Below the pieces are notes generated by a model, which worked only from the letters and a program-made list of their open reading frames with translations, was not told where the DNA came from and did not search any database. A DNA stretch of 64,000 nt, from the NCBI GenBank assembly GCA_048939995.1, contig JBHLOY010000001.1, positions 471,265 to 535,264 on the forward strand. Reading direction: 5' to 3'. A program made the position numbers and the translations under genes. How positions within the stretch are numbered: position 1 is the first letter of the stretch; each line of letters opens with the position of its first letter. Shown one piece after another: positions 1-64,000 of the stretch. The DNA is from Promethearchaeota archaeon. Its GTDB lineage: Archaea > Asgardarchaeota > Lokiarchaeia > Sigyniarchaeales > SOKP01.

Positions 1-324
1 TATCTTGATGACAATCCAATAGATATCTCAAAAGTCGAATTTGAAGTTGAGAAACTAAAAGAAAGATTTTTCATATATCACAAAGGCGAAGAATTTAGAA
101 TAGATGACCTAATAAAGGGAAAATTAGCAGGAAGATTGATTGCATTAGGTGATACTATAGAAATTCTTATAAAAGTAGATAGAGAGACTATCACTAAATT
201 TTCTGAGGGGAAGCACAAACTCGCACTAGAATCGGAATTAGTGCCGAAATTAGAATTTCACTTCGAATTAAATCATAAGAATATGAATAAAAAATTAGAT
301 GAAGTTATCTCATATTTTAAATAA
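1..324 (+). CDS. hypothetical protein, 5'-truncated by window edge
   Basis: Frame 1 is open from base 1 (YLDDNPIDISK...) through the listed 136..324 ORF. Confidence 0.6.
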   Translation, partial: YLDDNPIDISKVEFEVEKLKERFFIYHKGEEFRIDDLIKGKLAGRLIALGDTIEILIKVDRETITKFSEGKHKLALESELVPKLEFHFELNHKNMNKKLDEVISYFK

Positions 325-396
325 TACTTTTTGATTCCATATTCTATTCTTCATTCTATTTTAAAGGAGTTTTTATTTTCAAATCTAAAATAATTA

Positions 397-921
397 TTGG
401 GGAGATATATATTGGAAATAATTGAAGAAAAAGTAAATTCTCAAAATAATGAAATGACAATATCAATTAGATGTCCAGTTTGTAAACTAAAAAAAGACTT
501 AAGATTTCCTAAATCTGTTATAAATCAAGCAAAGCAGCTTACTACAATATCTATTCCAAAAGATTTAATATGTGAACATCACTTCCAAGCTTTTGTAGAT
601 AAAAATTTTGTTGTACGTGGATATCAGAAAGTAGATTTTGAATATGAAGTTAAATTTAAAAACTCCTTACCGAATAGTAATGGCAGAGAATTTTCTGAAT
701 ATATAGTTATCGAAGAAAATTACCTTGCTTCTAAGCCAAAAGATAATCAAATTATCATTGAAAGAAAAATTAGAAACAATTTCGAAAATCAATCGAAATT
801 GAAGATGAATCGAGAAGATATTTACAATGAATTTTGGGATTTTATTGACGAAAAAAATAAAGATTTTCAAGATTTCATTAAAAGCGATAAGAGGCGAAGT
901 AATTTAGAAAAATTCTATTAA
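397..921 (+). CDS. hypothetical Zn-binding protein (CPxC...CEHHF...RGYQ type)
   Basis: CPVC and CEHHFQAFVDKNFVVRGYQKVDF motifs. Confidence 0.7.
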   Translation: MGRYILEIIEEKVNSQNNEMTISIRCPVCKLKKDLRFPKSVINQAKQLTTISIPKDLICEHHFQAFVDKNFVVRGYQKVDFEYEVKFKNSLPNSNGREFSEYIVIEENYLASKPKDNQIIIERKIRNNFENQSKLKMNREDIYNEFWDFIDEKNKDFQDFIKSDKRRSNLEKFY

Positions 922-932
922 TTTTTTTTTAT

Positions 933-1151
933 TTATTTATTCCATTTTCTTAATTTATATCGTTGATACCCTCTGTTGATTTTAAAAGGTTTCTCTGAGT
1001 GATTAAAGAAACAATTTGGACAATGTATTGAAAATAGATGATTATTCCAAAAATTAAGTGCCCGTTTCTGAGACAAAGAAGGATTATCTCGACAGAATTC
1101 TTTAAAACTCATTGTTTTATTACAATCAATACATTTTCTTACTTTTTTCAT
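933..1151 (-). CDS. small CxxC...W...CxxC Zn-finger protein
   Basis: CIDC and CPNC pairs; same pattern as 62873..63334. Confidence 0.65.
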   Translation of the reverse strand: MKKVRKCIDCNKTMSFKEFCRDNPSLSQKRALNFWNNHLFSIHCPNCFFNHSEKPFKINRGYQRYKLRKWNK

Positions 1152-1292
1152 GATAAATAAGAAATCTATTTTAAATAGATTATATTCCCTAGATTTTTAT
1201 ATGAAAGGGAGGTAGATTTTTTTAATTTTTTGAGTATAATATTAGTAGTATACTACTCCACGGTCGAGAATGAGTAGATTTCAGTCTATAAA

Positions 1293-1430
1293 TGCCAAGG
1301 GAGGGAGTCCCAAAAAAGCACGAAAAGGGCTTATTTTTTGAACCCTCGATACCCAGATCTTCAGTCTGGTGCGTTCATACCCAAAATAGGAGGTTAAAGC
1401 TCCTACAATTCCGGGCTACGCCACCTTGGC
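1293..1430 (-). tRNA. tRNA-Phe(GAA) with two introns (D-loop 1377-1410, 34 nt; T-loop 1307-1336, 30 nt)
   Basis: Acceptor GCCAAGG/CCUUGGC-A; anticodon arm CCAGA-CUGAAGA-UCUGG; T arm GAGGG/CCCUC; removing both inserts gives a 74-nt cloverleaf with D-loop AGCCCGGGA and T-loop UUCAAAU. Confidence 0.92.
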
Positions 1431-1556
1431 GAATCTAATATTTTTTCGAATTTCAGTATTTCAAAATTCGTAATTTAAAAAGTATAAAATCTCATATAAA
1501 GTTTTTTAGAACGAATCTTGTGGATATATCCATTTTTAACTGAATTAATAGTGCAT

Positions 1557-2300
1557 CTATTTTCTTAAAATGATTGATCTTCTTTCCTTCGAGAGCTTTT
1601 CACTTCCATATCTAAGAATTAATCGAGTGAATTTATCTTTATTTTTTATTAGATAAGCAAAAATTTGATCAGGATCAATATTTGAACATGTCTTAATAAG
1701 CCAGCCTATACCTTTCTCAATATAATTTTCATTTGAATAAGGGAGCATTTTTTGTACAAGATTATTTAAACATGCCATTTCAATTTGTTTTTTTACCATG
1801 TAGATTTTAAGTAATGTAACCATTGAGCCCCTTTTTATCCAAAGATTTTTCGAATCAGACCAATCCTTAATCATTTGTTTAGCTAATTCTTCATTCCCTT
1901 TCTTAGCTAGAAATGGACCTAAAACTCTAATACAAGTGCTATCTAACACACTCCAAGTGTGACAATGTTTAGTTAATTCATCATAAAACAGTGTTATTAT
2001 TTTTTCATTGAAGAATTTTTTGAATCGATTTAAGAAAAGAAAACCAGCAAATTTTTCTTCTTCAATATTAGTGCTTATTAGTTCCTTAAATATTTCAATC
2101 GCTTCTGTGAAGGTGATATTAAAATTAGTTGAGACATTTCTTACTATTTTATCGATTATTGCAACCCTAATACCATAAATCTTATAGGGTTCAATATCTG
2201 GATTTATTACTTTATATAATCTTGATTTTTGTTGATCAGTTAAATCGGGTTTATTATTTTGTATTAGTCTTCTAATCTCTTCAATAATTATTTTAGTCAT
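1557..2300 (-). CDS. DNA alkylation repair protein (AlkD-like HEAT repeat)
   Basis: YGIRV, TWSVLD, W..S.NLWIKR and YIEKGIGWLIK motifs. Confidence 0.8.
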   Translation of the reverse strand: MTKIIIEEIRRLIQNNKPDLTDQQKSRLYKVINPDIEPYKIYGIRVAIIDKIVRNVSTNFNITFTEAIEIFKELISTNIEEEKFAGFLFLNRFKKFFNEKIITLFYDELTKHCHTWSVLDSTCIRVLGPFLAKKGNEELAKQMIKDWSDSKNLWIKRGSMVTLLKIYMVKKQIEMACLNNLVQKMLPYSNENYIEKGIGWLIKTCSNIDPDQIFAYLIKNKDKFTRLILRYGSEKLSKERRSIILRK

Positions 2301-2349
2301 ATATAAATCATTAATCTCTTTTTTAATATGGGGCTTAAATGATGTTAGA

Positions 2350-3039
2350 TTAAGTAAAAAAATTAAAAATCATTGGAATGCCATAAAATATAAACCAGAT
2401 TAAAATTCCGATAATTAATAGCCACTTTATTAAAATATCGATATCTTTTCCTTTTTTAAATAGATTTTTCACTACTTGTTTGCCATAAAGTTTAATAGTT
2501 TTTAATACCGTTATATGATCAAGAGCACTAATGATTGAATCGGCAAAACCAAATGGAAGCATAGAGATAATATTACCTCGTGCATATTCGAGCATCCATG
2601 CCTCTTCTTTGATGCAATAATGTTTTACAATGCTAGGAGGAAGATATGCCACAGATCCAGGCTTATGGACCTCTTTCTTAAAATGCCCAGTATACTCACA
2701 TAACATTTCTCCTGTAAATATAAAATCGAAAACTTCTGCTTTATATCGACCTGAATGTCCATTAGAACCTATATTTGTCCCAAAAATTATTAAATATTCT
2801 CGAAACGATCCGTGGAGTACAGTCATTTGACCCATTGCCCCTCCAGCAAAATTGAAAACCCAGTTTTGCTTTGTTTCAATGTACCCAGGATATTCTTCAG
2901 CTAAAGCTTTAATAATAATATCAAATGCCTCTTTTTTAGGATGACCTATCCCCCTCTTTGCAATATCCCACAATTTTCTTGGATCAAAAATACAATGCTT
3001 CTTTTTATCCAAAAATCGTGTTCTTTTCTTCTTTCTCAT
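2350..3039 (-). CDS. ERG2/sigma-1 receptor family protein
   Basis: WVFNFAGGAMGQMTVLHGSFREYLIIFGT..GHSGRY and WMLEYARG..SMLPFGFAD motifs; C-terminal TM helix. Confidence 0.85.
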   Translation of the reverse strand: MRKKKRTRFLDKKKHCIFDPRKLWDIAKRGIGHPKKEAFDIIIKALAEEYPGYIETKQNWVFNFAGGAMGQMTVLHGSFREYLIIFGTNIGSNGHSGRYKAEVFDFIFTGEMLCEYTGHFKKEVHKPGSVAYLPPSIVKHYCIKEEAWMLEYARGNIISMLPFGFADSIISALDHITVLKTIKLYGKQVVKNLFKKGKDIDILIKWLLIIGILIWFIFYGIPMIFNFFT

Positions 3040-3087
3040 GCTAATCGATTAAATTGAATTAAATTAGAATAATCTATAATCTTTCAA

Positions 3088-4269
3088 TTAACTAAAAAAT
3101 CTTTCTAAACCATGATTCTCCTTGATCTTGTCTAAATATGGTTTAACAAATGCAACTACATCTTTTGAGAAATTCTTCAATTCTGATAATTTTTCTCGCT
3201 TATATATGTTAACAATTGATTCCTTTAGATTGTTTAGATTTAAACCCGCCCATTTCATGTTATTATTTTGTTTTCCAGTTTTTACACTATCGATATATTC
3301 CCTATTTAGCAGAATCTCAGAGAGTCTATAATTCCATTTCCTATAATCACTTGGAATCCAACGTTTAATTCGAACGTCTAAGTCATAATCTTGGCATAAT
3401 TTATATAACTTTAGATGACATTCTCGAGTATAATTAGCAGGCGGGTGCATTCTCCCCTTATATAATTCTAAAATTGGTCTAACAACACTACTATACTTGC
3501 TTTGTTTTAACTTATCGATGAAGAATTGTGCTTGAGCATCTCTTAAGGTTAATCCTGGAGAAAATAAAATAAATTTAGCACCAGCTTTTTTAGATTGTTT
3601 AATTACATCCTCTAAGTTATCATCATCATCTTCTAAGTATGGGATAATGGGGATAAAGTAAGTGCCAACTTGTATTTCAGGAACTTGTTGTTTAATAATG
3701 TGGATTGCTTTCAAACGTTCATATGGACTAGAGGAATAAGGTTCTAAAAATTTAGCCAACTCTTCATTTGTTGTAGTGATAGAGAATCCAATTGTACACC
3801 ATGTGTCTTTAGCAATTTGCTTTAAGATATCAATGTCTCTTATTATTAGATTTGATTTGGTGGCTATGTTTACAGGAAATTTATATTTTGTCAATATTTC
3901 TAGAATTCTTCTGGTGTTTAGAACTTCTTTTTCAGCTGGTTGATATGCATCACATACACCTCCAGGTCCAACAACATCGGGTAGTAAAGTACGAGCTCTC
4001 GTTATCCTATTTTCTAGTTTTTTATCTAGCCCTATTTTTACAATTATTTCACTTTCAAAATCTTGCTCTAAATAATATCTCTGACTTCTTGCATCACAAT
4101 ATATACAAGTATGAGCACATCCAGAATAAGGATTGATTGTATATCTTGCCCAAAACCATGAGTCAGGATATTTTAACTTGTTTAAAGTGGATTTAAACTC
4201 TTTATAAGTTATTTTGAATTTATTCGTCATTTCATTGTATAAAATTTGATATTGCTGAATAATAAACAA
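3088..4269 (-). CDS. radical SAM protein (SplB/Rv2578c-like, putative DNA repair)
   Basis: INPYSGCAHTCIYCDA (CxxxCxxC), DAYQPAE and TKS motifs; true start probably the ATG at ~4230. Confidence 0.85.
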   Translation of the reverse strand: MFIIQQYQILYNEMTNKFKITYKEFKSTLNKLKYPDSWFWARYTINPYSGCAHTCIYCDARSQRYYLEQDFESEIIVKIGLDKKLENRITRARTLLPDVVGPGGVCDAYQPAEKEVLNTRRILEILTKYKFPVNIATKSNLIIRDIDILKQIAKDTWCTIGFSITTTNEELAKFLEPYSSSPYERLKAIHIIKQQVPEIQVGTYFIPIIPYLEDDDDNLEDVIKQSKKAGAKFILFSPGLTLRDAQAQFFIDKLKQSKYSSVVRPILELYKGRMHPPANYTRECHLKLYKLCQDYDLDVRIKRWIPSDYRKWNYRLSEILLNREYIDSVKTGKQNNNMKWAGLNLNNLKESIVNIYKREKLSELKNFSKDVVAFVKPYLDKIKENHGLERFFS

Positions 4270-4663
4270 AAAAATTTAAGATTGTTGCCCAGAAGAAAAA
4301 GATTGAATATTAGGAAAAAACGCCCTTTTAATATTAATGAAGAAGTGATTAAAATATGGAAATGGAAAAAAATATTCTGGGGGCGCTTTTTCGATCTCTA
4401 CATACAATTATGTAAATTTAACTTTTTGCATTAATTTTTAAAAATATAATTTAATTTTTTAATATTTTAATAATTTTAGGTCTTTATTTTGCAAGAATTT
4501 TTTAAAAAATATTTCGCGATATATTCTTTAAATATCCATATCAATTATATGATTCGGAATTTCGTTAAAGGTCAATTCAGAGTCTGATTTCAATGTAAAT
4601 TCATTTGAAATTTACTCATCTTTTCTCCTCTTCTAAATATATAAATACAATATTGTAAGGATA

Positions 4664-4840
4664 TTATGTGTCATAATCTGATTCGTGGAATTCGTCTCCA
4701 ATTTCTCCCATTTCCTCATCCTCATCATTTTTCTCATTCCAGTCCCTGTCTTCTTCTTTTGTTTTGGCTTCCTCGCGATTCTTACTTATCTCATTCCATT
4801 TATCAACTTTAAATTGCTTTTTACCTTTATTTTTTTTCAT
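4664..4840 (-). CDS. small 58-aa protein with basic N-terminus and acidic C-terminus
   Basis: Read by hand: MKKNKGKKQFKVDKWNEISKNREEAKTKEEDRDWNEKNDEDEEMGEIGDEFHESDYDT*. Confidence 0.5.
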   Translation of the reverse strand: MKKNKGKKQFKVDKWNEISKNREEAKTKEEDRDWNEKNDEDEEMGEIGDEFHESDYDT

Positions 4841-5311
4841 AATTGTCTCTCTTAAGTATTTATTCTACTATGCATTTCAAATTTTAATTTACAATTTTAA
4901 GTATGAGTGGTTTAAATTATAAGATTTCTAAAAATTTTAATTACTCTGATCCAAAAATAATTTTAATAGAATACACTTTATAATTATCTTAACACATTAT
5001 AAATGTAATATATCTTTTTCCACTTTCTTTCCTATATTTAGTATCTCCCTCCTCCGTGGTGCCCCCTCCTAATAATAGGAATTAATAGAATTTATTAATA
5101 ACAATTTATCCTTAAAACTGTCTTTATGGTTTAATTTCTATTTTTAAAAATAAATATCATACTTATATATAAGGTTTAACGTGAAATTAAGGTTTCACGA
5201 AATTGTAGAATAAATATGAGCTGTATCGATGATTTCACGATGCATTAATATAAATGCTAATTAAAAAATCGTCTGATTAAATGAATCTTAATAAATTTAA
5301 AAAAAGTAGAA

Positions 5312-5411
5312 TGCGTCGTCCGGGGATTGAACCCGGGTCACCGGCTTGGAAGGCCGAGATCCTACCATTTTCCTCCATTATATACTCTAATCGGATCTAG
5401 ACCAACGACGC
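5312..5411 (-). tRNA. tRNA-Gly(UCC) with a ~29-nt D-loop intron (approx. 5368-5396)
   Basis: Acceptor GCGUCGU/ACGACGC-A; anticodon loop CUUCCAA; T arm CCGGG-UUCAAUC-CCCGG; removing the insert gives a 71-nt cloverleaf. Confidence 0.92.
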
Positions 5412-5477
5412 ATAGTTAGGATAAATAGTATGATAAAAAAGAAAACATTTCTTATAACTTTACTGCTTTCTTGAACT

Positions 5478-6152
5478 TCATTTAATATCATTTACAATTT
5501 CATAAAAGCTAATAACTTTACTTACAACGATCCAAGCATCTAAAGAGTATTTGGAAATTGAAATGATTTTTTTGCTTAATTCCAAGATATTTTCTGAAAA
5601 CCCTCCTTTTTGGAAACCCCCTATTATTGTTATATAATTTTTAGAGAGATCATCTCGGAATAAATCTAGATGATGTTCTATTAGATTGCCTTTACTTGAG
5701 AAAATTAAGACTTCTTTCTTTTTAATTGAATCTACCAAATGTGAGATATCTTGTTTAAGTTCTTTTATCAGAAATGTATGATTAAATTTGATATTCCCAT
5801 CTATTAATAACTTTGCTATTAAACCTTTAAATCTATTGTAATTGCGAGTAATTCTTATCTCAGGATTGATTTCAAAAATACGATTATTTATTGTGTGAAA
5901 ATAAATTTTTAGTAGTTTGTTTTTGCTTAGTGGAGAACCTAAAGCATTAAGAAGACAATTATGAAGAATATCCGGGCGTCCTCTCTTCTCAAAATTTCTT
6001 AATCTTACCATAGCAGAGTGATGTAAAGAGTTATCTAAAACTTGGGAAGCGTAATTCTTACTTTTGATATTTTTTTTTACAGAAGGGTGATCTCTTATTT
6101 CTTTGGGGATTAATTCCAATCCACAATCCACTAGAATTAAGTTTAGGACCAT
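5478..6152 (-). CDS. nep1: 16S rRNA pseudouridine N1-methyltransferase Nep1/Emg1
   Basis: LDNSLHHSAM, RGRPDILH, RNYNRFKGL and IGGFQKG motifs. Confidence 0.92.
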   Translation of the reverse strand: MVLNLILVDCGLELIPKEIRDHPSVKKNIKSKNYASQVLDNSLHHSAMVRLRNFEKRGRPDILHNCLLNALGSPLSKNKLLKIYFHTINNRIFEINPEIRITRNYNRFKGLIAKLLIDGNIKFNHTFLIKELKQDISHLVDSIKKKEVLIFSSKGNLIEHHLDLFRDDLSKNYITIIGGFQKGGFSENILELSKKIISISKYSLDAWIVVSKVISFYEIVNDIK

Positions 6153-6193
6153 GATATAATTTTAATATGATTTTATTTTAATATTAAAGGAAA

Positions 6194-6541
6194 TTAAACA
6201 ATTTTAGTTAAATTTTTTTTTGTTTTAATATAATAACGCGTTGTTTTATTACACTCTAAACATGTCATGGAGATGTGGGTTGCTTTCTTAAGAGAGTGTA
6301 ATCTTATTCGGCAATTTAATCCGGGATAGAGAAAAGTCTTACATTTATGACATATTCTTCTTTTCCAATCTTTTGAGATTTCAATTTTTGCTCTTTGAGA
6401 ATAGCGTCTTGCTAAATATACATATCTATTTGCTAAATCTTTTTGATCTGGAAAAATCTCATGAGCTTTTTTAAGTAAGAAATTTATTCTTACTTCTGCC
6501 AGTTGTTTTACGATTCCTCTATCTTTTCTTTTTTTAACCAT
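6194..6541 (-). CDS. rnp4: RNase P protein component 4 (Rpp21)
   Basis: LANRYV.LA; KRRICHKC...PG...RIR...CLEC. Confidence 0.92.
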   Translation of the reverse strand: MVKKRKDRGIVKQLAEVRINFLLKKAHEIFPDQKDLANRYVYLARRYSQRAKIEISKDWKRRICHKCKTFLYPGLNCRIRLHSLKKATHISMTCLECNKTTRYYIKTKKNLTKIV

Positions 6542-6837
6542 TAAATCCCTTTATGAGAACGCTTCAATTCCTTTTTATTAATTGCCATTTTTGATAGTAT
6601 AAATTGTTTACCTCGGATATCCAAAACATATGAGTTTGTTAACCTAGAGATTTCATTTGCTAAATTATTAATATCAGAAGTTCTTGCAATCGATTTTAAG
6701 ACTTTAATTTTTATGATTTTATTCTGTTTTATTAATTTAACTACATTTGCTATGAAATCATCTGTAATACCACTTTTTCCCAAATTACAATGAGCTCTTG
6801 ATAATAATACCTTCTTAAATTCTTCTCGGTAATCCAT
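6541..6837 (-). CDS. YhbY/CRM-domain RNA-binding protein
   Basis: LGKSGIT, IIKIKVLK and DIRG motifs; adjacent to rpp21. Confidence 0.85.
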   Translation of the reverse strand: MDYREEFKKVLLSRAHCNLGKSGITDDFIANVVKLIKQNKIIKIKVLKSIARTSDINNLANEISRLTNSYVLDIRGKQFILSKMAINKKELKRSHKGI

Positions 6838-6934
6838 TATCCCAAAATCCTTAAAATACCAAAAAATTTTTAATTTATTTAATCTTTTTACATCTAATAA
6901 ATAATATTAAAGAAAGATTTAATTAAAGATTAGC

Positions 6935-7354
6935 ATGTCTATATATATCATTGAACCAGCAAAACTCATTAAATCAATCGCCGAAAAATTAAAGGAATAC
7001 CCTGAAATTAAACCTCCAGAAGGAAGTCAATTTTGGAAAACAGCATATTTTAAGGAATTAGCTCCAACAGATTCAGAAAATTTCTGGTATGTTCGATGTG
7101 CTTCAATTTTGCGAAAAGTAAGAAAATATGGCCCTATTGGAGTCAATAAACTTAGAAAGTATTATGGCGGGAGAAGTCGGAAAGGCAGAGGATTGCATCA
7201 TAGTAAAAGAGGGAGTGGCAAAATTATTAGGGTTGCACTTCAACAATTAGAAAACGCTAATTTAATATTAAGAGAAGAAAAGACGGGAAGGATAGTTTCA
7301 CCAGATGGAATTAGTCTTTTAGAAAGAACTGCCCATAATTTGTTGAGAAAATAA
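6935..7354 (+). CDS. rps19e: 30S ribosomal protein eS19
   Basis: KELAP..WYVRCASILRK, YGGR and GSGKIIRVALQQLE motifs. Confidence 0.97.
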   Translation: MSIYIIEPAKLIKSIAEKLKEYPEIKPPEGSQFWKTAYFKELAPTDSENFWYVRCASILRKVRKYGPIGVNKLRKYYGGRSRKGRGLHHSKRGSGKIIRVALQQLENANLILREEKTGRIVSPDGISLLERTAHNLLRK

Positions 7355-7382
7355 TTTTTAAAAAATTCTCTAGGGATTATAA

Positions 7383-7724
7383 TTGAGTGATGAGGAACAA
7401 TTAAAAAATATTAGAAAAAAAAAATTGGCAGAGTTACAACAACAAGCAATCCAAAATCAGATAGCAGAACAGCAACAAAGAGAATATGAAACCAAGAAAT
7501 ATCAACTTATGAGATTAATTTTAAGCCCAGAAGGAAGACAAAGATTAGAAAATATTAGAATGATAAAACCTCAATATGCAGAACAAATAGAATTACAATT
7601 AATTCAATTGTACCAAGCAGGAAGATTAAAAGGAGCTACACCATTACCAGACAAAGCATTTAAGAAATTATTAGAACAATTATCCTCCATGGAAAATAAA
7701 AAAGAATTTAAAATTAAGAAATAA
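7383..7724 (+). CDS. PDCD5-like DNA-binding protein
   Basis: ILSPEGRQRLENIRMIKP..AEQIELQLIQL; conserved position after rps19e. Confidence 0.9.
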   Translation: MSDEEQLKNIRKKKLAELQQQAIQNQIAEQQQREYETKKYQLMRLILSPEGRQRLENIRMIKPQYAEQIELQLIQLYQAGRLKGATPLPDKAFKKLLEQLSSMENKKEFKIKK

Positions 7725-7741
7725 ATATTTGGTTAAACAAC

Positions 7742-7903
7742 ATGGCAAGAAATAAAGATTTACCTTCAAAATTAAGAAGAGCTAAAAATTCTAAACAATC
7801 GAAATCTGTCCCTAATTGGGTAATAAGGCGTACTAAGGGACGAGTAAGATCTAGTCCATACTCTAGGCGAGAGTGGAGAAACACTCGCTTAAAGAGGGAT
7901 TAA
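7742..7903 (+). CDS. rpl39e: 50S ribosomal protein eL39 (absent from ORF track)
   Basis: Read by hand: MARNKDLPSKLRRAKNSKQSKSVPNWVIRRTKGRVRSSPYSRREWRNTRLKRD*. Confidence 0.93.
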   Translation: MARNKDLPSKLRRAKNSKQSKSVPNWVIRRTKGRVRSSPYSRREWRNTRLKRD

Positions 7904-7930
7904 ACCCAAACTTAAAAAAGAGGATTTTAT

Positions 7931-8386
7931 ATGGCTAAAAAGAAGAGTAAGGAAGTAAGTTTAGATGATTTAGAAGAAGAACTTACAGAAGAAACATCTG
8001 AAGAACTAGAAGAGATTGAAGAAATAGAAGAGTTCAGTTTAGAAGAAACAGTTGAGGGAGAAGAAATTAGTGAAGTATTTGAAGAAGCGATAGAAGAAAT
8101 TGAAGAAGTTGAAGAGGAAGCCCCAAAAGAAGAAATCATCGATGAAAGGATTTATATTATTCCCTTAACAAAAGCAAGAAGAGGTCCGCGTACAAAATGG
8201 GCTAAAAAAAGTGTTAGATTTCTGAGAGAATTTATGGAACGTCATTTCAAACCTGAAGCTTTGATCATTTCACAAGAAGTTAACGAAGCTATTTGGAAAA
8301 GAGGTATTATGCATCCACCACGAAAACTTAAAGTTCGTGCAACAAAAAATATAGATGGGTTAGTTGTAGTTTACTTAAGCAAGTAA
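7931..8386 (+). CDS. rpl31e: 50S ribosomal protein eL31 with long acidic N-terminal extension
   Basis: ERIYIIPL and VNEAIWKRGI.HPPRKLKV motifs. Confidence 0.93.
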   Translation: MAKKKSKEVSLDDLEEELTEETSEELEEIEEIEEFSLEETVEGEEISEVFEEAIEEIEEVEEEAPKEEIIDERIYIIPLTKARRGPRTKWAKKSVRFLREFMERHFKPEALIISQEVNEAIWKRGIMHPPRKLKVRATKNIDGLVVVYLSK

Positions 8387-8446
8387 AAGTTACTTAGTTT
8401 TAAATACCTGTTTTTCTGATTTTTAACTAAAGATTGGATTAATAAA

Positions 8447-9226
8447 ATGTCTAGACCTGAACAACATGGCGCCTATTCACTTATAATCTACTACATAATT
8501 TTTGTGATATGGAAAGACACTTTTATTTTACCTCCACTTCTCACGTTTTTAATAATTTTTTTTGGAATATTTCCTGATTTTGATACATTATATTGGATTA
8601 TTAAAAGCCAAAAAGCAAAAAATTCTGGTACAGAATATCAACATCATTTTCATTATTGGACTCACTGGCCCTTAAGTTACGCTCCTTTAGTTATCGCTTT
8701 AGTATTTAGTATTATATTCAATTTTTATATTGAATATTTCCTAGTCCCTATTATAGGTGTTTATATTGGGCACTTTATTTTTGATTCAATTTCATCTGGA
8801 GATGGAATAATGTGGGGAAAAATTCCTTGGAAAAAAGCAAGATTTGCCCGTTACATTAATTTATTTCGAAGTGTTTCAGATGGTTATCATGGTCGATACT
8901 GGGATGTAAGATATCGAAAAACATTAGTGTGTAAAATAGGTTATGTTGCTGTTATTATTGCAATAATATTAATCTGCTTTTTTCAAATCTACACCATTTT
9001 GGATGGTTGGTATCTTTTTTCAATAATTTTTTTATTTGTTATGTTAATAGTTGGATTAAAAAAGAGTCCTAAGCTTTATTTAGAAGAACCTCCCGAAGGT
9101 CGATATGCCGATTATAGGATTAGTATTGGGTATATAAATGGTTTAAGCGAAAAGAATCGAAATAAACATGTAAAAAAGTATTTTGATTTGTTAAAATCAA
9201 AGGGAATTCTAGCTAAAATTAAATAA
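8447..9226 (+). CDS. membrane-bound metal-dependent hydrolase (YdjM-like)
   Basis: TM helices; PDFD, HH..WTH and HFIFD motifs. Confidence 0.7.
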   Translation: MSRPEQHGAYSLIIYYIIFVIWKDTFILPPLLTFLIIFFGIFPDFDTLYWIIKSQKAKNSGTEYQHHFHYWTHWPLSYAPLVIALVFSIIFNFYIEYFLVPIIGVYIGHFIFDSISSGDGIMWGKIPWKKARFARYINLFRSVSDGYHGRYWDVRYRKTLVCKIGYVAVIIAIILICFFQIYTILDGWYLFSIIFLFVMLIVGLKKSPKLYLEEPPEGRYADYRISIGYINGLSEKNRNKHVKKYFDLLKSKGILAKIK

Positions 9227-9239
9227 AAATTAAAAAAAA

Positions 9240-11486
9240 TTAATATATCGTATGAGTTTCACTCACATTAACTAATCTTGGTAGTATAATGCTTGAATTG
9301 TATTTAGGACCTACAAGTAATGTATTATTGGCAATATTATAATTCAAATAATTATAAGCTAATGGAGCTCCTGTATTTGGGTTAATTCCATATCGCGGAT
9401 AATTAGAACTAGAAATAGCTACACGTATTTTATGTCCTGGTGCAAAATAGTACGCAGTGGACCAGCAATCTATACTTAGTTCATAGACATCTAATTGATT
9501 TCCTGACATAAACGTTTCAGATGTATAATTATAACGACTTCTTACTGTTAAAGACCCATCCGTAATTAACATAGAACGACCATCTGGATATACATCTGTT
9601 AATTTTATAGTAAAATCTGTATCAGTACAGTTAGAAGTTATCCATAGATGCCCCCATATTCTTCCAACAATTTCCACGGGTTCAACTAATTCTTCTGTTT
9701 CGAATATTAAAACATCACTTCGCGATTCTATAGGTGTTTGATCCATAGGTCCAGCTAAATCGAACGGTTGATTCTGTCCTCCAAGATTAGGTACTGGATT
9801 TCGAGGATCAAATAAATAAGAAAAGTTGTAATTCACCGAACCCGCAGAAATATTACTTAACCCGCCATCTACATTGAAAAACCATTCATCATCTAAATGA
9901 TCTAAAGGCCAATCATAAGCATATCTCCAATAGTTCCATTTATCGGAAGGCTCAGTAACGGGCCCCATTAAATAATAGGCTACCCTTGCACTATTCCAGT
10001 TTGTTGGAATACCTAAAAGAGCTTCATCAAAAATTTCACGTTCCCAATTAAGAATCATATCGAAACCATTTGAATTTTCAGGATAAGTTAATTCCCCTTG
10101 CATACCTCCATATATTGAACCATGAGTCCATGGTCCCATAATTAACTTCTGATGTCCATTGGCTCTGGCTTTTCCATAATCATCATAACCAACATATCCA
10201 TCCAATGTGCCTTGAAGAAAGTGATCATACCACCCTCCCACATGAATTCCATAAACAGAAATGTTAGAATAACGAGGACCAATTGGAATTGATAAAGAAG
10301 TCGAATTATACATTGTCTCATTCTTCGGCATAAACTCAAAAATTCTATTTATTTGATACAGCCAATTTTCTGGGGAAGTACTTTTTATCCATGTTTCAAC
10401 TGAAGATTTATGATATGATCCTTGGTAAATAGCATGATCAAACAACTCAGGAGTTCCAAACCATAGTTGTTGAGCTAAAAGACCTTCAGGATCCATTCCA
10501 GCATAAAAATATTGATTTATGCAGAGAGCAGAAACTCCAGCACTAGCTATCTTTCCATTACACCATAATTGATTACGTATCCAATTTATTGTATCAACAC
10601 CATCATGATAAGATTCTATAAAGAGTAAAGATCTATCTCCCCCTTCAGAATCATGAGTGCCTCTGAGATCTTGAATAACAATATGATAATCCTGAGTCAA
10701 ATAGAAAGGGAGATATAAATCCTCTGCCCAACCAGACTTACCATATGGTGTTCTTATTAATATTACAGGTCTTGGGGCACCGAATGATCCTGGTGCAAAA
10801 TACACATCTGTGGCTAAATTAGTACCATCTCGCATAGGAATCATATATGTCTGTTTATCTTCCGGTTTATAAATAGCAGTGCCTAAAATTATTGTTAGAG
10901 GGAAAATCATCAGAAAAACCATTCCAAAATAGGTTAAAATTTTGGGCAGGTTTTCAATTTTTCTCTTCTTATACTTACTTATTACCGAAGAGAGTGAAAG
11001 AGATGAAATTCTCTTACCATAATAGAAATATGCCAATATGCTTAATCCTACAGCTGCTAAAGCGTAATGGTTTGGGGTGCTAAAAGTATACCAAATAATT
11101 CCACTTATAGGGGCTAAAACACTAATTAAAGTTCCTATAACCTTTAATAAGGACAATTTTTTCTTTTCGCCAACCTGTTTGATATAAGTTCCCGCTGTCA
11201 TTAAAGAGTAAAAAGATATAAAAGCTGTAATTGCCAAGTATATCATGCCGAATAATACAATAAGAACTTGTTTTAAACCAAAATATATTACCTCGTTTCT
11301 TGAAAACAATTTTTCTCTTTCTAGAAGTTCTGCATCATAGTATTTAAAGTAATTACTGACGTAAGTACAGATATACAGTCCTCGACAAATTAATAAGAGA
11401 GGTAAGTTAATAGTTATTATTTGTTCTAAAACTAAAACTTCGTATAAGTTAAGAAAATAGAAAATTGCAATTATCCAGTTAATCAT
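9240..11486 (-). CDS. CocE/NonD-family hydrolase with N-terminal multi-TM region
   Basis: IPMRDGTNLATDVY, RTPYGK, QDLRG..SEG, GGWYD, MGPWTHG and ISSSNYPRY motifs. Confidence 0.88.
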   Translation of the reverse strand: MINWIIAIFYFLNLYEVLVLEQIITINLPLLLICRGLYICTYVSNYFKYYDAELLEREKLFSRNEVIYFGLKQVLIVLFGMIYLAITAFISFYSLMTAGTYIKQVGEKKKLSLLKVIGTLISVLAPISGIIWYTFSTPNHYALAAVGLSILAYFYYGKRISSLSLSSVISKYKKRKIENLPKILTYFGMVFLMIFPLTIILGTAIYKPEDKQTYMIPMRDGTNLATDVYFAPGSFGAPRPVILIRTPYGKSGWAEDLYLPFYLTQDYHIVIQDLRGTHDSEGGDRSLLFIESYHDGVDTINWIRNQLWCNGKIASAGVSALCINQYFYAGMDPEGLLAQQLWFGTPELFDHAIYQGSYHKSSVETWIKSTSPENWLYQINRIFEFMPKNETMYNSTSLSIPIGPRYSNISVYGIHVGGWYDHFLQGTLDGYVGYDDYGKARANGHQKLIMGPWTHGSIYGGMQGELTYPENSNGFDMILNWEREIFDEALLGIPTNWNSARVAYYLMGPVTEPSDKWNYWRYAYDWPLDHLDDEWFFNVDGGLSNISAGSVNYNFSYLFDPRNPVPNLGGQNQPFDLAGPMDQTPIESRSDVLIFETEELVEPVEIVGRIWGHLWITSNCTDTDFTIKLTDVYPDGRSMLITDGSLTVRSRYNYTSETFMSGNQLDVYELSIDCWSTAYYFAPGHKIRVAISSSNYPRYGINPNTGAPLAYNYLNYNIANNTLLVGPKYNSSIILPRLVNVSETHTIY

Positions 11487-11632
11487 AATTAATTATTGTA
11501 TTGTTATTCTTTATAAACACTACTCATTAAATATTTTTTTCAAAACTGGAAGTCATTAAAACATAGTTTAAAATCTATGAAAAAATATTTATGGTTTGTA
11601 AGTTTCTTTTACCAAACAGTAATTTCTTATAG

Positions 11633-12313
11633 ATGTCAATTCTCAAGTACCAACTATTCGGAAAAAACTCAGTTGGAGTCTATCTTTCTGTTAATAACAT
11701 ATTTGGACTATACCCTTCCACATTATTAAATTTTGCAATTAAAAAAATTAAATCAGCTTTTAAAGAACCGTTTTTCCCTATATCCATTAATAATTCTACC
11801 CTTTTAGGAGTGTATCTTGCTAGTAACAAATATGGAATTGTTGTACCTCATATCGTTAGAGACGATGAGCTTAACAATTTAACCAAATTTGCCATAAATC
11901 TTAAAGATGATTACCAAATAGGGACAATAAAATCGATAGATAACGCTTTTGGAAATTTGATTTTATGTAATGATAAAGGTGCTATTATTAGTTCCCTATT
12001 AAAAGATTTTAAACATGAAATAGAGAATATTTTAAATGTTGAAAGCGAAATTTTTGAATTTACAAACAATTATTTACCCGGATCAATTGGATTGGCTAAT
12101 AATAATGGTTGCGTTGTACATCCATTGACCAATGACAAAGAGATAGAGCAAATTTCTTCAATCTTGAGGGTAAGTGAAGTAGATGTATCCACAGTTAATA
12201 GGGGAATTCCATATTTGTCATCAGGAGCTACAGTGAATGATTATAGTGGTATTTTTGGATTAGCTTGCACTGGACCAGAATTGATGCGTATGACAGATAT
12301 TCTGGGGCTCTAG
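11633..12313 (+). CDS. eif6: translation initiation factor 6
   Basis: GNLILCNDKGA, GCVVHP and STVNRG motifs. Confidence 0.95.
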   Translation: MSILKYQLFGKNSVGVYLSVNNIFGLYPSTLLNFAIKKIKSAFKEPFFPISINNSTLLGVYLASNKYGIVVPHIVRDDELNNLTKFAINLKDDYQIGTIKSIDNAFGNLILCNDKGAIISSLLKDFKHEIENILNVESEIFEFTNNYLPGSIGLANNNGCVVHPLTNDKEIEQISSILRVSEVDVSTVNRGIPYLSSGATVNDYSGIFGLACTGPELMRMTDILGL

Positions 12314-12473
12314 GCCCCAGAAAGGTTAATTTTTGACTATTAATAGTTATTAGCTATTAAAAATTCGCGAGTTATTAAGAGGCAATTTCTCTTAATTATT
12401 CAAAAAGCAAAAATTTAATATTTTCAAAATAATTTTTACCATTAATCTCGTTAATATTTGGGTTTAAAATTTC

Positions 12474-12701
12474 ATGTCAGAGATTAAAATTTATCGAATT
12501 ATTGGCACTTATTATAAATATCATAAGAAATATTTGTTTCGAAAAGAAGTTCGAGCATTAAAAGAGGAGGATGCTCTCGAAAAAGCCTTAAGTCAAATTA
12601 CTTCTATAGGGATTCTTAGAAGACAAATAAAAATCAATGAGATAAAAGAGATTCCTCCAGAAGAAGCACAAGATTACCTTATTCGTGAATTATCTCAATA
12701 A
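12474..12701 (+). CDS. rpl18a: 50S ribosomal protein eL20 (LX/L18a)
   Basis: KIYRIIG, FRKEVRALKEEDALEK and RRQIKI motifs; operon context. Confidence 0.88.
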   Translation: MSEIKIYRIIGTYYKYHKKYLFRKEVRALKEEDALEKALSQITSIGILRRQIKINEIKEIPPEEAQDYLIRELSQ

Positions 12702-12724
12702 ATTATTATAAATGGTTTAATCAA

Positions 12725-13147
12725 ATGGAAAGTAATCAGAATTTAGAAAATCAATTATATCAATTTAGGCTTATTAAAGAACAACGTGAAATGTTCCAAG
12801 GTCAACTGGAAATCATTAATGCTTCATTAGGGAACTTATTAAATACAAAAAATACCCTTCAAAATATTAAAGAGGGTGTAAAAGAAAATGATGAAATGAT
12901 TATTCCAATAGGAGGTTTAGTTGGAATAAAAGCTTCAATTCAAGACACCGAAAAAACTCTCTTATTTATTGGAAATGACAGTGTAATCGAAAAAGATATC
13001 GATGATTCTATTACATTTATTGAAAAATTAATTGAGCAACATAATGAACAAATAAAGACATTGACAGAAAGAATTCAAAAATTAGATTTTACTATTCAGG
13101 GAATGAGCCAATCCATTCAAGAGAGTTATTCAGGGAGGAGAGGTTAA
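12725..13147 (+). CDS. pfdA: prefoldin subunit alpha
   Basis: Coiled-coil arms with IIPIGG and IG...IEK hairpins; operon context. Confidence 0.9.
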   Translation: MESNQNLENQLYQFRLIKEQREMFQGQLEIINASLGNLLNTKNTLQNIKEGVKENDEMIIPIGGLVGIKASIQDTEKTLLFIGNDSVIEKDIDDSITFIEKLIEQHNEQIKTLTERIQKLDFTIQGMSQSIQESYSGRRG

Positions 13148-13181
13148 TAAACATTAATTATGCCTTCTAATGTATATTTAA

Positions 13182-14099
13182 GTGAACATACCGATGCTTG
13201 AACAATTAAAGAATGCATTTTCTAGTTTTATAAAGAAATCCTTATCTGATGAGAAAATTGATGATACTCTAAATGAGTTAAAATTACTTCTCATAAGTAA
13301 TGATGTTGCAGCTGAAACTGCTAATGAATTATGTAATAGTATTAAGAACTCGTTAAGCGGAGAACAAATCGGAAGATTCTCTTCAAAAAAGAAATATCTA
13401 TTTGAAGTATTGAAGAATGTGATCACAGATGTATTGACTCCCGACCAAGATATCAATCTTCTAGACGAAATTAAGAACAGTGTAGAAAAAAATTTGCCTT
13501 ATATAATAGTTTTTCTTGGTGTTAATGGAACTGGAAAAACTACGACTATTGCAAAAATAGCCTATTATTTAAAAAGGAATAATATATCTTCTGTTGCTGC
13601 TGCTGCAGATACTTTTCGAGCGGCGGCTATAGAACAATTAATCTATCATATGGATAAAGTCGGAATTAGAGTTATTAAACATAATTACAAATCTGATCCT
13701 GCAAGTGTTGCGTTTGATGCAATTCAGCATGCTATAGCGAAAGGAGTTAATGTAGTATTAATAGATACTGCTGGAAGGCAAGTTAGTAATAAAAACTTAA
13801 TGACAGAAATGCAAAAAATTGTTAGAATTGCTCAACCAAACTTAATCGTTTTTGTAGGGGATAGCTTGGCTGGAAATGATGCTCTAATTCAAGCTAAAGA
13901 ATTTAAAAATAAAGTCGGAATAAATGCTAACATTTTGACTAAACTGGATGCAGATGCAAAAGGAGGAGCAGCATTATCTATAGCTTTTGAAACAAAGAAA
14001 CCAATAATCTTTGTAGGAACAGGACAAAATTATGATGATTTAAAACCTTTTAAAAAAGAATTCTTTATCTCCAATATTCTGGACTTAAATGAAAATTAA
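13182..14099 (+). CDS. ftsY: SRP receptor FtsY (NG domain only)
   Basis: GVNGTGKTT, DTFRAAA, DTAGR and TKLDADAKGG motifs. Confidence 0.96.
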   Translation: MNIPMLEQLKNAFSSFIKKSLSDEKIDDTLNELKLLLISNDVAAETANELCNSIKNSLSGEQIGRFSSKKKYLFEVLKNVITDVLTPDQDINLLDEIKNSVEKNLPYIIVFLGVNGTGKTTTIAKIAYYLKRNNISSVAAAADTFRAAAIEQLIYHMDKVGIRVIKHNYKSDPASVAFDAIQHAIAKGVNVVLIDTAGRQVSNKNLMTEMQKIVRIAQPNLIVFVGDSLAGNDALIQAKEFKNKVGINANILTKLDADAKGGAALSIAFETKKPIIFVGTGQNYDDLKPFKKEFFISNILDLNEN

Positions 14100-14154
14100 G
14101 CAGAATATTTTCCATATTAGTTAACTTTTTTAAATATTTAGTTTTAATTTATTT

Positions 14155-14409
14155 GTGTCAAAACAATACCCTAAATATGATAAATACGAAAAATTTGACA
14201 AAAAGAAGAAGCCTAGTTTATATGAACGATTTGGTATATTTTTTCGTAATGCTAAAAGAGTCCTAAAAGTAGCAAACAAGCCTGGACGAAAAGATTATTT
14301 TCTTGTATTCAAGATATGCCTTATTGGATTAGTGCTTTTAGGTGCTGTCTCATGGGTAATTCAATTAATTTTTACGCTTGTTAACGATGCGCTAGGAATT
14401 GGAAGCTAG
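14155..14409 (+). CDS. secE: protein translocase SecE/Sec61 gamma
   Basis: RVLKVANKP followed by a single C-terminal TM helix. Confidence 0.9.
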   Translation: MSKQYPKYDKYEKFDKKKKPSLYERFGIFFRNAKRVLKVANKPGRKDYFLVFKICLIGLVLLGAVSWVIQLIFTLVNDALGIGS

Positions 14410-14450
14410 GAATTGGCAACGTTTAATATTTTTATCTCTTTTTCATAATT

Positions 14451-14873
14451 ATGCAAGTAAAATTAAATCATCAAGAAAATCTCCACTTTAAAGCATCAGT
14501 TAGAAATTTTGAAAATTTTGATCTAGATGAGCCGAAATCTTTTCATGGTACAGATTTTGGACCTAGTCCTGTTGAATATCTATTAATTGGGATTGGAGGG
14601 TGCCTTGGAAGTTCTTTTATGTATTGTTTAATCAAGAATGCAATTAAGATCACGAATTTGGAAATAGTTATAGAGGGGAAAATAAAGCATGTTAGTCCAA
14701 GTTTAAGATTGAAGTTGGTGGGAGTTGATATTAAAATTTTATATGGATTAGAAGATAAATCGTTTAAAGAGAAAACTATGAGATGTATAAATGAATTTAA
14801 GCAACATTGTGTGGTTTCAGATTCTCTAATAAATGGTATCTCATTAAATATTGATTGTAAAGAATTATTTTAA
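14451..14873 (+). CDS. OsmC-family protein
   Basis: DEP..G.D.GPSPVEYLL..GGC and HCVVSDSL motifs. Confidence 0.85.
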   Translation: MQVKLNHQENLHFKASVRNFENFDLDEPKSFHGTDFGPSPVEYLLIGIGGCLGSSFMYCLIKNAIKITNLEIVIEGKIKHVSPSLRLKLVGVDIKILYGLEDKSFKEKTMRCINEFKQHCVVSDSLINGISLNIDCKELF

Positions 14874-14881
14874 GGATAAAT

Positions 14882-16109
14882 CTAAAATTGATAAATAATT
14901 ATTTGATCTGGAATTATCAATTCTTCTTCTTTGTTTTTACAAGCGATAAATTTTATTTTCATTTTTAATGCTTCCGAAAGAAGACGTTTGGTTAAGATCC
15001 CATCAATAATTAAATATTCAGTTTTATTATATTTTATAATCTCTTCAAATAATTCTTTGACAGGGATTTCAAATAATTTTTCTAGTTTATTGTTATATCC
15101 TATGCTATAATCGGGTGGAATTGTATCTAGGGCATCAATAATTATATTTTGGTTTTTAATTTTAAGCTTTTTAAGGAGTTTAGTAATCAAGGTTTCTGCA
15201 GGTTTTTTTTCCTTAGCTGAGGGGATTGTTTCTGATTTCTCTAAAGGTTCTGTTGTAGATCTTTTATTTTGAAGGGACTTTATCAATTGCTTCCTTGTTA
15301 ATTCTTCTACTTCATAACCCTCAGGTGCTCGAGCAATAAAATCAACTTTTACTAGTTGCATTAATTCTTTTATAATTAGTTCACCCCCACGATCTCCATC
15401 AGAGAAGATAATTATTGACTTTTTTTGTTTTGCTAAGTCTATTACAGATTTTGGGATATGAGTTCCTTGAACCGCTATACTATTTTTTATACCTATTCTT
15501 AATAAGTTTAGTACGTCTGCACGGCCCTCTACAATGATAAGTTCGTCGTTGCTATCGACTTCTGGTCCTGCAGGTAGTCCTTCAGGCCCCCATTTTATTA
15601 TTTCGCCAAGTTTAATATCTGTATCTATCTTTTCTTCAATTTCACTAGGTTCGAGCGATTTTTGATCCCATTCTTTTAATAATTCTGCTGCTCGTTCAAT
15701 AATTTTTTTGCGTTTGGTTTCTCTTACATCTCTAATTTCAATTAGTTTGATTTGGGCTTCACATGGTCCTACGCGAGTAACAGTTTCAACTGTCGCCGCC
15801 AATAATGCTGTCTCCTTTCTAGTTAATGAGGATGGAATTTTAATAATGCCTATTGAAAGGCCCTCTTTGGATTCATTTTCTACTTCAATCCTTCCAATTC
15901 GTCCTGATTTTTGAAGATCTCTTAAATCAAGATCTAAAAGGAGACCCTCGGTTTAGCCGATTGAGCCGAACTGGCTTTTTTTATCTTTGACCAAATATGG
16001 CGCCGACTATATCGCTCTTTTCAACCACTCCTTTAATTTCAAATTTAGCTTCAATAATATATTTTGTAGTAAAATCTACTTGATTATTGGTAATCTTGAT
16101 CACTTCCAT
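14882..16109 (-). CDS. dnaG: archaeal DnaG (primase-like, exosome-associated), split: exon1 16109-15987, exon2 15952-14882, 397 aa spliced
   Basis: Exon1 ends KYIIEAKFEIKGVVEKSDIVGAIFGQ; exon2 starts TEGLLLDLDLRDLQKSGRIGRIEV and continues in frame into the listed ORF with TOPRIM motifs IIVEGRADV and DGDRGG. Confidence 0.93.
15953..15986 (-). other. candidate BHB/BHL-type mRNA intron in dnaG (34 nt)
   Basis: Insert AGAUAAAAAAAGCCAGUUCGGCUCAAUCGGCUAA has an in-frame UAA and shifts the frame; central helix GGUC/GGCU, two AAA bulges, intron helix GAU/AUC. Confidence 0.8.
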
Positions 16110-16571
16110 ATTTTATTATTAAATTTTATTAAATTCTGATGAGATAATTATGATTTTAAACAATATCAAAAATTTTAAATCGATTTAGTTTTACTTAATA
16201 GCTTTTTAATGAGAAATCATCAAAAAATAAATGATCATATTAATTAAATAATTCTTTCAATATATTTTTTGCTGAGTGATAACATCCTCATAGGATGTAA
16301 TTTCTTAAATTAAAACTTTAAAACTTTATTGATGAGTTTTTATTGGAATAATAATCTTTTGAAAAGAATTTCAAAGATAAATAAAAAAAAGATTAAGTTC
16401 AGATTGATCACTTCAGTTGGTCGTTTTTATTTCTACTTCGAAAAAAAAAATTCTGATTTTAATGGAAAAATTATTTTTTTTCCTAAAGAATTCTAAACTA
16501 TAAATTTGTGAGAATTAAAATTCTAACAATAATATTACTTAATTGCCTTCATTATTTTAGAGGATTTAAGA

Positions 16572-17600
16572 ATGATTGAGAAAATTATTGTGTTTGGAGG
16601 CAAAGGTGGGGTTGGAAAAAGTTCAATTAGCGCAGCAACTGCTGTTAGACTATCAGAATTACTCCCTGGAAAAAGAATTTTATTAATTTCATTTGATATA
16701 GCTCATAATCTATCGGATATTTTTGGAACGTCTATAAATAGTGAAATATCCCCAATTACGGCTAACTTGTGGGCGATTGAACCGGATCCAGATCTGTATG
16801 CTGAAGTATATACAAAGGATTTAGTAGAAAAAATGAAAACTTTGACAAAGCAAATGCCCATAATTGGAAGTTTACCCCAGATTGATAAGTTTATTAATAC
16901 AACTTTTACGTCTGATTCCATCCCACTAGCTTTAAAAAATGCAATGTTTTTCCAGAAATTACTAGATGCTGAAGATATCAATACTCAAGACATCCATTTT
17001 GATATTATTGTAGCGGATTTTCCTCCTACAGGAAATATGGTTGCCCTTTTTGAAATTCCTGAAGATCAAGTAAAAGTTGTTCTTAAATATTCTTTAAATT
17101 TTTATAATTCAATCAAGAGCGCAATTAGGAATCTGTCGAAAATGTTTAGACAAATAATTAAACCATTTGATAATGGGACTTATGAAATGAGAAGGGAATT
17201 GGGAAAAGATATATTCAATATGATTGTAGAACTTGAAAAAAGAGGAGAGAGAATAAGTGAATTAATTCATAAAGTAGGATCCTTAAGATTAGTAACAATT
17301 GCAGAGCGTCCTAGTTTTGAAGAAGTAAAAAGAGCACGCGATTTGACCAAAAGATATATTTCCCTCCATGCAGTTCATATAAATATGATTACCCCTAAAG
17401 CGAAACGATGTGAATTTTGTAATATATTACGAGAAAATCAGCTAAAATTTATCGCAGAAATTAAAGAAGAATTTAAAAATATAAAAATTTGGGAATCAAA
17501 TCGTCTTATTGAGGAACCAATTGGAATAGAAGGAATTAAAAAGTTAGCAGTAGAAATATATGGATCTGCCATAGCAGATGATATACTAAATCCAATTTAA
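16572..17600 (+). CDS. ArsA/Get3 (TRC40)-family ATPase
   Basis: GGKGGVGKSS, D.AHNLSD and DFPPTG motifs; C-terminal CEFC. Confidence 0.88.
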   Translation: MIEKIIVFGGKGGVGKSSISAATAVRLSELLPGKRILLISFDIAHNLSDIFGTSINSEISPITANLWAIEPDPDLYAEVYTKDLVEKMKTLTKQMPIIGSLPQIDKFINTTFTSDSIPLALKNAMFFQKLLDAEDINTQDIHFDIIVADFPPTGNMVALFEIPEDQVKVVLKYSLNFYNSIKSAIRNLSKMFRQIIKPFDNGTYEMRRELGKDIFNMIVELEKRGERISELIHKVGSLRLVTIAERPSFEEVKRARDLTKRYISLHAVHINMITPKAKRCEFCNILRENQLKFIAEIKEEFKNIKIWESNRLIEEPIGIEGIKKLAVEIYGSAIADDILNPI

Positions 17601-17768
17601 AGAGGAAAAAAATTAATAATAAAATTTTTTTTAGCGTATTATAAGGCAATAAGTATTGAAGATATGTTAAACAACATCCATAAAGGAAGTTAGAAATTTT
17701 TAAGCCCCTTTTTTTATTATATGAAGCTTTCATTATAACTTAAGTAATTATAAAAAACGCTTCTAATA

Positions 17769-18611
17769 ATGCCAAAAAATAAATTTGGAATTTATATTGC
17801 TAATTATGGTATAACTAATGATCCTCAAGATTATATTGATTTAGCAATTTTAGGTGAGAATAATGGGTGGGATGGGTTTTTCTTATGGGATCATATCTTT
17901 TTATCCTCCAATAAAACGCAACCATTTTTAGATCCATGGATTATTTTATCAGTAGTTGCAGTAAAAACAAAAAGAATTAAATTAGGAACAACAGTCACTC
18001 CTTTAGCAAGAAGAAGACCATGGATAGTTGCAAAAGAAGTAAGTACTCTTGATCAATTATCAAAAGGAAGAATGATTTTAGGAGTTGGTTTAGGAATTGA
18101 TTCAGACTTTGGTGATTTTGGAGAAAATACTGATCGATTAATCAGGAGTGAAAAACTGGATGAATCTTTGCATATTTTAAAAGGTTTATGGGCTAATAAG
18201 CCCTTTAGATTTAAAGGAAAGCATTTTAATATTAAAGAAGTAGAATTCTTTCCAAAACCTTTTCAAAACACTATTCCGATTTGGGTTGGTGGGACTTGGC
18301 CCATTAAGAAACCTTTTCAGAGGGCAGCCCAATATGATGGTGTATTTCCACTTAAATCAGGTGAAGACTCTTTATCCCCTATTGATTACAGAGAAATTAT
18401 AAAATACATAAATAAATATAGGAGTTCCTCTGATTCTTATGATATTATTAAATCTATTTACTCAACAGGTATAAAAGAAGAAGATGAATGGATTAATGAT
18501 TATCTCAATGTGGGGATAAGTTGGTTTGTTGAAGCAATATGGCCTGGACGTGATTCATCATTAGACAATATTAAAAAAATTATATCTCGAGGACCACCTC
18601 TAATTAATTGA
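17769..18611 (+). CDS. LLM-class flavin/F420-dependent oxidoreductase
   Basis: GWDGFFLWDH, DPW, RRRP...STLDQLSKGR and PIWVGG motifs. Confidence 0.9.
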   Translation: MPKNKFGIYIANYGITNDPQDYIDLAILGENNGWDGFFLWDHIFLSSNKTQPFLDPWIILSVVAVKTKRIKLGTTVTPLARRRPWIVAKEVSTLDQLSKGRMILGVGLGIDSDFGDFGENTDRLIRSEKLDESLHILKGLWANKPFRFKGKHFNIKEVEFFPKPFQNTIPIWVGGTWPIKKPFQRAAQYDGVFPLKSGEDSLSPIDYREIIKYINKYRSSSDSYDIIKSIYSTGIKEEDEWINDYLNVGISWFVEAIWPGRDSSLDNIKKIISRGPPLIN

Positions 18612-18986
18612 ATTTATAAATTCAGCGAATTTATTAAGAAATCTAATTTTAAATCCTTCAATAAAACTAGTATTTCTGAAGTTGAGGATAAAAAAGTAAA
18701 TATTTTTGAATCTATCGCAAAACCCAAGAAAATAACAGAAGAAGAAGCATCAATTTCCAAAGAAAAAAAAATATTTTTGGTTTGCAAGAGCAAGATTCTG
18801 GGTTTTACTTTTATCTGTCGAGATTGTGAATCTTTTTACTGCGAAAAATGTTATCAAGCTCTAATACAACTTGAAAATGCGTGTTGGGCTTGTGATAAAC
18901 CGTTTGATACATCCAAACCTTCAGTACCATTTAAAAAAGAAGAAGATATTAAAGAAGAAATAGAAACTATAAAACAAAAGAAATAG
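18612..18986 (+). pseudogene. remnant of a Cys-rich C1/RING-like C-terminal domain
   Basis: Frame is open ~55 codons upstream of the TTG at 18777 with no canonical start: KPKKITEEEASISKEKKIFLVC...CRDC..YCEKC...CWAC. Confidence 0.5.
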
Positions 18987-19006
18987 AAGAAAAAATGAAA
19001 GAGGGG

Positions 19007-19642
19007 TTAGGGGTGAATTTCATTTTTCAATGATTCCATTAAACTGTGGAAATAATTCGCTTCTTTGGTTTTATACAATTGATACCATGCTTCCAACGTT
19101 TCCGGCTTCATTACGCCGGTTTTTTTAAATATTTCATTTGCGAATTCAAGCGGTGCAAGGCCCGTAGCTGTTATCAAGTTACCATCGATAACAGCGGGTT
19201 GATTTAAGTAGAACTCCTCTCCGGTATATTTTGGGCAAGTCATATTCATAAATTCTTTGTCGATGCTGGTGTGGTTTCTCTTATTCAATAGCCCCTTGTT
19301 TGCCAGAGCAATTGTAGCTCCGCAAATTGCGGCAATTATCACATTCTTGTTTATTAAATCAGAAACGATATCCAATATTTTATTATTACTCTCTTCCAAC
19401 CAAGTGTCTGCTCCTGGTAAAATTAGTAAATCACCTTCTTTAAAGGTGATATCATCAACACTCTCATCAGGAGTAATAATAATTCCTCCCATTGTTTTTA
19501 TGGGCTCTTTTGTGTTTCCAATTTTAATTAACTGTATAGGCGGTTTTGTTTTATCTAAATATCTACCGCTATTCAATTCAGCAGTGATATAACCAATTTC
19601 CCAATCTGCCAATGTGTTTAGTATATATAAATATGCGTTCAT
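19007..19642 (-). CDS. DJ-1/PfpI-family protein
   Basis: ADWE, ILPGAD and AAICGAT motifs. Confidence 0.88.
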   Translation of the reverse strand: MNAYLYILNTLADWEIGYITAELNSGRYLDKTKPPIQLIKIGNTKEPIKTMGGIIITPDESVDDITFKEGDLLILPGADTWLEESNNKILDIVSDLINKNVIIAAICGATIALANKGLLNKRNHTSIDKEFMNMTCPKYTGEEFYLNQPAVIDGNLITATGLAPLEFANEIFKKTGVMKPETLEAWYQLYKTKEANYFHSLMESLKNEIHP

Positions 19643-19936
19643 AAAATCTCCTATAGGTTTATGTTTATAAATTTATCGTTTTCTGTAGTGAAGCGAAGGA
19701 AAACACAAGATTATCCCCCTCCATAAATAAACAAAATTCTTTTTTATCTATCGGAACAAGTTAAAAAAAGCATAGCAATTAATCTTGAGAAGAAAATAGA
19801 AAAGGATTTAAGCAATTGGGCTGATAAATACCCTAAGTTAATCCCTAAATTACCAAATTATGCTAAATATATATTACCAAAGCAGATGAGAATTTATAAA
19901 TACTTAAACTAAAAAAAATAGAAAAAAAAAACTTGA

Positions 19937-21214
19937 TTAGGTGCCTTCTTCGTAGCCATGGATGTAGTTATATTGTTCCTCGGTTAGTTTATCTATCTCA
20001 ACGCCCATTGACTGAAGCTTTAGAAAGCCTACTCTATTGTCAATCTCGACAGGTACATCAACCATACCTGGTTTTAATGAGCCTCTGTTTTTGACGATAT
20101 ATTCAGACATTAAGGATTGAAGACCGAACGACATATCCATTACTTCAGCAGGATGCCCTTCGGAGAGCACTAAATTAGCTAATCTTCCCTTAGCAAGTAA
20201 ATAAATTCTTTTATCATCAGGAAAAGTGATTTCTTCGACGTTACTTCTTATTGGCTTGATTTCTTTAGCGTATTCATAAATTTCCTTAGTTGGAATCTCA
20301 ATGTCAAAATGTCCTAGATTACCTAAAATGACTCCATCTTTAAGAGCATCGAAGTTTTCTTTTGTAGGTAATATCACATGTTTGCATCCCGTCGCAGTTA
20401 AAATGATATCTGCGATGGGTAAAGCCTCTGAAATAGGCATAACTTGGTATCCTGCAAATTTAGCTTGGAGTGCTTTAATCGGATCAATCTCAGTAACGAT
20501 TACATTTGCACCCAAACCACGTGCTCTCAATGCCATCCCGCTACTGCAATGACCGAATCCTGCCACGATAACATTCTTACCAGCAAATAAAACGTGCATT
20601 CCATAAATTGCGGCTACGATGCCTTGCCCAGTTCCTAATTCATTGTCAAACTGATTTTTGCATCTCGCGTCGTTTACTGGGAAGAGTGGTACTTTTAAGT
20701 CCCCCCCTTTGTCCATTGCTCTAAATCGCTTAACTCCAGTTGTAGTTTCTTCTTGACAGCCAATAATAATCCCTTCAGTGATCAACTCGGGAAATTCTTT
20801 ATGTGCGGTTACTATCATATCTGCTCCATCATCAATCAAAATATTAGGTTTAGCACCTAAACATTGTCGAATGCACCAATAGAATTCCTCATCAGTATTT
20901 CCGTGCCAAGCAAATACGTTTATACCTTCTTTTACCAATGCAGCTGCTACATCATCCTGAGTTGATAAGGGATTACTACCGCATAGATAAACTTCAGCGC
21001 CTCCTGCTTTAAGAGTCCTTGCTAAATTTCCAGTTTCTTTAGTTATGTGTAAACATCCTGCAATTATTATACCTTCCAAGGGTTTTTCCTTTTGAAACCT
21101 TTCACGAATTACCTTAGCAGTGATAGGCATTTTACTTTCTGCTATATATAGTGCTTCCATCCCTTGATCAGCTAAATTTTCATCTGCAACTTTATAATTT
21201 ACCATTTTAGTCAC
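19937..21214 (-). CDS. ahcY: adenosylhomocysteinase (divergent)
   Basis: CLH, SNPLSTQDD, DDGAD, EETTTG, GHFD and GHPAEVMDMSF motifs. Confidence 0.93.
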   Translation of the reverse strand: MTKMVNYKVADENLADQGMEALYIAESKMPITAKVIRERFQKEKPLEGIIIAGCLHITKETGNLARTLKAGGAEVYLCGSNPLSTQDDVAAALVKEGINVFAWHGNTDEEFYWCIRQCLGAKPNILIDDGADMIVTAHKEFPELITEGIIIGCQEETTTGVKRFRAMDKGGDLKVPLFPVNDARCKNQFDNELGTGQGIVAAIYGMHVLFAGKNVIVAGFGHCSSGMALRARGLGANVIVTEIDPIKALQAKFAGYQVMPISEALPIADIILTATGCKHVILPTKENFDALKDGVILGNLGHFDIEIPTKEIYEYAKEIKPIRSNVEEITFPDDKRIYLLAKGRLANLVLSEGHPAEVMDMSFGLQSLMSEYIVKNRGSLKPGMVDVPVEIDNRVGFLKLQSMGVEIDKLTEEQYNYIHGYEEGT

Positions 21215-21342
21215 TTAAATATATGTATGAATATTAATTTTAATTAATTAATAAACCTTTTTTTGGTTGAGTGCAAATATTTTTATAAATAAGTTTACAT
21301 TTAATTAATAATAATCACATAATTTTGTAATATTGTAATTAT

Positions 21343-22626
21343 ATGAGTATAGATAAAAAACTAAAAGAAATCCAAAAATTTATAAAAAATTTAAATGGAA
21401 AGACCAAGTTCATTGTATCACAAAATTCACATGCGTTAGGACTATCTAGACAGACTTATCAAAACAAACTTGATAGTTTGAGAGAGCAGAAAATAATTAC
21501 TAATTTCACAATAAACATTAATCCAGATATTCATCCCAACAACTTGAAGTATGTAATGCTTGAAATTAAAACTAACCCAAAAGAACCTGAGCTGGTTAAG
21601 GAACTATTAGAAATACCCCAGTTAAGAATGTTGGATGGAATAATTGGAGATTTCTCCTTATTCTCCTTGTTTATCTTTAAATCCCCTGAAGAATATTTTC
21701 AGATATTAAATAAAATAGATAATATAATGGCAAAATCATACTTTAAAAAATATAAAATAATTGAAACTATAAAGGTATATAAGACAAATGGAATTAGCTT
21801 AAGAAAATCTAAAGTGTCTTATGAAGAAGAACTCGTGGAAAAATTAAATCATAAGTTTCAAAATCAAGATGTTGATGAAAATGATAAGGTAATTGTTAAG
21901 ATGTCAGAAAAAGTTGATTTAAATGAAATTGCTAAAAAAATGCAGAATATTGAGTACGATCCTAAGAGATTTCCGGGCCTTATTATAAAGATAGTAAATA
22001 GTAGTATTAAAGTTATACTTTTCTCAAATGGGAAAATAATTATCACTGGTTTAAAGAATGCCGCAAATGTAACTCAAATAATCAATAAAATAATTGAAAG
22101 CATAAAAAAAACTGGAATAAGTTTAGATAAGAAAAATTTTGACTTAAATTATGAGATTGATGATATTGATTATACAATTTTAACCATTTTGCGAGATAAT
22201 CAAGGTCCTAAACCAATATCCACCTATGAAATAAGTAGATTTTTTAAAGATCGATACAAAACAGAAATTTCTCAATCAACTATTCATAATAGAGTGAAAA
22301 AATTAGAAAAAAAAGGAGTTATTTTAAATTATGCAATAAATTTTTGTCCAAAAAAAATCGGTTTTGAAGGAAAATATCTCCTTCGAATAAAACCAAAAGA
22401 TCCATCAAAATATAATGAACTCGCCCTCAAACTAGATATGAATAAATATATTACTGATTTATTTAGAATAGGTGAGCAATTTGGTTTATTTGCTATTGTC
22501 AGAGTAGAAAAAATTGAAGAATATGCGAGGTTTATTAAGGATTTATACACGTCAGAAGAAATTGAAGATACCTTTACAAATTTTGTTTTAGACGAATTAA
22601 TTACCTGTAATAATTTTGTGTTATAG
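21343..22626 (+). CDS. tandem Lrp/AsnC-family regulator with an embedded TBP-like repeat
   Basis: Two wHTH+RAM modules flanking VDLNEIA..IEYDPKRFPGLIIK..VILFSNGKIIITG. Confidence 0.8.
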   Translation: MSIDKKLKEIQKFIKNLNGKTKFIVSQNSHALGLSRQTYQNKLDSLREQKIITNFTININPDIHPNNLKYVMLEIKTNPKEPELVKELLEIPQLRMLDGIIGDFSLFSLFIFKSPEEYFQILNKIDNIMAKSYFKKYKIIETIKVYKTNGISLRKSKVSYEEELVEKLNHKFQNQDVDENDKVIVKMSEKVDLNEIAKKMQNIEYDPKRFPGLIIKIVNSSIKVILFSNGKIIITGLKNAANVTQIINKIIESIKKTGISLDKKNFDLNYEIDDIDYTILTILRDNQGPKPISTYEISRFFKDRYKTEISQSTIHNRVKKLEKKGVILNYAINFCPKKIGFEGKYLLRIKPKDPSKYNELALKLDMNKYITDLFRIGEQFGLFAIVRVEKIEEYARFIKDLYTSEEIEDTFTNFVLDELITCNNFVL

Positions 22627-22701
22627 AGAATAATCCTAATCCCAAGGATTGAAAAAAATATTAATTTAATTACTTTAGAATCATTTCTTTATTTGTAGAC
22701 A

Positions 22702-24780
22702 ATGACTCATTTTTATGAGATATTAAATAAAAAGATCGGTTACTCTAGAATAGGTAGAATTATTTTATCGAAGGATTCTAAGAAGTATGTAAAGACACCT
22801 AATGTTATAATTCCTATGCGAAACTTTTTGATGAAAAATGTAAATTACTTAGATGAATTTGAGGATCATGAAGTCTTTATAATATCAAAAGAAGTTTTTC
22901 TAAAAATTGGTTTTTTTAGAGAAAAATTTAGAAATACTGCTTTTATTTTCACTCACATGGGTACATTAGATACATTTATAGAGATTATTGAAAAAAATAT
23001 TAATGCCTTCTCTAAAGACAATATTATACTGTTAATTCCATTTAATATCCCTACAAGTAGTATTAGCGAAACCTTTACAAGACATGAGATTGAACACTAT
23101 CTTGAATCTGTACGCAATCTTTTACAGAAGTATCAAGAACTCAATTTTGGGTTGTCCATTAAAATTTTTGAATCGCCAGCATTATTCGATCTATATAAAG
23201 AGTTAATAGTAGAAAATAAAAACATTAAGCTATTAAATATAGCTGACTTTTTTGATGTCAATATTAATTTTAGAAAGATTGTAGAACAAATTGTAGATGT
23301 CAAACAAAATCTTGATAATAATTTAGTTTTAATGGCTTCAGGACGAATTATTCCAAAGTATTTCCCGATTTTAGTTTACCTCGGCATTGATCTTATTGAT
23401 AGTTCTTACTTATTATATTTATCATCAGAAAATTTTTATGATACAATCGAGTATCTCTATCCCATTTATAAAGTAAGCTATTTTCCATGTTCATGTTTTG
23501 CATGTAAAGATAAGTTAAAAAACATACAAAGCGCTAAATATTCAATTGAAAAGCTAGATTACTTATGTCTTCATAATCTAATAACCGCGAAAAATTACAT
23601 GAATAAGACAAGGCAGTATTTAAAAGCAGATGACTTTCGAGCATTTGTGGAAAAATCTTCCTTTGATGATATTCTTATCATTTCGATTCTAAAGATATTA
23701 GATCGTCAATATTTTAATTTAATAAGGTTTGAAACACCAATCGCAGAAAGTTTTTCAACCATTAAATGTTTTGGTCCGTCTTCTTATTATCGACCTGATT
23801 TTCAACAATTTAGAGAGAGAGTGATTCAGCATTTTTTACCCGAACCATGGACAAAGTTGATCATCATTTTACCTTGTTCTTCAAAAAAGCCCTATTCTAA
23901 ATCGAAATCTCATAAAAAATTTCAAAGTGTTTTAAGAAAATTCGCGGATTTTCCTGACTTTCAAGAAATCATATTAACCTCACCTCTTGGAGCTATTCCA
24001 AGACAATTAGAAAATATTTATCCTGTAAATTCATATGATATCTCTGTGACTGGTTATTGGGACCATGAAGAGATCAAATTAGCTTCTGAAATGTTAATAC
24101 AGATTTTAAAGAAGTATAACCAAAATATTCCAATTATATGTCATACAAAAGAGAAGGGATATAAAGATATTATCTTGAAAGCAAAATCCCAATTGCCTCA
24201 TAAATTTTATTTTACTGATGTAAATGGGAGTCTGATCAGTTTTAGCTCATTAAAGTCGCTTGAAGATAATGTTAGAAACTTGAAAGCTAATATAGAACTA
24301 GAAGATAAACCTAGCGAAATCCTCTTCTCAAAAACATGGATCCGAAAATTAAATAAGATCACCGACTATCAATTTGGCCCTAATGTGGGAAAAAGTGTTT
24401 TTTCAAAGGAAGTAAAGGTTAAAAAAGATAAACATAATGGGAATCTTAACATAATTAATAATAAAAACAATAAATTAATTGGAAAGTTTTTAAGTAAAAC
24501 TGGTCAGATTGAATTTACTTTATATGGAGCAGAATTAATATTAGAAAGTAGGATAAACTCAAACATCTTAGTTTTCAATGGAGATATAATAAAGGGAAAT
24601 ACCATTTTTAGACCAGGAATTATTGAATTCAGTTCTAATCTTATACCAAATAATTATGCCTTGATATTAGATCAGACAAAGGATAGAGTTATTGGGCTAG
24701 CTAAATTAATAATCGGTTCAAATTATTTAAAAAACTCAAAAAGCGGGAGGGTTGCTACAGTTTATGATAAAATCAGATGA
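22702..24780 (+). CDS. arcS: archaeosine synthase subunit ArcS (TGT-like + PUA)
   Basis: SRIGRI..TP, YLGIDLIDS, LPCSSKKPYSKSKSH, TSPLG.IPR.LE and YD..VTG.W motifs; C-terminal PUA. Confidence 0.88.
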   Translation: MTHFYEILNKKIGYSRIGRIILSKDSKKYVKTPNVIIPMRNFLMKNVNYLDEFEDHEVFIISKEVFLKIGFFREKFRNTAFIFTHMGTLDTFIEIIEKNINAFSKDNIILLIPFNIPTSSISETFTRHEIEHYLESVRNLLQKYQELNFGLSIKIFESPALFDLYKELIVENKNIKLLNIADFFDVNINFRKIVEQIVDVKQNLDNNLVLMASGRIIPKYFPILVYLGIDLIDSSYLLYLSSENFYDTIEYLYPIYKVSYFPCSCFACKDKLKNIQSAKYSIEKLDYLCLHNLITAKNYMNKTRQYLKADDFRAFVEKSSFDDILIISILKILDRQYFNLIRFETPIAESFSTIKCFGPSSYYRPDFQQFRERVIQHFLPEPWTKLIIILPCSSKKPYSKSKSHKKFQSVLRKFADFPDFQEIILTSPLGAIPRQLENIYPVNSYDISVTGYWDHEEIKLASEMLIQILKKYNQNIPIICHTKEKGYKDIILKAKSQLPHKFYFTDVNGSLISFSSLKSLEDNVRNLKANIELEDKPSEILFSKTWIRKLNKITDYQFGPNVGKSVFSKEVKVKKDKHNGNLNIINNKNNKLIGKFLSKTGQIEFTLYGAELILESRINSNILVFNGDIIKGNTIFRPGIIEFSSNLIPNNYALILDQTKDRVIGLAKLIIGSNYLKNSKSGRVATVYDKIR

Positions 24781-25855
24781 AGATAATCCATTAGTTAACA
24801 AAATAAAAGATATTAGAGAAAAAGCTATTTCAAAAAAACAAAGTTTTACTGAAGATCAATTGAATAAACCAGTTAGTTTCTGGATAAAAACTGATCGCCT
24901 TATAAATGAAGAAGGAAAAGAATTTACAATCATTTTAAGAACCAGAGGGTGTAATTGGGCTCTAAGTAATAGTGGGGGATGCTCAATGTGCGGTTATATA
25001 AATGATTCAGGTCCGAATCTTCTAACCAGCAAGCATTTAATAAATCAAATCAATCATTCATTCCAATCAAAAGAAATTGAAAATAAGAAAGAAAAATTTG
25101 TGTTCAAAATTTTTAATTCTGGTAGTTTTTTTGATGAGAGTGAAATCCCTAAAGAAGCTAGAGATTATATTTACCAAAAAGTGCAAGAATATGATAATAT
25201 AAAAGAATTTGTAATAGAATCTCGTCTAGAACATTTAAGCAAAGAAAAAATAGTAGATCTAAAAAAGAACTTAGATAATAAGTATATTGAATTAGCAATT
25301 GGTCTTGAAACAGTTGATGATTACATAAGAAATAGATATATTAACAAAGGGATGCTTTATAGTGATTTCAAAAAAATTATAGAGCTTACGAAAAAAGTTG
25401 GAATAGGTATACGGGCATACTTATTGTTTAAACCACCTTTTTTAAATGAGCAAGGAGCTATAGATGATTGTATAAAATCAATTAGATCACTGATTAATTT
25501 GGGAATTAATACAATATCAATTAACCCATTAAATATTCAGAAAGACACTCTTGTGGAATATTTATGGTATCAAAACCGTTATAGGCCTCCTTGGTTCTAT
25601 TCCTTATTTAAGTGCTTAAGGAATATATATGACCTAAGTAATAATTCAAATGTTCCTCGTATAATTTCGGATCCGACTGGAGCAGGGACTAAAAGAGGAA
25701 TTCATAATTGTTTAAAAAGAGAGTGTAATCATAGAATGATAACTATCCTCAAGGACTTTGTCTTATCCCAGGATTTCAACTATGTAGATAATAAAGAAGA
25801 TTACCAAAACTGTGATTGCTTGTTAAAATATCGCCTTCAAAAAAATTATCATTGA
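24752..25855 (+). CDS. raSEA: archaeosine biosynthesis radical SAM protein RaSEA
   Basis: ILRTRGC.W...GGCSMCGY, FNSGSFFD, ESR, YLLFKPPFL and YRPPW motifs; follows arcS. Confidence 0.9.
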   Translation: MLQFMIKSDEDNPLVNKIKDIREKAISKKQSFTEDQLNKPVSFWIKTDRLINEEGKEFTIILRTRGCNWALSNSGGCSMCGYINDSGPNLLTSKHLINQINHSFQSKEIENKKEKFVFKIFNSGSFFDESEIPKEARDYIYQKVQEYDNIKEFVIESRLEHLSKEKIVDLKKNLDNKYIELAIGLETVDDYIRNRYINKGMLYSDFKKIIELTKKVGIGIRAYLLFKPPFLNEQGAIDDCIKSIRSLINLGINTISINPLNIQKDTLVEYLWYQNRYRPPWFYSLFKCLRNIYDLSNNSNVPRIISDPTGAGTKRGIHNCLKRECNHRMITILKDFVLSQDFNYVDNKEDYQNCDCLLKYRLQKNYH

Positions 25856-25964
25856 TTTTGCTTAAAATTTTCTATTTTTGTAAAATTTCACCCCAAAAAG
25901 ATTATATTTAAATATGACCTTTCAATTTTCTACTCTATATTTTATTAACTAAATAGGGTAAACC

Positions 25965-26213
25965 TTGAAAAACTGGATTAAGCTTAACCTATTCTATCTC
26001 GGAAAATCTAAGAAACATCATATTTTCAGAGTAAAAAAATGGAATAAAAATTTTGAAATAGTTTTTCATAAATCTATTTTCAATGAAAGTTATAAAGAGA
26101 TTGGTGTTATCAAAGAAATTTTTGGTCCTATTAATTTACCTTTCATATCAGTTAAAGCTTCACCTAATCAACAATTTAGTTTAGATAATCAATTTTATAT
26201 TAAAATTCGCTAA
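25965..26213 (+). CDS. gar1: H/ACA RNP protein Gar1
   Basis: IGVIKEIFGPINLPFISVK; conserved gar1-tfb adjacency. Confidence 0.78.
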   Translation: MKNWIKLNLFYLGKSKKHHIFRVKKWNKNFEIVFHKSIFNESYKEIGVIKEIFGPINLPFISVKASPNQQFSLDNQFYIKIR

Positions 26214-26261
26214 TATTTTCTTGGAATTTTAAAAATTCAAAGGGTGTAGAATATTTCGATT

Positions 26262-27203
26262 TTGAATGAGCTTAAGAAAAAGCAAATCGACATTGATGAT
26301 GAGATTTGTACCGAATGTGGAAAAAAAATTATAAAGAATGTTGAATCTTTATTAGTTTGTGAGGAATGTGGCTTAGTCCATTCAGATAATCATATTGATC
26401 GTGGTCCCGAATGGAGAGCTTTCGATGCTGATCAAAAGAAGAAGAGAACTAGAACTGGAGCACCGATGACTTACATGATACACGATAAGGGTTTAAGTAC
26501 AATGATTGATTGGAAAAATAGAGATATTTTTGGGAAGGAAATTCCTGCTAAGTCAAGAGGGCAAATATATAGACTGCGTAAATGGCAAAGTCGAATAAGA
26601 GTATCAGATGCTACAGAAAGAAACTTGACTTTTGCATTAAGTGAGTTAGATCGTATGGCTTCTAACTTAGATCTGCCCAAAAATCTTCGTGAATGTTCTG
26701 CAAAAATATATAGAGATGCTGTTGATGCACATCTTATCAGAGGAAGGAGTATTGAAGGTGTAGCTGCTGCAAGTTTATATGCGGCATGCAGAATGTATAA
26801 AATACCTAGAACCCTTAATGAAATTGCTGAAGTAGCGCGTGTTGATAAAAAAGAAATTGGTAGATCATTCCGTTTTATATCAAATGAGTTAATCCTCAAT
26901 TTAAATCCAACTAAACCACTTGATTTTCTCACAAGGTTTATATCTGAATTAAAGCTTACTCAAGATTGTCAAAAAGTCGCTAAAAAAATTATAAAAATAG
27001 CAGAAGCATATGGATTAACTTCAGGTAGAGGACCAACGGGAGTGTGTGCTGCAGCTATATATGCAGCTAGTATTTTAACTAAGGAGAGGAGAACTCAGAG
27101 AAAAATAGCAAATATAAGTCAAGTTACTGAAGTCACAGTTAGAAATAGATTCTCAGAATTAATAGAAAATTTAGATTTAGGTATTTCAATAAAGAAGAAG
27201 TAA
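26262..27203 (+). CDS. tfb: transcription initiation factor TFB
   Basis: Zn ribbon, GPEWRAF, HDKGLST, RGRSIEG and VTEVTVRNR motifs. Confidence 0.97.
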
Positions 27204-27318
27204 ATTCAATTATTATATTCCTATTTCATAATAATAAAGAATGTTATCTCAATATTACAACCATTAAAGTTCTTTTTTTTTCAATTTTAAAATATCAGGA
27301 ATATATTTTCTAGTTAAG

Positions 27319-27678
27319 TTGGATTTTATGAAAATGGAGAATACTAGGTTAATTAATCAAAACGAGGTTAATTATTTTCTTCATAGAGTAAGACGACACT
27401 TCCCTAATTTTGTAGCAGGAGTAATTACAGACCGAAATGGGTTTCCTATTGGTTCAAGTATATCGAATAGACTATGGGTTCATGAAAATACTTTAGCCAT
27501 TTGGGCAATATCGAAAAACAAGGAAAGAATTATAAAAGATCCAAACCTGATCCAATTAAAGTTTGATATCGATAAAAACAAGAGATATAAGCTATTTATA
27601 TTATTAGAGAAAACAAAGACTTATAAAAATGGAATAAAGCCATTAAAAGAAATTATTAAAACACAAGAATTATTTTAG
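27319..27678 (+). CDS. divergent roadblock-like protein
   Basis: AGVITDRNGFPIGS motif; adjacent to a clearer roadblock gene. Confidence 0.5.
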   Translation: MDFMKMENTRLINQNEVNYFLHRVRRHFPNFVAGVITDRNGFPIGSSISNRLWVHENTLAIWAISKNKERIIKDPNLIQLKFDIDKNKRYKLFILLEKTKTYKNGIKPLKEIIKTQELF

Positions 27679-27858
27679 AGCATTAAAAAGAGTCATTCTC
27701 AACTTTATTAGTTTTATTCATAGCGTAAGACTGATTAAAAATAAAGGAATTAAGTTTTTATAGTATTAGTTTTATTTTTATTCATAAATAATAAAAAAGA
27801 ATGAACAAGATATTATTTGAATTTATTTTAAACCTAAAAAAAACTGAGGTTTGAGTTA

Positions 27859-28329
27859 TTGAATTATTCTCAAGATGAAATGGAATTAAAGAAAATTATT
27901 AGAGAGATAATCAATAGCACACCCGGTTTAAAAAATGTAATTCTTATTGATGATACAGGTATTACAATAATGTATGAGGCTAAGTTTACCTTCTTAAGTG
28001 AAGAAGATATTTCAGTTGAAAAAATAGGGGCTATAGGTGGTGCTGTTTTCACAGCTGGAGAAGAACAAGGGCATATATTAGGTTATGGAGAAATTAATCT
28101 CCAAATAACAGAGTATCACAAGGGGATGATTTTTTCAATGAAAGTAGGTAAGGGAATCCTCTGCATTGCCTCAGATAAAAACGTACAAATAGGTTATGTT
28201 CGTGCGATCATGAAGAGATATGCTCCTCGAATTACTGAGATTTTAGATCACTATTTAAAAGCTGATCAAAACGAGATGAGCAAAGAATTAAAAGAACTAT
28301 TTAATTCAGATACAATAAGTTTAATGTAA
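27859..28329 (+). CDS. roadblock/LC7 domain protein
   Basis: VILIDDTGITI, IGAIGGAVF and QIGYVRAIMK pattern. Confidence 0.8.
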   Translation: MNYSQDEMELKKIIREIINSTPGLKNVILIDDTGITIMYEAKFTFLSEEDISVEKIGAIGGAVFTAGEEQGHILGYGEINLQITEYHKGMIFSMKVGKGILCIASDKNVQIGYVRAIMKRYAPRITEILDHYLKADQNEMSKELKELFNSDTISLM

Positions 28330-28410
28330 TTAATAATGTAGCCTAAAACACTAACTCTTTTTTATCATTTCAAGGATATTCCTAAAATCAAAAAAGTTCT
28401 CTCGTGTTAG

Positions 28411-28544
28411 GCAGATATGGGAATATAATCATGTATCCTGTGAGGGTTACTGACTCAAACCTCATCGCATTGGAATTTACCTTTGCTAAGTTAAGAGCCC
28501 ATTTATTCAGGATAAGTATTGATTACTAAATTCAGGATGTCTGC
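28411..28544 (+). ncRNA. candidate structured RNA
   Basis: Closing stem GCAGAUA/UGUCUGC; inner UAUCCUG/CAGGAUA and GGGUU/AGCCC; followed by an oligo-T tract. Confidence 0.35.
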
Positions 28545-28657
28545 ATTTTTTTGCTCATATAATCATCTTAATCATATATGTCCTCGAATAATGCTAATAT
28601 TCCATCATCATTTTCCCACTAATATAAAAGAGAATATGATTAAAAAATTTATATATT

Positions 28658-29401
28658 CTATCTAATAAGGGTTAATATTTCATCATAGGAACCAAGAATT
28701 TGGCGAATATTATAATCATTCAGTCCTTCGTTAGGTCTACCTTCGAAAATTACTTTTCCATCATTCAGAAATAACATCTTTTCAGCCCAATTTTCAACAA
28801 AGAAGAGGTTATGCGTGGTAAATAGTATCGTTAATTTCTCTTTTTTCCTTAAGTCCTCTAAAATACTTAAGTGATTATAAATTGATTTAAAGTCAAGGTT
28901 AGCAAAAGGCTCATCTAATATCAATAATTTAGGTTTCATTACTAAAATTCCCGCTAAAGCTGCTCTTTTTTTTTGCCCCCAAGATAATTCGAATGGTGAA
29001 AATTCCTTATAATCAGATAATTTTACTGCATCTAAAGCCCAACTAACTCTTATATTTACCTCTTCATCATCTAACTGTAAATTTCGAGCTCCAAAGCCGA
29101 TATCTTCTCCTAATGTTGGGGCAAATAATTGATCATCGGGGTTTTGAAATAGAAAACCTAGTGATTTTCTTATTTCCCATAGTTGTTTTTTATTTCTAGT
29201 TAATAATTGACCAAAAATTTTTATATTTCCTGAAGTTGGTTTTAATAACCCAACTAATAATCGCAAAAGAGTTGTTTTTCCAGAGCCATTATTTCCAATT
29301 AAAGCATAAATGGAATTTTCTTCGACTTCTAAACTTAAATCTTTTATCTCAAATCCAGAATTATATCGAAAATTTAGATTTTGAACTTTTATTGCAAAAA
29401 T
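28658..29401 (-). CDS. cbiO: ECF/Cbi transporter ATPase (ATT start)
   Basis: Walker A GNNGSGKTT lies upstream of the listed TTG; GGAGGT RBS 9 nt before the ATT at 29401; FQNPDDQ, LSWGQKKR and LDEP motifs. Confidence 0.9.
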   Translation of the reverse strand: MFAIKVQNLNFRYNSGFEIKDLSLEVEENSIYALIGNNGSGKTTLLRLLVGLLKPTSGNIKIFGQLLTRNKKQLWEIRKSLGFLFQNPDDQLFAPTLGEDIGFGARNLQLDDEEVNIRVSWALDAVKLSDYKEFSPFELSWGQKKRAALAGILVMKPKLLILDEPFANLDFKSIYNHLSILEDLRKKEKLTILFTTHNLFFVENWAEKMLFLNDGKVIFEGRPNEGLNDYNIRQILGSYDEILTLIR

Positions 29402-30195
29402 AAGTTAATAACCTCCATATAGATTTGTTCTAAATTTAAAAAATAAACCAAAAATATTATGAAACTTAAAGTTGAAAGAAGCATAAAATAGTCATATAAT
29501 TTAAGCTTTCTCGGAGCAAATGTAAGTTTTCCAGTAAAACCCCTCAATTTTAAACTCTCATATAGCTTCTCGCTACGCTCCATATTATTCACAAGATTTT
29601 TTCCCATTATAAATCCATGTGTTCTAACCCTTTGCCAATAAGTTGCTATATTTTTGCCTCTTAGCTCTTGTGCATCGAGCACTCTTTTATTAGAAATTGC
29701 AAGGATTGGGATATAATGAAGCATTATTACTATGCTCCCTACGATAAATGAAGGAATAATTCTGATTCTAGTTAAAGCATCGATAAATTCAGAATATGTT
29801 AAAGAAGAAAAAAATGTAAGAAAAGTAAAAGCAGCACCAACAATCCTAAAAAGCAAAAGAAAGGCCATTTGTATTCCTTCTAAATAAACGTTTAAGATAA
29901 TTCCTATATTTATTTGGAATAAGATAGTATGGCCAAAATAGAATGGTATAAAAATACAAACGATGAATAGAAAGGGAATGAGAATTTTTAATCGTGAAAT
30001 GACTTTTAATAAATGTAATTTGGAAAAGACATTGATACAAACTACTAGAAAAATGATTGTTATGGCGAGATACATATCATTGAATATTAAAAATGGTAAT
30101 ACGAGAATAAAGGGTATTAAAAATCGGATGATAGGGTGAAATTTGTTGAAGAAATTTCTCTCGTTTTCAGTTTTGAATGGTAAATCTGGTTTCAT
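29389..30195 (-). CDS. cbiQ: ECF transporter T component
   Basis: Multi-TM with AQELRG and SLKLRGF motifs. Confidence 0.88.
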   Translation of the reverse strand: MKPDLPFKTENERNFFNKFHPIIRFLIPFILVLPFLIFNDMYLAITIIFLVVCINVFSKLHLLKVISRLKILIPFLFIVCIFIPFYFGHTILFQINIGIILNVYLEGIQMAFLLLFRIVGAAFTFLTFFSSLTYSEFIDALTRIRIIPSFIVGSIVIMLHYIPILAISNKRVLDAQELRGKNIATYWQRVRTHGFIMGKNLVNNMERSEKLYESLKLRGFTGKLTFAPRKLKLYDYFMLLSTLSFIIFLVYFLNLEQIYMEVINLFLQ

Positions 30196-30229
30196 TTGAG
30201 CATTACCTGATTAGCCAACATTTTTTTCG

Positions 30230-30250
30230 TAGTATTAAAAAATAATACTA
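30230..30250. promoter_or_regulatory. inverted repeat between divergent cbiQ and cbiM, candidate operator
   Basis: TAGTATTA-AAAAA-TAATACTA. Confidence 0.3.
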
Positions 30251-30316
30251 AATTATAAAATAATAATATTTTCTAAATTTAAAACTAAATGGTAATAATA
30301 AATAGGAAATCATAAA

Positions 30317-30988
30317 ATGCATTTACCAGATGGTTTGCTGGACCCAATAACTACTTTAGTACTTTGGTTAGTTATAGTTCTTATTATGATAGTAGGTTAT
30401 TTTAAGATGGGAAAGTTTTTTCAGAAAGAAGATTCTGAGAAACTTATACCTTACATTGGCGTTTTAGCAGCGGTTATTTTTGCATTTCAATTTGTTAACT
30501 ATCCTATACCTGGTGGTACATCGGGTCATTTAGTGGGTGGAACGTTAGTTGCAGTTATTTTAGGACCTTGGGCGTCTTTAATAGTTCTCTTTCTAATCCT
30601 TGTTATACAAAGCTTATTTGGAGATGGGGGTATTACTGCTTTAGGGCCAAATGCTTTCAATATGGGGGTAATAGGAGGGATTGTTGGATTTTATTTAGTG
30701 ATTTTTTTCTTAAAGTTATTGAATAAGACCTCGTTAAAAAAAGAGGCAAAAGTGACTATATCAACTGCTATAGGATCCTATCTATCTATTATTTTTGCCT
30801 CTTTAGTGTGTGGAATTGAGATTAGTATTGCGGGAGTTATTCCAATTGGAATTTCAGTACCAGTGATGGTTTTTTGGCATTTAATCATCGGCATTGGGGA
30901 AGCGATTATTTCTGCTTTAATTATCTTCTTTATTTATAAAACAAAACCAAATTTTATAATAACTGAATCAATTTTGGGGGTAAAATAA
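30317..30988 (+). CDS. cbiM: Co/Ni ECF S component CbiM/NikM
   Basis: N-terminal MHLPDG; GTSGHLVGG and FGDGGITALG motifs. Confidence 0.93.
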   Translation: MHLPDGLLDPITTLVLWLVIVLIMIVGYFKMGKFFQKEDSEKLIPYIGVLAAVIFAFQFVNYPIPGGTSGHLVGGTLVAVILGPWASLIVLFLILVIQSLFGDGGITALGPNAFNMGVIGGIVGFYLVIFFLKLLNKTSLKKEAKVTISTAIGSYLSIIFASLVCGIEISIAGVIPIGISVPVMVFWHLIIGIGEAIISALIIFFIYKTKPNFIITESILGVK

Positions 30989-30994
30989 ATAATT

Positions 30995-31306
30995 ATGAAC
31001 ATTGGGCAATATCGGAGACCGTTAATGATAGTTCTCATAGTTGCAATGGGACTAATATTGGTGATCGCTATAGGTTTTCCATTAGGATTTCTTTCTCAAA
31101 ATCCCGATGGATTAGAGAGAGTTTTAATTGATTATAATGGAGAATCTTGGCTTGAAAATTTATTTTCACCATGGATACCCTTTCTATCTTGGATTGAGAA
31201 TGAGTATATTGCGGGGATTATAGGTATAATCCTCACGATGACTATAATTATTTCAGTCTTTTATTTAATTACATTCCTAAAAAGAAGGAAAATAGAAAGA
31301 AACTAA
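30995..31306 (+). CDS. PDGLE-domain protein (NikN/CbiN-like)
   Basis: NPDGLERV between two TM helices. Confidence 0.85.
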   Translation: MNIGQYRRPLMIVLIVAMGLILVIAIGFPLGFLSQNPDGLERVLIDYNGESWLENLFSPWIPFLSWIENEYIAGIIGIILTMTIIISVFYLITFLKRRKIERN

Positions 31307-31330
31307 TTTAAATGAAAATTTATTTTTTCA

Positions 31331-31930
31331 ATGCAGATATTCTTTTTCATCAAATCTAGAAGCGTTGATATTACTCATTATACAATTAAGGATATTCCGG
31401 GTTCTTCTGGAAGATTGGATGTAATTTCAAGGTGTATTTTGGCAGCTATATTGAATGAAAATGGATTTAAGAATAATATACAAGTATGGGTATTTCTAGA
31501 AAATTATGGTACATATATCTTTCAACCGAAAGCATTGGATTTTTATCTATTTCCCAAGAGTGAAATATTGCTTACTGATTATTTTGTAGACATAATAAAA
31601 AATAAGAAAGGTAAGTCAAAATATTCAAATAATCCTCTTAAAAATGTTGTATTTTCCAATAAAGATATTTTAACGTCAATAATCTACTTTCTGAATAAAG
31701 ATTACGCTATATATATACTAAATGAAGAGGGAATGGATTTTTTTGATTATTTAAATGAAATAGTATCAAAAAAGAATATGATATTCATTATTGGGAGTCA
31801 AACTGGTGAGATAATAAAGTCAAAAGAACTAGTTAAGTTGAATCTACCGAATATAAGTCTAGGAACTCAATCGTATTTAGCGTCTTCTGTAATTCGATTA
31901 ATAAGGATAAATTTAGAGTTAAAAATATGA
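31331..31930 (+). CDS. trmY: tRNA pseudouridine54 N1-methyltransferase TrmY-like (SPOUT)
   Basis: DIPGSSGRLDVISRC, FIIGSQTG and ISLG..YLAS motifs. Confidence 0.8.
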   Translation: MQIFFFIKSRSVDITHYTIKDIPGSSGRLDVISRCILAAILNENGFKNNIQVWVFLENYGTYIFQPKALDFYLFPKSEILLTDYFVDIIKNKKGKSKYSNNPLKNVVFSNKDILTSIIYFLNKDYAIYILNEEGMDFFDYLNEIVSKKNMIFIIGSQTGEIIKSKELVKLNLPNISLGTQSYLASSVIRLIRINLELKI

Positions 31931-31988
31931 AAAATTTTTTATTTTAAAAAGTGCTAAAATTAAACATATATCGAAAGCTGAATTTTAA

Positions 31989-32675
31989 TTGAGAGAAGAA
32001 GAGAAAGCAATAACGAAAAGAGAAAATCAAAGGAGGATATTGGATAAATTTATTGATCGCCCAGTGAATTATTTAATAAAGAAAAAGCTTTCTCCTAATT
32101 TCCTTTCTTATATTGGCTTTTTATTCTCAGTTAGCACTGCTTTTTTTATTTCAATAGGAGCACTCCACTTTCCTATCTGGTTGGCGTGGATCGTGCCTTT
32201 TTTAATGTTTTGGGCTGGTGCGTTTGATGTTTTTGACGGGGAGGTAGCAAGACGAACGGGTCATAATTCAAGAGCAGGAGCATTCTTAGATTCTAATTTA
32301 GATCGTGTATCTGATACTATAATTGTTCTAAGTTTAGTATTTGGGAATTATATTGATTATTTATCTGGCTACATCCTTCTTTTTTTAATAATAATGATTT
32401 CTTATATTAGAGCTAGAGCAGAAAACGAAGGAGTAGATATGAAGGGAGTGGGATTTATGGAGAGAGCTGAGAGACTTATAATTATGTGGGGTGCTTTTAT
32501 AACTGAATTTTGGATTTTTTATTTATCAAATCTTATATATGGGTTTCCTTTCAAATGGTTTTTACAGATTTTTGTGATTGTATTTATGGGATTACTTGCA
32601 TTAACAATTCTTCAAAGATTTTTTTATTCACTAAAATCCTTACGAAAAATTGATAAACGTATTAAAATCTTTTAG
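31989..32675 (+). CDS. CDP-alcohol phosphatidyltransferase (archaetidylinositol phosphate synthase-like)
   Basis: DVFDGEVAR...GAFLDSNLDRVSD, SYIRARAE and GFMERAER motifs. Confidence 0.92.
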   Translation: MREEEKAITKRENQRRILDKFIDRPVNYLIKKKLSPNFLSYIGFLFSVSTAFFISIGALHFPIWLAWIVPFLMFWAGAFDVFDGEVARRTGHNSRAGAFLDSNLDRVSDTIIVLSLVFGNYIDYLSGYILLFLIIMISYIRARAENEGVDMKGVGFMERAERLIIMWGAFITEFWIFYLSNLIYGFPFKWFLQIFVIVFMGLLALTILQRFFYSLKSLRKIDKRIKIF

Positions 32676-32765
32676 AGTTGTTAAAAAACCCGATGAAAGA
32701 ATAAATTTTTTAAGGTTTAGCTTATTCAAATACCTAGAAATAAGATACTAGAAAGGCTGATTTTA

Positions 32766-33038
32766 ATTCCCAAAAAGAGAAGAAGTGGCGGTAAAAGCGG
32801 TTCAAGAAAGGGGCAATATTCAAAGGTGCAATGCGCTAATTGCGGGCGTTTTGTTGCCCGAAGTAAAGCTAAAGCAGTTACTAGAAGGGTTTCGTTGGTA
32901 GATGGTAGAATGTATGCTGAATTAAAAAAGACAGGAACAATCATACAAGCCCCTAGTAAAACAAAATATTATTGTATCAGTTGCGCAATTCACCAGCATA
33001 CAATAAGCCAAAGAGATAAGAATTTAAGAAAAGGATGA
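32766..33038 (+). CDS. rps26e: 30S ribosomal protein eS26 (probable ATT start)
   Basis: (M)PKKRRSGG...VQCANCGR...YYCISCAIH; the conserved N-terminus lies 20 codons upstream of the listed GTG. Confidence 0.92.
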   Translation: MPKKRRSGGKSGSRKGQYSKVQCANCGRFVARSKAKAVTRRVSLVDGRMYAELKKTGTIIQAPSKTKYYCISCAIHQHTISQRDKNLRKG

Positions 33039-33133
33039 ATATCCATCCGAATTAGTTGATTAAACTTGATCTAAATTCTTTAGAGGAGTTTACTTATAGT
33101 TAATTTAATTTTTTTTATTGGTATAGAGAGTGA

Positions 33134-35128
33134 CTATAGATTAAGCGCCTTAAAGAATGAGGGTAAAGAATACACTATTTCGCAAGTTTCTTCACTTAAA
33201 ACTTCAATAATTGCGCGTATTAAATATATTTCTTTTAAATCGGGCGTAGGTTTATAGATTTTAACTTTCACATTTGAATTTAGTTTTAGAGAATAATTTT
33301 CAGCAATACCAGTCAATTTTTCCTCACTCTTTACTATGATACCTAATAAGCCCAACTCATAATGGGATACAATAAAAAGATAATTATTTCCCTTTCGATT
33401 TTCTAATTTTTCAAAGTGAACTACTTCCAAATAATCCTCTTGAAGCTCTTTAGGTAACTTATTGAATGGGATTACTTTTTTCTTTCCTGAAATATATGGA
33501 AAAGGCGTATAGAACAAAATATTGAAACTTGAAATTTTTTTAATTTGTTCATTGTACTTTTCAACATCCTTCACAGAATATGCCTGCTCTAATAATAAAT
33601 CCAACTTATCAACCATCATATCTTCTGCAGAATATCCGTTCAATACAGTTGCGATATAAGCTCGTTTTAGTTTCTCTATCAAAACATCACTTCTTACGGT
33701 TAATTTGTAATCGATACTTATTTCTAGAGCCTCGTTATAAAGATTTGCGGCCAATTGCGAGTGACCAAGAGCAAGAAAATAATCACCAAGTTCACTAAAT
33801 ACAATTATAGCATCCAAAAAGTTTTTCTCAAAGTCTAAATTTGATACTTCTTGCATTATTCCCATAGCTGTATTTCTTTCTTTACCTTGGATATAAAGAG
33901 CTATAGCTTTTCCAATTAAACATTTTAATTTTAATTTATCATCTTTATATATATCGGCAAGTTCTTCAGTAAAGTTATAGGCCAAAAGCGCATTATCATA
34001 TAATCCATGAAATAGAAGTATTAAGGCTTTAACGTAGTTTAATGTTAGACAAGTTTGATGATTATGAATAATTATAGAAAAGAATGCTGCTCTTTCAAGT
34101 GAATTGATAGCGGAATTGATCCTTCCTAATGAGACTAAAATGAAAGCGCGTAAAAATTCCATTTTTGAAATCTCAGAACATATAAGAGCCTCAACTATTT
34201 CATAATCCTTTACTTTACTCAGTTTTCCCGCAGCTAATTGGAGTAGTGAAACTAAAAATCCATTTCCCTTTTTTAAATATTTAGCAGCTTCATTTGATTC
34301 ATTCTTAACTATTGCTTCACGTGTTCTTTTGAGATATTCTCGTGCAATTTTTAAATTTTCAAGAAAATTCTGAATGCCACGAATCTTATCAATATCATTG
34401 TTAGATAATTTTTGCTCTTCAATATATTTTTCTGCAACAATAACTTCCTCTGCATGTCTACTTACTCCTATTTCAAACTTCATTTGTTCATCTTTTTTCT
34501 CAAAGAATTGAACGTCCTGGGTCAGTATGGAGTCTTGTGTAACATTTATGGCTTTTTCAATAAGCCATTGTATTTTCTGTTCAGCTGGGTAAACATGTGC
34601 GCGCTCAATCATATAATGAAGGGTATAATTGAGACTTTTTCTCCAGAGATCCTTAAAATAATTCCTTAGCTGTTTATTTGGTATCGTTCTATTTATTTTG
34701 AGGAGGAAGCTTGAAAGAGATAGGATATTAACCTTGCTCCTCAAAATAGAGGCTGCATTTTTCGCTAACTTAAAATCATCAGTAACTAGATGGATTGCCG
34801 TATCGTCATCTAATAATCGTTCACTCAAAGCAATTAAGGATAAATCAGGATCTTGAGCAGGAAACTTTATATTTGATTTATCTAGTTCATCCTTGATCAT
34901 CTTAATTTCAGATTGCAAAATCTTCTCAACATTTATGAACTTTTTGAATCTTTCCTTAAAAGTAAGAGGTGCTTTAATTTCATTGAAAACATCATCAGTT
35001 ATGTAATAAGCTAAGCCTAAATCTTTTCCCGCAATTTCTAGATTCTTTAAAAAGTTTTTAGCTCGGACTGAGATAGCACATATAAAAAAATTTGCGTCAA
35101 AGATGACTTTTTCTCTTGTTTCAACCAT
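33134..35128 (-). CDS. PIN-domain (Nob1-like) protein fused to a TPR-like region
   Basis: VIFDANFFI, V..E, DPDLSLIAL and LVTDDFKL motifs, then helical repeats. Confidence 0.75.
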   Translation of the reverse strand: MVETREKVIFDANFFICAISVRAKNFLKNLEIAGKDLGLAYYITDDVFNEIKAPLTFKERFKKFINVEKILQSEIKMIKDELDKSNIKFPAQDPDLSLIALSERLLDDDTAIHLVTDDFKLAKNAASILRSKVNILSLSSFLLKINRTIPNKQLRNYFKDLWRKSLNYTLHYMIERAHVYPAEQKIQWLIEKAINVTQDSILTQDVQFFEKKDEQMKFEIGVSRHAEEVIVAEKYIEEQKLSNNDIDKIRGIQNFLENLKIAREYLKRTREAIVKNESNEAAKYLKKGNGFLVSLLQLAAGKLSKVKDYEIVEALICSEISKMEFLRAFILVSLGRINSAINSLERAAFFSIIIHNHQTCLTLNYVKALILLFHGLYDNALLAYNFTEELADIYKDDKLKLKCLIGKAIALYIQGKERNTAMGIMQEVSNLDFEKNFLDAIIVFSELGDYFLALGHSQLAANLYNEALEISIDYKLTVRSDVLIEKLKRAYIATVLNGYSAEDMMVDKLDLLLEQAYSVKDVEKYNEQIKKISSFNILFYTPFPYISGKKKVIPFNKLPKELQEDYLEVVHFEKLENRKGNNYLFIVSHYELGLLGIIVKSEEKLTGIAENYSLKLNSNVKVKIYKPTPDLKEIYLIRAIIEVLSEETCEIVYSLPSFFKALNL

Positions 35129-35309
35129 AATTCGAAATTTTCATCGGTTTTTTCTAAATCCTTGAAAAAAATTTTTACAAATATAGTATAGATTAATTGT
35201 TTATATTGTTGTTTTTTTGATTAATTTTAATATATTTAGGGACAATTTTTAATATTAATAATTTTAGAAAATTTGATTTTTGTTATAAGATCATGAGAGG
35301 TAGGCTAAT

Positions 35310-35813
35310 TTGATTGTTTTATCTGTAATTGGTCATTCTGGAAGTGGTAAAACTTATTTAATTACAAAAGCAATTAAATTGTTAAAGAATCAACTTAACC
35401 TAAATAGTTCAGTTATTAAAAACATTCATGAACATAAGATAGATATAGAGGGGAAAGATTCGCATAGATTTATTGATGCTGGAGCTCAATATTCAGTCAT
35501 TAGAAATAGGTTAGATGAAAATGCAATTTTCTTTAACAAAAAGGTTGAATTGCATAAGTTAATAGAATGGATTAAAGGAGGTCCATTTAAAACTGATATA
35601 ATATTCATTGAGGGGTTTAGAAATTTACGTTTCCCAACCATCCTTTGTATTAAAGAATTATCTGAAGTTAGTTCTCAACTTACAAATAAAGTAAAAATGA
35701 TCTCGGGTTTTATTACCGCAAATAGAGCTCGATTTCAAACTGAAACAGGTATACCTGTTGTAGATATTGTTAATGACTTTGAAAGGTTCTTGAATATTTT
35801 TAAGATTAAATAG
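35310..35813 (+). CDS. mobB: molybdopterin-guanine dinucleotide biosynthesis protein B
   Basis: GHSGSGKT, D.EGKDS.RF..AGA and IEGF motifs. Confidence 0.88.
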   Translation: MIVLSVIGHSGSGKTYLITKAIKLLKNQLNLNSSVIKNIHEHKIDIEGKDSHRFIDAGAQYSVIRNRLDENAIFFNKKVELHKLIEWIKGGPFKTDIIFIEGFRNLRFPTILCIKELSEVSSQLTNKVKMISGFITANRARFQTETGIPVVDIVNDFERFLNIFKIK

Positions 35814-35831
35814 ATTTGCCAAATTTAATTT

Positions 35832-37772
35832 CTAGGGTTTATACCAGAAACTTGTGAGCTGTCGACAAATCCGTTTGAAATTTTCTTTCACTTCCTGATT
35901 TTCCTCAGAAATTTGATCAACCATATAAACACTTAATTGTTTATAGATCTCATTTTTATCTTTAGAATCTTTAATAAGTGCCCTAATTTGAGATAGATAA
36001 TCATTTAATGGTGAAATTATCTCTTTTATTAGCCATTCTTCAAATGACTTTTGATCACTATCAGAAATAAAATTATAAGTAATTACAAATCTTGCAATAT
36101 CTATAAAATCATAAAAATTCTCATTTGATAACAGTTTTGGTGAAACCTCAACATTATAAGAATGTAAATCATCAAAAAGATAATCTTTATTCATACTAAT
36201 TATATAATCGGGCCAAACATCATCTGAAACGTTTAAATCTTGAAAAATGAATAATTCTAGTACTCTTAGAGCAATGTTTTTTCCAATGTACCTACTTCTT
36301 GGGTCAATAAAATTTTTAGATGCTTGGTTGGGATTATTTCTAATAAAGATCTTATCAATCAATGTATATAACATACGACAGATATGGTCTATTATAATCG
36401 TAAATGAGAATGGTTTATTATCTGGATTTTCTTCAATTATTTTGTTCTCTTGGTCAATTAACCTTAAAATTTTTTGATTTAAACTTCTTAAGAATGTTCT
36501 AAAAAATTCATAATTCAAATGGTTAATTTGCTTATCAAAGATTTTGAGAAAGAATAGATCAAAATTATCAAAATTAGATATTGATGCAAAGAAATCTAAG
36601 AAACTTTGTATATCCTTAATAGTAGAGGCATTAATGACTTTTTTCCCTTTTTTATTGTACTCATTTAACTTTGATGAAAATTCTCCTGGCAAAAAAAGTA
36701 AATCACCAACCTCAAAAACTTCTAAATTTCCACTCCCAAAATAATACTTCATATATAATAGAAATAAGTTAAATTGAGCCTTAGCTGAGGGTAGGTTATT
36801 TGCTTGAAAAGTAGAATACAAAGTTGATTTTTTATCTATAAAATCAAAAATTTTTAGGAGTGCATTTTTCTTTTCATCCGTATAGTTAAAATTTACCAGG
36901 AAGTCTCTTTTGATCACATCAATTTTGGAATAAACTGAGTCTTCAACACGAGCACAAACGAAATTAAAAAAATCTAATAATGGAGAAAAATTTTGAAGTA
37001 AATTACATTTTTTATAGAAATAATACAACAGATCAACTAATCTCTCTTTAGCAAAAGGGTATTCTTCTAACGCGATTTGATATAATCTTTCTCTTCCTTG
37101 TAATAGTTTATCGTAATATTCATCTGGGATACCCGTATAATGCTTCAGAAAGTAATAAAGAAACATAAAGTAATAACTTTCAAACATTTCATCATTACTA
37201 TCCTTAATGACAATAAGAAAGTTAATAGTACTGTCTTCTCCACTATTTTTTATCACTGCTCCATCCAAGGTTACATGAAATTTTTCTTTTAAAAGTTTTC
37301 TTAAGATTGCTCCTAGTATTGACACAATTAAATAAATATACCCAAAAGGAGAGGTTATACCGTTAATATGATTATTTACTTTTCTTTTTAGGTCATTAAA
37401 ATATTTGACTTCTTCGCGTGATAAATGATAGTTATATTCGAGGAATACATTATCTTCTGAGATTTTTTCTTTACTTCTCAATTCTAGTGAATTAAGATCA
37501 AGCCCGCAAAAACTCTGTAAATAGTAGGTAAAATAATCATGAAATTTCTGATAAAGAAAAGTACCATAGGTTTTTGTAATTATCCTTCTTTGGTTCTTTA
37601 TTCTGAATTCTTCCCATTCAGATATAATCTTCAGTTTGAAATTATTAAACGTTCCTTCATTTTTTTTTAAAATATCGAAAAAAATGTTCGAATTGAGTTT
37701 AAGGGTAAACCTATCTCCCTTAAAATTCTCCCCTATCAATTGCAAAATATTATTCAGTTTAGGTGGTTCCAA
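35832..37772 (-). CDS. hypothetical protein (646 aa)
   Basis: Long ORF; no motif recognised. Confidence 0.75.
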   Translation of the reverse strand: MEPPKLNNILQLIGENFKGDRFTLKLNSNIFFDILKKNEGTFNNFKLKIISEWEEFRIKNQRRIITKTYGTFLYQKFHDYFTYYLQSFCGLDLNSLELRSKEKISEDNVFLEYNYHLSREEVKYFNDLKRKVNNHINGITSPFGYIYLIVSILGAILRKLLKEKFHVTLDGAVIKNSGEDSTINFLIVIKDSNDEMFESYYFMFLYYFLKHYTGIPDEYYDKLLQGRERLYQIALEEYPFAKERLVDLLYYFYKKCNLLQNFSPLLDFFNFVCARVEDSVYSKIDVIKRDFLVNFNYTDEKKNALLKIFDFIDKKSTLYSTFQANNLPSAKAQFNLFLLYMKYYFGSGNLEVFEVGDLLFLPGEFSSKLNEYNKKGKKVINASTIKDIQSFLDFFASISNFDNFDLFFLKIFDKQINHLNYEFFRTFLRSLNQKILRLIDQENKIIEENPDNKPFSFTIIIDHICRMLYTLIDKIFIRNNPNQASKNFIDPRSRYIGKNIALRVLELFIFQDLNVSDDVWPDYIISMNKDYLFDDLHSYNVEVSPKLLSNENFYDFIDIARFVITYNFISDSDQKSFEEWLIKEIISPLNDYLSQIRALIKDSKDKNEIYKQLSVYMVDQISEENQEVKENFKRICRQLTSFWYKP

Positions 37773-37932
37773 AATTAACTCAAGTTAAACTAATTTTTTT
37801 ATGCTATTATCCAATAACCCTAAATAATATATCAAAAGTATATAAATAAAATGATATTCAAGAAATAAAAATGTTAACTATATAATCTGAAATTATAAAA
37901 AGATCATAAAATAATTTTTAGTCATTTTTTTT

Positions 37933-38973
37933 TCATATGAAAATTTTTGTAATTTCATCAATTTCAGAGTATTCAAGAGGCTTTTTGAGGTTGTTTCTGT
38001 CTAAAATCATGGCTTTTTGATTCTTTGAGGTGAAATTGCCAATTTTATCTGCTTTTATATCATTTCTTTTTAAATAATCAACTAGTTCCAAGGCAGATTC
38101 ATCTTTAATCGAAATTAACAAAGATCCAGAAGAGATTGTACCCATTGGATTTAAATTGAAAATTCTACTCAACTCTAAGGGCTCTGGTAGGATTTTGATT
38201 TTCTTTTCATTAACAAGAACACCAATGTTAGAAGCAAGAACCATTTCAGTTATACCTGTTGCCAATCCACCTTCAGTGGGATCGTGCATTCCATTAATTT
38301 TGAAATTCTGATTAGCCAAAAGAGCTTCCCTATGAATACTTATACCTGGATTAAATAAGTAATTTTTACATTTTTCTGTAAATTTTCTGCTATATCCATG
38401 TTCAAGCAAAAATTTTTCCTTTTCTCTCCCAATGATAGACGTTCCTTCGATAAAAATGCCTTTAGTTAGAATAAGTGCATCACTTTGCTTTATATTAGAT
38501 GATGTTACTAATTTTTCTTTCTCGACTTCCCCTAGCAATGATCCTATTACAATAGGTCTATCGATACCGACCGTTACCTCTGTATGTCCTCCTATTACGG
38601 ATATATTTAGCGAATCACAGGTGTCATGAATACTTTTAAAAATAGATTCTATTAAATCTTCATTTGTTTTACTTTCTGGTAATAAAATAGTCGATTGAAA
38701 CCACTTAGGAGTGGCTCCAGTACATACAACGTCGTTTACATTAACTATTACAGAATAATAACCAATTTCATCGGTAACAAAGGTAACTGGGTCAGTTTTA
38801 GCGACAAGTAGTCGATCTCCGATGTCAATTACTGCCGCATCTTCCCCAATTTTAGATCCTAGAATTATTCTCTTATCTTTAATTTCCAAATCTGATACAA
38901 AATTTTTAAGTAGTTTTCTTAAAAGTTCATGTTTTAACTTCCCGATACCGAAAAATCTATTATTGTTTTTCAT
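37933..38973 (-). CDS. AIR synthase-related (PurM/HypE-like) protein
   Basis: GEDAAV, KTDP, NVND, GGHTEV and MHDPTEGG motifs. Confidence 0.88.
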   Translation of the reverse strand: MKNNNRFFGIGKLKHELLRKLLKNFVSDLEIKDKRIILGSKIGEDAAVIDIGDRLLVAKTDPVTFVTDEIGYYSVIVNVNDVVCTGATPKWFQSTILLPESKTNEDLIESIFKSIHDTCDSLNISVIGGHTEVTVGIDRPIVIGSLLGEVEKEKLVTSSNIKQSDALILTKGIFIEGTSIIGREKEKFLLEHGYSRKFTEKCKNYLFNPGISIHREALLANQNFKINGMHDPTEGGLATGITEMVLASNIGVLVNEKKIKILPEPLELSRIFNLNPMGTISSGSLLISIKDESALELVDYLKRNDIKADKIGNFTSKNQKAMILDRNNLKKPLEYSEIDEITKIFI

Positions 38974-39149
38974 CTTATAACACTTCTAAGAAGAAAAATT
39001 TCATTTTAAAGATTTTATGCTAGACAAATGATTTGATGCAGAATCTAGATTTAAATACAAACAATATTTGGTCTTAATTAAATTTAAATAGTTTTGAAGT
39101 TGTATTTATACATAAAATTATTTATAAAGCCTTAGAGAGACTGAGAAAA

Positions 39150-39626
39150 ATGGGTTTTGGCAAAGCTTTTGGATTTAGTTTACTTGCATATATAGGTCTT
39201 AATTTCCTTTTTGTAATAATTACAAACACTATTACAGGGGAATTAAATACTTTATTCGGTGATATTGCGGCTAATCCATTAATTCTGTTTATTATTTTAC
39301 TTGGCCCTGTTACCGAAACACCAACATTAGTTTATGCATCTATAATTTCAGGTCCTTTTGATGCGGGGGTAATAGTAGAATATATTGGCTATATCGCCGC
39401 TCCACTTGTAGCAGCAATAATCGCGGGTAAAGTAGGCGATAATAAAGCGGGAAGTTTCTTAGGATGGTTTATAACAACGATATTGATGGCAATTATTTTA
39501 ATTATGCTAGTTATTTTTTCCATATTAGTAGGAATGACAACTTTTGAAGTTTTAATTTTAGCCGCAATAAATGGTATCTTTTATGGTACTTTTGCTTTAT
39601 TATTTACTACTACAGAATATTATTAA
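39150..39626 (+). CDS. membrane protein
   Basis: Several hydrophobic helices. Confidence 0.7.
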   Translation: MGFGKAFGFSLLAYIGLNFLFVIITNTITGELNTLFGDIAANPLILFIILLGPVTETPTLVYASIISGPFDAGVIVEYIGYIAAPLVAAIIAGKVGDNKAGSFLGWFITTILMAIILIMLVIFSILVGMTTFEVLILAAINGIFYGTFALLFTTTEYY

Positions 39627-39649
39627 TTTTCTTAAATTTTACTTTTATT

Positions 39650-40669
39650 TTAATTTGAGGACTCTTTTTCTGGTTTGTGAGTAAAAACAGAGTAAATACC
39701 AAATAGGATAGTAAATATTATAAATATGATAAATAATCCCCAGATTTGTAGGAACAAGTTCTCTTCAATGACTACCCTTGGATTAATTTTTGATATTTGA
39801 ACATAAATCTTCATAATAATCAAGAATAAAGCAATTGTATCTACTTTCATAAATTTAAGTTTTTCTTTCAAGTAAATGGTTCTATCATAAACTACTCCAA
39901 TCATATAAAGAAAAAGTAGCAGATCTAAGAAAAAGGAACCTAAAATATAAAGGGGATCTCTTGCTTCTGTGCTGAAGAATTCTCCGAATAAAAAATTGAA
40001 AATGATATACAAAATATATCCAAAACTTAATACAAGAAATAAGGTAATATAGGCTGCAAATGTTTTTTTTATGATTAATTTTAAGATAACTGCCCCAATT
40101 AATGTCAAATTAAGCAAAAAAATAATAAATAAAATAAGTACAATTATTCTATATAATTCACTAGATACTCTCGAAAAGAATATATTTGTTATTCGAAAAA
40201 GCCACCAGTTTAAAAAACCAAAAATAATAAATTCTATTGACCTTAAAATTTTCCTAAATTTTGTGAAATGGATATAATCATCAATCTTAGTAGCTGAATC
40301 CATACATAATTTAAATGCAAAAAAAGCAGTAAAAAATAAATTTGTATACAATAAGATAATAAAAAAGAGATTAGATAACGCTAAAGATACTAAAATTTGG
40401 AATAAAACTGCTATTGTTAATGATAAGCCAAAAATAATTATAATTAAGAATTTCTTTAGTTCTTCAATATTTTTAAAAAAAGAAAGAATAAAAATTACTA
40501 TAGAAAATATTAATAGACCTCCACCAAAATTGAAAATGAAATCACGTATAAAATTAGAAAGCAAGAAATTATTTATCAAAATTAAAATCCAAATTGCAAG
40601 AAATGAGCTTATAATAAAAAGATAAACTGGTTTCTTTGCAACTCCCTTCAAACCGGAGATAAATGACAT
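39650..40669 (-). CDS. multi-pass membrane protein
   Basis: About 10 hydrophobic segments. Confidence 0.7.
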   Translation of the reverse strand: MSFISGLKGVAKKPVYLFIISSFLAIWILILINNFLLSNFIRDFIFNFGGGLLIFSIVIFILSFFKNIEELKKFLIIIIFGLSLTIAVLFQILVSLALSNLFFIILLYTNLFFTAFFAFKLCMDSATKIDDYIHFTKFRKILRSIEFIIFGFLNWWLFRITNIFFSRVSSELYRIIVLILFIIFLLNLTLIGAVILKLIIKKTFAAYITLFLVLSFGYILYIIFNFLFGEFFSTEARDPLYILGSFFLDLLLFLYMIGVVYDRTIYLKEKLKFMKVDTIALFLIIMKIYVQISKINPRVVIEENLFLQIWGLFIIFIIFTILFGIYSVFTHKPEKESSN

Positions 40670-40959
40670 AAAGATTCTTCTTTTAATGAATACATGTTTT
40701 TCTTATATATCATTTTAATAAAATTTTGCTTTAATATGTTCTAATTAATGATATTAACATATTAATATGACTTTCACTTCGAAATTAATATAAGATTAAC
40801 AATAGTATAAGTAAATTTCGACCATTAAATTTGATAATTTTTGGTTTTGGAATTCAATTTTGACATAAAGAGCGACACAATTTTGAGAATACTCTTAATT
40901 TCAATAAAAGTCAAAGAAGGATGAATTTTAATAAGGTTAGGTTAAGGGATTAAAAAAAT

Positions 40960-41232
40960 ATGAGTTCAGGAAAAATTATAGAAAATTTCCAAATCAAGGT
41001 CAATGATCTTTTGGATTACAATACATTTGAAGTGAAACTGACTTCCAATCCATTAGTTTCAAGTTCACTTGGCATAAAAACTGATCTTGAGAATATTTTT
41101 TCTAAGATTTATGAAATTCATTGGTTATTGAAAGCCAATTCACAATTATCTAATAATGAAAGGCTAGATTATTGTAAAGTAGAAAGAATATTAATGATAA
41201 AGTATCTAAAGAAACTTGTAGATAAATTTTGA
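40960..41232 (+). CDS. hypothetical protein
   Basis: 90-aa ATG ORF with a purine-rich upstream sequence. Confidence 0.5.
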   Translation: MSSGKIIENFQIKVNDLLDYNTFEVKLTSNPLVSSSLGIKTDLENIFSKIYEIHWLLKANSQLSNNERLDYCKVERILMIKYLKKLVDKF

Positions 41233-42654
41233 ATGCTTTAGGTATTCAATATAATTCAAGAATGAATTGATACTCATTGCAGCATCTCTCAGAGTAAAAA
41301 AGTAGAGAAGTCGTTCTTTATGTAAAGTCTTTCTGACAGAAGAAAACCTTTGTGAAACTTCTAAAGAATCTGCTATACTTGGCAAACATATAGCAAAAGG
41401 TTTTTTTGTTTGACTTTGAATTTTTATCATCCGTTTAAATACATAATTATAAATGAAATGAGGCCATAGGGGCATAATTAAAATATCAATATTAGGATCT
41501 TCTTTCACAATTTCAATACATTCTAAAAAAATATCGACCACGAAACCAGAAGCACCCAAATCTACCGGATTTTTGATATTTACATTTTCATATGGAAGAA
41601 TCTCGTCAAGTAAGTTCTGGGATTCCTTAGTTAATTCAGGTATTTTCAAATTATGAGATGAAAATAAATCAGTTGAATTTACTGAATAACCTCCACCAGG
41701 TGTAATGATTCCTATATTCCTCCCTTTTGGAATATAGTTGGGAAACCATAATTCAAATATTTTTATTGTATTCCAGAATTGTTCATTATCTCTAACTAAA
41801 ATAGCCCCAGTCTGCTTAGAAAGTGCGTTCCATAGCTTCATGTCGCTTGCAATCGCACCTGTGTGAGAAAATGCTGCACGAGAACCGTCTTTGGTATAGC
41901 CACCCTTCCAAATAATTACAGGTTTTTCTTCTGTAGTTTTTTTAAGCTCATGGAAAAATTTATGACCATCACCGGAACCAAAAGATTCTAAATAAGCAGC
42001 AATAACCTTAGTCTTGTCATCATTGCGATAATGTCTCATAAAATCAACACAATTTAAATCAATTTGATTACCAAATGATATTCCATATCTAAGTCTTATG
42101 TCTCGTTTAGAGCTTACTTCTATTAATTGGCTTAAATGACCTCCCGACTGAGACATGAAAGAAATAGATCCAGGAATTACTAAGGGGGAACTAAACGAAA
42201 ATGCCATTCCTGTTTCCGCATTGTAAGGGCCTAAACAATTGGGGCCAATAATCCTAGTTCTAGATCCTTTAATAATATTTCTTAGGTTGTATTCTAATTC
42301 TAAACCTTCTTTATTGCCTGTTTCTGAAAATCCAGAAGAAAAGATGATTACCCAGGGGATTTCTTTCTCAACACACTCTTTTAAAACATAAGGGATAATT
42401 TCTGTTTTTACAGAGATATATACAGTGTCTATAGGAACTGGTACATCTAGAATAGATTTATAGGATTTCCAATCAAGCACTTTATCATGTTTAGGATTTA
42501 CAGGATAAAAACTTGAAACCCACCTTGAGCTTTTAAATGAATTTAAATACAACATGGATCCAAATTTAGATTGCTCAGATGCTCCAATAAATGCTATTGT
42601 TTTTGGATAAAATAAAGAATCAAACTTTTCAAAAGCGTATTCTCTAGAAACCAT
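41206..42654 (-). CDS. ADP-forming acyl-CoA synthetase alpha subunit
   Basis: IGAS, YPVNP, GFSETG, GPNCLG, SQSG, SHTGA (phospho-His) and NPVDL motifs. Confidence 0.9.
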   Translation of the reverse strand: MVSREYAFEKFDSLFYPKTIAFIGASEQSKFGSMLYLNSFKSSRWVSSFYPVNPKHDKVLDWKSYKSILDVPVPIDTVYISVKTEIIPYVLKECVEKEIPWVIIFSSGFSETGNKEGLELEYNLRNIIKGSRTRIIGPNCLGPYNAETGMAFSFSSPLVIPGSISFMSQSGGHLSQLIEVSSKRDIRLRYGISFGNQIDLNCVDFMRHYRNDDKTKVIAAYLESFGSGDGHKFFHELKKTTEEKPVIIWKGGYTKDGSRAAFSHTGAIASDMKLWNALSKQTGAILVRDNEQFWNTIKIFELWFPNYIPKGRNIGIITPGGGYSVNSTDLFSSHNLKIPELTKESQNLLDEILPYENVNIKNPVDLGASGFVVDIFLECIEIVKEDPNIDILIMPLWPHFIYNYVFKRMIKIQSQTKKPFAICLPSIADSLEVSQRFSSVRKTLHKERLLYFFTLRDAAMSINSFLNYIEYLKHSKFIYKFL

Positions 42655-42840
42655 TTATGTAGAAAAAAATTTGAATAGTTAAATTCTTTTTGTAGTTTTG
42701 TATAAACAGTACTTCACTAATCTGACTTTTCATTATTAAGATTTTACCTATTTATGTAAAAAACCAAATTTTTAATGTTAAATACAATTAGAGTACTCAT
42801 AATCATTCATAAAACAATTATTAAAGATAGTGAATAAAGA

Positions 42841-44298
42841 ATGGCAAGACCAAGTCCTTTAGACGTTTATGCCCTTCTCGATAAATCAAATTGTAAGGAT
42901 TGCGGATACGACACTTGTATGGCATTTGCTACTGATTTACTTGAGAGAAAGATAAAAGTACAAGATTGTACTCATCTAATGCAAGATCCTAAACAAGCTA
43001 AAAATCGTGAAAAATTAATAAAATTAGTGACACCTCCCCAGAAATCAGTATCAATAGGTGTTGGGAAACGTGAATGCGTAATTGGGGGAGAAGAGGTATT
43101 AATGCGCCACCAACTTACATATTATAACCCTACTGCTCTTTTTATAGAAATAGCTGATGACAATCCTGATTTAAGTGAAATTGTCAAATACTTAACAGAT
43201 TTAAAAATCGAAAGAATTGGTGATGTCTTAACTCTTGATGGAATTGCGTTAAGATGTGTATCTGGAGATGTAGATCAATTCAAATTAGCTACTAGGAAGG
43301 TGGCAGAAGAATCAAACCTACCTATTATGTTATGTTCTTTGAATGCTGACCTATTATTAGCAGCGGCAGGAGAAATAAAGAGTAAAAAGCCGTTGTTATA
43401 TGCTGCAACAAAAGATTCATGGGAAAAAGTTGGAACTTTCGCTGTCCAGAATAATTTACCTGTCGTGGCTGTTTCAAGTGATTTGGATGAATTAATGTCA
43501 TTAAGTGCAACCTTACAAAAATTAGGTGTTAGAGAATTAGTTCTTGATCCAGGAACTTTTTATGGTCCTGGAAACTCAGCATATACTTATGATAATATAA
43601 TGCAACTTAGAAAGGCAGCAATTGATAATGAAGATAACAATGCTGGTTGGCCAATAATGGGAGTACCTGCTGTATATTGGAGTCAAATTAAAATTAAGGA
43701 TGATAAAGATCTTTGGCTCCATCAGTATCAAGAAGTGATCATGGCAGCGATAATGCAATCAATCGATACCTCATTAATTGTAATACATTCAGGACAAAAA
43801 AAGGAGGATATATGGGCCCTTCTAGCCCTGATGACTCTAAGACAATCTGTTTTCAGTGACCCTCGTGTATACCCAGCAGTAGATCCAGGGTTATATAAAG
43901 TTGGAGAACCTGGGGATATGTCTCCTATATTTGTCACCAGTAATTATAGGATGACAAAAATTCCTGTTGAACAAGATTTACAGGGTGCTAATCTGAATTG
44001 TTGGCTATTAGTAGCTGATACAGAAGGTATTGGAATTGAAAGTGCTGTGGCTGGTGGTCAATTTAACGCCAGCGGTATAGCAGAAGCCGTTAAAGAATTT
44101 AAAGCTTTTGAAAAAGTAAAACATAGAATTCTGGTTATTCCTGGTATGGCGGCCAGATTAAGTGGAGCTTTAGAAGATGAAGCAAACGCTTTTGTTGTTG
44201 TTGGTCCAAGAGATTCGAGTGGTATACCAAAATTCATGGAAACACAATGGAAACCAGAAGAATTTATGAAAGAATTTGAATCTTGGTCAAAGGAATAA
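42841..44298 (+). CDS. cdhE: corrinoid Fe-S protein large subunit (ACDS gamma)
   Basis: NCKDCGYDTCMAFA...C, IGGEEVLMRH, VLDPG, SPIFVTSNY and IPGMAARLSG..VGPRDSS motifs. Confidence 0.93.
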   Translation: MARPSPLDVYALLDKSNCKDCGYDTCMAFATDLLERKIKVQDCTHLMQDPKQAKNREKLIKLVTPPQKSVSIGVGKRECVIGGEEVLMRHQLTYYNPTALFIEIADDNPDLSEIVKYLTDLKIERIGDVLTLDGIALRCVSGDVDQFKLATRKVAEESNLPIMLCSLNADLLLAAAGEIKSKKPLLYAATKDSWEKVGTFAVQNNLPVVAVSSDLDELMSLSATLQKLGVRELVLDPGTFYGPGNSAYTYDNIMQLRKAAIDNEDNNAGWPIMGVPAVYWSQIKIKDDKDLWLHQYQEVIMAAIMQSIDTSLIVIHSGQKKEDIWALLALMTLRQSVFSDPRVYPAVDPGLYKVGEPGDMSPIFVTSNYRMTKIPVEQDLQGANLNCWLLVADTEGIGIESAVAGGQFNASGIAEAVKEFKAFEKVKHRILVIPGMAARLSGALEDEANAFVVVGPRDSSGIPKFMETQWKPEEFMKEFESWSKE

Positions 44299-44326
44299 AC
44301 TTTTTTTACTTTTTTTAAATTTTTAT

Positions 44327-44989
44327 TTATTCAAGTAGACTATATATATTAGCTAGTTTTATGTCGCTGACACTATTTAAGGCTAAGAAAGGTCCTATTT
44401 TTAACTTTTTTAATTCATTTGCTTCATGATATCCAGTTAAAACGCCAATAAAAGGACAATTTAAGTTATTGGAAAGTAAAACATCTTTTGGATGGTCACC
44501 AATGACTATAATCTTATGATGAGGATATTTTTCTAATAAAATTTCTTTTAATTTTGGATCCAATTTTCCTAGAACTTTTCTGCCTTCAGTTTCTCCTAAA
44601 ATAAAATCAAAATATTTATGTATTTTTAAAAAGTCTACTATTCGTTCTGCCATTTCCTGTTTCTTAGAAGTAATTATACCTAGAGTCAAATCATAACTTT
44701 TAAAGATTTTCAACTTATTTTTTACCCCCAGAATGAGTGCTGATTGATAGATTCCTTTGGATCCATAATACTCGCGAAAGGCTGCTGAAAGTGAATCCGG
44801 ATTTAAATTAGAGACACTAGCGAACATTTCATTAAGTGGAGTCCCAATCATCCTTTCAATCTTTATTCTCTCTAAGGGGGTTTGTCCATATCTCTTTAAG
44901 GCATAATTAAATGAATTTACAATACCTTCCCTATTATTAATTAAGGTATTGTCTAAATCAAAACTCAATAAAATACTCTTTTTGTCCAT
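44327..44989 (-). CDS. HAD-family hydrolase (PGP-like)
   Basis: FDLDNTL, TSK and IGDHPKD motifs. Confidence 0.88.
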   Translation of the reverse strand: MDKKSILLSFDLDNTLINNREGIVNSFNYALKRYGQTPLERIKIERMIGTPLNEMFASVSNLNPDSLSAAFREYYGSKGIYQSALILGVKNKLKIFKSYDLTLGIITSKKQEMAERIVDFLKIHKYFDFILGETEGRKVLGKLDPKLKEILLEKYPHHKIIVIGDHPKDVLLSNNLNCPFIGVLTGYHEANELKKLKIGPFLALNSVSDIKLANIYSLLE

Positions 44990-45049
44990 TTGCTCTTATA
45001 ATATATTGATTGATTAAATAAAAAAAAATAATAAGTTCTTAATTATAAT

Positions 45050-46225
45050 TCATGTCATGTAAATGGTTAATAAAGGATCTCCTAGAATTGTCATGCCATA
45101 GTATAATAATTCTTTATTATAATTGACAATTTCAGGATTATGGAACCATATTCGAAAGGCTTCTCCTATTGGCTTTCCTTCTTTAAGAGCATCATAAAAT
45201 GGTTGATATAAATCCATCCCACCATCTCTCGCGCTTCCGATTACAGTTAGAGTATTATTACTAGTAAATAAGTAATAAGTACCTGTATTATCAGCTTGAG
45301 TGTAATTGCATGAGAAACACGCATATAGGTTGTAAAATAATGGTAATGTATTATTACCATAAATATTTTTGTAAGTGGTAACTCCTTCTGAACCTAATGC
45401 GTAAGGTGGTCCAAACATGTGTTGGGTAGGCCACGAATGAACAAGGATGTGTACAAATTCATAGTTAACCATTGTAATGTTATTCATGTAATTGGTTGAA
45501 GTTGTTGTTGGATTATTCCAATAGCAATTTACTTCAGTTCCAGTATAAGCAGTAAAATTACTAAGCCATTCATCTTTATAACTAGACCAATCATCGTCAA
45601 TATATAATAATGACTTATGAGGTCTATATGTCAATCCATGTCTTAATTTATAATCACGATCAAAAAACTTTTTATATGCATCCGAATAGTTAAAGCCTGG
45701 TATTACTATAGATGTAGGATTTATGCGAGCTAACCAAATTTCTGGAGTCCAATCTCCTGACCCACTCATGTGTTCGTTATTGTCTATATCATAAATTCCA
45801 TTTGTTATGACTCCATCATTCCAGAGTCCATCCAGATCCATTAAAAATAAATCACATGGGTAATTCCAATATTTCCCCCAATTACTATCCCAGTGTCTAG
45901 CCATAGCATATGGGATTTCTCCAATTAAAATAACTCCAATTAATCCTAATTGATAAGCATTAGATATGTTGGCTTTTAACAATGTGACATTTGTAGAAGA
46001 CCATTTAATTATTTCTGCAGAATAGCCCTGATCTATAATATCTTGTTTATATTGCGCTAGTTCATTATAAAGAGTATCATAAATCTTTGAATCAACATAG
46101 ATGTTAACAAGACCTCGATTTTGTTGTGTGGTTGGCTTGAAGTAAGGTAAAATTATTGCTAGGCTTATCGCGGTACTGGCTAAGATTATAAAAATAAGAA
46201 TGATAGCTTTTACATTTTTTCTCAT
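45050..46225 (-). CDS. membrane-anchored gingipain/peptidase C25-like protein
   Basis: N-terminal TM; ILIGEIP, CDLFLMDLDG and PEIWLARI motifs; His (VHSW) and Cys (YAC); ILGDPLL. Confidence 0.65.
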   Translation of the reverse strand: MRKNVKAIILIFIILASTAISLAIILPYFKPTTQQNRGLVNIYVDSKIYDTLYNELAQYKQDIIDQGYSAEIIKWSSTNVTLLKANISNAYQLGLIGVILIGEIPYAMARHWDSNWGKYWNYPCDLFLMDLDGLWNDGVITNGIYDIDNNEHMSGSGDWTPEIWLARINPTSIVIPGFNYSDAYKKFFDRDYKLRHGLTYRPHKSLLYIDDDWSSYKDEWLSNFTAYTGTEVNCYWNNPTTTSTNYMNNITMVNYEFVHILVHSWPTQHMFGPPYALGSEGVTTYKNIYGNNTLPLFYNLYACFSCNYTQADNTGTYYLFTSNNTLTVIGSARDGGMDLYQPFYDALKEGKPIGEAFRIWFHNPEIVNYNKELLYYGMTILGDPLLTIYMT

Positions 46226-46333
46226 CGTTCAAACCCTTAAATGATATTTTAAATTCTTATTTATAATTACATAGAGTTTGAGGTATTTATTTATATTGAT
46301 ATTTACTAAGGATGAGTTAGGATAAAAGATATC

Positions 46334-47995
46334 TTAGGTAGCAATTTTAAAACCTTTAAAAAGTCTTAAAAGGTAGTTTATTTCCTCACTTCCTTGAATG
46401 ATTCTTTGTATTCCATAAGGGAACTCTTGGAATTCAACATTTCTCCCTTCAATGACCCAATTGATGATTAATTCAACCATTTCTTTATACTTTTTTACTG
46501 TATATCCTTCAGATTCGATTTCTGATAAGATTTTCTTAGCTTTCTCTATTTTACCATTTAAAACTGAAGAGATAGCTGCTAAAACATAGGATTGAACAAT
46601 ATGAGAATAACCAATTTTTTTTAGATGGGCAGCTCTGTAATAATATTTATAGAGATTATTGATCATTTCATTGAGTAAAAAATCTTTTGCCGTATCGAGT
46701 TGTTGATAAAACTTAATACTTTCTAAAATAAGAGTTGCTGCTGTGTAAAATTCTTTATTTTTTAATCCTTCTTTCGCTATTATGTTTAACCCTCTTACTA
46801 TCTGATTGAATATACCAAATTTATTAAATTCCAATCCACCTTCTATTGCAATATCATAGGCACATAAATAACTTTCAGTCGAATCGTTTACATTGTTAGC
46901 TTTCCAATAATTATCACCTGCTTTAACATAGTGTTTATATGTCATCTCTAGATTGTTTAATTCTTTAAATATAACTGCTGCATTGAAAAAATTAGTAGCA
47001 GCATCATCAAATTCTTCAATTCTTTCTAAATAGTTTCCAGATAATACAAAACATGATGCAGATTCAAGTAAATTATTATTAATTTCCTGATAACATAAGG
47101 CAGCTCCACGGTAATACCGTGCAATTTTTTGAAAATTTTCCTGAGTTTTCTCTAAGCTTTCTGCGAGATTAATATAAGCACCAGCTTCTTTTTTAGCATA
47201 GTTAATGTATTGATTATCATCTTCTCTAAATTCATGTAAATTCTTTAAAATTTGAGAAATCTGAGCTATAATTAGATTATCATTCTCTTTTCTTTCTTCG
47301 ACTTCTTCAAATATATAATTGAAATATTCGATCGCCTCTGAGATAACATCTTTGGATTTATCAATTTCATCTAATTCTTTGTAACATGATGAGATTTGTT
47401 GATAAGAATATGATGATAAATCAAAATATTGGTAAGCTTTTGAAAGATCTATAGTAAACTGATAATATTTAAGTGCTCTTTTAACATCTTTAATTTTATA
47501 AAATAATTCGGCAATATTTTGATAATTCTGTGCTAATTTTCTTGTTTCTTCAAATTCTTTTAAAAGTTTACTTTCCTGTTTTAGAAAGTTTACACTATTG
47601 AGAATATTCTTCCTTTCTAGTTTTGGATCTTGAAGTTTTTCATAATAAATTTCAGCTATTCTTAGATAAATTTCAGCTATTTCATGTAACTTTGCTTGAG
47701 ATTTATATAATGCTATTTGATTCTCCCATAATTTTATTGAATATTTATACAATTTAATCGAATGATTAGCGTTAAAATCCTCTAATAATTCCGCAGCAGT
47801 ATATAAAAATTCACCTGCTTCAAAATAGTCGCCAGAATCAACAATTTTATCTGCATATTCTATTGAATCTTCAATTAAGCATTGAATTGTTTTGTCTCGT
47901 TCATCTCGACTTTTGAAAGATTGTAATTTTGCTATACGCTCTCTTAATTTTTCTATGTAGTCTCCATAATCAATATAGTTATCTTCTTGAAAGAT
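46334..47995 (-). CDS. TPR/alpha-SNAP-like helical repeat protein
   Basis: A..Y..AA..Y-type repeats; frame stays open 81 codons upstream of the listed TTG, to the ATC at 47995. Confidence 0.7.
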   Translation of the reverse strand: MFQEDNYIDYGDYIEKLRERIAKLQSFKSRDERDKTIQCLIEDSIEYADKIVDSGDYFEAGEFLYTAAELLEDFNANHSIKLYKYSIKLWENQIALYKSQAKLHEIAEIYLRIAEIYYEKLQDPKLERKNILNSVNFLKQESKLLKEFEETRKLAQNYQNIAELFYKIKDVKRALKYYQFTIDLSKAYQYFDLSSYSYQQISSCYKELDEIDKSKDVISEAIEYFNYIFEEVEERKENDNLIIAQISQILKNLHEFREDDNQYINYAKKEAGAYINLAESLEKTQENFQKIARYYRGAALCYQEINNNLLESASCFVLSGNYLERIEEFDDAATNFFNAAVIFKELNNLEMTYKHYVKAGDNYWKANNVNDSTESYLCAYDIAIEGGLEFNKFGIFNQIVRGLNIIAKEGLKNKEFYTAATLILESIKFYQQLDTAKDFLLNEMINNLYKYYYRAAHLKKIGYSHIVQSYVLAAISSVLNGKIEKAKKILSEIESEGYTVKKYKEMVELIINWVIEGRNVEFQEFPYGIQRIIQGSEEINYLLRLFKGFKIAT

Positions 47996-48260
47996 CTGTA
48001 ATCAACCCGTTATTTTATGCCAAATTCTAGGTATAAGAATTAATAAACACATAAAAAATAGATGGTTTTCTAGAAAAGTTTTAAAATACCTTCTTGAAAT
48101 CAGATTGCTTATTAATCCTTAAATTTTAATAAAGTATATTTTACATTTATGAAAATAAACACTTTTTAAATTATGGAAATAGCTTTAAATATTAAAATAG
48201 TCTTATTTATATTAATCAAAACCATAAATTTGATTAAATTAAAATTTAAGGTGTATTGAA

Positions 48261-48470
48261 ATAAAACAATTATCAGAACTCCTAGAAACCGGCATTTATG
48301 AAACTTTTAAGCCAGAAAAAAGGATTACAGTAAAAGAGCTTCTCAAAGAGTTAAATTTGGAAGGAAAATATTTCGGAATTTTAGTGAATTCCAAGAAGGC
48401 AACCGAGGATACGGTTATAAACGAGACTGATGAGGTTATAATACTTCCGCACATCGCTGGTGGGAGTTAA
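48261..48470 (+). CDS. ThiS/MoaD/SAMP ubiquitin-like protein ending GGS (absent from ORF track)
   Basis: Read by hand: ..TVKELLKELNL...ILVN...INETDEVIILPHIAGGS*; AAGGTG RBS upstream of ATA. Confidence 0.8.
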   Translation: MKQLSELLETGIYETFKPEKRITVKELLKELNLEGKYFGILVNSKKATEDTVINETDEVIILPHIAGGS

Positions 48471-48530
48471 ATTTGCGATCTTTTTTGTATCTAATTTTTT
48501 CTTTTTAAACATAAGCAGATCCTGAACTGA

Positions 48531-49511
48531 CTATTTAAGATTAATCCGTAAAAGATCTTTTGCTAGAATAGTATTAGGAAAAATATCTTGTGCATCTTTT
48601 AATAGTTTTGCGGCATCTTCTTGATATCTAGACGAGATATGGGTTAAAATTAGTTGCTTTGCATTCATTTTTTGTGCCATATTCGCAGCATCAATAGAGG
48701 TTGAGTGCTTTTTTTCCTTCGCAATATGATCTAAATCTTTTGAAAAAGTAGCTTCATGAATTAAGATATCTGAGTTTTGTCCTATATCTATTAAAGCATC
48801 ACACGGAGCTGTATCTCCTGAATAGGTAATTTTCCTACCTGGTCTTTTAGGAGCGACAATCTTTTCCGTAAACGGGTTAATTGCTCTTCCTTTAAAATTT
48901 ATTGTTTCACCCTCTTGTAATTTCTTCCAGAGGTGGCTTGCTGGTATTCCAAGTTCCTCTGCTCTTTCTGGATTAAATTTTCCGCTCCGAGGTTTTTCTA
49001 TAAAGGAATAGGCAAATGTTGGTACTGAATGCTCTACTAAAGTATATTTTATTATATATTTTTTATTTTCAAAAATTACATTATTTTTAATATCTATTTC
49101 ATTATTGGTAGTTTCTGAATCTAACCCGTTGAATTCTAATAATTTATCTTGCGTATGATCAATTTCCACTGTTTTAATGGGATATTCTGCTTTCAGTCCT
49201 AAAATCTTACGATGTAAATATAAATACAAATAAAGGTTTCTAGGTCCAAAAATGATAACTGGAGCAGTTCGTTCAATTAGACCAAACCGAAATAGAAGTC
49301 CTGGAAGCCCTATTATGTGATCTCCATGAAAGTGGGAAATTAAAATCTTCAAGGGTTTATTAAATTTAAGATGCGCTTCATTTAATCTTCGTTGAAGATC
49401 TTCACCACAATCAAATAAAATCAATTCCTTTTCATATTTAAGGGCAATTGAAGGTAAATTTCTCTCTCTGATTGGTATAGCCGCAGCTGAACCTAAAATA
49501 ATAAGTTCCAT
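48531..49511 (-). CDS. rnz: ribonuclease Z
   Basis: LFDCGE, SHFHGDH, flexible arm, SGDT, HEATF, HST and THISSRY motifs. Confidence 0.95.
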   Translation of the reverse strand: MELIILGSAAAIPIRERNLPSIALKYEKELILFDCGEDLQRRLNEAHLKFNKPLKILISHFHGDHIIGLPGLLFRFGLIERTAPVIIFGPRNLYLYLYLHRKILGLKAEYPIKTVEIDHTQDKLLEFNGLDSETTNNEIDIKNNVIFENKKYIIKYTLVEHSVPTFAYSFIEKPRSGKFNPERAEELGIPASHLWKKLQEGETINFKGRAINPFTEKIVAPKRPGRKITYSGDTAPCDALIDIGQNSDILIHEATFSKDLDHIAKEKKHSTSIDAANMAQKMNAKQLILTHISSRYQEDAAKLLKDAQDIFPNTILAKDLLRINLK

Positions 49512-49512
49512 A

Positions 49513-50811
49513 TTATATACTTTTTCTTAGTTGGTCAATTTCTAACCTAAGTTCCTTGTTTTGTTTTGTTAAATCTTCAATAATGGTTCTCAATTCTTCA
49601 ATTCTCAGTAAAAGTTGAGGATTTTCTGCTTGGGGTGTTTGAGATTGATTTTGAGTTGCAACACTTAGGCGATTTAGATCATTCATTAAGGTTGAAATTT
49701 TCTTATCTTTCAATCTTAATTGATTTTTTAGTTCTTCATGACTTGTTTTTATTAAGATTGCTTCATTTTTGATCGTTGCTATTTCTTGATCTTTTATAGC
49801 TAATGCTTTCTTTGTTTCATCTAGTTGTTGTTGCAAAAAACTAGCCATTTCTCTTTGTATTTTCAACTTGTCATCAATATCAATTTGAGAAGTTTTCTGA
49901 TTGCTTTGTGTATTCAATTGATTTTGAAGGATTGAAATCTGGATCTTTGATTTATTTAATTTATCTTTTAATTCTTCTACCACCTGTTTAAGAGTTGATG
50001 GTACTGATGTGTTATCAGTTATTGAGCCTTCTGCCCGTAAGGAAGAAGCCTTGTCATTTAATTGGGCAGTCAACTGAGCAATAGTGCTTTCATATTCTTC
50101 AACTTTTTTATCAAATTTGTCCTTATTCTTATAACTATCTATTTTTTTTCTTAAATCTTCATTTTGTCTTTTATATTTATTCAGATTGTTTTGAAGTTCT
50201 TTAATGAGTTCTTTAGTTAAGTTATTTTTCGATTCCGGGAGATTTTCTTGAATTTTTATATTTGTATCTATTTTTGTCTTGCTTTTAAAGTTTTCTCTCA
50301 ATTCCAATAATTCCAACTTTAAAGATTCTATTAATTCCTCTTTTTCTTGCAATTCTTCACTTATATCGTAATTATCTCCCTTTTGATTTTTTATTTTTCT
50401 AATAATAGAATCTTGCTTGTTTATTTTATTTTGGAGTTCTTTTACTAGCATATTAAGTGGGGCTTTTTCTCTTAGTTCTTCGACTCGAATGATGGAAGAA
50501 GATTTTTCTAGGGTTTTAATATTTTCAAGTTTCTTTTGAGCATCAAGTTTATCTTTTCTTAAAAAGCCCATTTTATTTTTTAGCTCCCTAATTTCACGAT
50601 CCTTGATATCTAATTCAACTTGTAATTTTGATTCTTTAATTTTTTTATTCTTGTTTTTAGAGGGTCTCTCAGACATAAGTTCATTTAACTTCATTATCTC
50701 TTCTTCGAGATATTCTATTTTATCAATATATTTTTCGTTTTCTTTATCTTTTATATCAACTTGTTTCTTAAGATCATCAATAAATTTAAGCAAATCTTCT
50801 TCTTTGGTCAT
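49513..50811 (-). CDS. long coiled-coil protein
   Basis: K/E/L/Q heptads throughout; repeated EL(Q/K).(K/N)(L/I)NK. Confidence 0.8.
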   Translation of the reverse strand: MTKEEDLLKFIDDLKKQVDIKDKENEKYIDKIEYLEEEIMKLNELMSERPSKNKNKKIKESKLQVELDIKDREIRELKNKMGFLRKDKLDAQKKLENIKTLEKSSSIIRVEELREKAPLNMLVKELQNKINKQDSIIRKIKNQKGDNYDISEELQEKEELIESLKLELLELRENFKSKTKIDTNIKIQENLPESKNNLTKELIKELQNNLNKYKRQNEDLRKKIDSYKNKDKFDKKVEEYESTIAQLTAQLNDKASSLRAEGSITDNTSVPSTLKQVVEELKDKLNKSKIQISILQNQLNTQSNQKTSQIDIDDKLKIQREMASFLQQQLDETKKALAIKDQEIATIKNEAILIKTSHEELKNQLRLKDKKISTLMNDLNRLSVATQNQSQTPQAENPQLLLRIEELRTIIEDLTKQNKELRLEIDQLRKSI

Positions 50812-50885
50812 AGCTATTCAAACTGTATAATTTAGAATTATTCCTATATATATCATCTTACAATATATATTTTAATTTTTTTCAT

Positions 50886-52799
50886 TCAATAGATTTCAAA
50901 ATCTTTGATTGTAAAATTCTTCCTTATTTTTTTTATGATAGGAAATAAACTTAAATAAGTTAGTATAAGAAGTAGGATAAATAATGTACCCATGATCATA
51001 AATGGAACTGAAATGTCAGGTAAATAAACTCTCTCGAAAAGAATAATTGAATTTAAGATCATGCTTAACCCTAAGCTTAACAAGGTTGAAGGTGTTAAGA
51101 CATAGAGGGTCTCTAAGAAGAGTATTTTCTTAATAGAACGATACTTTGAACCAATAGCTCTCATAATTAGGAAATCTTTGGCTTTTTCAATAATACCTCC
51201 TTTTTGGTAATTATATAGTGATAAAGAGAAAATAACAGTCATAGATAAAGTTAAGAAAAAAGGATACAATGAGAGAACGGTAATATAATTTAAATTTTGT
51301 TCAAAGATGAAGTCAAGATTAATAAAAGTAAAATTAGATCCAAGATTGTTATTAATAATTGTTTCTAAGTCAGAAGTTAAAGAGCTATAAGATCCCTCCT
51401 GATATTCTATTAATATCAAATTAACTGTGCGGTTTATAAAATTTAATTCATTTCGAAAAATTTCAATATCTATGTAGCCGCAATATCCACTATAAAAACA
51501 ATCTATAACAATGCCAGAAATTTGAAATATATGATTTAAATCTTCTACTACCATGCCTTGATTAAAAGCATAATCAAAAAAGTTGTAGGCCAAACCATCT
51601 CCAATCACCATGTACTCAAAAGAATCACTTTGAGTGAAAAATCTACCTTCAATTTCAAAATTTTGGATGAGTTTTGTTGAATTTATGCCTACTATTGGAA
51701 AATTACCCGTTCTTTGTTGACCTATAATATCATATCCTCCATCTTGATAGTATATATATCCATCTAATTCTTCAGTATTGGAAAAAGCAATTAATCTCTC
51801 ATCGATAGTCCTAATACTGCTTAAATTATATAATTCTTCTAAATCAGTTAAATTAAAGAGATATTCATGTTCTAAAAAATCGATATTATCTGACTCAACG
51901 AGAGAACTTGGGTTTGAAAACATACCATACATTAATGTATAATTATATAGCACTTGTTTATGCCCAACTGCAATGACATTTTTACCTTGTGATTTATTTA
52001 CCCATTCTCTAGCAGATGTCCCCAAAACGGAGGTTCCCAAAGTGAGTGTTAAAATTATTAGAGAAAGGATTGAAAATAAAATGAAGTAGCGCTTAAATTC
52101 ACCTTTTCTTCGGATTGTGTTCAAGATTGAAATTTTGAAATTAAAACCGATCCTAGATAACCACCTAGGAATAGTAGTTAGGGGTTTTGCAGCATTATAG
52201 TCATAAGGAATTCCTTTTGAAAAACTTTTTACAATTTTTTCATTCCCAAACTTCCTTAAAATATAACCAGGAACTAAAAATATTCCTATTAGACATGAGA
52301 TGAATAAGATTGGCAGGTAGAAATAATCTATGTGGAAGTAGATAAAAAAGCCTAGAGAACTTGAAATTAAGGCAAAGATTCCAAAGGAAAGTAATCCTAC
52401 CAACAGGCCCACAACAAATCCTATAAGGAAAATTATATAGACTTCTGTTAAATAAAAGCTATATAATTTTCTGGGAACAGAACCTAAAGCTCTCATTATG
52501 GCAAGATCTCGTTTTTTAGATATGATTAAAGTACAACTTATAATTATCACTAGAATGAAAGCTAATCCTATTACCAAAAAAACAATTAAGACACTATAGT
52601 TAGTATAAATAAAATTTATACTTCCAGAGAAGAAAAATGGATTGCTAAATTCATAAATAATAAAACTATTTAATCCTGTAGAAGTTGCAAAGTAAATCAA
52701 AAAAGTGGTAATACTGATTATCAGTACAATCATAAATAAGTATTGAAATGATATTTCTTTCTTCCGGTAAAAATCTTTTAAGGCAAAATCGATTGACAT
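50886..52799 (-). CDS. FtsX/MacB-like ABC permease
   Basis: Two IMRA(L/I)GS FtsX motifs and an extracellular domain. Confidence 0.85.
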   Translation of the reverse strand: MSIDFALKDFYRKKEISFQYLFMIVLIISITTFLIYFATSTGLNSFIIYEFSNPFFFSGSINFIYTNYSVLIVFLVIGLAFILVIIISCTLIISKKRDLAIMRALGSVPRKLYSFYLTEVYIIFLIGFVVGLLVGLLSFGIFALISSSLGFFIYFHIDYFYLPILFISCLIGIFLVPGYILRKFGNEKIVKSFSKGIPYDYNAAKPLTTIPRWLSRIGFNFKISILNTIRRKGEFKRYFILFSILSLIILTLTLGTSVLGTSAREWVNKSQGKNVIAVGHKQVLYNYTLMYGMFSNPSSLVESDNIDFLEHEYLFNLTDLEELYNLSSIRTIDERLIAFSNTEELDGYIYYQDGGYDIIGQQRTGNFPIVGINSTKLIQNFEIEGRFFTQSDSFEYMVIGDGLAYNFFDYAFNQGMVVEDLNHIFQISGIVIDCFYSGYCGYIDIEIFRNELNFINRTVNLILIEYQEGSYSSLTSDLETIINNNLGSNFTFINLDFIFEQNLNYITVLSLYPFFLTLSMTVIFSLSLYNYQKGGIIEKAKDFLIMRAIGSKYRSIKKILFLETLYVLTPSTLLSLGLSMILNSIILFERVYLPDISVPFMIMGTLFILLLILTYLSLFPIIKKIRKNFTIKDFEIY

Positions 52800-52820
52800 A
52801 AATTAATTCCTACTCCTAAT

Positions 52821-53567
52821 TTATAGTTGTTCTACAATTTTTCCATCCTCAAATTTAATAATTGTATCCGCAAGTTCGATTAAATAATCATCATGAGTAA
52901 CCACTATTATAGTTTTTCCAGAATTCTTTAATTCTTTAAAGAGATCTCTAATAAATAGACTTGTATTTTGATCTAAATTGGCAGTAGGTTCATCTGCTAA
53001 AATAATTGGTGGATCATTTGCTAACGCACGAGCGATAGCTACTCTCTGCTGTTCACCTGCTGAAAGTTGAAATGGAAGATGTTCTCTCCTCTCAGCCAAT
53101 CCAATTTTTTTTAGAAGATAGATTGCCCGTTCCCTTTGCCCTTTAAGGTTCATACCTGCTAGTTTCATTGGAAAAATAACATTTTCCTCCGCAGTTAATG
53201 TACTAATAAGATTGTAATTCTGAAATATAAATCCTGAATTTATTAGTCTAAAAGTAGCTAAAGTTTCCTCTTCCATATCCGTAATTTTTACTCTGCTGTT
53301 ATAGATAATTCCAGAGTCAGGAGAGTCTAAGCCTCCTATTAAATTTAAAAGTGTAGTTTTGCCTGCACCGGAAGGTCCCTTTATTACAACAAGCGCATTT
53401 TCTTTTATATCTAAGGATACTCCGTCTACCGCCCTAACTACAAAATCACCAATTTCATAGTCTTTTATTAATTTAGAAGTCCTAATGATGATATTTTCTT
53501 CATCTGATTCTAATATAGTATTATTTTCTTTATATTCTCGATAATTAGCTAAGGAATCTTTTTCCAT
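52821..53567 (-). CDS. LolD/MacB-like ABC ATPase
   Basis: GPSGAGKTT, LSAGEQQRVAIARAL and ADEPT motifs. Confidence 0.93.
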   Translation of the reverse strand: MEKDSLANYREYKENNTILESDEENIIIRTSKLIKDYEIGDFVVRAVDGVSLDIKENALVVIKGPSGAGKTTLLNLIGGLDSPDSGIIYNSRVKITDMEEETLATFRLINSGFIFQNYNLISTLTAEENVIFPMKLAGMNLKGQRERAIYLLKKIGLAERREHLPFQLSAGEQQRVAIARALANDPPIILADEPTANLDQNTSLFIRDLFKELKNSGKTIIVVTHDDYLIELADTIIKFEDGKIVEQL

Positions 53568-53699
53568 AATTATTATTTTTGTTTGTAATTCAAAGCTATT
53601 TCTCTAATAATTTATAGCCATTTAAAATGTTAATTAAAGGATTTTGAACTCTTATTAATATTGTGATTTCTTCAAGGATTAAAATTTTAGAAAAGAAGA

Positions 53700-53857
53700 A
53701 GAGGGAAATCGGGAGTAGGAAACCTCCAAAGAGGTCAAGTTTGGGATAAAACTTTAGTTAGTTACCATATAATTCATTAGGCGAAACGCCCCAAGACTAA
53801 TGTTTAATTAGGAAATTAGGGGATATTATATATTTTTTACTCGCCGAAGATCCCTCT
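53700..53857 (+). ncRNA. candidate multibranch structured RNA
   Basis: Basal stems AGAGGGA/UCCCUCU, UCGG/CCGA and GAGUAGGA/UUUUACUC enclosing several hairpins. Confidence 0.4.
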
Positions 53858-54063
53858 AATGATAAAATATGAAGAGATGATATATAAACTTTAACTTTTA
53901 AATTAAATAGGATTTTATATTTTTAGCCACATAAACCCATTTTTATTGCTCTCTTCAAGCTTCTAAGATTTTACACCATTGTCAAGGTAATGTCTTTTTG
54001 TTAAAATTTAAACATTTTTAATGATTAAGTTATATAATAATACAAGATAAACAGAAGTAGGGA

Positions 54064-54708
54064 GTGACACTTATGGATTTTGAGAAATTAACTGAATTAA
54101 TTATAGAATTAGAAGTTGATGATATTGCTAATGCTGTTAAAGAAGCTTTAGAGGTTGATGCTAAAGATCCCTTTGAAGTATTAAACGCCTTAACAAAAGG
54201 TATGGATGAAGTGGGTCGAAGATATGAGGAAAAAGAGTATTATTTAACAGAATTAGTTTTAGCGGGAGAGACTATGAAAGAAGCATTTAAAATCTTGCAG
54301 CCCGCATTAGCTGCTACAGATAAATCAAGTGAGAAAGTTAAAGTGATACTAGCAACTGTTAAGGGAGATAACCATGATATCGGAAAAAACATATTAGCTT
54401 CACTATTACTAAGCTCTGGTTTCGAGATACATGATTTAGGTATGGATGTGGATGAGGATACAATAATTAAGAGGGTGAAAGAAACAGGTGCAACGATTAT
54501 AGGATTAAGTTCACTTCTGACAATGACTGTGGATCAAATTAAAGTTGTCCATGAAGCATTACAAGCAGCGGGTTTACGAGATAAGGTTAAACTTATAGTT
54601 GGTGGAGCTCCATTAAATATGGATCTTGCTAAAAGCTTAGGTGCTGATGATTTTGCTGATGATGCAGTATCTGGAGTAAAACATATTAAGGAATTAGCTG
54701 GTAAGTAG
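54064..54708 (+). CDS. corrinoid (B12-binding) methyltransferase protein
   Basis: Cap domain plus GDNHDIGKN (DxHxxG), GLSSL and VGGAP motifs. Confidence 0.92.
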   Translation: MTLMDFEKLTELIIELEVDDIANAVKEALEVDAKDPFEVLNALTKGMDEVGRRYEEKEYYLTELVLAGETMKEAFKILQPALAATDKSSEKVKVILATVKGDNHDIGKNILASLLLSSGFEIHDLGMDVDEDTIIKRVKETGATIIGLSSLLTMTVDQIKVVHEALQAAGLRDKVKLIVGGAPLNMDLAKSLGADDFADDAVSGVKHIKELAGK

Positions 54709-54862
54709 AATTCTTTACTAACTTCTTTTTTAAAATATTTTATAGAGAATTTATATTTTATAAAAGTGTTTTAACTAAAACATTAGTTACTGTTTATTGT
54801 TATTGTTCTTTTCTACTAAATTATAATGTGAATATTTAATTCTCATTTGCATTGATTATATA

Positions 54863-55141
54863 TTGAATTTATATGTGGTAAAGAAAGGTGATTATGAAGT
54901 GCCGAAAGATATAAAATATGATCAAGAATTAGATACTAGAGGTTTATATTGCCCAGAACCTCTGTTTGAAGTTAGAAACTTTTCAGAATCTCTTGAAGTA
55001 GGACAATGTTTTAAAGTGCTGGCAGATGATCCAGCAGCAGAAGAAGATTTAAAGCGATGGGCAAAAAGAACTGATACAGAGTTAGTCGAGTTTTATAAGG
55101 ATGGCGAGGATTTAGTTTTTTATTTTAAAAAAAAAAAATAG
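54863..55141 (+). CDS. TusA/SirA sulfurtransferase
   Basis: LDTRGLYCPEP and LADDPAAEEDLKRW motifs. Confidence 0.9.
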   Translation: MNLYVVKKGDYEVPKDIKYDQELDTRGLYCPEPLFEVRNFSESLEVGQCFKVLADDPAAEEDLKRWAKRTDTELVEFYKDGEDLVFYFKKKK

Positions 55142-55153
55142 GAGAGAAAAAAT

Positions 55154-55513
55154 ATGGAAGAAAAACATATTCTATATGTACAAACTACAGATACCCCTGA
55201 AAGACAATATTCCCCATTAGTTTTAGCCCAATCTGCTAAAGCTATGAATATTAAACCAACATTATACTATTTAGGTATGGGTTTGAAGATATTAAAACCA
55301 GGAGTGGCTGAAACGATAAAATTGGGTTCGTTTCCTAGTGTAAAAGAAATGATCGATAAAACTCTTGAGATGGGTATTGAAATTTTTGTATGTGAAGCCT
55401 CTAAAAGAATGTTAGGATGGGATAAAGTTGAATTAATTCCAGGGGTAAAAATAGTTGGGGCTGCAACTTTGAACGATTTAGTACTTGAAGCTGATGCTAC
55501 TCAATGGTTTTAA
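55154..55513 (+). CDS. DsrE/DsrF-family protein
   Basis: GIEIFVCEAS...IVGAATL. Confidence 0.82.
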   Translation: MEEKHILYVQTTDTPERQYSPLVLAQSAKAMNIKPTLYYLGMGLKILKPGVAETIKLGSFPSVKEMIDKTLEMGIEIFVCEASKRMLGWDKVELIPGVKIVGAATLNDLVLEADATQWF

Positions 55514-55572
55514 CCAAAATATAACTTTTTAATATAATATTACATTATTGAACAATCAGGAGGTTAATTAAT

Positions 55573-56766
55573 TTGAATATATATTTAGATAATCAAGCAG
55601 CAAGACCGGTAGATGAGCGGATTATTTCAGAGATGTTACCATTCTTTAGAGAAAAATTTGCAAATCCTGCATCTTTACATGGGGATGGCGATATAGCGAC
55701 TGATATTTTGGAAAGATCAAGAAAGAAAGTAGCCGATTTTGTAAACACGCCAGACGCTACCAATATCATTTTTACTTCAGGAGCGACAGAATCAAATAAT
55801 TTAGCTTTAATAGGTGCTGCTAATTTTTATAAAAGGAAAGGAAATCATATAATTATTTCCGAGATAGAACACATTTCCATTTTGAATATAGCAAAATATC
55901 TTGAAAAAGAAGGGTTTAAAGTAGATCGCGTTCCTGTCGATAGTTTTGGAATCATAAGAATTGACAAGTTAGAGAAATTAATTAAAGATGATACCATTCT
56001 GATTTCAGTTGCTACAGCTAGTAATGAAGTTGGATCAATTCAACCAATTGAAGAAATTAGTAAAATTGCGCGGGAAAAGAAAATCCTTTTCCATACTGAT
56101 GCCGTTCCAAGTGAAAGTGTGATTCCTATTGATGTTGAAAGGATTCCAATAGATCTAATAACTTTAAGCTCTAATGATATTTACGGCCCTAGAGGTGTTG
56201 GTGCTTTATATCTTAGAAAAGGTGTCAGAATAAACCCCATTATCATTGGGGGTGGTCAAGAGAGAGGTTTTCGCTCTGGATCTGAAAATATTCCTGGGAT
56301 TGTGGGATTCGCTAAAGCTGCGGAAATAATGAAAAAAGAAATGCCTAACGAAGTTGATTATCTAAAGCATTTGAGAGATAAGTTAATTAAAGGTGTTTTA
56401 AATACTATACCCAAATCTTATTTGAATGGGCATCCAGAGAAGAGATTGGCGCATAATGCACACTTTAGGTTTGATTATATTGAAGGAGAATCTTTAATCT
56501 TAGAATTGAAAGGTCATAATATTGCTGGTGCTACAGGTTCTGCTTGTTCCTCCAAAACTTTGGAGCCATCTCATACTCTGATTGCGATGGGTTTGCTTCA
56601 CGAGGAAGCGCATGGTAGTTTGTTACTAACTTTAGGAAGGACAACAAAGGAGTCAGATATTGATGAGGTTATTGAGCAATTACCTGGAGCAGTTAATCGA
56701 TTAAGAAAAATGTCTCCATTAACTCCTCCTGAATTGTTAAAAGAAATTAAAGAGGTGAAATTTTAA
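55573..56766 (+). CDS. iscS: IscS-like cysteine desulfurase homolog (PLP Lys replaced by Asp)
   Basis: FTSGATESNN, HTDAV, SSNDIYGPRG and GSACSS motifs. Confidence 0.88.
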   Translation: MNIYLDNQAARPVDERIISEMLPFFREKFANPASLHGDGDIATDILERSRKKVADFVNTPDATNIIFTSGATESNNLALIGAANFYKRKGNHIIISEIEHISILNIAKYLEKEGFKVDRVPVDSFGIIRIDKLEKLIKDDTILISVATASNEVGSIQPIEEISKIAREKKILFHTDAVPSESVIPIDVERIPIDLITLSSNDIYGPRGVGALYLRKGVRINPIIIGGGQERGFRSGSENIPGIVGFAKAAEIMKKEMPNEVDYLKHLRDKLIKGVLNTIPKSYLNGHPEKRLAHNAHFRFDYIEGESLILELKGHNIAGATGSACSSKTLEPSHTLIAMGLLHEEAHGSLLLTLGRTTKESDIDEVIEQLPGAVNRLRKMSPLTPPELLKEIKEVKF

Positions 56767-56767
56767 A

Positions 56768-57559
56768 ATGAAATCAACTCAATACTCAGAAAAGGTTCTG
56801 GATCATTTCAGAAATCCAAGAAATGTTGGTGTAATTGAAAATCCAGATGGTTATGGAAAAGTAGGAAATCCTGTGTGTGGGGATCTTATGGAAATCTTTA
56901 TTAAAGTGAAAAAAGATGAAAATGGGGAAGATATTATAGATGACATTAAATTCAGAACCTTTGGATGTGGTTCTGCTGTTGCTACATCATCTATGGTAAC
57001 TGAAATGGCAATGGGTATGAAACTTGATGATGCCTACAAGATTACAAGAAGTGATGTTGCGGATGAGTTAGAAGGTTTGCCCCCAATTAAAATGCATTGT
57101 TCCAATCTAGCTGCGGACGCTTTAAAGGCTGCAATAGATAACTATAGATTAGGTACTACTTCCGAAGTTGAAGTTGCGACTTCTTGCAGTGTGCCTGATG
57201 TCAAAATTATCCTAGGATTAGAAGATTTTATAGGAAAAGGTGTTTATAGAGAAGTAAATGACTTATTTAAGTTCAAAGATAAAAGAGTTCTAGTAATAGA
57301 TACGGGAGATGAAGCTCTTGAACTTGCATTGGAATTAACAAAGTTTACTGGAAGGGTAATAGTTTTAACTTCAGCTCAAAATACGCCTGGTTCGGAAGAA
57401 TTAAAGAAAAAGTTAAAACTTTCAGATATTAAAATACTCTACCAATCAGAATTACTTGAAGTAAAAGGAACAGATGAAGTAGAAAAAGTTACCGTACATG
57501 ATCTTGATGAAAATGAGAATTATGAACTTTTTATTGACTCCATAATTTATCTGGAATAA
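56768..57559 (+). CDS. iscU: IscU scaffold fused to a degenerate TrxB-like domain
   Basis: DHFRNPRNVG, NPVCGD, FGCGSA and LPPIKMHCS motifs, plus a ~120-aa extension. Confidence 0.9.
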   Translation: MKSTQYSEKVLDHFRNPRNVGVIENPDGYGKVGNPVCGDLMEIFIKVKKDENGEDIIDDIKFRTFGCGSAVATSSMVTEMAMGMKLDDAYKITRSDVADELEGLPPIKMHCSNLAADALKAAIDNYRLGTTSEVEVATSCSVPDVKIILGLEDFIGKGVYREVNDLFKFKDKRVLVIDTGDEALELALELTKFTGRVIVLTSAQNTPGSEELKKKLKLSDIKILYQSELLEVKGTDEVEKVTVHDLDENENYELFIDSIIYLE

Positions 57560-57769
57560 CTTTTTTTTTTTTCTTATTGTTAATTGCCAATTTTATTGAC
57601 ATTATGTAGTGGTTTTCAAATCATAATTCGTAATTATAAAAATAATTAGCTAAAATCATTGCTATTTTGGAAGAAACTATAGTTCATAATCATGAGTTTT
57701 ATATGAGAGGTTCTCCTTCAATAAATTAATTATGTGATTAACATTCACTACTTTTAAAATGATTTAATC

Positions 57770-60157
57770 ATGCAAAGAGTTTTGATTATTGGTGGAGTTG
57801 CTGGAGGTGCTACAGCAGCCACTCGCCTAAGAAGATTAAGGGAGGATATCGAGATAATTATATTAGAGAGAGGTCAATATGTTTCATTTGCTAATTGTGG
57901 CTTACCTTATTACGTTGGAAACGTGATCAAAGAACGTGAACAACTAGAATTAGTAACTCCTAAAGATTTTTTTGATAGATTCAATATTGACGTTAGAATC
58001 AATCATGAAGCATTATTAATCAACAGAAATGAAAAAACTGTTATTATTAAAAACCTTAAAATTGGTACAGAATATAGTCTAAATTATGATTTTTTAATAC
58101 TCTCTCCTGGTGCGTCTCCTATAATCCCACCATTCAAAGGACTCCAAGAAGTGCCAGCTTTTACCCTTAGAACTATTCCGGACTCGGTAGAAATAAAGAG
58201 ATTCGCTGATCAAGAAAATGTGAAACATGTAACTATTATTGGAGGAGGATATATAGGATTAGAAATAGCAGAAAACTTGAAGAAAAGGGGAATCAATGTA
58301 AAGATTGTTGAAATGCTTGATCAAGTTTTAGCTCCATTGGACAAGGAAATGGCTCAATTTGTGCATCAGGAATTAATATTAAATGGAGTATGTCTTCAAT
58401 TGGGAGATGCTGTTGATTCATTTCAATGTGATGTGAATAATTGTTACTACGTGATTCCTAAGAGTGGAAAAAAAGTCAAAACTGATATGATCATTCTGTC
58501 AATTGGAGTAAAACCAGAAAACAAACTCGCAGAAGAGGCTGGTTTAGAAATTGGTCCTAAAGGACATATCATTGTAGATGACCACATGCGTAGCTCTGAT
58601 CCTTTTATTTATGCGGTAGGTGATGCTGTTCAAGTGAAACAATATCAAACACAAGCGCCTTTAACAGTCGCATTAGCAGGGCCTGCCAATAAACAAGGAA
58701 GAATTGTAGCAGATAATATTGCTAGTCGTGATTCTGTATATAAAGGTGCTTTGGGAGCCTCTGTACTAAAAGTTTTTGATTTAATAGTATCTTTTGTTGG
58801 TTTAACTGAAAAACAATTAAGTAATACGGATATTCAATTTGAAAAAGTATATATACATCCAAATAATCATGCTGGATATTATCCCGGAGCAATACCTATT
58901 ACTTTGAAGCTACTCTTTGAAATTCCGAGCGGTAGAATTTTAGGAGCTCAAGCAGTCGGAGGGTTAGGTACAGAAAAACGCATTGATATAATCTCAACAG
59001 TTATAAAATATGGTGGTAATGTATTTGATTTAGAAGAATTAGAACTAACATATGCACCTCCATATGGTTCCGCGAAAGATCCAATCAATATGGCTGGATT
59101 CGTTGCAGCAAATGTTATAAGAGGGGATCATCCAATATGGCATTGGAATGACTTACCACATATACTAGAAAATAATAGTTTTATTCTTGATGTGAGGACT
59201 CCTGAAGAATTTGCTGTCGGAAGCATTCAAAATGCATTTAACATTAATGATCTAGAATTAAGGAATAGGTTAAAAGAGATTCCAAAGAATAAAGATATTT
59301 ATGTTTTCTGCGAAGTCGGATATAGAGGATACTCTGCATCAAGATTTTTATTGCAAAAAGGCTTCAATGTTTACAATCTTACTGGAGGATATAAACTTTA
59401 TAAGGCTGCTAGTGCAACCACCCAAGAACTTGCTGAAGCTTGTGGACCTCCAGAAGAAGTTATAGAAGAAATGGTAAATCAAAAAATTATTGAGACTGAT
59501 GATTTTTTTGAGCTAGATGCTTGTGGTTTATCATGTCCAGGCCCTTTGAATGCGTTGATAAAAGGATTAGAAAAATTACCTGAAAGTAAAAAGCTTAAGA
59601 TTTACACTACAGACCCAGGGTTTAAGTCTAGCATAGAAGCCTATGTTAAACTTAATGGAGGAGTAAAATTGTTAAAGCTGGGCAAGGAAGAAGGTAAACT
59701 AGTTGCTGTTATAGAAAAAGTAAAATTGACAAAAGACGAAATTAAAGCACCTATTGAAGTTCAAAAAAAGTCGAGAGCAGAATTAAGAGGACCAAATGCT
59801 TCACCATTGTCAGAGATTACTGCTGATGAACTATATGAACGTCTTGATACAGATAATTGCCCTGCAGTAGTTATAGATGTTCGAACGCCACAAGAATACA
59901 ATGGATTGAAAGGACATATCAAAGATACTAAATTAATACCTTTAGGAGAATTAATAGACAACTTGCATACACTAGAGGATTATAAAAATAGAGAAATAGT
60001 TGTATTATGTGAAGCTGGAGGGCGTTCAATGATGGCAGCTCAATTATTGGTAAGAGCTGGATTCAAAGATGTGCGAAATTTAATAGGAGGTATGGCAGTG
60101 TGGCATAGAAAAGGTTACCCCGTCGAAAATAATAAAAAATTTACTAATTATTTTTAA
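57770..60157 (+). CDS. CoA-disulfide/persulfide reductase fused to rhodanese, TusA and a second rhodanese
   Basis: GGVAGG, SFANCG, YAPPY, FCEVGYRG, GLSCPGP and LCEAGGRS motifs. Confidence 0.9.
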   Translation: MQRVLIIGGVAGGATAATRLRRLREDIEIIILERGQYVSFANCGLPYYVGNVIKEREQLELVTPKDFFDRFNIDVRINHEALLINRNEKTVIIKNLKIGTEYSLNYDFLILSPGASPIIPPFKGLQEVPAFTLRTIPDSVEIKRFADQENVKHVTIIGGGYIGLEIAENLKKRGINVKIVEMLDQVLAPLDKEMAQFVHQELILNGVCLQLGDAVDSFQCDVNNCYYVIPKSGKKVKTDMIILSIGVKPENKLAEEAGLEIGPKGHIIVDDHMRSSDPFIYAVGDAVQVKQYQTQAPLTVALAGPANKQGRIVADNIASRDSVYKGALGASVLKVFDLIVSFVGLTEKQLSNTDIQFEKVYIHPNNHAGYYPGAIPITLKLLFEIPSGRILGAQAVGGLGTEKRIDIISTVIKYGGNVFDLEELELTYAPPYGSAKDPINMAGFVAANVIRGDHPIWHWNDLPHILENNSFILDVRTPEEFAVGSIQNAFNINDLELRNRLKEIPKNKDIYVFCEVGYRGYSASRFLLQKGFNVYNLTGGYKLYKAASATTQELAEACGPPEEVIEEMVNQKIIETDDFFELDACGLSCPGPLNALIKGLEKLPESKKLKIYTTDPGFKSSIEAYVKLNGGVKLLKLGKEEGKLVAVIEKVKLTKDEIKAPIEVQKKSRAELRGPNASPLSEITADELYERLDTDNCPAVVIDVRTPQEYNGLKGHIKDTKLIPLGELIDNLHTLEDYKNREIVVLCEAGGRSMMAAQLLVRAGFKDVRNLIGGMAVWHRKGYPVENNKKFTNYF

Positions 60158-60743
60158 ATACAATTAAATAATCAGAACCTATTTCTTGAATTGATATCGG
60201 ATTAAAATTTGAGAAGAATTCATAAGTTTCTTCTTCTTTCTCAAACCAATTCATTCTTTCCTCATAAGGATTAATTCCATCATTATCCCCTATAATTTTA
60301 TCATATACTTTAAACAAGAGATAAATAAGTCTATTATTTACATTAACTATAGCAGATTTTGATTCCAAAACAATCACAATTTTTGCTTTTTCTTTTGCCC
60401 TTGTTAATAGCTCTATATGATTTGGCATTACATGGTGAAGTAAATCTGACATCACAATTACATCTACAGCAGGATAATCTTCAAAATCAAAAACACTTTT
60501 ACATCGAGTATTAATAGTTTTAGTGCTGCCTACAAACTTTTCATTTAAATCCCATCCTTCATATTGGCAAGATTTATCTAAAAATCTATATAATTGCCCA
60601 GTACCACATCCTAAGTCTAAAACTTTCTTATTTTTACCAATAATTCTGGCGATTAGCTTAAATCTCAAAAAATAATTTCTTCCATGAATTATTCTAAGAA
60701 AAAAATTGTAAACTCGTGGAGAAAGATACATAATAGACTTCAT
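60144..60743 (-). CDS. class I SAM-dependent methyltransferase
   Basis: VLDLGCGTG and LLHHV motifs. Confidence 0.85.
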   Translation of the reverse strand: MKSIMYLSPRVYNFFLRIIHGRNYFLRFKLIARIIGKNKKVLDLGCGTGQLYRFLDKSCQYEGWDLNEKFVGSTKTINTRCKSVFDFEDYPAVDVIVMSDLLHHVMPNHIELLTRAKEKAKIVIVLESKSAIVNVNNRLIYLLFKVYDKIIGDNDGINPYEERMNWFEKEEETYEFFSNFNPISIQEIGSDYLIVFKNN

Positions 60744-60934
60744 AATTAATCCTTTTGTTAATTAAAACTCTAAAGCTTTAATTGTTATAAATTTTTTAAA
60801 GTTTTTCTAGTTTAGTGTTTCATAGGAATACCTTTAGATTATAAGTAAAAAAGTTAAAATAAACCAAATAATAATAAACTCAACAATAATCATATTTCAA
60901 AAATTCAAAACTACTGAAAAAAGAGGGTAAAATT

Positions 60935-61525
60935 ATGAAAGAAACTGCTAAAAAGCTATATACTGCTTATGTTGGTGAGTCTCAGGCAAGAAATAGATAT
61001 ACCTTTTTCTCTAAAATTGCTAAAAAAGATGGATATGTATTGGTATCAAAAATTTTTGAAGAGACTGCCGATCAAGAAAAAGAACACGGATCTTGGTTCT
61101 ATAAGATGCTCCAAGGATTCAAGAAAGAGGAAGAGTTTGATGAGATGAAAGTATTGCCAGATGCGATGTTCCCTACGACCCATGGAACTACTATTGATAA
61201 TTTAAAATCTGCAATAAAAGGGGAAAATATGGAATGGCAGACACTCTATCCCGATATTGCTGAAACTGCTGAAAAAGAAGGTTATCCTGACATTGCAAAA
61301 AGAGTTCGAGGTATTATACGTGCTGAAAAACATCACGCAGAACGTTATGAAAAACTTCTTAAATTAGTTGGAGATGATGCATTCTTTAAGCGTGGACAAA
61401 AAATAGTATGGGTATGCATGGAATGTGGTTATGAAATAGAAATGGACCACTTACCCAAGGATTTTAAATGCCCATCTTGTGATCATCCGAGAGAGTATTA
61501 TAGGAAGAAATGTGAAGATTTCTAA
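60935..61525 (+). CDS. rbr: rubrerythrin
   Basis: GESQARNRY, QEKEH and AEKHH motifs; CMECG..CPSCDHP. Confidence 0.93.
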   Translation: MKETAKKLYTAYVGESQARNRYTFFSKIAKKDGYVLVSKIFEETADQEKEHGSWFYKMLQGFKKEEEFDEMKVLPDAMFPTTHGTTIDNLKSAIKGENMEWQTLYPDIAETAEKEGYPDIAKRVRGIIRAEKHHAERYEKLLKLVGDDAFFKRGQKIVWVCMECGYEIEMDHLPKDFKCPSCDHPREYYRKKCEDF

Positions 61526-61556
61526 AAATAATTTTTTGATTCAAAATTGAAGTGAA

Positions 61557-61964
61557 TTGTATATGAAAAGGAAAGACATATTTAAATGTAATGTGTGTGG
61601 AAAAGTTATTGAAATTCTTAATCCTGGTGTTCCTGATAATACAGAGACAATTTGTTGTGGAGAACCTATGAAATTAATGGCTCCACAATGGAAAGAATGG
61701 AAAACTGAAAAACATGTGCCAAAGATTACTATTGAAGGAAATAAAGTCACTGTTGATATTGGAATTTCAATGGGTACTCCCCATCCAATGACAGAAGAGC
61801 ATTGGATAATGTGGATTGAAATAATCTGTAAAGATGGATGCTATGAAAGACGGTTTCTAAATCCTGGGGATGAACCTAAAGCTACTTTTACTGTAGCAAA
61901 ACCAGAAGGTCTGATTGCTAGAGAATATTGTAATATTCATGGATTATGGATTTCTGAAAAATAG
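61557..61964 (+). CDS. dfx: desulfoferrodoxin (2Fe superoxide reductase)
   Basis: CNVC..CCG, EKHVP, HPM..EH and CNIHG motifs. Confidence 0.93.
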   Translation: MYMKRKDIFKCNVCGKVIEILNPGVPDNTETICCGEPMKLMAPQWKEWKTEKHVPKITIEGNKVTVDIGISMGTPHPMTEEHWIMWIEIICKDGCYERRFLNPGDEPKATFTVAKPEGLIAREYCNIHGLWISEK

Positions 61965-62081
61965 AACGAAATACTATTTTCTTTTTTTTTAAATTTTACA
62001 ATTTTAGAAGTTATTGATTATTCTAATTTTAAAAATTTTCGTTCTTTATATTTAATAATCTTTTTAATAATAATTGATAAT

Positions 62082-62789
62082 ATGATTAAAGCTGTAATGT
62101 TTGACCTAGATGGAACTCTATTAGGTCAAAAAATTGCGAGTTCTAATGTTTTGAAACAACTTTATTTAGAAAATAAAGATTATTTTAAAGAAATTACACA
62201 AAAAGATTTTTTAGATAGATGGTCGAAAGTAGCAAAGAAGAACGTACAGGAGTTTTTTAAAGGAGAAATTTCTTTTGAAGATAAAGTTATAATGCAAATC
62301 CAAGATTTATTCGATAGTTTTTCATATAAAATGCTGAAAAGCGAAACTAAGGAAATCTTTGATAAATTATTACCTATTTACGAGAACAGTATAATCTTAT
62401 ACGATGATGTTATACCTTGTTTGGAATGGTTAAAAAGGAATAAATATCGTCTTGGTATAATTACTAATGGTCATAGCAAAGATCAGAGGGATAAATTAAT
62501 TAAGTACAATCTTGAAAAATTTTTTTCTCCAATAGTTGTTTCGGGGGATATTGGTTATGCAAAACCTAGTAAGGAAATATTTTTAGAGTGTATTAGGCTT
62601 CTTGATTTACCTCCTCAGAGTATTTTATATATTGGTGACTTAATTGAAATGGATGTACTCGGTGCTAATAATGTAGGAATGAAGGGGATTTGGATAAATA
62701 GACATAATCTAGAAGAAAGCAATTACGATATCATTTCAATTAGAAGTCTTAAAGAATTGAAAACTTTAATTAAAAATGATATCAATTAG
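62082..62789 (+). CDS. HAD-family hydrolase
   Basis: FDLDGTL, TNG, KP and IGD....D motifs. Confidence 0.9.
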   Translation: MIKAVMFDLDGTLLGQKIASSNVLKQLYLENKDYFKEITQKDFLDRWSKVAKKNVQEFFKGEISFEDKVIMQIQDLFDSFSYKMLKSETKEIFDKLLPIYENSIILYDDVIPCLEWLKRNKYRLGIITNGHSKDQRDKLIKYNLEKFFSPIVVSGDIGYAKPSKEIFLECIRLLDLPPQSILYIGDLIEMDVLGANNVGMKGIWINRHNLEESNYDIISIRSLKELKTLIKNDIN

Positions 62790-62872
62790 CAAACTAATTT
62801 TAATAAAGGTTTCCTTTAAATTCAAACCAATTTTTCGTATATATATAAAAATGAATGCTGTAGAGTTTAAGT

Positions 62873-63334
62873 ATGCTTCATGAGAAATTGAATAATGCTG
62901 ATTTATGGAATAAGATTCACAAGTTAAGGGAAATAGTTAAATCAATGGATAATTTTAAAACAAGGACGTGCTGGAGTTGTAATAGAGAATTGAATATCTA
63001 CGATTTCTTGAGCGATAATATCGAACTAACTCTTGATTATCTATTAAAACTATGGCAAATGGATGTCATTCAATTTCATTGTTGTGATTGCTTCAAAAAA
63101 CTCAAGATACGAGAATTAGAGAAAATCTATTCAGATTTAAATAGCAGATTCTGTTCATTCTGTGAAAAACCATTAAATATCTATGATTATAGTAGATATT
63201 ACAACTATTTGAAGATTGGAGAAATAAAGTCTATTTGGTTGGATCAAAATTCCAAAATATTTTGCGATAAAATATGTTTAAGGAAATATTACAATATCAA
63301 AGGAATCTCTTCAACAATAATTAAAAAAAATTAG
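62873..63334 (+). CDS. tandem Zn-finger protein
   Basis: CWSC..W..CCDC and CSFC..W..CDKIC. Confidence 0.7.
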   Translation: MLHEKLNNADLWNKIHKLREIVKSMDNFKTRTCWSCNRELNIYDFLSDNIELTLDYLLKLWQMDVIQFHCCDCFKKLKIRELEKIYSDLNSRFCSFCEKPLNIYDYSRYYNYLKIGEIKSIWLDQNSKIFCDKICLRKYYNIKGISSTIIKKN

Positions 63335-63349
63335 AAAAAATTAAATCCT

Positions 63350-64000
63350 TTATTCTCTCTTTTTTCCCAAATAAGGCATAGCATGCTCATACTTTTTCAT
63401 TGCAAATCTTGAAATTACAATTCTTTGAATCTCACTAGTGCCTTCATAAATTTGATAGAGTTTAGCATCCCTGAATAATTTTTCGACTGGATATGTTCTT
63501 AAATATCCATAGCCTCCAAAAATCTGAATCGCTTCTGTAGTTACATTCATAGCCACATCGGAAGCAAAAGCTTTTGCAATTGAAGAGCTTAAGTTATTAT
63601 CCAGTCCTTGATCTGCTTCCCAAGCCGCTTTATAAGTCAATAAGCGGGCAGCTTCTACATCTTTGAACATATTAGCAATCTTTTCTTGAATTACTTGGTA
63701 ATTCGCAATAGGTCGCCCAAAAGCTTCTCTTTTTTGAGCATAATCCATCGAATACTCCATCGCAGAGCGAGCACAACCAACTGCAAATGCTCCGATAGCA
63801 GGTCTTGTATGAGCAAAGGTTTGCATTGCCAATACAAATCCCCTGCCCGGTTTTGCTAGAACATTTTCTTTTGGTATTTTTACATTTTTTAAACCAACGG
63901 ATACGGTATTTGATGATCTTTGACCTAATTTGGGAATATGCTTCCCTAATCTTACACCTTCACTTTTTGTATCTACAATAAAAGCACATATTCCTTTATG
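63350..64000 (-). CDS. acyl-CoA dehydrogenase, 5'-truncated by window edge
   Basis: [16 protein letters not shown] and [16 protein letters not shown] motifs. Confidence 0.93.

What the first reader, a model, noticed from the sequence alone, without database searches (positions are those of the whole stretch)
15944..15995. Candidate endonuclease-spliced (BHB/BHL) intron in the dnaG mRNA of an Asgard archaeon
Seen: the minus strand reads AUA UUU GGU CAA [AGAUAAAAAAAGCCAGUUCGGCUCAAUCGGCUAA] ACC GAG GGU CUC. The 34-nt insert (15953-15986) has an immediate in-frame stop and shifts the frame, yet both flanks are undecayed. Removing it restores GAIFGQTEGLL and a 397-aa DnaG. The junction folds with a 4-bp central helix GGUC/GGCU, a 3-nt AAA bulge on each strand and an intron helix GAU/AUC. 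Cutting after the second base of each bulge, the archaeal splicing-endonuclease rule, gives exactly this excision. The exon-exon helix is imperfect, so the motif is BHL-like. Established: EndA plus RtcB splice tRNA and rRNA introns; the crenarchaeal cbf5 intron is the classic mRNA case. Inference: mRNA splicing in a conserved protein gene of an Asgard lineage, which pipelines would call a truncation or pseudogene. I cannot confirm novelty without a literature search.
Basis: partly seen in the sequence, partly recalled or inferred. Interest (0 to 1): 0.95.

Follow-up and report, generated by a model that had tools for sequence, protein, structure and literature searches.

The report
tRNA-type intron splitting archaeal dnaG
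The only dnaG gene of this Asgard archaeon is interrupted by a 34-base insert shaped like the introns archaea cut out of tRNAs; about 90 related genes in two archaeal phyla carry such inserts at four nearby spots, so the messenger RNA almost certainly has to be spliced, which the papers I could search show inside a coding sequence for only one archaeal gene (cbf5).

Summary
Observation confirmed, interpretation supported. The 34-nt insert (15953-15986, minus strand) breaks the genome's single dnaG; removing it gives a 397-aa DnaG. It is not an assembly error: 73 Asgard dnaG genes carry 28-43-nt inserts at four sites within codons 31-45, in all three frames. 70 of 73 form the 4-bp central helix in the register the endonuclease rule demands. 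At this site the exon's Gly wobble base and its intron partner pair in 54 of 54 genes, using all six pair types. Both exons are under purifying selection (dN/dS 0.03, 0.05). The genome encodes a two-subunit EndA with the specificity loop, plus RtcB, and four more such inserts (purA, metG, uL11, MoxR). 19 of 139 genomes of a second phylum also have dnaG inserts. Corrections: no exon helix exists (HBh' motif), and the motif is not the predicted minimum-energy fold. No spliced RNA was seen for this lineage; one Hermodarchaeia contig of unknown library type lacks exactly its intron. The scan found dnaG and other Asgard mRNA introns before on other DNA. I found no paper reporting them.

The parts
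15987..16109 (-). dnaG exon 1: 41 codons from ATG 16109 (GTG 16103 is an alternative start), ending ...GAIFGQ; first part of the N-terminal RNA-binding domain
   Evidence: (PRK04031 positions 1-26); dN/dS 0.026 in the clade of this genome
15953..15986 (-). 34-nt HBh'-type intron; in-frame UAA at 15983-15981; +1 frameshift
15989..15992 (-). 5' (exon) strand of the 4-bp central helix, GGUC; includes the Gly40 wobble base that covaries with the intron
   Evidence: pair types CG 32, UG 9, AU 6, GC 4, GU 2, UA 1 in 54 genes
15986..15988 (-). 5' three-base AAA; predicted cut between 15987 and 15986
   Evidence: cut rule from PMC2738675
15983..15985 (-). 5' strand of the intron helix h' (GAU), pairing with AUC at 15961-15959
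15964..15976 (-). inner hairpin of the intron, AGCC-5-nt loop-GGCU; GCC/GGC in 34 site-A introns, GUC/GGC in 3, GUC/GAC in 3 site-B introns
15955..15958 (-). 3' (intron) strand of the central helix, GGCU
15952..15954 (-). 3' three-base AAA; predicted cut between 15953 and 15952
14882..15952 (-). dnaG exon 2: 356 codons plus stop, from TEGLL; holds the Toprim domain; gene callers start it at internal codons and give 306-338-aa truncated proteins
   Evidence: dN/dS 0.048

Best explanation
The insert is a tRNA-type mRNA intron. The dnaG pre-mRNA folds locally into a relaxed HBh' motif: a 4-bp helix between the exon end and the intron end, a 3-nt bulge and a short intron helix. The two-subunit EndA cuts after the second base of each 3-nt stretch, RtcB joins the exons, and the 34-nt intron is released, perhaps as a circle. 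The spliced mRNA encodes full-length DnaG, most likely the RNA-binding exosome subunit. Unspliced mRNA stops after 42 codons, so DnaG output depends on splicing. Shown: insert, motif, covariation, selection, enzyme genes. Inferred: cleavage by this EndA, ligation, circularisation, any regulatory role.
For: 73 Asgard genes with inserts at four sites; central helix 4/4 in 70, 3/4 in 3; 93-100% of the 7 motif pairs formed vs 8-71% when slid by 1-3 nt. Site A wobble/partner pair formed in 46 of 46 distinct sequences, permutation mean 30.7 and maximum 39 in 20,000 (kin not independent); at least 5 changes of the intron partner base on the DnaG tree. Unrelated intron interiors in four families use the same site and geometry. 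Lengths cover all three frames. Single dnaG in a 98%-complete genome. dN/dS 0.026 and 0.048, no higher than intronless genes. EndA alpha has the Tyr/His/Lys triad and the loop with the Lys aligned to A. pernix K44; a second subunit lacks the His; RtcB present (PMC5829648). Four more HBh' inserts in this genome restore conserved motifs. Contig L195 lacks exactly the 28 nt the rule predicts at site C, while a genomic contig 99.7% identical in protein is split with spacing that implies a 28-nt insert.
Against: No spliced sequence was found for this lineage. L195 may be an intronless DNA allele; its library type is unknown. The motif is not the predicted minimum-energy fold. Within close kin alone covariation does not exceed shuffles; the signal comes from across genera and families. 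The substrate range of Asgard EndA has not been measured.
Confidence: 0.9

Rival explanations
1. Translational bypassing or frameshifting: the ribosome hops the insert, as in T4 gene 60 or mitochondrial byps elements (known from memory), with no RNA cutting.
For: A stop codon right after the 5' junction and a downstream hairpin resemble bypass signals. 33 site-A genes have a matched Gly codon at the two ends.
Against: In the exon-2 frame the intron ends in a stop in 48 of 54 site-A genes, so landing on the matched Gly codon meets a stop at once. This genome has no matched pair. Sites B, C and D have none. Lengths in all three frames exclude a fixed frameshift. Bypassing does not explain exon-intron covariation.
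Confidence: 0.03
2. The intron is removed at the RNA level, but by an enzyme other than EndA/RtcB, or EndA cleavage mostly inactivates the mRNA and only a minor part is ligated.
For: The motif lacks the exon helix and is not the most stable fold. Yeast TSEN cuts mRNAs without splicing them (PMC10485636).
Against: The geometry (4 bp plus 2 nt to each cut) is exactly that of EndA at four sites and in four other genes. The gene is single-copy and under selection, so enough spliced product must be made.
Confidence: 0.04
3. Pseudogene, or split gene: the insert is a MITE-like footprint or small duplication, and exon 2 is translated alone from an internal start.
For: AAA direct repeat at the junction; databases list 305-347-aa products for close kin.
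Against: Exon 1 is under the strongest purifying selection. The repeat is 0-1 nt at sites B, C, D and in 11 site-A genes. The break lies inside a highly conserved motif of the RNA-binding domain (PMC4227792). No other copy of the insert exists in the genome. A tandem-duplication test was negative.
Confidence: 0.02
4. Assembly or sequencing artefact.
For: Raw reads could not be examined.
Against: Same-site inserts of related sequence in 17 other genomes of the genus and in an independent Logan assembly.
Confidence: 0.005

Closest known systems
cbf5 pre-mRNA intron of Desulfurococcales and Sulfolobales (Watanabe 2002; Yoshinari 2006; Yokobori 2009, PMC2738675)
   Same: Short intron in a conserved motif of an RNA-metabolism gene; relaxed BHB; cuts after the second bulge base; two-subunit EndA; patchy presence; mistaken for a frameshift by annotation.
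   Different: Different gene and lineages. Four insertion sites rather than one. Site reuse by unrelated intron sequences, repeated gains and a recombination tract. Several other genes of the same genome are interrupted. Splicing is shown by cDNA for cbf5 but only inferred here.
HVO_1309 5' UTR intron of Haloferax volcanii (PMC7714728)
   Same: BHB intron in an mRNA, cut by EndA, released as a circle.
   Different: It lies in the UTR and does not break a reading frame; the enzyme is the homodimeric type.
Non-canonical HBh' tRNA introns of TACK and Asgard archaea (PMC5829648; bioRxiv 10.64898/2026.10.13.758758)
   Same: Same motif class, length range, repeated gains and predicted enzyme.
   Different: The host is an mRNA. 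The 2026 preprint never mentions mRNA. No tRNA intron printed from this genome resembles the insert.

Membership tests
Archaeal BHB-type (EndA-spliced) intron | 4-bp central helix between exon end and intron end, with cuts two bases beyond each strand | tested here: met
   4/4 here; 70 of 73 Asgard genes; slid controls far lower; 18 of 19 non-Asgard genes
Archaeal BHB-type (EndA-spliced) intron | Intron-side helix h' after a 3-nt bulge | tested here: met
   3 bp here; 2-7 bp at site A (one gene 1 bp), 4-9 bp at site C, 3-11 bp at site D
Strict hBHBh' motif | Exon-exon helix h closing the second bulge | tested here: not met
   No adjacent exon pair in 54 of 54 site-A genes; this is the relaxed HBh' class
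Archaeal BHB-type (EndA-spliced) intron | Structure conserved by covariation rather than by sequence alone | tested here: met
   Six pair types at the wobble pair, 54/54 paired; at least 5 partner changes on the tree; not significant within close kin alone
Archaeal BHB-type (EndA-spliced) intron | Host encodes an EndA able to cut relaxed motifs (two subunits, L1/CSL loop with Lys) and RtcB | tested here: met
   criterion from PMC5829648; sequence-level test only
Archaeal BHB-type (EndA-spliced) intron | Precise excision restores the functional product | tested here: met
   397-aa DnaG with contiguous profile positions
Archaeal BHB-type (EndA-spliced) intron | Spliced RNA or circular intron observed | tested here: inconclusive
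   None for this lineage; L195 fits a spliced Hermodarchaeia transcript but its library type is unknown
Archaeal BHB-type (EndA-spliced) intron | Cleavage by EndA shown in vitro or by depletion | not testable with these tools
   needs experiment
Translational bypass element | Matched take-off and landing codons with an open frame after landing | tested here: not met
MITE or insertion-sequence footprint | Target-site duplication of fixed length, terminal inverted repeats, further copies | tested here: not met
   Direct repeat 0-4 nt and variable; single copy in genome
Known structured RNA family (Rfam) | Match above the gathering score | tested here: not met

The most novel reading that the evidence does not exclude
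EndA/RtcB splicing of protein-coding mRNA is routine, not exceptional, in several Asgard classes and in at least one lineage of a second archaeal phylum. The N-terminal motif of dnaG is a hotspot that has been invaded repeatedly at four positions, with introns spreading between lineages by short recombination tracts. Many genes annotated as truncated in these genomes are then intact, spliced genes.
Probability: 0.65. Interest if true: 0.88.

Novelty: new member of a known kind. Interest (0 to 1): 0.74.

Why it matters
Reviews up to 2023 list two archaeal mRNAs spliced by EndA, only one inside a coding sequence. A conserved core gene with such introns in about 90 genomes, with exon-intron covariation, would make mRNA splicing a normal part of gene expression in the closest archaeal relatives of eukaryotes. 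It means databases hold systematically truncated DnaG proteins (52 of 53 Hermodarchaeia clusters) and that gene-loss calls in Asgard genomes need rechecking. It also gives a tractable test of how BHB introns arise and move, an open question for Asgard tRNA introns. No link to spliceosomal introns is implied.

Tried and rejected
Tandem duplication of the flanking exon as origin: the interior looks like the exon's last codons by eye, but scored mid-range against other positions of the gene in nearly all of 38 tests; dropped. Search for spliced junctions in JGI metagenome contigs, for this clade and for Hermodarchaeia: none. Search for full-length proteins from intron-fixed lineages: only P0172. 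P0016 (full length, identical to a site-B gene's product) is an intronless DNA allele, not a transcript. Paper search for the L195 sample ids: none. Homology-free genome scan for broken genes with the motif: 16,975 raw hits; dnaG ranked 4th and uL11 12th after filters, but it was too noisy for a census (one search timed out). Rfam: nothing. Promoter scan: at chance level. My first bypass test counted a Gly match as viable; one search corrected it. The non-Asgard lineage could not be named. Five literature searches aimed at this claim found no report of dnaG or Asgard mRNA introns; most subscription journals are not covered.

Full report
Observation. The minus strand carries dnaG from 16109 to 14882, convergent with an OsmC-like gene behind the eIF6-ftsY-secE cluster. 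A 34-nt insert at 15986-15953 separates FGQ from TEG. Its second codon is UAA and it shifts the frame. The halves match contiguous positions of the archaeal DnaG model, and removal gives 397 codons. This is the only dnaG in a 98%-complete genome. The motif has a 4-bp central helix GGUC/GGCU, AAA at each cut, a 3-bp intron helix and an inner 4-bp hairpin. Shuffled inserts give the seven motif pairs 0.04% of the time. There is no exon helix, and the motif is not the predicted minimum-energy fold.

Host. The closest named proteins come from Promethearchaeota / Lokiarchaeota records, so the genome is a Loki-type Asgard archaeon; I did not place it further.

Not an artefact. In the genus, 20 of 37 scorable genomes have an insert: 18 at this site (A) and 2 at a site 22 nt upstream (B). 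An independent assembly has a 36-nt version. A survey of 400 genomes of the phylum showed split dnaG in most genera of the family and in four other families. I examined 73 such genes: 54 at site A (four families, with unrelated interiors), 4 at B (within Ile34), 14 at C (within the second Leu of EGLLG, all Hermodarchaeia) and 1 at D (after Glu31, nearest a Helarchaeota protein). Lengths are 28-43 nt, in all three frames, and 68 of 73 have a stop inside.

Structure is what is conserved. With boundaries set by exon codon patterns (for sites B to D the register was chosen after seeing the motif), the central helix is 4/4 in 70 of 73 genes. The seven motif pairs form in 93-100% of cases, against 8-71% when one strand is slid by 1-3 nt. 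The strongest evidence is pair 3 at site A, between the Gly40 wobble base and an intron base: CG 32, UG 9, AU 6, GC 4, GU 2, UA 1, none unpaired. Intronless genes use A 14, C 10, T 6, G 5 at this wobble. Permuting partners among 46 distinct sequences gave at most 39 pairs. Kin are not independent, but the intron base changes at least five times on the tree. Among close kin alone the signal is not significant.

Both exons are functional. dN/dS is 0.026 for exon 1 and 0.048 for exon 2 in the seven genes nearest this one, against 0.085 and 0.116 in an intronless group. The break lies in the N-terminal RNA-binding domain described for Sulfolobus DnaG (PMC4227792). The genome has exosome core genes and PriS, so this DnaG is most likely the exosome subunit (inference).

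Machinery. Two EndA paralogues are present. One aligns with A. pernix EndA alpha over its whole length, including the catalytic Tyr, His and Lys and the loop whose Lys44 allows relaxed substrates (PMC5829648). The other lacks the His. RtcB is present, and ARAGORN calls introns in many tRNAs.

Not alone. Inserts of 30-37 nt with the same geometry and a 4/4 central helix interrupt purA, metG, uL11 and a MoxR ATPase in this genome, and their removal restores motifs I know from these families. Three of these leads came from earlier scan notes; uL11 also came out of my own scan. Outside Asgard, in the phylum of a Bathyarchaeia genome, 19 of 139 sampled genomes have dnaG inserts of 18-32 nt: 18 at site D in one deep lineage I could not name, and 1 at site A. 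77 other dnaG loci, mostly euryarchaeal and bathyarchaeal, were intact.

RNA evidence. None for this lineage. Of 53 Hermodarchaeia protein clusters, one is full length. Its 1,524-nt contig covers only dnaG plus about 100 nt each side and lacks exactly the 28 nt the cutting rule predicts. A 74-kb contig with a 99.7% identical protein has the gene split, with 223 nt between the start and a fixed codon against 195 nt in the short contig. This fits a spliced transcript, but the library type is unknown.

Gain and movement. Site A presence needs at least 16 changes on the sampled tree, and site-B genes sit on four separate branches; the sample was enriched for split genes and the count does not tell gain from loss. 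One site-B gene is 98% identical to an intronless allele, yet differs at 11 of 91 positions beside the intron against 16 of 1,129 elsewhere. This suggests arrival with a short tract of foreign exon by recombination (inference). Origin by exon duplication was not supported.

Mechanism. Most likely EndA cuts the HBh' motif twice and RtcB ligates (0.9). Bypassing fails because the intron ends in a stop in the exon-2 frame in 48 of 54 genes. A regulatory role, for example feedback by the poly(A)-binding DnaG on its A-rich intron, is possible but untested; the many intronless kin argue that it is dispensable.

Novelty. The kind is known from cbf5 (PMC2738675) and HVO_1309 (PMC7714728); a 2023 review lists only these two and expects more (PMC10485636). 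I found no paper on dnaG or Asgard mRNA introns. Earlier notes of this scan report dnaG introns in Hermodarchaeia and Jordarchaeia/Freyrarchaeia and similar introns in other Asgard genes; they are leads, not support. Verdict: real, new member of a known kind, interest 0.74.

Noticed in passing
G000 C7:109926 (-), C6:82172 (+), C23:129234 (-), C7:20329 (+): 30-37-nt HBh'-type inserts in purA, metG, uL11 and a MoxR ATPase gene, each with a 4/4 central helix.
   Followed up: partly
L197-L200, L202-L214, L216 (site D) and L201 (site A): dnaG introns of 18-32 nt outside Asgard, in an unnamed lineage of the phylum holding Bathyarchaeia; intron helices up to 11 bp; 16S GC 59-63%.
   Followed up: partly
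L195 (JGI 3300036486, 1,524 nt): Only full-length Hermodarchaeia dnaG found; lacks exactly the site-C intron; also has a 1-nt frameshift near the 3' end; RNA or DNA origin unknown.
   Followed up: partly
L016 vs L193: Cluster of mismatches around the site-B intron between otherwise 98%-identical alleles; near-identical site-B introns in two genera (L016, L096).
   Followed up: partly
window 21343-22626 (+): Lrp/AsnC-type regulator with a TBP domain inserted at residues 185-256.
   Followed up: partly
window 15948-15977 (+): On the plus strand the intron forms two terminator-like hairpins followed by T runs; it could stop read-through from the convergent operon, whose last gene ends 8 nt from dnaG.
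   Followed up: no
G022 C91 (L011) and C40 (L037): One genome bin holds an intron-bearing and an intronless dnaG on different contigs; they fall far apart on the tree, probably contamination.
   Followed up: no
G000 C28:3141-3533 (-): A third RNase PH-family gene besides the adjacent pair on C19.
   Followed up: no
window 16572-17600 (+): Single-domain Get3/ArsA ATPase divergent from dnaG, near secE and ftsY.
   Followed up: no
G000 C17:377452 (-), C7:27864 (+), C10:35138 (+): Top-ranked hairpin candidates of the homology-free scan; not checked against homologues.
   Followed up: no

Follow-up and report, generated by a model that had tools for sequence, protein, structure and literature searches.

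Does a transcriptional regulator gain anything from carrying half of a TATA-binding protein (TBP)? TBP ranks with the most conserved proteins found in archaea and eukaryotes, and it is viewed as a saddle whose two lobes cannot be separated. Models of TBP origin leave open whether a single lobe could be useful in DNA binding (PMC3597702). The gene analyzed here (positions 21343–22626, plus strand) lies in a window of 64,000 nucleotides, the whole stretch of DNA studied, from a Promethearchaeota archaeon of the Lokiarchaeia. Its single uninterrupted ORF codes for a 427-residue regulator in which two Lrp/AsnC modules stand in tandem and a TBP N-terminal repeat is inserted. A sequence-only reading of the locus had recognized a half-TBP between two Lrp modules and had proposed that dimerization could rebuild a TBP-like saddle, giving the regulator its own TATA-binding or TBP-mimic module.

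Domain architecture and authenticity of the fusion

All parts of the protein are encoded on the plus strand. Lrp module 1 (21370–21792), composed of an HTH (residues ~10–62) and a RAM domain (residues 63–150), is followed by an acidic amphipathic helix with a spacer (residues 155–180; 21805–21882), the half-TBP (residues 181–261; 21883–22125) and Lrp module 2 (22156–22623; HTH, residues 272–336; RAM, residues 337–427). The half-TBP corresponds to the N-terminal repeat of the host TBP from the middle of strand 1 to the GIxL motif past helix 2. The peptide quoted in the sequence-only reading comprises residues 190–259 (21910–22119), and the start given there, 21886, falls on K182 within the remnant of strand 1. 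In Pfam, PF00352 matched residues 185–256 as one repeat (E = 6.6e-19; 68 bits against a cut-off of 22.9). The best PDB sequence match of the fusion was M. jannaschii TBP (2z8u, E = 2.9e-25), archaeal Lrp proteins ranking after the TBPs; on these grounds a chance match was rejected. Module 2 was above Pfam cut-offs (AsnC_trans_reg and HTH_24). Module 1 was more divergent from the Pfam models (PDB 2dbb, E = 0.014) and formed the second stretch matching NCBIfam Lrp models.

AlphaFold2, run with a 71-row alignment, resolved the half-TBP best of all stretches, in the order strand-helix-four strands-helix (pLDDT about 85; 78–88 by block). The helix-grip fold of five strands and two helices was present with a shortened strand 1, and the overall arrangement of the modules was uncertain (pTM 0.47); prediction from the single sequence was unusable (pLDDT 34). 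Foldseek matched the half-TBP model to TBP chains over 82–88 columns with rmsd of 3.4–3.8 Å. Profile search, fold model and structure comparison thus all agreed with the earlier proposal that a TBP-repeat domain, in both sequence and fold, lies between two Lrp modules. The fusion has one such stretch, whereas canonical TBP has two repeats. An ordinary two-repeat TBP, the only full one in this genome, is encoded on another contig (G000:C37, P0121). Many other Lokiarchaeia (G009–G021, G023, G053 and G093) had 2–5 full TBP paralogues, some in tandem and some very divergent, and the representative library also held two four-TBP-repeat proteins, P0122 (376 aa) and P0181 (702 aa), possibly read-through or assembly fusions.

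The acidic helix ahead of the lobe was present in approximately 57 of 75 inserts. It could close off the exposed edge of the sheet or, like TAF1 TAND1, cover the DNA face. An assembly chimera, the main doubt about such an architecture, was rejected: about 90 clusters (NCBI, JGI, ENA and Logan) contained the set of Lrp and TBP Pfam domains, the fusion was present in 37 genomes, and one contig from an independent study covered 20800–23200 unbroken.

Origin and history of the insert

All 34 inserts compared scored higher against the N-repeat of the host TBP than against its C-repeat. In a repeat tree rooted on C-repeats every half-TBP grouped with N-repeats (support 100/100); with only 83 columns, the fine structure of this tree is weak. 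The C-terminal repeat was rejected as the source of the lobe on both lines of evidence. In the window, 37 of 79 positions (47%) were identical between half-TBP and host N-repeat in a local alignment.

Among the best 120 homologous clusters, about 90 had the insert and about 30 were insert-less orthologues of 318–324 aa; the homologues carried the names Promethearchaeota or Lokiarchaeia. Among 400 genomes of the phylum, the full fusion was found in the window's Lokiarchaeia family alone, where it occurred in 37 of 135 genomes distributed over five genus codes. In a search of 50% representatives, where ordinary TBPs dominated the matches, P0136 and P0201 looked like fragments of the Lrp-TBP fusion. 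A search for longer proteins (749–2135 aa) with a half-TBP domain found none, which is weak evidence, and ESM Atlas gave no match above 0.8 and no TBP-fusion cluster.

A tree of the Lrp parts only was built from 64 rows, leaving out 17 insert-less loci missed by the motif parser. All 34 insert-bearing proteins fell in one 42-row clade (99/85) nested among insert-less proteins, and eight insert-less proteins were found inside a 98/97 subclade of it. An unbroken clade of insert-bearing Lrps was rejected by the AU test (p = 0.0007; the trait had been used to define the group ahead of tree building). The nested insert-less proteins also bear scars of the insert's first residues, in frame and with three different breakpoints; at one loss junction S-F-E is joined to N-F-E at a TTTGA microhomology. 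Because of the AU rejection and these scars, we read the nested insert-less proteins as secondary losses, and the simplest reading of the sequences is one gain followed by at least three losses. The basal inserts L028 and L031, loosely placed in the domain tree, could be separate gains. Genus codes g1 and g12 were repeatedly mixed in the Lrp tree (L004–L083), a pattern that suggests gene exchange at the Lrp locus or broad genera.

The junctions indicate the direction of change. Outgroup linkers read GIEL and then continue directly into the Lrp linker, and insert-bearing proteins read GISL, insert, GIKL and Lrp linker. Since the host TBP N-repeat itself ends in GIKL, the 3' junction was probably a crossover in a motif common to both. 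Such a history would suit a tolerated passenger, that is, a stable piece of TBP placed in a permissive linker by a recombination accident, with no regulatory role and with selection only keeping it folded and in frame until it is deleted. A simple crossover point is available in the GIxL motif, which occurs both in the Lrp linker and where the TBP repeat ends, and the losses, at least three, are clean and have different junctions. However, retention of the insert in 37 genomes of at least five genera speaks against this explanation, which, considered together with the evidence below, we regard as somewhat unlikely.

Conserved residues and selection in the lobe

Residues were counted in 75 inserts under 85% identity. 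F210 (21970–21972, plus strand), the equivalent of yeast TBP F99, was invariant (75/75), and F227 (22021–22023, plus strand), the equivalent of F116, was kept in 64 inserts and lost in 11, the two being present together in 64. Both intercalating Phe are therefore present in the window, as had been claimed. The equivalents of R98, R105 and K120, which we take to be basic DNA contacts in TBP, stayed K or R in 96, 85 and 93% of inserts, respectively, compared with a mean of 45% at other basic positions. This set ranked second of 560 triples for basic retention; the K110-equivalent was basic in 16%, and with this position added to the DNA contacts the result is weaker (119 of 1820). Both Phe and the three basic residues were jointly intact in 50 of 75 inserts. 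The leading half of strand 1 was degenerate, with polar or acidic residues in its place; in TBP this half pairs with the first strand of the other repeat across the saddle dyad. For the positions whose roles in TBP are tabulated in PMC12529657 (Table 1: N69, V71, F99, L114, F116, V122 and T124), the central contacts were lost or eroding: the Asn69-equivalent was Asn in 11 of 75 inserts, the Val71-equivalent was Val in none of 75 (the window has Asp178 and Asn180) and the T124-equivalent was Thr in 27 of 75. TFB binds two glutamates specific to TBP's C-terminal lobe (PMC7221094); Glu occupied the first of these positions in 0 of 75 inserts and both positions were acidic in 6 of 75, the window having Asp206 and Lys208.

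These counts bear directly on the possibility that the halves of two chains come together as a symmetric saddle, which would make the protein an activator whose own TBP binds TATA and recruits TFB and RNA polymerase. The inserts preserve both Phe and a large part of the concave face, a few basal inserts (such as L031) retain more of strand 1, and Lrp proteins form dimers of dimers (PMC2995911). However, the lobe is of N-repeat origin, and because the dyad strand has been lost and the TFB-binding glutamates of the C-repeat are absent, a rebuilt TFB-recruiting saddle is unlikely. In addition, the DNA-binding heads of the Lrp octamer face outwards, away from each other (PMC2995911), and the tandem Lrp is probably already a one-chain dimer, which would leave one half-TBP per DNA-binding unit. 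Complex prediction with two copies of residues 155–265 gave a score of 0.02 and the verdict 'no answer', which is evidence neither way.

Rates of dN/dS were estimated by the Nei-Gojobori method in 12 close pairs (10 sister pairs from the tree and 2 from a fork without firm branching). They were 0.065–0.19 in the four Lrp domains, with module 1 strongly conserved (HTH 0.09, RAM 0.065), 0.36 in the half-TBP and 0.50 in the acidic helix. The corresponding values for the real TBP were 0.016 for the N-repeat and 0.006 for the C-repeat, so the half-TBP stood approximately 20-fold above the N-repeat. The half-TBP is maintained by purifying selection yet released from the constraints of TBP. This 20-fold weaker constraint is a further point against a working saddle, and the fact that the half-TBP has the highest rate among the folded domains of the protein is what a passenger would show. 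On the other hand, dN within the lobe was 0.093 in DNA-face codons, 0.089 in the core and 0.164 in the other surface (Fisher p = 0.005; sites not fully independent). Exposed DNA-face residues, among them the invariant Phe and the three basic residues, were under constraint close to that of the core and stronger than on the remaining surface, which argues against a passenger. The conserved exposed sheet face could also reflect packing on the preceding helix or a protein partner.

A partner of this kind is central to another explanation, a protein decoy or docking module that would tune TBP availability at the ahcY/lrp promoter by binding host TBP via the concave face, a TBP-binding regulator, or an Lrp-type factor that otherwise contacts TBP. 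Elsewhere, lobes with the TBP fold act as platforms for protein interaction (PMC3597702), the eukaryotic N-terminal lobe is the regulator-binding lobe (PMC7221094), Lokiarchaeia genomes often have several TBP paralogues, and the domain is preceded by an acidic helix. However, conservation in the lobe is lowest in helix 2 and on the convex surface that faces regulators (the other-surface dN above), and the conserved basic residues of the concave face fit nucleic acid better. Besides, because the host TBP is nearly frozen, a surface mimicking it would have drifted from its model. We consider a decoy or docking role unlikely.

Synteny and promoter region

Divergence of the regulator from ahcY (adenosylhomocysteinase; 19937–21214, minus strand), noted in the sequence-only reading, was found in 81 of 81 loci, with or without the insert. 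Since ahcY is always divergent and the insert is optional, the tandem Lrp beside ahcY appears to be an old conserved unit to which the TBP lobe was added. The regulator had also been said to head an arcS-raSEA-gar1-tfb run. These neighbors are as named and usually lie downstream, but the link is weaker than this wording implies, with other genes intervening between regulator and arcS in about 15 of 81 loci. Among the neighbors, ahcY and raSEA were above NCBIfam cut-offs and gar1 and tfb above Pfam cut-offs; arcS matched ArcS models with E = 6e-91 but remained under the cut-off. Farther out, most orthologous loci have an ArsA/GET3-like ATPase (16572–17600, plus strand) on the far side of ahcY, separated from it by variable cargo genes (DJ-1, luciferase-like), and tfb (26262–27203) was followed in most loci by a 119-aa ORF of no assigned family and a roadblock-domain gene (27319–28329, plus strand, for the two together).

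The GTG start of ahcY given by the ORF caller (21214) probably lies in a GTGA ribosome-binding site (21211–21214), and the conserved start is probably the ATG at 21205. The intergenic region (21206–21342) was highly conserved. On a consensus reading it contains a candidate BRE and TATA box of ahcY (TTTATTAA; 21248–21266, minus strand), conserved in orthologous loci, and a candidate BRE and TATA box of the regulator gene (21273–21288, plus strand), the two candidate BREs being back to back and approximately 6 bp apart. Two copies of a conserved TTTAATTAAT element, 61 bp apart and without assigned strand, are candidate operators by conservation only: copy 1 (21239–21248) is directly downstream of the ahcY TATA box and copy 2 (21300–21309) is downstream of the regulator's TATA box. 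The element occurs 221 times in the window's 29%-GC genome. A sigma-70 scan, irrelevant to an archaeon, was at chance level, and the listing of sequencing runs had no RNA holder.

We found no consistent promoter compensation after loss of the insert in an alignment of six loss rows from two lineages. Because loss lineages keep the same promoter elements, the lobe is not needed to recognize an unusual promoter; promoters unchanged after loss would also be expected of a passenger. With regard to the symmetric saddle, the candidate TATA-side elements are AT palindromes, a point in its favor, but the genome keeps a normal TBP and the BRE/TATA elements are normal whether or not the insert is present. 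Thus, the earlier suggestion that dimerization rebuilds a working saddle is not supported, given the N-repeat origin, the degenerate dyad strand, the approximately 20-fold higher dN/dS, the probable presence of one half per DNA-binding unit and the clean losses, and we regard it as highly improbable. What stands of the suggested TATA-binding or TBP-mimic module is a TBP-like DNA-binding module, to judge by selection on the DNA face.

A proposed tethered minor-groove wedge

The reading that we favor, with a probability of roughly 0.5, is that the half-TBP acts in the minor groove as a wedge, tethered and dispensable, with which the regulator grips or bends AT-rich DNA more readily at the two back-to-back TATA promoters. 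DNA-wedging residues were kept and residues for starting transcription were lost, so the lobe is probably an optional DNA-gripping add-on and not a private TBP. It has been reported that single TBP lobes bind nucleic acid elsewhere, as in RNase HIII (PMC3597702, PMC7221094). The best explanation for the protein as a whole is that it serves this family as a conserved regulator of two divergent promoters, those of ahcY and lrp. The two Lrp modules would fold as a single-chain Lrp dimer, which fits the short linker of insert-less orthologues (the model, with its low pTM, leaves the module arrangement loose), and the two HTHs would provide specificity by reading the conserved AT-rich site beside the TATA boxes. 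The half-TBP, of low specificity, would hang just ahead of the second HTH; its two Phe would kink the DNA and its three basic residues would hold the backbone, adding affinity or bend at flanking T/A-rich DNA.

The wedge may thereby tighten repression of ahcY, of the regulator's own promoter, or of both, either by occupying half of a TATA box or by blocking TBP/TFB/RNAP assembly. In archaea, activators of the Lrp type have their binding site immediately upstream of the BRE (PMC2995911). Both candidate operators here are between TATA and start site, a location that fits repression better than activation and makes tighter repression the likeliest net effect. Stronger repression would follow from the fact that such a lobe could occupy half a TATA box but could not call in TFB, which a half-TBP is predicted to be unable to recruit. 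The effect would be modest enough for deletions to be tolerated; at least three independent in-frame losses without promoter change indicate little need for the lobe. The eroded central contacts and the 11 inserts that lack the F116-equivalent also count against a wedge. Judging by ahcY, the effector of the regulator might be a methionine-cycle amino acid, although this is a guess.

Half-TBPs in other Lokiarchaeia proteins

Unpaired PF00352 matches in 40 related genomes revealed three further recruitments, each a supported clade. In the first, the half-TBP forms the C-terminus of a 320-aa protein whose N-terminus is putatively AbrB-like and whose longin-like central part has a WARG motif, present in at least nine genomes of the window's genus; these two labels are based on motif appearance, with no confirmation in Pfam, PDB or Atlas. 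Examples are L114:3260–4219 and L134:3054–4016 (both plus strand), as well as L135–L141. The lobe's dN/dS in this family was 0.15. The window's genome has an orthologue without half-TBP (L154:1423–2145, minus strand; G000:C11 near 147000). Optional presence in this longin-type family too is compatible with a passenger. Several of the 320-aa half-TBP proteins sit in a lineage whose Lrp is without insert. In the second recruitment, the half-TBP is N-terminal on a Ras-family GTPase-wHTH protein of 507–515 aa, found in three genomes and six protein-database clusters (L115:2777–4300, minus strand; L142:4382–5920 and L143:4875–6419, plus strand), possibly a GTP-switched transcription factor. The third comprises half-TBPs that stand alone as proteins of about 120 aa and also contain the second repeat's first strand (L116:3682–4038 and L145:3847–4206, both minus strand).

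The Phe pair was kept in most half-TBPs of the Ras-wHTH and AbrB-like fusions, and the stand-alone copy of L116 was without the F99-equivalent. Most fused lobes begin midway through strand 1 or stop shortly after the second repeat's first strand has begun, within a few residues, boundaries that may define a self-capping structural unit. All four recruitments took the N-repeat and never the C-repeat, contrary to what a mere passenger would suggest. It is conceivable, and we put it forward tentatively, that the N-half of TBP is a mobile regulatory module in this Lokiarchaeia family (on Lrp, Ras-GTPase-wHTH and AbrB-like/longin-like proteins, and stand-alone), each copy being a half-TBP that would occupy or pre-bend half of a TATA box without TFB and thus give gene-specific, signal-controlled competition with, or hand-over to, TBP.

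Comparison with known systems and significance

The lobe resembles archaeal TBP (M. jannaschii 2z8u, P. woesei 1ais) in fold, in its F99 and F116 equivalents and in most of the concave face; it differs in being one embedded repeat that lacks the dyad half of strand 1 and the TFB glutamates and evolves approximately 20-fold faster. Similarly, the protein shares with archaeal Lrp/AsnC regulators (FFRPs) such as FL11/PH1519 (2e1c), LrpA (1i1g) and Ptr2 the HTH and RAM domains, a divergent metabolic gene and candidate AT-rich sites about six helical turns apart, but has two modules per chain and a covalent TBP lobe. Ptr2 acts through TBP (PMC2995911); however, its partner is a free TBP with two repeats, reached from a site upstream of the BRE, whereas the candidate sites of the fusion are downstream of the TATA boxes.

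Single-TBP-domain proteins described by Brindefalk et al. 2013 (PMC3597702) include halobacterial TbpA, monopartite euryarchaeal proteins, the N-domain of RNase HIII and a rare wHTH+TBP-domain protein, Q8TJ64_METAC. As in the fusion, one lobe occurs alone or joined to a nucleic-acid-binding domain, but no Lrp fusion is among them (0 occurrences of 'Lrp' in PMC3597702), and the lobe studied here is a recent, traceable copy of the host N-repeat whose gain and losses can be placed on a tree. The herpesviral TBP mimic ORF24 (PMC12529657) likewise combines a TBP-derived DNA face and Phe pairs with absence of TFIIB-binding acidic residues, and is joined to other DNA-binding parts. However, ORF24 is an essential protein with two lobes that recruits polymerase on its own, whereas the fusion has one optional lobe and no sign of polymerase recruitment. 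No description of a fusion of Lrp/AsnC with a TBP domain, lobe or repeat, from Asgard archaea or otherwise, nor of repeated N-lobe recruitment in Lokiarchaeia, was found in the searchable literature, most subscription papers being outside it. Single TBP lobes in fusion proteins were already known, and the Lrp-TBP-Lrp architecture appears new within that literature.

The Lrp fusion is confined to one family and is dispensable. Nevertheless, the locus is a natural experiment, with orthologues that have the lobe, precede its gain or follow its loss at one conserved promoter. Because such orthologues exist (those compared are ~85% identical in their Lrp parts), the function of the half-TBP is directly testable with purified proteins. 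Parts of the Asgard basal machinery have been recycled into sequence-specific regulators four times, always by way of the lobe that does not bind TFB. If the half-TBP is indeed a mobile module, this would represent a prokaryotic route to TBP-derived regulators in the sister lineage of eukaryotes.
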